Shown here piece after piece: positions 1 to 41,958 of a stretch of 41,958 nucleotides of DNA (position 1 is the first letter of the stretch; every line of letters starts with the position of its first letter). The translations under genes and the position numbers were made by a program. This stretch comes from Macrostomum lignano (lineage: Eukaryota). The notes below the pieces were generated by a model. It did not search any database and was not told where the DNA came from. It saw only the letters and a program-made list of their open reading frames with translations. The stretch lies in contig NIVC01002636.1 in assembly GCA_002269645.1 (NCBI GenBank), forward strand, positions 1 to 41,958, written 5' to 3'.

Positions 1-161
1 AATTTTTTTAAATTCGTAGAAATCACTGTACACACAGCAAGCTTAGTTTTGCTGCTTAGATTCCACTTGAAAGAAAATCCGGCAGCTGATGAGAACCTCT
101 GAGCCAGAAAAACCAGGAACGAGCGTAATTTCATAATGTAAAATGTGCTCGATACTTGCAG

Positions 162-3100
162 GCGGCACCTTCGTGGCCCAGTCGCAGTCCCCGTGCACCG
201 CCCGAGTCACCCGGCTCACCTACTCCGACCGAATCTACGTGCTCGTGCGATCCAAGACCGGCGAGCAGATCGGAGACGTCCAGTACCTCGAGAAGCCGAC
301 AATCGAGGAGGACCTCGTCAAGCTGAAGGACAAGGACCGCGAGAATAAAGAGCTCATCAGCTCGACTGTCGAGGCCGGCATCAAGTGCGAGTTCCTGCGA
401 CACGGCATCGACATCATCGACTCGCCAGGACTGAACGAGAACTCGTCTCTGGACTCGCTGACGCTGGGAGCAATCGACTCGTTTCTACCGATCATCATCT
501 ACGTCATCGACTCGAACACGGGCATCACCGTTGCCGTGAGTTCTAATAAAAATTTCCGACTTCTAACAATGTATTGCAGCTTGCCACTATCGTACAATCT
601 GTGATCATTAATAATAATTGGTGTGAAAGGAATCCAGAGAAGGCCCCATGCAGTATATTTCTGTTAGCAATTCTGTTGACATTTTATTCTTCCACCGAAC
701 TACTAAAACTGCAGGTCCAAAACGACTTAACAAGAATTAAGCAAACGGTGCTGGGAGCTGAGGTGTTCTATCTTGTCACTAAGATGGATGTCTCGAAAGA
801 CACAGAGCAGGAAGCCAATCAAACAGCGCAGGAGATTGAAGAAGAGAAGGCCGAGCGCGTCTTCTCCAAGCTGCAGAGTCTCAAATGCATCAGCCCGAAT
901 GAAACCAAAGAGAAATGCAGCAAGTTTCTTTGCGTCTCGTGTTGGAAAGTAAGGGGATTCCGTCGCAAAAAGGAACTCATGATCAAGAAGAACAAGCTCG
1001 ACCCTGAGGCTCTCAAGGAGATGGAGAATTCAAAGTGGGTCAGACGATTCGAGGAGGTCAAGACGAGAATTCTCAAGTTCGCTCAGGATCAATTTCGAAA
1101 CCTCATCGTGAGTTCTGGTGGCGGCCTGAGGCGCATTCAAAGCGAGATTCTCACACTGTTCATGGACAAGGCCACCAACATCAAAGAGTCGAACTTGCGC
1201 AAGAAGAAGGCGCTCTACCAAATCAAGAGCCTGGAGCAGGAGATCCACAAGCAGTCTAAGAGCATCGTGGAGAAAAATCGAGACGAGCTGTTGAGACAAG
1301 CAGGTCTATTCTTTGCCGAAAGAAGCCGCTCATTCTCGACGAAGTCAGAGCGCTGAAGTACTCGGAGTCAGTGATTACCGCCGATATGTCTCGGAAAGAC
1401 ATTGAGAAGAAGTGCGTCGATGAGATTCGTGCTCTCATCAACGACAGAATAATTGCGTCATTCTGCGACTTCCTCAAAGGTGGCGCTCTGAAGGACATGC
1501 CAAAGAATTCGACGACTTAAGCAGGTTGCGCAGAGTACGAAAGAATGTGAAACAGACGCCCGTACCAGGTGTTAAAGAAGACCCTGCTCGAAGGCTACTC
1601 GTTGTCGTCAAGGACTCAGACCGGTTTTAATGTTATAATAATTCAGGATAAAACGTTGTGAACAGATATAAAAAATCCAGGTCTCGTTTTTCAATCTCCA
1701 CACCGATCCAGGATCAAACTGGAAGGAATATCAGGCAGAAAAGTATCTAGGTAGTAACTTATGTATTTTTCAGACATTGCATTTCTTCCTATGGAAAACG
1801 GTCGAACTAGTTCGCACAGTGTACAATTAATTTTTTGACTTATTTATTTGTAGAGGCAATCGAGCAAAGAAAATCTTGTCGAGTGCTCATCACTCGCTGA
1901 AGAATGGTTTGAAAAGTGCACAGAGAGTTTCTTGACAACATTGCTTCATCGGAGCAACTAGTCGAAAGCTGTATGAAGCTGACCGAGAAGGAGCGATCCG
2001 AGATCAAGACTCTATACCGCGAGTTGCTCGACTGCATATGCTTACGATGGATGTTATCTCCAAGTACAAGTACCGCGGGTTCCGATCGACACGGAAGGAA
2101 ATCTCGGATCCGGAGCTCAAGGTGAGGTGTTCCGAGTTTTGAACGAGAGCGGAGAGCCAGCGCTAGCGGCCAAGAGAATCGTATCCGACGAGCCTAGTCT
2201 TGACGATATCGCAACGGAAGTGTACCACAGCAGGTAAGTTACTATACTTGAGTAGATATAGTACACATATTTCGATCGCATAACTTCTAGTTCTCATAAT
2301 AGCATGAGAAGTTGTTACATTCCAGCGTTCTCAGCATGAAATCTCGTGCACGTAGTCGGCGTGAGGCTCCACAAAAGCAAATCTGATGAGAAGCGATGGA
2401 CAGTAGAGATCTACATGGAGCTGATGTGCTGCGACGCCTGGAATCTGATGCAGCGCCACAGGCTGCCCGTTCGACAGCGCCTGAAGATCGGCTTGGAGCT
2501 GGCGAAGGCCCTTCAGTTCCTTCACTCGAGCGAGCTGATTCACAGAGACGTGAAACTCGCCAACGTCCTCGTAAGCATTTTTTTAGAGTGGACCGACTGT
2601 TTTTATGATTTTAACAGCCCACAAACCCTTACAAACCCTCAGGTGAGTGAGGATTTAAGACAAGTGAAGCTGTCGGACTTCGGACTCATGAAGAGTACAG
2701 GCTTTGTAAACCGAACCTTAGTTGGAACGCCAATCTACCTTGCGCCTGAGCTGGTCCGAGGCGAGAGCTACCACACGAGCGCGGACGTCTTCAGTCTTGG
2801 AATCGCTCTTTGGTATCTTTTGTAAGTTCAAAAAAGATTGCGCGATGTTATTAGGTAAGGGGTAAATTATTATTAGGGGGTAACAGCTCGTAAGGAATTC
2901 TACACTGCCTGAGGGGCCGCTGCAGACAGTTGGAATGCCAGATGTCTTGCAGCGCAGTCGCCCTGGAGAGTCCAAGAGGTGGGTGACCACCTCACCCGGT
3001 AGCCCTGAGGTAGCGGACGAGCAAGCAGAGATTCTCGAGCCATTGATGCGAGATGCCATTGATTTAAATCCACAGCGAAGGCACGGGCAAGCGCCACCCG

Positions 3101-3310
3101 GAGTACGTCGAGATCATGCCCAGTGTCGGAGCCATCCTGCTCGCCGGCGCCCTGGACTGCAGGCCGACGCGGCTGCCCAACATGTCCGACCAGCCCGACC
3201 AGCTGTGGGACCTGATGGAGAGCTGCTGGAGCGGCACCCCAGACTCCAGGCCGACAGCGAAGGCAGCTGTAGAATCCCTGCAGAAAATTGTGGACTCGCT
3301 GGAGTCTTAG
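162..3310 (+). CDS. DSTYK-like: DSTYK/RIPK5-like dynamin-family GTPase-kinase, copy 1. 5' partial, kinase motifs intact, several 1-bp frameshifts as sequenced
   Basis: Exons 162-535, 715-1750, 1854-2233, 2326-2570, 2643-2821, 3076-3310, all with AG/GT ends and the same phases as copy 2. GTPase motifs SPCTARVT, DIIDSPGLNE, VTKMD. Kinase motifs GSGAQGEV, AAK, HRDVKLAN, DFG, GTPIYLAPE, DVFSLG, CWSGTPDSRP. Small deletions relative to copy 2 at about 1323, 1490-1730, 1860-1920, 2017, 2086 and 2326-2345. The P-loop exon lies upstream of the window. Confidence 0.8.
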
Positions 3311-3620
3311 ACGCTCTTACTAGGATGATTTCAATAATGCTAACCATGCATTGCTTACTCAATATTGCTCACTATTCTAACTATACTACTAGCTGATCCA
3401 GTGGCCAAGTTTGGTTAAATTATGAAAAAAATTAGCTCAGTTTTAATTTACAAGGAAAATGGTTGCTTTCTGCCGTTTAGACCCACTTCGCGTACATGTA
3501 AATGACAAGTAGTACAAACGCAGTACAAACTGGAATTCTATAACTCAGTTTTGGTGGAATGGTTTGAAAGCTGTTTCAATTGTGCCACCATAATGGTTTT
3601 TCACAGATATTAGAAGATTA

Positions 3621-3975
3621 AGTATTGGTTTTGTCAGCCTAACTGAGAGTGGAGCCATCCAAAGTGAGAATCCTGCCTACGCTGAATGCGAAGGGCCTGG
3701 CTGCGTCCAGCCTGGTCTATGAGCCATAGACTATAAAGGATAAGCTAGGATTGGCTAGTCATATAGCTCAGAACCTCAGAAGGTATAAAAATAAAATAAT
3801 ACGACACATAGACCAATCGATTCTCACATTGGATGGCTTTTTATCACTTTGCTTGTCCTTTATTGTCTATGGCCCATAGACTAAGGCTGCACGCAGCCGG
3901 GCCCTCGCAGTCAGCGTAGGCAGGATTCTCATTTTGGGTGGCTTTATTCTCAGTTAGGCTGACAAAAGCAATACT
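3621..3975. mobile_element. MITE-like element with about 120-bp imperfect terminal inverted repeats
   Basis: The left end agtattggttttgtcagcctaactgaga...gtctatgagccatagac is the reverse complement of the right end gtctatggcccatagac...tctcagttaggctgacaaaagcaatact. No ORF; target-site duplication not resolved. Confidence 0.8.
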
Positions 3976-5294
3976 ACACAATGATGCAAATTCAAGATGT
4001 TTTTCTAGCTTTCCTTTTCTTTTTCCTTTTCCTGGGTGATTTTTCTACCGTTTAATCAATCTGCCTTGATTGAACTCTATCTACTGCTTAGTTTGCGGTG
4101 CTCAATGAGTTGTGGGCCAAGAGTTCATTTAGACAAATATATGGCCACTAATTTAGTTTACTCAAGTAGCTCAATACCCATTCTGCATGCTTCTCTGACA
4201 GTTGCCAATCAGTAAATTGAAATTTTTATTGAATAAATTGCTACTCTCTCGACTTCTTATATTACGCTCTTCGTATAACTGCATGGTGGGATCGCCATCT
4301 GTCAGTTTCTTATTCATTATTTTTGTTCATTTGGCTTGATTTTTTGCGCAACTTGGAATCCAAATGAGGTAGGCTCAGTGAATGGATTTTGAGCGATTAA
4401 ATTTAAGACAAGCTTATCATTCAGACCGGACCGGATACCTGCTTATCATTCAGAGAAAATCGAAGGAATCACACGGATGACAGAAAGATCTTCATTCTGT
4501 TGCATCTCGAATTCACACGAGCCCGATGATGAACAGTTCATCACTCTAAAATCCTTGGAACTCATCTGAAGCAGTGAGCACTCGGTTATTAAAAGCGATT
4601 AAAAAGCTCAACGTCGCGGACTCAGGAGCCGATCAGTTTTCGATATCCATAGGGCATCCAAGCGAGAAACTGAAGCAAAGGAAAACATTCAGACGAATTA
4701 TCAATTTCTGGTACAGAAACTTTTCCACCGTTAGGTACGTACGCTCTTTATTCAGTTTGCACCCACCAAGTCTCCACCCTGAACCACTGGTCAACTTCTC
4801 TCAGGCGTCAGCCCCAAGTGCCGCAATTCACGCCACGCCTGCGGTTCTCGTCTCAACCATGTGGAGTGATTTGCGTCACAAGGCCCTGGCTTAGGCTGGT
4901 GAGTTTTGGCAAGAGTTGGATTAAAGCTCACATTTGTTGACCAATTTAACTTGGGGTGGACACTTTAACATATTGCCGAGTGTGAGGTTTTTTGTTAAAA
5001 TCAATCGGAGGAGTTTATACTCGTCTTAAAATCTTTAATGATTTTTTCCGGTATAATCTTTAGCTATACTCAATTACATTGAAGTCGCCGCCCTTTGCGC
5101 CAGTAAGTAGCTTCTATCGGACCTTCCTTTGAGAGTGTAAAGAGCCACACAATGTCATGAAACTGCGCCAGGCCTGCGCCAAAAGTCTTCCTCAAGATTT
5201 TTGCGGTGCCTCATTCCGGGGATGCCGCGAAGAATTTCTGTCTTGCTCGCGAAGGACGCACTCGTTATTAAGGCCTTTTCTGAATTGGCACTGT

Positions 5295-5957
5295 AAAACA
5301 AACAACAGCACAAACAAAATACACAGCTCGCATGCAGCGTCCCAGTGAGAGCAGGGCGCGTCAGATGGAGCGCCGCAGATCCTGAGAACGGACAAAGTTC
5401 GCCCATTGGCAGTGTCGGGCGCCCCTGCTTCGCATAGCAGGCAGTCCACATATCGACGGGTCGGGCCTGACCCCGCCTGAACGGACCCTGCAAGGTGAGC
5501 AGCAGGACGTCCTGAACAGGTTGGGGGCAGTAGCCCTCGGCCCGGATCACGTGGCCCGCCAGTTGAAGTCGCCGCCGGCGCAGGATGATGGACGGGCGCC
5601 GCAGCTTGGCCCGATCGTACAGGGCCTCGGTCTCGACGCTCTCGTCAGCTCGAAAGGCCGCACGGAGCAGCCCTGAGTGTGCCGAGTCCAGCTGCCGCTC
5701 TAGCGTAGCCGTCAGCGTCCACGTCTCGGCGTTGTATAGCAGGATGGTTTCGACCATCGCCTACCATAGCCGAGCTGTCTGGCGGTCGGGCAGCGCTTCG
5801 GACTGAGGGACGGCTCGGATCGAACGGAAGGTCGCCCAGGCAAGTCCTCTGCGCCGCCGGAGGACTTTCACCACGTGGAGTACCAGACCGCCGAGGTAGG
5901 TGAACCCAGTCCAGCAGCAGCACGAAGAGGAACGGCGCTCTCCGCAGCGCAACAGCA
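5295..5957 (-). mobile_element. RTE-clade LINE, 3' part (RT thumb and C-terminal region, short-repeat tail), degraded
   Basis: FTYLGG, then MVETILLYNAETWTLTATLERQLDSAHSGLLRAAF...RRRRLQLAGHVIR, typical of the RTE ORF C-terminus. A tgtt/gttt-like tail lies near 5295-5320. Confidence 0.85.
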
Positions 5958-6610
5958 CTGAGGTACCTCGAGGAGCGCGGCTCCCACCCGATTAGCGTCT
6001 GGACCGACTACAGCGGTGATCATCACTCCATCCTGGGCCGGGTCGTCACCAGCGCTGCAGGGAATATCTGCAGCAGCACCCAGGCAGAGCTACAAGCCAT
6101 CCTGCTGGCCATTCAGAATACTAGAGAACATCAATGTATCGACATTTTCACCGACTCCCAGGCGGCCATTCACAGCATCATGGCGGGCCAGCGCAGCAAC
6201 AGCCGGCTCGTATCCGAAATTTGGAACCAGAGTAACGGACACTCCATCCGCATCACCTGGATCCCGGCTCACTGCGGCATCCCCATGAATGAACGCGCAG
6301 ACAGGGCGGCTAGATTGGCGACCGCTGATCAGAGCAATCATGACGCGCCCCTCATGACAGCCAGTGCTTACCTGGATGCCATGCCAAAAGACGAAAACTA
6401 GATCTCGAGCTTTGGGGCCGCAACGCTCGTGGCCAAAGCTCCCAGCCCTCCCGAGGAGACTAGAGGTCCTGGTCAACCAGCTCCGTGCCGGCTGCAGCAA
6501 CCTCGCCGCCGCCACCAGATTCCGGCTCGGCCTGTCCGACTCCGACGTGTGCCCGGACTGCGGAGCACGTGACACCGAGCAACAACATCCTGTTTGGCTG
6601 CCCAAGAGGG
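5958..6610 (+). mobile_element. Fragment of an RNase H-bearing non-LTR retrotransposon (I/Ingi/Loa group-like): RNase H plus C-terminal Cys/His motif
   Basis: Frame from 5958 reads ISVWTD...STQAELQAILLAI...IDIFTDSQAAI...ITWIPAHCGIPMNERADRAAR, which has the D/E/D/H/D RNase HI residues. It is followed by NQLRAGCS...CPDCGARDTE and, after a frameshift, ILFGCP. Confidence 0.85.
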
Positions 6611-7325
6611 TTCGCGGCCCGCCCCGGCGAGCAAGATGCCCTTCTGGCGGACGCGAAAACGACCAGTACAGACTGCAGACGATCGAGCAGCAGCCGGTTG
6701 AAGAGCTTCGCGGTGCAGGACATCAGCGAGATCCCGCGGTGGTCTTCTTTCCGCGTTGTCCCTGCCTTTTCGGGATCGGCACGATGTGCGCGACAGTCCA
6801 CTCGGTGGATGCAGGGGCGCCGGCGAGCACGTGGGAGGCCACACAGCGGAGCCGAGCGCCTTGCCGCCTGGTGATTATCGAGCGAACAGCACAACGTCCT
6901 CCTTGGTGACTGGGCTTGTGCAGAAGTCCTCCTCAGCTGGGAGTGGCGTGTCCAGTGGGAGCGAAAAGCTAGTGGGCAGCGGCGACGCAGGCGCGTTCAC
7001 GATGCCGGCGAAGAAGTCGCGCAATTCATTCCTGCGCTCCTCCGGGGTGTCACCGACCAGATTCAGTGCCACGGGCTTTCTGCACCCGTGGCGTTAGAGT
7101 CCGAAAGGCTGTCCAAACTGCACGGCTCTTCACTTCGGGGCCGGCTGCAGTGATGGTCCGGACGGTGTTGTCGATAGCGGCTTGCTGCTGCTCGTCTAGA
7201 AAGCGCTCAAACGCGTCTTCAGCGTCACTGCCTGAGTGCGCCTGCCTGATGGTCGGGTCGCTCTGCCAGACAGGCTGCGATTTCTGCGCTTGCCGCATCA
7301 GCGGGACCGTCTGCTCCGCAGCAAG
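6610..7325 (-). mobile_element. RTE-clade LINE, upstream part (pre-RT region and start of RT), 5' truncated and frameshifted
   Basis: HRGISLMSCTAKLFNRLLLDRLQSVL (start of RT) preceded by ERRNELRDFFAGIVNAP...PVTKEDV and SRAVWTAFRTLT, spread over different frames. Confidence 0.8.
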
Positions 7326-7534
7326 CGAAGCAGTTAATGTTTTATTACATTTACATGTTGTTATTTGTGTATAACGCTATGCTCGTACTGGAAACCGGCA
7401 CATAAGCAAAGCTCAGCAAAACTTCTGTTTTCTGCTAGCTGCCATCTCCTTATTTTACTTTCTTCAAGATGGACCCTTGGAATCCGGCTCCCTGCGCCCC
7501 TGCGCTTACTGATAAGCAGCTCGTTGCAGCCAGC

Positions 7535-7659
7535 TTCTGTAGCTGGCGCCCCAACCCTTCTGTAGCTGGCGCCCCAACCCTTCTGTAGCTGGCGCCCCAA
7601 CCCTTCTGTAGCTGGCGCCCCAACCCTTCTGTAGCTGGCACCCCAACCCTTCTGTAGCT
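7535..7659. repeat. 23-bp minisatellite, about 5.5 copies
   Basis: Unit ttctgtagctggcgccccaaccc starting at 7535, 7558, 7581, 7604, 7627, with a partial copy at 7650. Confidence 0.95.
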
Positions 7660-8239
7660 CGTCCCTCTTAGAAGATGGGCAGGCCTAACTTCGGTGGGCT
7701 ATTTGTTGGCAAGAGCGTGAACTGTTGCTGCCATGAAATTTTCGACCATCTCTAAGATCTGCACTTGACTGCGTTGGCTGGTTCAAATTCAGTTGCATAA
7801 AATATTTCTTCAATTCAGTATCCAACCTGGAAACAGAGCCAGCTATCAGTTATGCAGTCCTTTGCACAGTCATGATTATGCAAAGTCTCGTTAAGCTTGT
7901 GCATACCAGCTTGAAGGACAACCGGAAACAGCAGTCTTGCTAGATGCTGAGTACATGCATTGTACATGCATACATCGTAGTTAGTGGCAAAGATCCAGAT
8001 CGATTCGTCAGCTCACTGTATGTTAAATACAGCACTAAAATATTATAACAAGAACGTGCTGGAATTACTGTCTTGTTTATCAGCACTAACTGTACCGACA
8101 ACCTCAAAGTGCTGCATCTTTGCTGTACACTGCAGCTCCTATCCTGCCCAGACCGCTAGCAGACCTGATAAAGGAGGCCATGGTCATTTTACAGGACCCG
8201 CAGCTGCATGTTTAGACCGGCAAAGAATGAAAGCTTAAA

Positions 8240-11200
8240 ATGTCGTTCCAAAATGCATCAGCCATGTCGGATGTTGACTCGTTGGAGAAAGAAATTTCTG
8301 AGTTTCACATCAACCGCGACCTGATCAGTGAGCAGCTGGAGAGCACCCAGGCTCTGCTGGATGGCCCCATCGCCAGCAGCCTGTCTGTGGAGTCATCCGA
8401 GGAGCTCAAGCAAAAGCTTCAACTGCCAACACTGACGAAAGCCATCAAGCGGCTGTACCGAGGCAACGAGACCGGCTCCAAGGATGACAGCAAGCCGTGC
8501 ATCATCATTGTTGGGCAAACCAAGTCGGGCAAGAGCTCCTTCATCAATGAGCTTTTAGGTAAGTTGAGAGTTAAACCCAGGATACAGACTGGCAAAATAT
8601 GTTCGCATGAAAATGCAGGTAAAACGGAGGAAGCTGAGTGCTCCCATCTAGAACACACTCAGCATATAGCCCGAACTAATGTGTTGCAGTTAAACATTGA
8701 GACCAGGTTTATGTTTTTTATATACATTGATTCAAGTATTTCCTAGGCGGCACCTTCGTGGCCCAGTCGCAGTCCCCGTGCACCGCCCGAGTCACCCGGC
8801 TCACCTACTCCGACCGAATCTACGTGCTCGTGCGATCCAAGACCGGCGAGCAGATCGGAGACGTCCAGTACCTCGAGAAGCCGACAATCGAGGAGGACCT
8901 CGTCAAGCTGAAGGACGAGGACCGCGAGAATGATGAGCTCATCAGCTCGACTGTCGAGGCCGGCATCAAGTGCGAGTTCCTGCGACACGGCATCGACATA
9001 TCGACTCGCCAGGACTGAACGAGAACTCGTCTCTGGACTCGCTGACGCTGGGGGCGATCGACTCGTTTCTACCGATCATCATCTACGTCATCGACTCGAA
9101 CTCGGGCATCACCATTGCCGTAAGGTCTTTTGTTCACGAGGCACTTTCAAATACCAGTAATAATACAGTGCAAATCAAATTCGCACTTTCTGCGAACTAA
9201 AATACATGAAAAACATTCCTAGGTCCAGAAAGATTTGAAAGCAATTCAACTCCCAGAGATTGGAGCTGAGGTGTTCTATCTAATTACCAAGATGGATGTG
9301 TCCAGAGAAACAGCGGTAGAATCATCAAGCACAACGGAGCAGATTGAAGAAGAGAAGGCCGAGCGCGTCTTCTCTAAGCTGCAGCGTCTCGGCTACATCA
9401 GCCCGAACGAAACCAGAGACACATGCAACAAGTTCCTTTGCGTCTCGTGTTGGGAAGTGAGGCGATTCCGTCGCAAAAAGGAACTCATGATCAAGAAGAA
9501 CAAGCTCGACCCTGAGGCTCTCAAGGAGATGGAGAACTCAAAGTGGGTCAGACGATTCGAGGAGGTCAAGACGAGAATTCTCAAGTTCGCTCAGGATCAA
9601 TTTCGAAACCTCATCGTGAGTTCTGGTGGCGGCCTGAGGCGCATTCAAAGCGAGATTCTCACACTGTTCATGGACAAGGCCACCAACATCAAAGAGTCGA
9701 ACTTGCGCAAGAAGAAGGCGCTCTACCAAATCAAGAGCCTGGAGCAGGAGATCCACCAGCAGTCTAAGAGCATCGTGGAGAAAAATCGAGACGAGCTGTT
9801 GAGACAAGCAGGTCTATTCTTCGCCGAAAGAAAGCCGCTCATTCTCGACGAAGTCAGAGCGCTGAAGTACTCGGAATCGGTGATTTCAGCCGATATGTCT
9901 CAGAAAGACATTGAGAAGAAGTGCGTCGATGAGATTCATGCTCTCATCAACGACAGAATAATTGCGTCATTCTGCGACTTCCTCAAGGATGGGGCTCTGA
10001 AGACTTGTCAAAACGATTTCGATCGTTTGAAGCAGGTAGTCGCAGAGTACGAGAAGGATGTGGAACAGACGCCTGCGTACCAGGTGTTAAAGAAGACGCT
10101 GCTCGTGGGCTACTCGTTGTCTTCGAAGGACTTTATGCTGGGTCCTTTGAGCATTATCCTCAGAAAGATGAAGCACTTCATCAAGCTAATAGTGAAGAAT
10201 CCAGGTCTTGTACTGTCAATGTCTACTCCTGTTGAAGATGAAAGGTGGAAGGAATATCAAGCAGATGTCTATCTTAGTGAGTTTTTCACATCTTTGAAAC
10301 AATGGCTTTTCATGGCGTGCTTTGCAATTCGCTCTTGGGATCTTGATTGTACTGTACTTTTCGTTTGCCTTTCCATGATAAGTTACGTAAAGAAATGATT
10401 GAAGCGCTATTTTTACATGCAAATGTATAATTGCAGGTTCAGTCAGCAAGGAAAATCTCGTTGACTGCCTCATCACTTCACTAAATGGGTGGTTCGAAAA
10501 CCAGCACAGGGAGTTCGTCGAAAAAATCACGTCATCGGAACAGCTGGTCGAAAAATCCATGAAGCTGACCGAGAAGGAGCGATCCGATATCAAGGCTCTT
10601 TACCCGAGAGTCGCTCGACTTCACCTGCTTACGATGGATGTTACCTCAAAGTACAAGTTTCGCGGATTTCGAATTGACACGGAAGGAAAGCTCAGATCTG
10701 CGGCTCAATGCGATATGTTTCGAGTTTTGAATGAGATCGGCGAGCCAACGCTCGCAGCTAAAAGGATAATTTCCTGTGAAACTAGTCTGGACGACATTGC
10801 GACAGAGGTGTACCACAGCAGGTAATGCAGCTTCATGTATTTATGGTAAAAAAGCCTGTTTTGGAATGGTCGTTCGAAGACGTGCTTAAAACGAAACGAG
10901 TCAAAAGTCGAAATTAAAAAGACTTACTCTTATTTGAAGAACTGTCTACTTCGGGCGTCCATTTCAAATAATCTCACAAATGAATAACTTTTGACAGGTC
11001 TTCTTATGACCAGTTTAAAAATAATAAAAATTCACAATTTTTTTCTGAACATTGCAGTCTGCATTATGCATGAATATCGATTTTTATGCCGTATCATTAC
11101 AGCGCTTTTGAGCATCCAAATCTGGTTCATGTAGTCGGCGTGCGGCTGCACAAGAGACGGCCGGAAGAGAACTGGTACACGGTGGAGATCTACATGGAGC

Positions 11201-12422
11201 TGATGCTCTGCGACGCCTGGACTCTGATGCAGCGCTACAGCCTGCCCGTAAAACAGCGCTTGAAGATCGGCTTACGGATTGCGACGTCTCTGCAGTTTCT
11301 TCACTCCAGCGAGCTCGTTCATCAGGATGTTGCACTGAGCAATGTTTGGGTATGAAAACCGACGAGCTATTTTTGTACATGCGTTAAAAGCTTGGCTTTC
11401 TTGCTTTGAAATTGGCTCGAATTATTCTTCTAGGTTAACGAAGATTTGAACAAGGTGAAGTTAGCGCCGTTCGGGATAGTGAAGTGCTACAGCCATAACA
11501 ACCAGCAAACGACCAGCATTCCGGTCTACTTAGCGCCAGAGATTGCCACAGGCAGGTCCAGTCCCGACGCGAGCACTGATGTCTTCAGTCTTGGAATTGC
11601 TCTTTGGTATTTGTTGTGAGTAAGGTGCCTCTTTGGAGGGTAATAAGTCGTAATAATTGATTACACCTGCCCTGATGGCCAGATGTGCAACCGGTACTCA
11701 GCCGCAGCTATTGCGCGGCGCATCTGAAGGCTGCGTACGGCTGTTCAGTCCAATGTATATGATTATGGGGTCGCCACACACCCTCAATTACCCCAGCTAA
11801 TGCTGGCACCCATTTTACAGCTGGGTGAACTGAAGCAATGCAGAGTTAAGTGCCTTGCTCAAGGACACAAATTGTTCCGATTGGAGTCGAGAATCGAACC
11901 CCCGACCTTTCAGTCGTGAGTCAGACGCTCTAACCACTTGGTTAAAACTCCTTCCACTAGGCTACAAACCTCTTCTAGGCAATTTGAAGGGTATGTCACA
12001 CCAAGACTAGCTAAATAAATGCATAGCCTTTTTAAACATCCATCTTCTATGAAAATCTGGAGGTTGTAAGTAATGACCACTAAAAACAGTGCCGGAGGGA
12101 AAACTTCTTGGCCTAACTAAATAGCGTTTGCGTTTGTTGTCCATCCTATTGTGCAGCTCTCTATACACCGGTGCCCCCCATTTACCCCGATTCTTGCAGC
12201 GAAGGCACTGGCAGGCGCCACCCGGAGTACGTTGAGCTCCTGCCCAGCTTCGGGCCAATCCAGCTACCCGGTGCCCAGGACCGCCGACCCAAGCGGCTGC
12301 CGGGCATGCCCGACCAGCTCTGGAGCCTGATGGAGCGCTGTTGGAGCGGCACTCCAGACTCCCGTCCGAGTGCAGAGTCCGCTGCGGACTCCCTGCGGCA
12401 AATTGTGGATTCGCTAAATTAA
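8240..12422 (+). CDS. DSTYK-like: DSTYK/RIPK5-like dynamin-family GTPase fused to a predicted pseudokinase, copy 2 (about 927 aa, 7 exons)
   Basis: Exons 8240-8558, 8747-9119, 9223-10276, 10437-10821, 11103-11349, 11434-11615, 12200-12422. Phases join except for one 1-bp deletion at about 9000 (gacatatcgac vs gacatcatcgac in copy 1). Corrected length is 2784 nt, or 927 aa, close to human DSTYK (929 aa). G1 GQTKSGKS, G2 CTARVT, G3 DSPG, G4 TKMD. The segment YPRVARLHL before the kinase resembles DSTYK PRLARLSL. Confidence 0.85.
11690..11952 (-). mobile_element. tRNA-headed SINE with CORE-like central block, inside intron 6 of copy 2
   Basis: The minus strand reads ggagttttaaccaAGTGGTTAGAGCgtctgactcacgactgaaaggtcgggGGTTCGATTCtcgactcc (A and B boxes, acceptor-stem pairing), then tgtgtccttgagcaaggcacttaac...cagctgtaaaatggg. 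The 3' boundary is approximate. Confidence 0.75.
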
Positions 12423-13757
12423 GTAGTGCCCCTTGCTAGCAGGACTTTTAACTGCTCAACTTCATAGCCATTTCAAAAGAAAATTTTATTTTAGTCATCC
12501 ATCCACTACGTGAAACGGAATAATTGAAACCTTAAAAAAACTGAAAACCTGACATAATTCTAATTGCTTTGTTCCAATTCTATTGATGATTCGAATTTTT
12601 CAAAGTTTAAGCCTATTTGTACATTTACTTAAGTTTGCCACTTCGATGAACTTTTAAGAATGATTCTGGCAAGTAGCCATCATAACATCAGACAAAACGT
12701 TACTAATTCGCTAATATTTGCGTGTTCGATAACTGTTTATTTAGTTTTATATTTTCTTGTCACTCGGATAGAAGCAAAAATTGACGTCAATAAAAAATCA
12801 TGCCATCCTTTCATTACTAATCAGGATAACAAAGCTGAAGGATTCCAAAGGCGCTTTGAGGAATACTTCAATTTTTTGTGCTTTAAAAAATCTTTTTACT
12901 TTGTAATACCTATAAAAATTGTTGAGGTAAAAAGCGGAAACAGACTAGTCAGAGTCAGGCTGCTCAATGCAAGCCAAAAATGAACACAAAATCAATACAG
13001 GTGGAGACCTGCGTATTTAATGTCAGCCGTGTGCCAACCGTGTCTCATCATTACATGCTACTAATGGCAGTTAAACTTGCACAATGGAAGAGAAAACTTC
13101 GCTACGAGTATATAGATCGTGACTAATTTTGTTAGTAATCGACAACAAAAAGTTTAAAAGCTCAGAAACATTTTGTTTAAACGCGATAATTCGATAAGTG
13201 AACTAAGCTTAGGTATATAGTAATTAATGCCTGCCTGCTAAATGTAGATATAGATGATCAATATCGAATAGGCGACTACTATAAACAGAACAGTGAGAAT
13301 ACAGGAAAAGCAGTACAAAACACTGGAGTTTGCTGTCGAAATTATGTGTTGCCGAAAGAAAGTTTAATTAAACTTTAATTTTTTGTTGGTCTATCACTGC
13401 ATTTTAAGGTGAAACAAAAAAAATATTAAATTAAAATTTCAATCTCCGATACTACCTCTTATTAAACGTTTGAATTGATTGCCTAGGGCAATTTTAAAGG
13501 CATATACATTTTTCTATTCAGTACGTAAATGAAGCTTTGGATAGCAAGCAAGCAGACTGCAGGTCCAAGACCTGTTTGACAAAGAAAGCATGCTTTTCCA
13601 CGGTAAATATCATAATAATTGCTAAATTGGGTTTCAAAAGGTAAGGTTTATATGACCAATAACATGATTCAGCATCTAAATATCTAAAACTCTTTTGTAC
13701 GCTTGTACTTGGGCAATGTTACTTACACAAGTCGAGGCAATGTCTATAGCATGACTG

Positions 13758-14415
13758 CATCATGACTGAGTGTGCATCATGACTGAGTGTGCATCATGAC
13801 TGAGTGTGCATCGTGACTGAGTGTGCATCATGACTGAGTGTGCATCGTGACTGAGTGTGCATCATGACTGAGTGTGCATCGTGACTGAGTGTGCATCATG
13901 ACTGAGTGTGCATCGTGACTGAGTGTGCATCGTGACTGAGTGTGCATCATGACTGAGTGTGCATCATGACTGAGTGTGCATCATGACTGAGTGTGCATCA
14001 TGACTGAGTGTGCATCGTGACTGAGTGTGCATCGTGACTGAGTGTGCATCATGACTGAGTGTGCATCGTGACTGAGTGTGCATCGTGACTGAGTGTACAT
14101 CATGACTGAGTGTACATCATGACTGAGTGTGCATCATGACTGAGTGTGCATCATGACTGAGTGTGCATCATGACTGAGTGTGCATCATGACTGAGTGTGC
14201 ATCGTGACTGAGTGTGCATCATGACTGAGTGTGCATCGTGACTGAGTGTGCATCGTGACTGAGTGTACATCATGACTGAGTGTACATCATGACTGAGTGT
14301 GCATCATGACTGAGTGTGCATCATGACTGAGTGTGCATCATGACTGAGTGTGCATCATGACTGAGTGTGCATCATGACTGAGTGTGCATCGTGACTGAGT
14401 GTGTATCGTGACTGT
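13758..14415. repeat. 17-bp minisatellite, about 38 copies
   Basis: Unit catc(a/g)tgactgagtgtg, just downstream of the SH2D5-like stop codon. Confidence 0.97.
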
Positions 14416-14547
14416 GTATTATGGCTATAGACACAATGCCAAAGGATTACTAAGGATACATTAGCGCTGCAAAATGCTTTCCACAAATTCATATTACCCC
14501 ACCAATAATCACTGTACTCGTAAGTCTTTTGTCCTTCAACACTTTGC

Positions 14548-17500
14548 TCACATGCGCAGCTCAGCCATGATGGAGCTGAAATCGGACAGCCTCTGATAAT
14601 CTTCGTCTGGCGGCAGTCCCAGGCCGTAGGGGCAGCCGACACCATCCTGCTCGTCGCTGGCCGTGGTGGCGCCGCCCAGCGCCCGGTCGTCGGTGTACAC
14701 CGGGTTGTCCTCCTCCTGGCGATGGCGGGGCAGCCGCAGCGGGCAGGGCAGCAGCTCCGGCATTACCGACAGGTGGCACACCAGCGACTGAAGGCCGGGC
14801 CACTCCTAGGACAGGCACCAATGCATTATCAATTAATCACCAGGCCTCATCATGTCCTGAGACTGGACCAACAATCCTTAGACTTGACCGTCCGTGCTTA
14901 GACTAGATCACCAGTCCTTAGACTAGATCACCAGTCCTTAGACTAGATCACCAGTCCTTAGACTAGATCAACAGTCCTTAGACTAGATCACCAGTCCTTA
15001 GACTAGATCACCAGTCCTTAGACTAGATCAACAGTCCTTAGACTAGATCACCAGTCCTTAGACTAGATCACCAGTCCTTAGACTAGATCAACAGTCATTA
15101 GACTAGATCACCAGTCCTTAGACTAGATCAACAGTCCTTAGACTAGATCACCAGTCCTTAGACTAGATCACCAGTCCTTAGACTAGATCACCAGTCCTTA
15201 GACTAGATCAACAGTCATTAGACTAGATCACCAGTCCTTAGACTAGATCAACAGTCCTTAGACTAGATCACCAGTCGTTAGACTAGATAACCAGTCCTTA
15301 GACTAGATCAACAGTCCTTAGACTAGATCACCAGTCCTTAGACTAGATAACCAGTCCTTAGACTAGATAACCAGTCCTTAGACTAGATAACCAGTCCTTA
15401 GACTAGATCAACAGTCCTTAGACTAGATCACCAGTCCTTAGACTAGATAACCAGTCCTTAGACTAGATAACCAGTCCTTAGACTAGATAACCAGTCCTTA
15501 GACTAGATCACCAGTCCTTAGACTAGATAACCAGTCCTTAGACTAGATCAACAGTCCTTAGACTAGATCACCAGTCGTTAGACTAGATAACCAGTCCTTA
15601 GACTAGATCAACAGTCCTTAGACTAGATCAACAGTCCTTAGACTAGATCACCAGTCGTTAGACTAGATAACCAGTCCTTAGACTAGATCAACAGTCCTTA
15701 GACTAGATCACCAGTCCACTGCAAACCAAACTAATCATAATAGAAGGCTACAAGCTCCTCACCTTGGCAAGGCCCTTCAACCGGACGCAGCCGCGCTGAG
15801 TCCGCTGGACAAGGTAGTGTGCGAAGCCGCTCGGATTGTCCGACCGGGCAACCCGGACAGACAGCGCGTAGCAGCCGGGATGTGTGCCGCTGTCCCGCAC
15901 TATGAAGGCGCCGACCTCCTCCCGGCTGAGCAGGCCCAGAGCGGTGTCGCGCGGCATGTCGGCCTGGTACCAGTCGGCGTTCACCGGCGACTCCTCGGCG
16001 CCGGCCTCCTCCGAATCCTCAGCGGACAGCGGCGGCGGCTGCGACGACTGCGCTGATGTAGACGAAGCCGACGCTGGCGAAGATCTGTTTGTGATGTCCG
16101 GTGCGCCAAGTTGGCCGCTGCTACGGTTGAAGCCATCCGGAGTGGGGGACACAACCGACTGGGTGGGAGACACAACCGACTGGGTGGGAGACACAACCGA
16201 CTGGGTGGGAGACACAACCGACTGGGTGGGAGACACAACCGACTGGGTGGGAGACACAACCGACTGGGTGGGAGACACAACCGACTGGGTGGGAGACACA
16301 ACCGACTGGGTGGGAGACACAACCGACTGGGTGGGGAGACACAACCGACTGAGGTGGAAAGACACATCAGAGAAAATTCTTCCAGACTCACCGTGCTGGC
16401 AAAGGCGGCGGTGGCGGCGAGGGAGTCGTGTCACCGACAGTACCCGCGGCTGCAGCAGTTGAAGCTCCATTGCCTGCGATGCCTCCGACGGTTGCGAGAT
16501 ATTCGCGGCCTGACCTGCGATTTCGTCGAGGCTGTTGTTGCTGCTGCTGCTGTTGTTGATGCTGCGTGACAGTTGATTCAGGTAAAGTTTGATCCGTAGT
16601 TGACCACTGCATGTTGGCCAACGAGGAGCTGCTGGACACTGACTGGTCCAAGCAGCAGCTGTTGTCCCTTGGTGGCGGCGGCGGTTGCTGCTGCTGCTGC
16701 TGGGAACCAGCCGACGAACTGCCGAGCTGCGAACAGCGTCGAGTCGACTCATCAGCTAGTGGTGGTGGCGTCGTTTGCTGGGCTGCCTCTGAGCGACGGG
16801 CTGGGCGTTGCTGTTGTTGTTGTTGTTGTTGTTGTTGAATTTGCTGCTGCAGTTGCTGCTGTTGCTCCAGCTGTTGTTTTTGTTGCAGTTGCTGCTGCTG
16901 TTGGTACATTTGCAATTGCTGTTGTACCTGCTGCTGTTTATTGATCGGCTGTGGCTGCTGTAGAGGTTGCTTTTTGACGTACTGTTGTTGCTGTTGTTGT
17001 AACAGAATCTGCTGCTGCTGTTTCTGCTGTTGTTGCTTCTGCTGTTGCTGCAGGGTGTAGGCCAGCTTAAAACAGTCGCCAACCAAATTGTTAAGCTCTT
17101 CGGCTAAGTCCGGGTGCACAGTGACGAATGCGTGGCAGTATTGGAGATTGACCTGAGCCTTGGGCTCGCGAGCCATGAAAGCGAACTGGCAGTGGTCCGG
17201 GTTGCAGCTGGCGTAGGAGATTCGCCTCAGCGCGTGCGCCATGTAGACTGTGCGCCCGAACTCGTCGCAGACCTTTAATCGAATATTAATGCGTTTAAAT
17301 TGGCTTTTTATTACTAAATATCCGCATTTGACATGGAGAAACATCTGCTGTCTGACTTGGTGAGAACAGCTGATTAATAATTAATAAGCGTAACATTTCG
17401 ATCTTGTCGGTAATACAGGAAAACCTAAACAGCCATGATTGGACTTTATAAGGGCTAGCGGGAAATTCCCGAGGATAATTCTTATCTCCCAGGCCCGAAT

Positions 17501-17724
17501 GGCATCACCTTAATGCCGGACAGCGCCAACCAGAGCTGAACCGGTTTGGACCGGTTGTAGTTGCGCATTCTGTCCAGCTCGCGGTGCGCGAATTCTGAGC
17601 GGTGCCGCGGATCCGCGCCCTCAACGGCAAAGGAGCCGATGTAGGCGGCCGCGCGGACCAGAGTCTCGCCGCGTTGCAGAGCAGTCACGTGATCCAAGGC
17701 GGGCGCGGCTGGCACAGATTCCAT
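14548..17724 (-). CDS. SH2D5-like: SH2D5-like PTB + polyQ + SH2 adaptor (about 558 aa, 4 exons)
   Basis: Exons 17724-17509, 17272-16392, 16084-15763 (alternative in-frame acceptor at 16120) and 14805-14548 join in frame to 1677 nt. PTB: AYIGSFAV...GIKVCDEFGRTVYMAHALRRISYASCNPDHCQFAFMAREP...YCHAFVT...DCFKLAY, matching my recollection of SH2D5 MAHALRRILY...CQFAFMAR. SH2: WYQADMPRD...GAFIVRDSGTHPGCYALSVRV...KEWPGLQSLVCHLSVMPELLPCPLRLP. Confidence 0.88.
14901..15716. repeat. 20-bp minisatellite, about 41 copies, in SH2D5-like intron 3
   Basis: Unit gactagat(c/a)a(c/a)cagtcctta, in register throughout. Confidence 0.97.
16143..16351. repeat. 21-bp minisatellite, about 9.5 copies, in SH2D5-like intron 2
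   Basis: Unit gacacaaccgactgggtggga. It accounts for the PTQSVVS repeats in the ORF track. Confidence 0.95.
16800..17050 (-). repeat. Mixed CAA/CAG glutamine-rich coding tract
   Basis: QQQQKQQQQKQQQQILLQQQQQQ...QQQQQQQQQQRP within exon 2 of the SH2D5-like gene. Confidence 0.9.
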
Positions 17725-18460
17725 TCGAGCTGGGCTGCTGCTTGAGGAAGGCGGGGTAGCGCTGGCGGCTGCTTTGAAGCCGCGGTTTACTGAAGTTAGA
17801 TGACAAAGAGGGTATGGTTTAGAAAACTGAGACGATGTTGATGCCTAATAGCTCAATTTTTATAAAAGAAATTGTATGACAAAACCATAGCCTTTTGCTC
17901 TATTATTAGACCTCAATATCTAGTAGGGAGCCTAGGATCTAGTTAAAGATAATATCTAATTTTGGGATGGGAGGGAATTAAAAAGCAGGTTATTTTTAAT
18001 TCATCTTTTCATTATTTGTACATAAATAAAATAAAGCATGCTCTTGAGTTATAAACAAAATTTTATACTATTATATAAAACTTAAAATCACAGTATCTAT
18101 AAAAATAATAAGAAGATAAATATTCAATTTATGATAATTAAAACCCACAAAAGTATAAGTATATAAATTTATAATTTATTTAAGCATTTTTATATTAGAA
18201 TATCTAAGTCTAAACTTTAAAGAAAATCCAATGAGTTGTAAACTCACAGGATGTACAAACAATTTATTTAAATCATTTCTTCTGCTTAAATAATAAATAT
18301 ATGAAAGTAAAAACATATTAAAATGTTTTTTTTAAAGTTTAATTATAAACAATCTATTATTGTGAATTCAAAAAGCAACTGCAAATCTAAATAATAAAAT
18401 ACTTAAAAATGAAATTTCCGCCCCGAATTAAACCTAAAACTACTGATGAATAATGCATAT

Positions 18461-18463
<3 letters not shown>

Positions 18464-18501
<38 letters not shown>
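18464..18501. repeat. (TA)n microsatellite
   Basis: About 19 TA units. Confidence 0.95.
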
Positions 18502-18508
<7 letters not shown>

Positions 18509-19100
18509 AATTCATTAGTCATGTCTTGATGTCTATTTATTGCGTCTAACAAAAATATTTCGACTCATTGGTACTGCTAGCGGAACGAAAAAATAAATAA
18601 GCGCTATATCCTCGGCCTTGAAGCTTGAATATTTCGTTTTATTTTGAAGTGAAAAATTAGCTACGGAACAAATTAAACAATGAACAAATTATTGCACTGT
18701 GGAGCATTGAGCACTTACGCTTTAAGATAGTTGTTTCTTGGAAAGTCTATACGTTTGATTTTCGTTTTATTTTGGTTTCGACCCATAACAATAAAACAAG
18801 TAGTATGCAGACGTAAACAAAAAATTGAACCAAAACTAATCCAGTTTTAATCATTGGTAATGCATACTAAAAAGTTACTGAACAACTTGCTACAAAGTTT
18901 TCAAATTTTATCATGCCCAAACCGAGGACGACTGCTAGAGGAAATATGGTACGTGCATTGCTTCCTCGAGGTGAGCTCCATGTTATTTGAGTTTTTTGAT
19001 TTCTCGCGGAGGTTTCACTTATTTTAGTAAACCGAATTCGACTCAGTGCAATTAAATTGTTCTTAATTTATACTTAATCAGTAATTCTGCATGTATAAAA

Positions 19101-19554
19101 CAAGGACCACTAGAAGTTACCGTTGTATCAGGACGCAACACTCGTAAATATTGCAAAATTATTTGAAGGCCCGCTTGTTTACTACTACTACTACTACTAC
19201 TTTATCTGCTACTACTTTATCTTTATCTGGTCTGCTACTTTATCGAGACTAGGAGGCAATGGTTGAAACAACAAACTTTATTTATTTTAACTGCAATGAA
19301 ATATTGCGTATTGCCGTTACTTTACTGTACGCCCGCCGCTCCTACATGTAGATATAGCGCCAAACTTTGTATCATGAGAAAGAGAACAAAATTTTGAGCA
19401 ACCTGGCGAAAAAAATTATCATTCTAGGTGCAACCAGTCTGGAGTTATGAGCATTTAAAGTTTAGCTGCAATTCAAACAAGCGGGCCTTCAAATAATTTT
19501 GCAATATTTACGAGTGTTGCGTCCTGATACAACGGTAACTTCTAGTGGTCCTTG
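19101..19554. mobile_element. 454-bp MITE with perfect 80-bp TIRs and 8-bp target-site duplication (hAT or P superfamily)
   Basis: 19101-19180 (caaggaccactagaagttacc...ggcccgcttgttt) is the exact reverse complement of 19475-19554. It is flanked by gtataaaa at 19093-19100 and 19555-19562. Termini are CAAGG...CCTTG. Confidence 0.93.
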
Positions 19555-21624
19555 GTATAAAATTTCACAATTAAAAACTTACATGTAGTTATGCTACTTA
19601 CATGTATCTCTAGCTTGAAGCTAAAGATAAGTCTAACCATTCTGCTAAGAGATTGTAAATAAAAGAAATACAGTAGGCTCAAAACAAAACGCTCTAAAGC
19701 GTGGGCTTCTTTCTCTCTATTCTAACCTGTATTGTAGTCGAGTATTTGGACGACCTGGTCGGATTTATTTTACTATATGAAACGCGTCCACGTTACATAC
19801 ATTTATGAGCGTATCATTTCGACGCTACCGAAGTGCATGTACATATAACTGACACAAAGACCACTGTATATAGCTATATACAGTGGTTCTCGACATTGAT
19901 AAATGTAAGAGTAGGCATTTGCTATCAACGTCGATCGAAACCAAAAAAGGCTACCGAGTCACCGACGTCAGAATTTGCGCAGCATGCATGGGGGAATTTG
20001 TGATCGAGTAATACTGCGTGAGCGTGGCTATATATATTTTGACTCGAAACTTGCGCGTGCACGAAGAAAATTGCGGACGCAAAATACATGTGTAACCACA
20101 GCTAAGCTTCATGCCTTTGCCGCGAAGTATAATTATATTTCGTTTCTTTTCCTTTTTCTCATATGATAGCTCCGGCCGCCATCCACTGTCTACGGAAGCT
20201 TTCAGACTCATGAGCTACTAGCTATGGCAAATAATTTCACTCTGTGACCGAACAGAATACCAAAGCTGCTTGATTGAATTTTCCCTTCTTTGAGCTTCTA
20301 ATCTGAGTCATGCAGCTTTCTTAATTGAAGTCCAATTAATCATTTTGATGGACTGAGCTGCACGGGGCCGACGAAACTGATGCAGAGCAAGACTATGCTG
20401 AGCGTAACAATTTTACTCAGAATTTTAATCTAAGATCTCAGAATTAGAATCGCCGACGTACATTTTGGAGAAACGATTTATTTTTATACATTCCAATCAT
20501 ATTGTACGTGTACGCTCGGAATTGACAGTGTTTAAATTGATAAACTGACTCGTTGCAGAACTTGCAGCACCGTGTGTAAACTCCTTATAAATTTTCATCG
20601 ATCGCATTTGAAGGCAGCATCAATCTCAGCACGGTGTTCGTCCAACCCAATTCCGCTCTCTGGGGGCATCATTATTAGTTCCATTGTTGTCGCTGTAGCC
20701 CGCGGTTAGTCAACAATTTGGAGGCTTAAGCCCAAAAGCCAAAACTTTTTTGAGTCATCTTAGCGCGCGTCTCCTACTTCAGGCATGACTGACAGGCACC
20801 CTCTCTCCCAGCTGTCCGTCCATTGAGCAGGCGACTTTTCCCTATTGAGCTATCCCTTACTCAGCTACCCGGAGCGTCCCGACTTCCAAAACCCGCGGTG
20901 CCCCCCCCCTAGGCGTGGCGGGGTCGTCTTTCCTTTCGCTCCGGCACACCGGCCCCGGGCATTGCTGGACGACACTCCCCCGTTTCTTCAAGCCTGAGCA
21001 CCCTAACCGCTCCTCCCCGGCACTCCAGCGGGATTTGCTCATCCGAGATCCAGTTCTCTCATTATTCTAGCTTATATTCTGTCTCGCCTCATTCTGTTCT
21101 TTCCATTACCCGCCTCTCTCTACACACAAACCACCTCTGCGACCAAACGACTTGCCGGGAGGAAAGTTGGACCACACGCGGAGAGCGAGAGCAAGATGAG
21201 AGAAACTCTTCCCTAACACAACGGGGCGGGTGGGCTGAGTTAGTTAATCCGCCTCTTAGCATTTGCTAAGTCATGGCCCGCGGTAGGTGGGCCCGCATTT
21301 TGCGTACTAGTCAAGCTAGAGAGGAGGGAGGTTGAGGAGGCGATGTGCAGCACGCTTAGCCGCTGCGCCACTTTGACCTCCCCTCTCCTCTTCTCCCCGT
21401 CACCCCCACCCTTCCACCTCCCCTCCCCCTGTCCCTGATTCGCATTGTCTGAACCAAACCAAGTTGTCCCCTGCCGCTATACACAACAGAAGAACAGACG
21501 CCAAGCAAAAAAGTGGCGCGCCTTGCGAGCGCGAGGCAAAAGCACTATTGAACTATCCACTGCTCGCCAAGACAGCGGAGCAGTGAATTTGGGCCCGCAG
21601 TCGACCATTCTTGACAAGCTGCCA

Positions 21625-22037
21625 ATGAAACCGGCATCGAGCCGCTGCGGTTCCGCCATCGACCGCATCATCGGCTCGCCGTCCACAGAATTCGACAGTC
21701 TGGAAGCAGACGGCCTGCCCGGCCTCGCCGACTTCAAGGAGGATTCGCTGTATCCCGAGGAGCTCGCTGACGACTATGTCGGCGATGCCGCGTCGGCCAA
21801 CTGCACGCCTCGCTCGACCAGGCGAAGCACCGCCGCTGAGGACGACGATGTAGACGCGGACGCGGAGGCCGAAGCCCTGGCCCGCGAGTCCGAGGACCAC
21901 CTCACGGCGCTGCCAGTACCGTCACGGCCGCCGCCTCCACCGCCTTTACCATCGGCGGTGCCGCCGCCACTGCCCAGTAGGGCACACCTGGGACCTGGGC
22001 GACCGCGAGCGGCTATGACCGCCGGCAGATTCGACCG
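21625..22037 (+). CDS. Putative coding exon (acidic and Pro-rich), possibly the 5' exon of the DUF4140/4139 gene
   Basis: GC-rich open frame 21445-22041 with first in-frame ATG at 21625 and a phase-2 donor gac cg|GTGAGA at 22038. Peptide includes DDDVDADAEAEA and PPPPPPLPSAVPPPLP. No recognisable domain. Confidence 0.5.
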
Positions 22038-22679
22038 GTGAGACCCCAACCCTATTTGATTACATTTACTCTTACCTGTAACCCCGAATAATTTGAGTCC
22101 AAAATAGAATACCAATGCTCTGCAGGCATTTATGGTATATTTAGACGCGAAATAGGAATATAGGAAGAATAGAAATAGGAAGTGGGCGGCAAAGGGAGGG
22201 GGGAATTCCATGGAAGAAATTTTCTTCGCTGCAGCCTCTCAGCACACAGATCGTCTGGAAAAATAGCTTACTCACAACAGGCTCATCTTTTTGCTTCGAT
22301 TCTCTTGCTGCACATCTTTCTCGGGTGAGTGGGCTGACAGTCCGCGTATAATTCTGAGGAAATGTAATTCCCACGGAGCATCCTGCTGCTAATCTGCTCA
22401 TGATTATAAGCCTACCGATATATGATTACTTGCAGAAGAAGGATAAGTGCCAGTAATTGTAGTCGGACCTCCAATTCTAAAGTGATTATTTTGGATTATT
22501 TTTACGCTCGTAACTGTAAGACGCCCGAATGATCGCATTGACAAGCACTGCGGATTGCCTGTGGATTGCTTGTACGCTCGTAGCAAATTGCTCAATATTA
22601 GGTGCTGGATGAGCAGCTAGTGCTTTTAAATATCTTTTAATCAACGCCCGGATCCAAACATGCACTACCATCCCCCATT

Positions 22680-22925
22680 AACATTCACATCAATACACAC
22701 ATCAACATCCACATTAACATCCGCATCAACATCAACATCTACATCAACATCCACATCAACATCCGCATCAACATCCGCATCAACATCCGCATCAACATCC
22801 GCATCAACATCCGCATCAACATCCACATCAACATCAACATAAACATCCACATCAACGTCCACATCAAAATCCGCATCAACATCCAATCAAAATTTGCATC
22901 AACATCCACATCAACATCCAAACCA
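22680..22925. repeat. Degenerate 6-bp microsatellite (ACATCA/ACATCC/GCATCA)
   Basis: It produces the TSTSAS, DVDAD and MLMR spurious ORFs. Confidence 0.9.
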
Positions 22926-24244
22926 AAATCCACAATCATTCAATTCATTGCTGAAATTAAAGAGGATAGGCATCGAAGTGATCGATGTGGCTACTGGTAT
23001 TCATCTTGGTCAGTTTTTTTTCAGTTTCCAGATCGTCGATATATAATAAAACGTATGATATTTTTCAAATATAGCTAGAAAAAATAACAAGTTTATTTAG
23101 TTCTTAGTACAAAAAAGCTGAACTGAACGAGCATATATTACTGAGAATTTGCGATCCCTCACCCTTGGACAGTGAGGACTGGGACTAAAGGCGGCCTTGA
23201 ACCGTGCGGCGCCTGTCTTCAGAGAGTTCCCAGCCTCGCCAGGCAAATCGATAATTAGACGTTGAATTTGCGTGCGCGCGTGCTGAGGCTGCGAAGGGTC
23301 GCGGAAGGGCGAGAGTGGGGAAAAATTGATGAAGAACAGACAGCGCCCGAAATGAGGGCGGAACTGAACTCTCACGATATCCTCAGCTCGCGCACTCCCA
23401 ACGATCAGTTCTACGCTGTCTTTTGCCACTCCTCTTGCTGTCTCCCTCTCTCCGGTTCGTAAGTTGCTGAGTTGTGCAGATTTTTCTCTTTTTTTCTCTT
23501 TCGCCACACTCTCAGCAAACCACTTTGCTCGCTGCCCCGCTACAGATACACGTACGAGTACTTGGGCATTTCTGCAGGTTTGAACAGGGTACCAAAGACT
23601 ATTTGGTAAAGTAAAGCTCCGTCGTACTTTTAGGCGGATAGTTTTTTTTAACAAATATTGATTTTTTGCTTTAACAATAAGTAAAAGGGATCGCATTGAG
23701 CACATCGAGCCTGCCAAAAAATGTGGGAAGAGGCACCTGCTGCTGGTGTGGCGCGGGAGTATAGGCAGCATTCTTCATCAGCGAGCATATACTGAAGCAG
23801 TTATGAGTTTAATGAAGCTCACTCGCGTGGGAAAAATGCAGATTAAGCTAACTCAGCTTTCCATGCAGTCCCCTTCTATTCCTTCCTTTTGCGAGCAATC
23901 TGGGCTGGGCCAGTCGCCCGTTCGACTTCAAAGTGTGCTCTGAGCAGCGGCGATAACTGGATTTCTGTTCCGGCGTGTTAGCTGCTAGCTAATTAAGTAA
24001 GTCCCATCTCGGGGCCGCAGCCAGCTTCGTGGGCTTCTTCATAGCGAGGGGGAACTCCGACAGTTTACTATATTTTAAGCAGGCATTGCTGATACTGCAA
24101 GCCTCTGTTTCTTTCTTGGGAAATACTTTCAATTTGTTTTTTGTTTTAATTGAAGTTGACAGAGCCGTATTTAACTTGATCGAATCTGCTGTCTATCAGT
24201 TGGGCCTAACTCTTGCTCAATAAGTGCCTGTCTGGGTTCTATTC

Positions 24245-24450
24245 CACAAGAACAACAACAACAAAATACGCAGCCCCCGCGTGCAAGGCAGTTAGAACAG
24301 GGCGCGTCAGATGGCGCGCCGCAGAGCCTGAGAGCGGACAGAGTCCGCCCCGTTGGCAGTGTCGGGGGCCCCAGAATCGCATAGCAGGCAGTCCACGTAT
24401 CGACCAGTTTGGGCCTGACTCGTTGAAATCGCCGCCGGCGCAGGATGCGA
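24245..24450 (-). mobile_element. Short 3'-end fragment of the RTE family seen at 5295-5590
   Basis: aacagggcgcgtcagatggcgcgccgcaga...ttggcagtgtcggg...cgcatagcaggcagtccacgtatcgac aligns by eye to about 5350-5460, and ttgaaatcgccgccggcgcaggatg aligns to about 5563-5588. Internal deletion present; (aac)n tail. Confidence 0.8.
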
Positions 24451-24511
24451 TTCCATGCTTATATCGACATCAATATGAGATAGGGGTTGTCGTGCGACTA
24501 ATGCCGATTGA

Positions 24512-24556
24512 GTGTGCATGCTGAGCAAGTCAGCCCCGCTGTACACCCTGTGTGTC
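24512..24556 (+). mobile_element. Isolated SINE core motif of the family at 32395, 37955 and 38816
   Basis: gtgtgcatgctgagcaagtcagccccgctgtacaccctgtgtg. Confidence 0.55.
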
Positions 24557-25799
24557 CGAAGATGTCGGTCTTGCTGTACCTACAGGCTCTGAAAACTATA
24601 GAACGATTCAGAAGACGCATACAGCAGCATCACGCCAAGACAGCTGCTGGGCTAGTCTGCAGACTCGCCACTCGGTGTCTTCAGTAGCATATGCCGCGCA
24701 TGCGTGAGCAACTCCCGAGTGCGCCGGAGGTTAGAAAAGCAATCAACTAAAAAACAGAGAAAAAACACGAAGAAAATGAAGCCCCCGAATAATTTAATAT
24801 TCGATAACGCAAACGGTTGCAAAAGCTGCTAGTTGGTCAGATTCAACGGCACCCGCGGGATACCTTCAGCAAATTAATTAACCTAAAGTTGGGACACTGG
24901 CTAGTCCCCCCCCCCAGCCAGTGCATCGCATAGACTAGCTGCAAGGGAAGGGGCAGACAAGGGGAGAGCAGCAGATGGGGACGGCGGCTGGGAAGCTACG
25001 TACGCCGAGTTCCGGTTCAAGCGGCGCGGCGCCAGTCACGCTGACGGGTCCGGTGAGTCATAAATCACAGGGACCGGCGCCACGCTTGAGCCTCTTAATT
25101 GGAATTGGGGGGGGGGGGGGGGTTGATTGAACTGCCCAAGCTGTTAATTATGAATGACCTGGCGTCCTCATTTCCCATCTCTCATCCCTCAATCAGTGGC
25201 TAAGTCTGCTTAGCGACAACTTGCCGCAATGCCGCCCCTACCTGCGGACAGGAGGTGGCCGGCTGGATTCATTTCAAGTTTTTAGCGGCGATGCCACCCG
25301 CGCAAGATAGCTTGGAGTTTAGCAGCTCATAGGTTGGCGGGGTTATTAAAGAGATCAGCAGACTAGATGGCCCGGCTGTCATCGTTTTACAATGGCAATA
25401 AATTCCCCATTGCTGGCCGCTTGACTTTGCGACTCATAATTTTAATTTTCCGAATAAAACTGCCGTACTGAATTAAGCACTCTGAGGTGTAAATTTTCGA
25501 TTTTTATGGCAATGTTGGCATGCAGACAATTGGCAGCAGAGAGGTCGTCCGCCCTGAGATCTAAAACTGAGATAAGGGTGTCTGGAGTACTTAAATGTGT
25601 CTGGGGGTCGAAATGTGTCCATGAGTTGTCAAATTGCTTCTTGGGGTATTGTCTGGGACGCAGGAGATTTAAGCCATGATGAACTGAGCTTGTAAAATGC
25701 GCTTTATAAAGTGATGGTAGATATGTTTTGCAGTGGATTCTATCATCACACATGGCTCCGTCCGACACCGTAGTGCAACGTAATAATAACGCTGGTGAG

Positions 25800-26763
25800 A
25801 TAAGAGATGAGACGAGAGATCGGGTGGGATGAAAGATGAGATGCGAGATGAGATGAGAGATGGGATGAGAGATGGGATGCGAGATGGGATGAGGGATGAG
25901 ATGAGAGATGGGATGGGAGATGAGATGAGGAATGGGATGAGGGATGAGATGAGATGAGATGAGAGATGGGATGAGAGATGGGATGAGGGATGGGATGAGG
26001 GATGAGATGAGATGAGATGAGAGATGGGATGAGAGATGGGATGAGGGATGGGATGAGGGATAGGATGAGGGATGGGATGAGAGATGGGATGAGGGATGGG
26101 ATGAGGGATAGGATGAGGGATGGGATGAGAGATGGGATGAGGGATGGGATGAGAGATGAGATGAGGAATGGGATGAGGGATGAGATGAGATGGGATGAGA
26201 GATGGGATGAGAGATGAGATGAGGAATGGGATGAGGGATGAGATGAGATGAGATGAGAGATGGGATGAGAGATGGGATGAGGGATGGGATGAGGGATAGG
26301 ATGAGGGATGGGATGAGAGATGGGATGAGGGATGGGATGAGAGATGAGATGAGGAATGGGATGAGGGATGAGATGAGATGGGATGAGAGATGGGATGAGA
26401 GATGAGATGAGGAATGGGATGAGGGATGAGATGAGATGAGATGAGAGATGGGATGAGAGATGGGATGAGGGATGGGATGAGGGATAGGATGAGGGATGGG
26501 ATGAGAGATGGGATGAGGGATGGGATGAGGGATAGGATGAGGGATGGGATGAGAGATGGGATGACAGATGGGATGAGAGATGGCATGAAAGAAGAGATCA
26601 GAGATGAAAACTGAGAGAAGCTATGAGAGAGTAGACAAGAGGAGTGAGAAGAGGGGGAGAGGAGATTAGAAAAGGAGCTGAGAAGAGACACAGACCTTGA
26701 GCAGGCCGGATTGCTGTTGTGAAGTTGCAAAGGACCTGAGGACCGGAGTTTGCCCAACCCCGC
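25800..26763. mobile_element. Purine-rich array (about 12-bp gggatgag(a/g)gat units) ending in a hAT-MITE-like terminus
   Basis: The array runs 25800-26590. Then gagaagagacacagaccttgagcaggccggattgctgttgtgaagtt...gaggaccggagtttgcccaacccc is homologous to about 35490-35604. Left end not found. Confidence 0.65.
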
Positions 26764-27125
26764 GTATAGAAGGGAGTGGATTTTTCGGGAAAGAAGGCAG
26801 GCAGAACAGGGCCTGTATCCTCCCTCCCGTTGCTCCGGTCACGATTGGCTGGCTGGGGGGAAGAGGGAGCAACGGGGACACCTCCAATTTCACCCGCCAC
26901 CCCAACCTCAGGACTCTGAGAGAGAGAGAGAGAGTTGAGAGACTAAAGCTAGACCTGAGAGAGTGAGTGTACGCGGTTTGCATTTGGCGAGATTTGCCCC
27001 GGCGTACAAATACCCGGCACCGCCTGACCCGTGTAGCAGCCGGCCCGACTCTCTCTATTAAGTCGTTCTCTTGTTACGCCCCGTCCTTAACGCACCCGAC
27101 AACTAAAAACAGACCGGCAGCAAGC

Positions 27126-30100
27126 ATGATGGCCCAACTGGCTGAAGAGGATTTCGCAACCGGATCGGACGAAGTCGACTACGGCAGCTGCGGCGACCCC
27201 AAGCGAAGTGTGCTCAACGCCTCTTCCTGTCAGGTGAAATCTGTGACGGTGTACCTGGACCGGGCTGAGGTCTGTCGCATTGTCCGGCCTCGGGTGCTGG
27301 TTGGCGAATGCGAAGTCATCGTCAGGGATGTGACAGCTGCGATTGACAAGGACTCCATCAGGTGAGATCTTGGCCGTGTTGTCTATGAACCTGGATTGGA
27401 AACTGCTTTTCTATATTTTTTCTAACTTAAATCGTTGTTAATTTAGTCTATAAGGATAGAATAGAGCATATAAAAAGCGTCCAGAGTAATGAATGCCTAG
27501 AAAAATGAGCGCCCAGATAAATGAGCGCCCAGATAAATGAGCGCCCAGATAAATAAGCGCCCAGATAAATGAGCGCCCAGATAAATAAGCGCCCAGATAA
27601 ATGAGCGCTCAGATAAATGAGCGCCCAGATAAATGAACGCCCAGATAAATGAGCGCCCAGATAAATGAACGCCCAGATAAATGAACGCCCAGATAAATGA
27701 GCGCCCAGATAAATGAGCGCCCAGATAAATGAGCGCCCAGATGAATGAGCATCCAGATAAATGAGCGCCCAGATAAATGAGCGCCCAGATGAATGAGCAT
27801 CCGGATAAATGAGCGCCCAGATAAATGAGCGCCCAGATAAATGAGCGCCCAGATGAATGAGCATCCAGATAAATGAGCGCCCAGATGAATGAGCATCCAG
27901 ATAAATGAGCGCCCAGATGAATGAGCATCCAGATAAATGAGCATCCAGATAAATGAGCGCCCAGATAAATGAGCGCCCAGATAAATGAGCGCCCAGATAA
28001 ATGAGCGCCCAGACAAAATGAGCATCCAGATAAATAAGCGCCCAGATAAATGAGCGCCCAGATAAATGAGCGCCCAGATAAATGAGCGCCCAGATAAATG
28101 AACGCCCAGATAAATGAGCGCCCAGATAAATGAACGCCCAGATAAATGAACCCCCAGATAAATGAGCGCCCAGATGAATGAGCATCCAGATAAATGAGCG
28201 CCCAGATAAATGAGCGCCCAGATGAATGAGCATCCAGATAAATGAGCGCCCAGATAAATGAGCGCCCAGATGAATGAGCATCCAGATAAATGAGCATCCA
28301 GATAAATGAGCGCCCAGATAAATGAGCGCCCAGATAAATGAGCGCCCAGATAAATGAGCGCCCAGATAAATGAGCGCCCAGACAAAATGAGCGCCCAGAT
28401 AAATGAGCACCCAGATAAATGAGCGCCCAGATAAATGAGCGCCCAGATAAATGAGCGCCCAGATAAATGAGCGCCCAGATAAATGAGCGCTCAGATAAAT
28501 GAGCGCCCAGATAAATGAGCGCCCAGATAAATGAGCGCCCAGATCAATGAGCGCCCAGATAAATGAGCCCCCAGATAAATGAGCGCCCAGATAAATGAAC
28601 CCCCAGATAAATGAGCGCCCAGATGAATGAGCATCCAGATAAATTAACGCCCAGATAAATGAGCGCCCAGATGAATGAGCATCCAGATAAATGAACGCCC
28701 AGATAAATGAGCGCCCAGATAAATGAACGCCCAGATCAATGAGCACCCAGATAAATGAGCACCCAGATAAATGAGCACCCAGATAAATGAGCACCCAGAT
28801 AAATGAGCACCCAGATAAATGAGCACCCAGATAAATGAACGCCCAGATAAATGAGCGCCCAGATAAATGAGCGCCCAGATAAATGAGCACCCAGATAAAT
28901 GAGCACCCAGATAAATGAGCACCCAGATAAATGAACGCCCAGATAAATGAGCGCCCAGATAAATGAGCGCCCAGATAAATGAACGCCCAGATAAATGAGC
29001 GCCCAGATAAATGAGCGCCCAGATAAATGAGCACCCAGATAAATGAGCACCCAGATAAATGAGCACCCAGATAAATGAGCGCCCAGATAAATGAGCACCC
29101 AGATAAATGAGCACCCAGATAAATGAGCACCCAGATAAATGAACGCCCAGATAAATGAGCGCCCAAATAAATGAGCGCCCAGATAAATGAACGCCCAGAT
29201 AAATGAGCGCCCAGATAAATGAGCGCCCAGATAAATGAGCACCCAGATAAATGAGCACCCAGATAAATGAGCACCCAGATAAATGAGCGCCCAGACAAAT
29301 GACCACTGAGATAGAATGGCGTCTAAGTAGAATGGCGCCTAGAAAAAATGGCGCCCAGATATATTAGCGCCCAGACATAAAAAACCGCGACAACCCGGCC
29401 TGCAGAGTGGAGGTGAAGGGCCCGGCCACCATAGCAGACGTGGCCTACTCGGCCCGCAACAATCGCCAGAGCGAGGACGCGAAGGCCGCTCAAAAGTCGG
29501 CTGCTCAGAAAGCCCTGCAGGAGGAGCAGCGGGCCCTGGAGAGCCTGACCAATCGGCAGGCCAGGCTGCGGAAACAGCGCGACGTGTTGAACAGCTTCGC
29601 CGATATGCTAATCAGGAAGCCGGAGCCGTCCGTGGCCGCAGTGGCCGCTGCCGCCGCCGAGATCAAAGCGACTGTCGGGGTGAGCGATTTACCTGCTCTC
29701 TGCGATTCTCATAGGGGCGATTCTCATTGGGGCGATTCTCATTGGAGTGATTCTCATTGGGGCGATTCTCATAGTAGCGATTCTCATAGTAGCGATTCTC
29801 ATAGTAGCGATTCTCATAGTAGCGATTCTCATAGTAGCGATTCTCATAGTAGCGATTCTCATAGTAGCGATTCTCATAGTAGCGATTCTCATAGTAGCGA
29901 TTCTCATAGTAGCGATTCTCATAGTAGCGATTCTCATAGTAGCGATTCTCATAGTAGCGATTCTCATAGTAGCGATTCTCATAGTAGCGATTCTCATAGT
30001 AGCGATTCTCATAGTAGCGATTCTCATAGTAGCGATTCTCATAGTAGCGATTCTCATAGTAGCGATTCTCATAGTAGCGATTCTCATAGTAGCGATTCTC

Positions 30101-33100
30101 ATAGTAGCGATTCTTATAGTAGCGATTCTCATAGTAGCGATTCTCATAGTAGCGATTCTCATAGTAGCGATTCTCATAGTAGCGATTCTCATAGTAGCGA
30201 TTCTCATAGTAGCGATTCTCATAGTAGCGATTCTCATAGTAGCGATTCTCATAGTAGCGATTCTCATAGTAGCGATTCTCATTGTAGCGATTCTCATAGT
30301 AGCGATTCTCATTGGAGTGATTCTCATTGGGGCGATTCTCATTGGGGCGATTCTCATTGGGGCGATTCTCATAGTAGCGATTCTCATAGTAGCGATTCTC
30401 ATAGTAGCGATTCTCATAGTAGCGATTCTTATAGTAGCGATTCTCATAGTAGCGATTCTCATAGTAGCGATTCTCATAGTAGCGATTCTCATAGTAGCGA
30501 TTCTCATAGTAGCGATTCTTATAGTAGCGATTCTCATAGTAGCGATTCTCATAGTAGCGATTCTCATAGTAGCGATTCTCATAGTAGCGATTTTCATTAG
30601 GGCGATTCTCATTAGGGCGATTCTCATTGGGGCGATTCTCATTGGGGCGATTCTCATAGTTGCGATTCTCATTGGGGCGATTCTCATAGTAGCAATTCTC
30701 ATTGTAGCGATTCTCATTGGGACGATTCTCATAGTAGCGATTCTCATAGTAGCGATTCTCATAGTAGCGATTCTCATAGTAGCGATTCTCATAGTAGCGA
30801 TTCTCATAGGGGCGATTCTCATTAGGGCGATTCTCATTGGAGTGATTCTCATTGGGGTGATTCTTAAATGGGCGATTCTTATTGGGGCAATTCCAAGTTC
30901 AGGACTCGAACTTCATACGACGATTCATTCTAGGGCGATTTTTATCTAGAAAACTTCATAAGGGGATTAAGAGAAATTGGGAGATTTTAAATGGAGTTGG
31001 ATTGGACTTCATTGGAGTGGATGAATTTCGACTTTTCTAGGAAAGGAAGCTCTTGTCATTTTTTATTTGTTCGGGTTTTTAATGCAGTGTCTTTCTGAAA
31101 GTTTATCCCTCTTTTCCATTGATTTCTACGAATAGAAGGCCTGTATAAATCCCCGGCCTAGATTTGAATTCATGAAAATCCATAAATAAAATCCCTGCCT
31201 TAAAATCCCAAAAAATGATTCCTCAGAACCCAAAAAATTCCGACATGCTTAATGCTTCCTTGCCAATTTTTTTATTATTTGCTTTTCACACCGACGCCGT
31301 GACCCCAGCTGACCCCGGCATCAGCTGTGGCGTTTAGGGAAGTCGGGACACGAAGAGAGAGTGAAAGTTGGGAACTCTGCTGATCCATGACTTTGGCGCT
31401 TCATAACAAACTCGATTGAGGCACTAAACAGAGTGTGCACTTTACGGTGGGGCACAGAACTGCCAAGAGAGCAAAATTCTAAAGGAGACATTCTACGGGG
31501 GCTGGAGACATTCTACAGGGTAGGAGGCATTCTACAGATGTAGGAGACATTCTACAGGGGGACGAGAAATTCTACAGAGCTTAGAGACATTCTACAGGGG
31601 TAGGGGACATTATACAGGGGTACAAGATATTCTACAGAGGTTAGAGACATTCTACGGGGGCTGGAGACATTCTACGGGGGCTGGAGACATTCTACAGGGT
31701 AGGAGGCATTCTACAGATGTAGGAGACATTTTAAAGGGGTACGAGACATTCTACAGAGGTTAGAGACATTCTACAGTGGTTAGAGACATGTTAGAGACAT
31801 TCTACAGTGGTTAGAGACTTTCTACAGTGGTTAGAGACTTTCTACAGAGGTCAGAGACATTCTACAGGAGTAGGGGACATCCTACAGGGGTACGAGACAT
31901 TCTACAGGAGTAGGGGACATCCTACAGGGGTACGAGACATTCTACAGGAGTAGGGGACATCCTACAGGGGTACGAGACATTCTACAGAGGTCAGAGACAT
32001 CCTACAGGGGTACGAGACATTCTACAGAGGTCAGAGACATTCTACAGTGATTTGAGACATTCTACAGTGGTTAGAGACATTCCACAGAGGTCAGAGACAT
32101 TCTATAGGAGTAGGAGACTTTCTACAGTGGTTAGAGACATTTTACAGAGGTTAGAGACATGTTAGAGACATTCTACAGTGGTTAGAGACTTTCTACAGTG
32201 GTTAGAGACTTTCTACAGAGGTCAGAGACATTCTACAGAGGTTAGAGACATTCTACAGAGGTTAGAGACATTTTACAGAGGTTAGAGACATTCTACAGAG
32301 GTTAGAGACATTCTACAGAGGTTAGAGACATTCTCTACACGGGGTAGGAGACATTCTACACGGGGTAGGATATATTTATCATGCGAAAACCCAAGGGGCA
32401 GAGTAGTTCGGCCGTAAACGCGTCTGACTCTCGCGCCCCAGGACCCCTGGTTCGATTTCTATTTAATTTAGGGTTTGTGCACGAAAAAATTGTCCAGGGG
32501 TTGTTGTGCGATTCACACACATCAGGTCCAGCCCCCAAGACACAGACAGTGTACATGCCTGATGATGAGAAAGTCAGGGCTGCTGTACACCCTGTGTGAG
32601 CGAGTGTATGGAAGAGTGAGCGCCTGCATACAGATCGGCGAAGATTTATTTATACGTCCAAATCAAGCGGGATAACGCCACGTCTATGTAAAAAAACGAT
32701 ATTTATTAATAAACGCAGGATGGAGCTACGCAGCCGCAGGCGCCGGCCGCAGCTTCGATTGACGCCTTCGATCCGAAGCACATGGACACCTTGAGCAGCT
32801 TCTTCAACCTGTACGACAGGCAGGCTGGCCGGCTGGATGACGACCTGCTTGACACTCGCGTGGCCATCCAGAAGAAGGAGGAGGCCGTCAAAGCTTTGGA
32901 GAAGCAGCTGCGGATATCGAGGCCAGATATAACGAGATGCAGAGCCGGTGAGGCTGGCTGGCAGAGGGGATGCAATTGGTGCCAGGTATTGTAGCTTGAG
33001 ATTCTTAGAGGTGTGCAATCGGTGCCAGGTTTTGTAGCTTTGAGGTGTGCAATCGGTACCAGGTATCGTAGCTTGAGATTCTTAGAGGTGTGCAATCGGT

Positions 33101-36100
33101 GCCAGGTGTCGTAGCTTGAGCTTCTTAGAGGTGTGCAATCGGTACCAGGTATCGTAGCTTGAGATTCTTAGAGGTGTGCAATCGGTACCAGGTATCGTAG
33201 CTTGAGATTCTTAGAGGTGTGCAATCGGTACCAGGTATTGTAGCTTTAGATCCTTAGAGGTGTGCAATCGGTGACAGGTATTGCAGCTTTGAGGTGTCCA
33301 AATCTTGCTTTCAAAAAGGTCTATGAAGCCTCCTTAGAGAATTTCAATCAGTATTTTACAACCGTAGTCAAAAGCAACTGGAACAACTTAAAATCGTCCC
33401 ATGTTGCTCAGTGTTTAGTGGCGTGGCTGCTGAGTCAGAGTAGGACATCCACCCGGAGTGCAGTCGTTTTCATTTAACAGGCTCAATTGACGCCTCGGCA
33501 TTTTTGTGTTTTGAAGCGAAAGCCCGGATCTGCAGGGTGCTTTTAAAAAGCCAAACCATTGGGAAGGGTGGAAAAGGGGAAACCAATTCCGGAAACTGGG
33601 TCCCGGATGCTGGGGAATGCGTTTCGGGAGGGTGGAAATTGGAAGGATGGGAGGGGACAGTCGCGAATTGAAGTGCCTGAACTCTGAGGTCAGAGAGACA
33701 GAGCGAGCAAACTACCGCGCGTGTCCAGGAAGTGTTTCTCCAGTGCTGGGTGTCAGCGGTTTCCCTGTGGCTGCGCCAAAACTGACCAAGCCTGAACGAT
33801 CCTAATCGGGAGACGCTTAGGGGGTAAATGACTGACGGGGGTCTTGGTGGGAGCGGGGCATTATGGCGATAGATATATGGTGTTAGAGAGGCATCGTGAT
33901 GTTAGAGAGACAACCATGCATAGCGTCAGAGGGGGGCGCTAATAGCGTCAGAGAGGTTCCCATGGTGTCAGAGAGGTTCTCATGGTGTCAGAGAGGTTTC
34001 CATGGTGTCATAGAGGTTCCCATGGTGTCAGAGAGGTTTCCATGGTGTCAGAGAGGTGCCCATGGTGTCAGAGAGGTTTCCATGGTGTCAGAGAGGTTCC
34101 CATGGTGTCAGAGAGGTTCCCATGGTGTCAGAGAGGTTTCCATGGTGTCATAGAGGTTCCCATGGTGTCAGAGAGGTTTCCATGGTGTCAGAGAGGTGCC
34201 CATGGTGTCAGAGAGGTTTCAATGGTGTCAGAGAGGTTCCCATGGTGTCAGAGAGGTTTCCATGGTGTCAGAGAGATTCCCATGGTTTCAGAGAGGTTTC
34301 CATGGTGTCAGAGAGGTTCCCATGGTTTCAGAGAGGTTCCCATGGTTTCAGAGAGGTTCCCATGGTGTCAGAGAGGTTCCCATGGTTTCAGAGAGGTTTC
34401 CATGGTGTTAGAGAGGTTTCCATGGTGTCAGAGAGGTTTCCATGGTGTCAGAGATGCGCTCATGGTGTTAGAAAGGCGCCTATGGGGTCAGAAAGGCACC
34501 TATGGTGTCAGAGAGGCGCTATATTGCAAGAAAGTAGCCAACATACCGAAATGCCTGAGAGCCACTTGGTTCAGTGAAGTGGCCTCCGAGTGGACCTACA
34601 TACAGGCCTCGCTCTCTCCGCAAAATGAAGTCTAATTGAATTTTAACAAAATTGCAAGCCAAAATCCAATACCACTTAAAAACTGTATAAAATTTTTAGC
34701 GAAATCTCCATCGTACTGGAGTGTCAGGAGACCACGCAGCTGGAGCTCTATCTGTCCTACGTGGTCAGCCGGGCCAAATGGTCGCCGAAATACGACGTCC
34801 GAGTGTTCAGCAACGAGTCCGCCATGAAGGTGAGGCTCGCTATCCATCTGTCCACTGTAGGTTAAAATCTATCAGATTCCCTTAAGCCAGGGGTTGGCAA
34901 ACCTGTTTCACCTCAGAGCCAAATTAAGTATCCAGCTCATGGCTGCTCATGAGAGAACAGAGAAGTGAGGCGAGAGAGGAGATGAGAGGAGAGGTCAGAT
35001 GAGCGATGAAAGAAGAGAGATGAGGCAAGAGAAGGGAGATGAGAGGAGAGAAGAGAGATGAGGCAAGAGAAGAGAGATGAGGGAAGAGAAGGGAGATGAG
35101 GAAAGAAAAGAGAGATGAGGGGAGAGATGAGAGATGAGGGAAGAGAAGAGAGATGAGGGAAGAGAAGAGCGATGAAGGGAGAGAAGGGAGATGAGAGAGA
35201 GAAGAGAGATGACGGGAGAGAAGAGAGATGAGGGAGAGAAGAGAGATGACGGGAGAGAAGAGAGATGAGGGAGAGAAGAGAGATGACGGGAGAGAAGAGG
35301 GATGAGGGGAGAGAAGAGAGATGACGGGAGTGAAGAGAGATGAGGGGAGAGAAGAGAGATGACGGGAGTGAAGAGAGATGAGGGGAGAGAAGAGAGATGA
35401 CGGGAGAGAAGAGAGATGAGGGGAGAGAAGAGAGATGAGGGGAGAGAAGAGAGATGAGGGGAGAGAAGAGAGATGAGGGAGAGAATAGAGATGAGAAGAG
35501 ACACAAACCCTGAGCGGGGCGGACTGCTGTTGTGAAGTTTCAAACTTCAAAGGACCCGATGGCCGGATAGAGAGGCTTCGAGGGCCGGAGTTCGTGGACC
35601 CCAGGCTCAAGCCCTTGTTGTACACTCCATGGCATTCGTCGGGATTGAATGGATAGAGAAAGTATATACTATACACTATACACTGTGTTAAGTATATTGG
35701 AGGTCTCTTAATTTGATTTCCACTCCACTATAAGAAAGCATTTCTGCTAAGTAAGGATCTGAAAGGAGGACAGAAGGAGGTACAGAGAGGGGGAGGGGTC
35801 CATGCCAAGGAAAAGAAAGTATTGGCGTATAAACAGAGAACGGCTTGCCTGTCATGCCTTAACCATGAGTCACTGCTGTATCAAGCTACTGCAGAGGGCC
35901 GTGACGGAATAATATAGTCTCTGCAGTTTAAGGCATTCTACTGTAAACTTTCAATCCCAATATGCGCTGCTGGGGCTGCATCTAATAGAATGGGGCGGAA
36001 AGGCTGGACTATACGGTACTGCCGAAGGCTGGCTTAAGTCCCCGCACTTCCAGTTCACTTGTGTGGCCAAAGCGCTACGACGATAATGGGAAAAGGTTCT

Positions 36101-38541
36101 GCTTCATCACAGCGGGAGAAGCTTACTCACTCATTTCGATGGAGTTTGGAGTGAAAGCTGATTTTAATTGGGCTTCGGTGTGCCCGCAGTGCGCCTTGGC
36201 TCTTGAATTTTTTCCGCCTAAAAAGTTTTTGTACGAATTCCCGGCTGAAATGTAAATCAAATTTAGTTTCCAATGCCTAATGTAGTTTGTTATAATGCTA
36301 TGCATAAATTTGCATCCAGATCGAGTTAGTGCATTGTAAATGGTTGAATTAATTTCTAAGCATTACCGAGGAAGTTATTCACTTGACTACTATTTGTCAT
36401 TGACAATTTTGGTCATTGATAGTTTTCGAGGGAGAAGGTCATAGACACCTTAGGTCATAGAAAGTTTAAGTCATAGAAATCTCAGGTCATAGACAGTTTA
36501 GATCATAGACTGCTAGAAGGTAATAGAAGGTCATAGAAGGTCATAGAAGGTCACCGAAAATTTAGGTCATAGCAATCTCAGGTCATAGACAGTTTAAGTC
36601 ATAGACAGTTTAGGTCATAGAAAACTTAAGTCAAAGATATCTCATGTCATAGTTTAGGTCAATGACAATTTAGGTCATAGACAGTTTGGGCAGGTCTTAG
36701 ATAGTTTAGGTCATAGACAGCTTAGGTCATAGAAAATTTAAGTCATAGAAATCTCAGGTCATAGACAGTTTAGATCATAGACAGCTTAGGTCATAGAAAA
36801 TTTAAGTCATAGAAATCTAAGGTCATAGACAGTTTAAGTCAAAGACAGTTTAAGTCATAGACAATTTGGGTAGGTCTTAGATTGCTTAGGTCATAGACAG
36901 CTTAGGTCATAGAAAGTTTAAGTCATAGAAACTTTAGGTCATAGATAGTTAAGATCATAGACAGATTAAGTTATTGACAGTTCAGACCATGGCCAAGGAG
37001 TGGATTCGGACGCCTCTAATCCCGCAGATCATCTACTACGGCCTCGTGCAGCAGAGCACTGGCGAGGACTGGGTGAACTCGCAGCTGTCCCTGTCTACAA
37101 GCCAGCCGGGAGTTGGCGGCACAGCTCCGGCGCTTGGAGTCCACAGGGCGCATTTTAAGGCTGGCAAAGTGTGAGTGCATGCAACTGCTTCAAGCCCGTG
37201 TCATTGTTAGAGAATTTTTAGCATTCGATCTTGGCTCTCTCAACTTGTATAGTTTTTCTTGAGCCTCACAGGAGGCATCGCAACAGCATCCGTGGACTGG
37301 TCAAAGAGACTAAAGGCGAGCATTCCCTCCCCGGGGAAACATTAATTTGAGTATAGGGTTGCATGCAGACTTCGTGGCCCAGGTGATCAATAGCATTAAT
37401 TATGAGCAAATTGGCCCGGGCGGGATGGACCGGGCAACAGGGCGCAACAAACTTCAGCTAGCTAGTAGGGAGACGGACAAAAACTGATGAAGGCAACTGG
37501 GAAGATAAAAGAAGGCAGCAAAGTCTCCCCAAGGGGTATATTGTAGTAGGGAAGGCCGAATCGAGGCAGGGCGAGCTGGTGAGTCATTCCTGCTTGAAAT
37601 TCGCCCTCATCAGACTCGCTCATCATATTTTCTTGCTTTGCTGTTGCGACTCTCTTGCTTCTGGCGCGTAAGAAGACTCTTGCAATTCTAATCTACCCTA
37701 CTGGCCCCGCTGCTTAAAGGCTCGCGTCCGGCTCAGGCGATGCGGGTCGGGACCGCTTTCCTGAAAAATCGCATTTCAAATTGCCGCCGCCGCCGCCTCC
37801 GGGCATGGGATTTTTTGTGACAGCTTAGCCTGAAAAGTCATTACTTAGCTGGCGAGTAAATTGGAGATGGAGGAGCTCCAGCTGCATGCATCTGATGCCT
37901 TCCAGGCTTGGGGGGTAAAGAAGGTCACGCTAGAGCATTCATCGGACAGCCTGAGAAGAGGGCGAAGGCCCTAAAGGATGGGTAGAATCTCGCGCCAAGC
38001 AACCCACGTTCGATTCTCTGCGCGGACTCATTCAATATGCACCCAAGGACTACTAGACTAGACTACAACGAAGTGTTCCTAGTAGTCCTTGTGTACACCC
38101 TGTGTGAGCGTGTGCATGTACGAATTCAGGGACCAGAGGAATTCACATGACTGTTTGCCTCCTCGATCTATGGATTTCACTGCTTAATTAACTCAGTGCA
38201 ATTGGTTTCACTTTTCCCGCAGCGAGCCAACCGTGACGCTGAGGAAAACCGCAACCAAGGCGCGCAAATCCAGCCGGGTTGTCAAGGCGCTCAGCTTCCA
38301 CGCCAACGACAAGGTGGCCAGCAATCTGGCCAGGATGTCGTCGGCCGATCCCGACGGAGGCGCGGGCGGCGGTGGCGGCGCCGCGGCCTCCTCGGACGAA
38401 GCGGCGATGACAGCGGCGGGCGAGGATGCCGGCAGGACGCCGATCGAAGGCACCCCGATGCACGGAGCCAGCTCGTCAGCCGCGGCTGCCGCAGCCGCCG
38501 CAGCTGCGTCAGGCTCCGCTGTCACCAACGGGCAACAGGAG
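27126..38541 (+). CDS. DUF4140 + DUF4139 domain protein (F37C4.5/MuiA-like family), 3' partial, 6 exons seen (about 444 aa)
   Basis: Exons 27126-27361, 29406-29679, 32719-32947, 34700-34829, 37028-37170, 38223-38541. DUF4140: VKSVTVYLDRAEVCR...IDKDSIRVEVKGPATIADV. DUF4139: LELYLSYVVSRAKWSPKYDVRV...YYGLVQQSTGEDWVNSQLSLSTSQP. Exon 3 needs one extra base (about 32910) to join exon 4. The C-terminal exons are not in the window. Confidence 0.88.
27500..29300. repeat. 16-bp minisatellite, about 110 copies, in intron 1 of the DUF4139 gene
   Basis: Unit gcgcccagataaatga with variants. It produces the LGAHLSGRSFIWALIY ORFs. Confidence 0.97.
29700..30890. repeat. 15-bp minisatellite, about 79 copies, in intron 2
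   Basis: Unit agcgattctcatagt, with ggcgattctcattgg variants at the edges. Confidence 0.97.
31483..32370. repeat. 20-bp minisatellite, about 44 copies, in intron 2
   Basis: Unit agagacattctacagaggtt and variants. Confidence 0.95.
32395..32700 (+). mobile_element. tRNA-headed SINE with hairpin core
   Basis: Head ggggcagagtagttcggccgtaaacgcgtctgactctcgcgcc...GGTTCGATT. Core cccccaag...gtgtacatgcctga...tcagggctgctgtacaccctgtgtgag. A-rich 3' end. Confidence 0.7.
32977..33300. repeat. 43-bp minisatellite, about 7 copies, in intron 3
   Basis: Unit gtagcttgagattcttagaggtgtgcaatcggtaccaggtatc (for example starts at 33068 and 33111). Confidence 0.93.
33950..34510. repeat. 20-bp minisatellite, about 27 copies, in intron 3
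   Basis: Unit catggtgtcagagaggtt(c/t)c, degenerate at both edges. Confidence 0.96.
34888..35604. mobile_element. hAT-like non-autonomous element with an internal GA-rich tandem expansion
   Basis: Left end CAGGGGTTGGCAAAC; right end gagggccggagttcgtggaccccag. Flanks ccttaagc and gctcaagc match at 6 of 8 positions, a plausible decayed 8-bp TSD. Internal units of about 19-20 bp, gagagaagagagatgagggg. Confidence 0.7.
36440..36965. repeat. Degenerate 16-17-bp minisatellite in intron 4
   Basis: Unit ggtcatagacagttta alternating with gtcatagaaaatttaa and gtcatagaaatctcag variants. Confidence 0.92.
37955..38130 (+). mobile_element. Diverged tRNA-headed SINE of the same core family, in intron 5
   Basis: ctcgcgcc...accc..GTTCGATTC shared with 32430-32458, then tgtacaccctgtgtgagcg at 38092. 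Confidence 0.6.
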
Positions 38542-38557
38542 GTGAAGGGCGCTTTCA

Positions 38558-39880
38558 CAGACACTAAACTTCACAAACCCCAAACTTCACAGACCCTAAA
38601 CTTCACAAACCCTAAACTTCACAGACCCCAAACTTCACAAACCCTAAACTTCACAAACCCTAAACTTCACAAACCCCAAACTTCACAAACCCTAAACTTC
38701 ACAAACCCTAAACTTCACAGACCCCAAACTTCACAAACCCTAAACTTCACAAACCCTAAACTTCACAAACCCTAAACCTCACAAACCCTAAACTTCACAA
38801 ACCCTAAACCTCAGAGGGGGCCGTAGCCCAGCGGTAGCGCAGCTGCTCTGGTGTGCCAGCGACCCAGGCTCGATTCCAAGTGCAGTCACATTAATTTGGG
38901 GCTGATTTGGAATCTCGGCTTGGCTCTGCTCGTGCAATTAACGGCCTTGAGAGCCAACCCCCAAGGCGCAGTAAAGTGTACATGCCTAACGATAAAATAA
39001 AGTTAGGGCCGCTGTACACTCCTGTGTGAGTGTGTGCCTGCGTACGTATCCGCGCGCTTGTATGCCTGCTCAGGGGAGTCGGCGGAATGGGCAGTAATGC
39101 CTCTCGCCGGTTGTGTGCCAATATCGCTTAAAGTGCGCCAGGGTGCACACACCCCCTGCTCTAAAAAAAAATAAAAAAACCCTAAACCTCACAAACCCTA
39201 AACTTCACAAACCTTAAACTTCACAAATGCTAAACTTCACAGACCCTAAACTTCACAAACCCTAAACTTCACAGACCCTAAACTTCACACACCCCAAACT
39301 TCACAGACCCTAAACTTCACACACCCCAAACTTCACAGACCCTAAACTTCACACACCCCAAACTTCAAGACCCTAAACTTCACACACCTCAAACTTCATA
39401 GACCCTAAACTTCACAAACCCTAAACTTCACACACCCCAAACTTCACAGACCCTAAACTTCACAAACCCTAAACTTAACACACCCCAAACTTCAAGACCC
39501 TAAACTTCACAAACCCCAAACTTCATAGACCCTAAACTTCACAAACCCTAAACTTCACACACCCCAAACTTCAAGACCCTAAACTTCACACACCCCAAAC
39601 TTCAAGACCCTAAACTTCACACACCCCAAACTTCATAGACCCCAAACTTCACAGACCCTAAACTTCACACACCCCAAACTTCACAGACCCTAAACTTCAC
39701 AAACCCTAAACTTCACACACCCCAAACTTCAAGACCCTAAACTTCACACACCCCAAACTTCAAGACCCTAAACTTCACACACCCCAAACTTCATAGACCC
39801 CAAACTTCACAGACCCTAAACTTCACAAATCCTAAACTTCACAAATCCTAAACTTCACAAATCCTAAACTTCACAGACAA
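38558..39880. repeat. 16-bp minisatellite in intron 6, split by a SINE
   Basis: Unit aaaccctaaacttcac with agaccct and acacccc variants; segments 38558-38813 and 39177-39880. Confidence 0.96.
38816..39176 (+). mobile_element. Full-length tRNA-headed SINE with poly(A) tail and probable 15-bp TSD
   Basis: Head gggggccgTAGCCCAGCGGTAGcgc...GGCTCGATTCC; core at 38976-39030; A-tail from 39163. The 15-mer aaaccctaaacctca, a rare array variant, is at 38799-38813 and 39177-39191. Confidence 0.85.
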
Positions 39881-41569
39881 TAAGTTCTATAACGCCTAAA
39901 CTATTCGTCATCCATTTTGTCCTAACTGAGTTTTAGGAGTCACAAAATAGAGGATATATGAGCTCTCTTTAAAGATTGACTCTTTTATGATGTGCTCACT
40001 TGAGCAGCAAGGAACGAGCCGAGATATAATCCGACCAACCCAACAGCGAATTCTGAGACTTTGCGCCGGTTCAGAGACCTTGCTGCTCCGAGCTGCATGC
40101 TGCATGCTCGATTCGGGACAATGCTCAGAAAATTCGAACCATCCCGCCGCAGCACGTGACGTCTGTCTCACGCTTGAGCAGGCTCACCCTGTGGGACTGG
40201 CGCCAGATTTCTCCATCTCAGCGCTGCCGCTCTCAGTCACTTCCTCATCCAAATCCCCGATTCGATCCCAGCAACCGGAAACCTCTTGGCAACCGTTATC
40301 CGCGATTAGGCCTGTGGGATTTGGACGGCGATTGGGTTGGGTGGGGGGGTCGAATAAGCTCAAACCTAAACAAAGCTTTCACCCAGGCCTCATCCAGCCT
40401 CAGCATCTCAACTCTCCATCTTTCTGTCCCGCCCCTCATTTCTCTCTCTCTCTCTCTCTCTCTCCATCTAATCGCCCTCGAAGCTTCGAAGTAAAAAGAG
40501 TCGGGCTCGCTGCTCAAGTAAAAAAGTCAAAACTGCTCCTCAAGATCGAAGAGTCGGGCGCGGCCAGAGGGCTTCAGGGGGTCGCCTTCTTTATTCTCTC
40601 TTGCCCTGGAGCGGCTCGGCAGAAAATGCAATCAGAGAACAGGCGATAGCCAAGAAGAAAAAGCGGATGACGACTAGGAAGACGGAGCGGAAAAAGAAGG
40701 AGAAGACGGAGCTTCTTTCAATTCCCCTCCTCTACTGCCTGGACTGCTCAGCAATCGTGACTCAGATCCCCAGCACTGTTCCCGACCCCTGCAAATCCTA
40801 TCTCTCCCAGGCCAGCCTCTCCTCTTCTTCATCTCGTAAAAAACGCATCGCCGGCGGAGTTGCTTGCCCGACCGCAACCCTCCCCCGCCGCCTTCCCCCA
40901 ATTTCCTCGCTCCGCCCCGCGCGCGAGCGATGGGAGGAAGAAAAACACAGCAAGGAGGAATGGGAGGGAGCCAAGAGAAGAAAGGCAGTGGGGAGGGACC
41001 CAGGCAAAGAGATAGGAAGGAGGCTGGAGGCTTCCCAGTTTACAGGGATGCGGCTTTGGCTTTGCTTTTTTGCATTGTCGCTAGGGCCTGAGCTGGGCTT
41101 GCCCGGGAGAGCGCTAGACAGAGGCCAGAACAGGGGGTGAGTCACGTGAGGGAGCTATGCTGAGTCAACGGGGTTTACTCCAAGCCCTAACGGATTAGGA
41201 CTTGGTCACTCGCTCACACAACAGGCACTTAATCCTGAAACTTTTTTGCTGCTTCGAGCAAATTCTAGTATTACCAGGGGCTGTACCGAAAATAAAGACC
41301 GAATACTACTGGAAAGTAGCATAATGGCAGTTTTTCGAGTACAAAACTTTCGGCTTTATTAAAATATACGCCAGAAAGTTTGTTTGTTTTCTTCCTGAAG
41401 ATTTCGATTTGAAGAGAAATTGTAGAAACTCATGAACAATGATCCTGAATTCAGGAAAATAAAAATCATGATAAAGCCTATCTAAATATATCCCAACATC
41501 CCAAAACGGGTGAAACAACGTGAAACCAAATTGAAACTCGTCGAACCCGAGGGTAACTATATAATCAGA

Positions 41570-41958
41570 ATCCAAGGGTAACTAATCCGAATTCAAGGGT
41601 AACTAATCCGAATCCAAGGTTAACTCTTCCGAATCCAAGGGTAACTAATCCGAATCCAAGGGTAACTCGTCCGAATCCAAGGTAACTAATCCGAATTCAA
41701 GGGTAACTAATCCGAATTCAAGGGTAACTAATCCGAATTCAAGTTAACTAATCCGAATTCAAGGGTAACTCGTCCGAATCCAAGGGGTAACTATATATCG
41801 AATTCAAAGGGTAACTAATCCGAATTCAAGGGTAACTAATCCGAATTCAAGGGTAACTAATCGAATTCAAGGGTAACTAATCCGAATTCAGGGTAACTAA
41901 TCCGAATTCAAGGGTAATCGTCCGAATCCAAGGGTAACTATATAATCCGAATCCAAGG
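41570..41958. repeat. 21-bp minisatellite running off the window end
   Basis: Unit agggtaactaatccgaattca. Confidence 0.96.

Follow-up and report, generated by a model that had tools for sequence, protein, structure and literature searches.

The analysed window, 41,958 nucleotides of Macrostomum lignano DNA (contig NIVC01002636.1), contains the distal half of a DSTYK-family gene cluster. Two DSTYK-type paralogues, copy 1 (162-3310) and copy 2 (8240-12422), lie collinear on the + strand (blastn). They are separate genes with a spacing of ~4.9 kb, the stop codon of copy 1 being at 3308-3310 and the start of copy 2 at 8240, and they have a 7-exon structure in common. A sequence-only reading of this DNA had described collinear copies with a common exon structure, which is borne out by blastn and by exon lengths that agree with those of intact paralogues (374, 1054, 385, 247, 179 or 182, and 226 or 235 nt); the motif positions it gave for both copies proved exact.

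Copy 1 corresponds to the annotated gene BOX15_Mlig021099g2 (protein PAA72236.1, here P0016). Exon 1, which carries the P-loop, is located ~320 bp upstream of the window. Exon 2 (162-535) encodes the GTPase core with the G3 motif DSPG (419-430), and aligns to exon 2 of P0016 and of the paralogue P0002 with AG/GT boundaries and no indel. Exon 3 (715-1750) contains the G4 motif TKMD (778-789) and the helical stalk; it is garbled from 1314 on, with 11 indel events relative to P0002. The linker and kinase N-lobe are in exon 4 (1853-2233), where GSGAQG occupies 2106-2123 and the AAK lysine lies at 2163-2177, followed by HRDVKLAN (2541-2564) in exon 5 (2326-2570), and DFG (2676-2684) and GTPIYLAPE (2724-2750) in exon 6 (2643-2821). 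Exon 7 (3076-3310) encodes the kinase C-lobe, contains an in-frame 9-bp repeat (SDQPDQ) and ends with TAG; its protein sequence is identical to P0016. All kinase motifs (GxGxxG, the VAIK Lys, HRD, DFG and APE) are present, and copy 1 is predicted to be a catalytically competent gene.

As written in the window, exons 3-5 of copy 1 contain ~19 frame-breaking indels (1323-2340). These escaped the sequence-only reading, as did the upstream location of exon 1 and a 1-bp deletion in copy 2. The stretch 1314-2348 is a low-quality consensus patch, with ~50 mismatches and 24 indels compared to the near-identical sequence of the locus in assembly Mlig_3_7 (L003), and the differences between the window and L003 cluster there. 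The deletions coincide with bases that differ between L003 and the homeologous locus L001 (22 of 25, with a chance expectation of 29%), and are therefore consensus artefacts. The frameshifts behave as consensus errors from the collapse of two diverged haplotypes, and the same locus in Mlig_3_7 encodes the intact 929-aa protein P0016. On these grounds we rejected a heavily decayed pseudogene as an explanation of copy 1, and the concern of the sequence-only reading that copy 1 is a true pseudogene did not hold. The case shows how haplotype collapse in this assembly produces false frameshifts in multi-copy genes.

Copy 2 matches UniProt entry A0A1I8G7C2. Exon 1 (8240-8558) starts with the ATG at 8240 and contains the P-loop GQTKSGKS (8513-8536). 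Exon 2 (8747-9119) encodes the GTPase core with DSPG at 9003-9014, and exon 3 (9223-10276), which has 1054 nt as in the paralogues and no indel, encodes TKMD (9286-9297) and the helical stalk. In exon 4 (10437-10821) the Gly loop reads RSAAQC (10694-10711) and the AAK lysine is retained (10751-10765). Exon 5 (11103-11349) contains HQDVALSN (11320-11343). Exon 6 (11434-11615), which is longer by 3 nt in frame, contains PFG (11467-11475) and SIPVYLAPE (11515-11541), and exon 7 (12200-12422) ends with the stop codon TAA (12420-12422) and matches the C-terminus of P0001, a protein from the ML2 assembly, at 100% identity. The intron boundaries are AG/GT in six of six cases. The kinase exons (10437-12422) had been described as free of stops and frameshifts, and they are so on inspection. 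A 1-bp deletion at position 9000 breaks the frame in the GTPase exon, just before the G3 motif; with this one base repaired, copy 2 has an open reading frame of 927 codons. Position 9000 is found in three different states in three sources, the ML2 state being deduced from protein models. Beyond the garbled patch, the window and L003, which represent the same haplotype, differ by ~2 single-base indels but just ~1 substitution per kb, so that one indel in 2.8 kb of copy 2 is no more than assembly error would produce.

Between the copies, 5150-7100 consists of degenerate retrotransposon remnants (sharing 98% identity with a copy in L001) with an RNase H fragment at 6180-6401 on the + strand (Pfam RNase_H, E=2.3e-6), the only Pfam match among the intergenic open reading frames. 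Independent sources that overlap support the tandem order: L003 matches 3-8092 of the window at 98.9% identity, and P0011, a model derived from ML2, runs collinear with 6453-11352 and covers the locus-specific sequences 7225-7311 and 8202-8329. The absence of copy 2 from L003, considered as a case against this order, was set aside, as a scaffold gap of 2486 N starts exactly at window position 8092. The same gap explains why copy 2 is missing from the NCBI proteins of Mlig_3_7. At L001, no counterpart of copy 2 was seen within 10 kb downstream.

Pfam detects Dynamin_N and Pkinase in both copies. The best matches of the window genes are all DSTYK-like proteins of M. lignano, and in an exhaustive phmmer search the best full-length matches are named DSTYK or DSTYK-like proteins. 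The earlier assignment of both genes as dynamin-like GTPase-kinases, placed in the DSTYK family, is thus confirmed. Full-length relatives named DSTYK(-like) or RIPK5 occur in hemichordates, amphioxus, a brachiopod, a nemertean, a sea cucumber, a scallop and a bee. A profile containing P0016 and P0001 aligned along its full length to DSTYK from the fish Merluccius, over 844 columns (hhalign, probability 100%, E=1.3e-65). DSTYK resembles the flatworm proteins in length (~930 aa) and in order, the ‘dusty’ kinase domain at the C-terminus coming after a long N-terminal region; M. lignano differs in having a multi-gene cluster, in which copy 2 lacks catalytic kinase residues. DSTYK is a human disease gene, linked to urinary-tract malformation and spastic paraplegia SPG23. 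Its N-terminus has been called a poorly conserved non-catalytic domain (PMC8636471). In the flatworm and other invertebrate orthologues, the N-terminal region proves to be a dynamin-like GTPase of the BDLP type whose nucleotide-binding motifs are intact, whereas in the one vertebrate orthologue checked, from fish, the motifs are lost: GQDCAARY is found in place of GQTKSGKS and VPCP in place of DSPG, and there is no Dynamin_N match.

In copy 2 the GTPase motifs G1, G3 and G4 are all intact, and Dynamin_N scores 64.2 bits (72 bits in P0016; cut-off 27). Exons 2 and 3 are near-identical among the paralogues, with a dS of 0.02-0.06 between exon 2 of copy 2 and the others. The near-identity of the GTPase regions noted earlier is real, but it results from exon-limited gene conversion involving five or more paralogues and is not special to this pair. 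Part of the N-terminal conservation of copy 2 is therefore due to gene conversion and not to selection on copy 2 itself. A search of PDB sequences returned kinase domains only among its matches. The AF2 model of the intact paralogue P0002 (pLDDT 78.8), the protein used for structural comparison, has long helices over residues 306-655, and its top PDB match is the bacterial dynamin-like protein BDLP (2j69_A, Foldseek E=8.7e-15, 721 columns), which belongs to the mitofusin class of the dynamin superfamily. In the model, the GTPase domain is followed by a predicted helical stalk or bundle, in a BDLP-like fold. The likeness comprises Dynamin_N, the G1, G3 and G4 motifs and the predicted succession of a GTPase and long helical bundles. 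Unlike BDLP, the flatworm protein is fused to a kinase, and the two share 16% identity with an rmsd of 33 Å, which reflects either another conformation or a loose model. Putative activities of the flatworm proteins are GTP hydrolysis, the binding of membranes and self-assembly.

The kinase domain of copy 2 has lost catalytic elements and kept structural ones. Substitutions affect the Gly loop, the HRD Arg, the catalytic-loop Lys, the DFG Asp (GAC to CCG at 11467-11469, giving Pro) and the GT of the P+1 loop. The VAIK Lys (AAK), the alpha-C Glu and APE are kept, and conserved fold residues include, beside APE, the DxxSxGxxLWY block, HPxY and CW..P..RP. Scores against the Pfam families PK_Tyr_Ser-Thr and Pkinase are 86.5 and 74.6 bits. 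Of the positions invariant across seven canonical relatives, copy 2 departs from 13 of 59 in the kinase, chiefly within the Gly loop, the catalytic loop, DFG and the P+1 loop, and from none of the 61 in the N-terminal part. The proposal that copy 2 is a pseudokinase by its lost catalytic residues is well founded, and the fold and the open frame are kept. With the DFG Asp gone and the fold still recognised, copy 2 ranks as a pseudokinase by sequence; in terms of the family, it is a degenerate DSTYK member by descent, without the full set of catalytic motifs, and not an active DSTYK. The first change in the Gly loop (G to R) is absent from P0001, the other protein of copy 2 type, which reads GSAAQC.

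Outside the converted exons, dS of copy 2 is ~0.9-1.5; for the kinase domain of copy 2 against P0016, dS is 0.92 and dN 0.22 (ratio 0.24). When changes were polarised with the outgroup P0007, the copy 2 branch had 32 synonymous and 65 non-synonymous changes and the copy 1 branch 32 and 23, corresponding to branch dN/dS values of ~0.4-0.6 and ~0.07-0.2, respectively. The higher values on the copy 2 branch point to strongly relaxed constraint. A possibility raised earlier was that the kinase exons of copy 2 evolve neutrally; the test on this branch departs from neutrality, with a modest p=0.017. In simulations, exons 4-7 stayed free of stops in 2% of runs with 100 random substitutions and in 0.05% with 200. 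Copy 2 thus has the look of a pseudokinase that is being maintained, and would be an old tandem duplicate that has turned into one.

We consider it probable (roughly 0.6) that copy 1 is a competent DSTYK gene and copy 2 a maintained pseudokinase duplicate that is expressed and has a non-catalytic role. Tandem duplication would have given rise to copy 2, which then would have lost catalytic kinase residues while keeping the fold, the GTPase motifs, the splice sites and the frame. Once expressed, copy 2 may act as a scaffold or regulator that bears a GTPase, and by analogy with dynamin-superfamily proteins it may pair with active paralogues via the G domain. In favour of this reading, M. lignano has a second tandem, in L001 and in a further locus, L002, in which an active gene is followed by a paralogue with a decayed kinase. 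It is unlikely, in our view, that copy 2 is instead a dead or dying unitary pseudogene, left without function by the expansion of the family. The frame break before G3, a non-synonymous rate 2.8 times that of copy 1, the lack of an NCBI protein model (Mlig_3_7 having its gap there) and of a counterpart at L001 fit such a loss. However, exons 1 and 4-7 (~1.36 kb), at the dS of ~0.9-1.5, contain no stop, frame-breaking indel or splice-site loss, and the simulations make stop-free exons very unlikely under neutrality; the changes hit catalytic elements and are not evenly spread; and the base at 9000 reads three ways, a single indel there being within the assembly error rate. An inactivation would thus need to be very recent.

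Quite unlikely is a functional copy 2 that works independently of copy 1, mainly through its GTPase and stalk, for instance as a scaffold or in the remodelling of membranes, with the degenerate kinase as an appendage and the adjacency as a footprint of duplication. Its intact G1, G3 and G4 and unchanged invariant N-terminal positions agree with this, as do tandem DSTYK duplicates without pseudokinase sign in Tubulanus and the C-type, a second, older pseudokinase paralogue flanking the same cluster, in which Dynamin_N is kept and the kinase signal almost gone. Against it, the conserved kinase-fold residues and the score against PK_Tyr_Ser-Thr suggest that the kinase domain itself is still selected; on the data at hand, this reading is hardly distinct from the favoured one. 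An assembly chimera, in which the tandem or copy 2 itself results from paralogues joined via the retrotransposon or the exon 2-3 sequence, is highly improbable. A collapsed-haplotype patch is demonstrably in the window, the retrotransposon is repeated elsewhere, exons 2-3 offer near-identical sequence, and Mlig_3_7 has its gap where copy 2 should start. Yet the match to L003 extends ~1 kb past the repeat, to 150 bp before the copy 2 ATG, P0011 spans locus-specific sequence independently, and the diverged exons 1 and 4-7 of copy 2 recur in P0001 at ~95-100% identity.

Paired arrangements known from JAK JH1/JH2, RAF/KSR, HER2/HER3 and plant tandem kinase-pseudokinases resemble the maintained duplicate proposed here, in that one duplicate is without the DFG Asp, Gly loop and catalytic-loop Lys while its fold is constrained. 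In JAK and the plant tandem kinases, kinase and pseudokinase are in one polypeptide, whereas here they are encoded by separate neighbouring genes; each flatworm protein also carries its own GTPase, and interaction between them is conjectural. Purely by inference, the copies could co-assemble, with the pseudokinase as regulator, decoy or sensor. ROCO proteins (LRRK1/2) likewise unite GTPase and kinase domains in a single polypeptide, but their GTPase is a Ras-like Roc-COR and not dynamin-like, and the kinase subfamily is unrelated. This analogy of design suggests nucleotide-gated kinase regulation as a working model. If the pseudokinase partners its active neighbour, the pair would be a natural system for GTPase-kinase communication in DSTYK, in a transgenic, regenerating model animal. 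Without partnership, the pair is a fairly ordinary lineage-specific duplicate, of which this highly duplicated genome has many. In the literature searched, nothing relevant turned up that links DSTYK to dynamin, a GTPase domain, pseudokinases or Macrostomum, and no description of a DSTYK pseudokinase paralogue was found. The sequence-only reading, which knew of no described DSTYK-family pair of this kind, was right in that no paper was found, but both proteins are already in databases as uncharacterised entries.

A more specific proposal, which we regard as distinctly unlikely, is that active and pseudokinase paralogues form GTPase-gated hetero-oligomers via a dynamin-type G-domain interface, whose coding exon gene conversion keeps identical in the cluster, and in which the pseudokinase allosterically tunes or senses its active partner, and that this evolved twice, in the C-type and in copy 2. 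Copy 2 was considered as a positional counterpart of the C-type and dropped, as their identity is only ~25-35%, the same as between the C-type and other paralogues. In Tubulanus, both tandem DSTYK duplicates have Pkinase matches.

The window carries two DSTYK-family genes in tandem on the forward strand, each encoding an N-terminal dynamin GTPase resembling the bacterial dynamin-like protein BDLP, a helical region and a C-terminal kinase. Our overall reading, to which we assign a probability of about 0.6, is that copy 1 (162-3310) is an active DSTYK-type GTPase-kinase, that copy 2 (8240-12422) has been maintained as a paralogue whose GTPase looks functional and whose kinase fold is catalytically dead, and that the frameshifts are assembly artefacts. 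All motifs named in the sequence-only reading were found on the forward strand at the positions it gave, GSGAQG (2106-2123), HRDVKLAN (2541-2564), DFG (2676-2684) and GTPIYLAPE (2724-2750) in copy 1, and RSAAQC (10694-10711), HQDVALSN (11320-11343), PFG (11467-11475) and SIPVYLAPE (11515-11541) in copy 2, where the diagnostic codons are AGA/GGA-TCT-GCG at 10694-10702, CAG at 11323 and CCG at 11467. Both conceptual proteins match Dynamin_N and Pkinase/PK_Tyr_Ser-Thr in Pfam. The proposed collinear paralogue pair also appears as two forward-strand copies when the window is aligned with itself (blastn), with 97% identity for the first exon they share, 92% for the one after it and ~78-79% across the kinase exons.

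An exact seven-exon model was taken from the intact paralogue P0002 on the homeologous locus L001 and projected onto the window; P0007 on L002 and P0016, the copy 1 protein, on L003 were modelled in the same way. Exons 2-7 of copy 1 lie at 162-535, 715-1750, 1853-2233, 2326-2570, 2643-2821 and 3076-3310 (+), with exon 1 outside the window, ~320 bp upstream of it. Exons 1-7 of copy 2 lie at 8240-8558, 8747-9119, 9223-10276, 10437-10821, 11103-11349, 11434-11615 and 12200-12422 (+), with AG/GT boundaries at every intron. Exon phases are identical in the two copies, as had been claimed, and exon lengths agree. Intron 6 of copy 2 contains a ~300-bp dispersed repeat (11641-11949), with relatives at 80-90% identity in L001 (6483-6766), L002 (three places) and L003 (22949-23255).

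As the window reads, the frame of copy 1 is broken by ~19 indels in the interval 1323-2340, which the sequence-only reading did not mention. At the copy 1 locus L003 (NIVC01001103.1, assembly Mlig_3_7), which matches window 3-8092 with 98.9% identity, an intact protein of 929 residues is encoded (P0016; PAA72236.1, BOX15_Mlig021099g2). The differences between the two sequences are concentrated in a 1-kb patch, 1314-2348, with about 50 mismatches and 24 indels, chiefly 1-bp deletions; the remaining 5.7 kb contain 12 single-base indels and only 7 substitutions. In a three-way alignment, 22 of 25 window deletions sit exactly on bases that vary between L003 and L001 (chance expectation 29%), for example GTG[T/C]CTC to GTG-CTC, and the L001 base is present at 30 of 56 mismatches between the window and L003. 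Two ML2-derived proteins of copy 1 type, P0006 and P0008, have an L001-like patch. Because the deletions coincide with bases that differ between haplotypes, the alignment points to an assembly error, in which the patch is a consensus of two collapsed haplotypes or homeologues. The possibility that copy 1 is a decayed gene, which the sequence-only reading had raised as a true pseudogene leaving no active partner, does not fit the intact counterpart on L003 or this placement of the deletions. We therefore take copy 1 to be, most likely, an intact gene, and predict it to be catalytically competent. Other multi-copy genes of this assembly may contain similar false frameshifts.

The match of L003 breaks off at window 8092, 150 bp before the ATG of copy 2, where a scaffold gap of 2486 N in L003 cuts it short. 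P0011, an ML2-derived model of copy 2 type, runs collinear with the window from 6453 to 11352 and takes in locus-specific sequence past the repeated retrotransposon. The overlapping L003 and P0011 sequences jointly support a tandem in which the retrotransposon remnant follows copy 1 and precedes copy 2. The remnants (5150-7100) include an RNase H fragment (6180-6401, +) and are 98% identical to the L001 copy, above the flanking DNA (about 94%). Most of the 29 kb that follow copy 2 consist of minisatellites, with at least 15 different arrays of unrelated 12-21 bp units at 13756-41940, among them a 16-bp unit in 119 copies (27476-29375) and a 15-bp unit (29702-30852). These repeats plausibly caused the scaffold gap in Mlig_3_7.

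The main rival explanation, which we consider unlikely, is that copy 2 is a pseudogene inactivated very recently. It would take at face value a single 1-bp deletion at 9000, directly ahead of the DSPG motif and absent from the sequence-only reading. The window has GACAT-ATCGAC at this point; the copy 2-type ML2 protein P0001 reads in-frame GIDIIDSPG, and P0011 reads ...GIDINRLAR..., implying an additional base, GACATCAATCGAC. The undeleted state was taken as GACATCATCGAC or GACATAATCGAC, and restoring one base opens a frame of 927 codons. A single indel over 2.8 kb of coding sequence falls within the assembly error rate, given the 12 single-base indels against 7 substitutions that separate the window from L003 in the 5.7 kb outside the copy 1 patch, and the frameshift is probably an artefact.

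Substitution patterns bear on the same question. By Nei-Gojobori estimates against P0016, dS, dN and dN/dS are 1.47, 0.337 and 0.23 in exon 1; 0.02, 0.018 and 0.83 in exon 2 (2 synonymous and 5 non-synonymous differences); 0.30, 0.109 and 0.36 in exon 3; and 0.92, 0.22 and 0.24 in the kinase domain. When P0007 serves as the outgroup, the copy 2 branch has a non-synonymous length of ~0.187, against ~0.034 for copy 1. Site-wise polarisation assigns 32 synonymous and 65 non-synonymous changes to copy 2, and 32 and 23 to copy 1 (Fisher p=0.0035). Constraint on copy 2 is clearly relaxed. Neutral evolution of its kinase exons, for which the sequence-only reading had proposed a dN/dS check, does not fit: the copy 2 branch carries fewer non-synonymous changes than neutrality predicts (p=0.017, omega ~0.6). 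In simulations, exons 4-7 stay stop-free in 2% of runs with 100 random substitutions and in 0.05% with 200; the two copies differ there at ~260 positions. Seven canonical relatives from three phyla share 59 invariant positions in the kinase and 61 in the N-terminal region; copy 2 alters 13 of the former and none of the latter. Of these 13, four lie in the Gly loop, three each in the catalytic loop and the P+1 loop, and one in DFG, 11 in all. Directed loss of catalysis while the fold stays is what separates a pseudokinase from a rotting pseudogene. The distribution of changes in copy 2 is that of targeted, predicted catalytic loss with the kinase fold kept, in line with the pseudokinase assignment made earlier from motif loss.

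The duplication itself is old by its synonymous divergence: dS is ~1 or higher both in exon 1 and across the kinase exons. In exon 2, which encodes the GTPase core, it is only 0.02-0.09 throughout the cluster, and this holds for P0007 too, a paralogue at saturation elsewhere. The DNA of exon 2 is 97-99% identical among at least five paralogues otherwise saturated at synonymous sites (window 162-535 and 8747-9119; L001 10782-11155; L002 11273-11646 and 7016-6639), and the similarity breaks off at the splice sites. We infer exon-limited gene conversion (concerted evolution) or unusually strong nucleotide-level constraint. The near-identity of the GTPase regions claimed earlier thus holds for exon 2, but as a family-wide property rather than one special to the pair. 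The G domains of the paralogues would be nearly interchangeable, which fits heterotypic pairing without being evidence for it. Regulation of copy 1 by copy 2, or co-assembly of the two, is a proposal drawn by analogy from general dynamin and pseudokinase behaviour, and we hold it to be improbable. Pseudokinase offshoots of duplicated kinases are common, and both proteins are already in databases as uncharacterised entries.

An exhaustive phmmer search with P0002 retrieved full-length relatives across Metazoa, and those looked up are named DSTYK(-like) or RIPK5. Dynamin_N was detected in hemichordate, amphioxus, brachiopod, nemertean and flatworm members, and not in the fish, sea cucumber and scallop proteins of the same set. 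The flatworm profile aligns end to end with DSTYK of the fish Merluccius (probability 100%, E=1.3e-65), which has GQDCAARY and VPCP where the flatworm proteins have GQTKSGKS and DSPG and, unlike them, has lost the P-loop, G3 and G4 motifs. The best PDB match of the AF2 model of P0002 (pLDDT 78.8) is BDLP (2j69). One paper (PMC8636471) treats the DSTYK N-terminus as poorly conserved and non-catalytic. In vertebrate DSTYK this region appears, from these alignments, to be a dynamin-like GTPase domain of BDLP type that has degenerated. In the library searched there was no paper describing it so, and nothing relevant tying DSTYK to dynamin, a GTPase domain, pseudokinases or Macrostomum.

L001 and L002 reveal the remainder of the cluster, in which a P0007-type active gene stands head to head with a copy 1-type gene. 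Beyond the former lies, in tandem, a further paralogue (C-type, 877 residues; L002 15851-20902, L001 2107-1 on the minus strand), which keeps Dynamin_N; in its decayed kinase region the motifs read HGN and DLG, and the Pfam search gives no kinase match. It is a second, older DSTYK-derived paralogue. The order is C-type pseudokinase, P0007-type, copy 1-type, copy 2; the outermost member on either side is a pseudokinase. The C-type protein resembles copy 2 no more closely than it does the remaining paralogues, so the predicted loss of catalysis occurred twice in the cluster. At L004, the locus of the paralogue P0010, no DSTYK-like neighbour was called, though three exon-2-like segments are present (889-1326, 10365-10802 and 15445-15825); two of these, about 9.5 kb apart, have identical match statistics, which suggests a local segmental duplication. 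The nemertean Tubulanus polymorphus has two tandem DSTYK-like genes of 936 residues (L005 525-4585 and 10001-14057), both of which give Dynamin_N and kinase matches.
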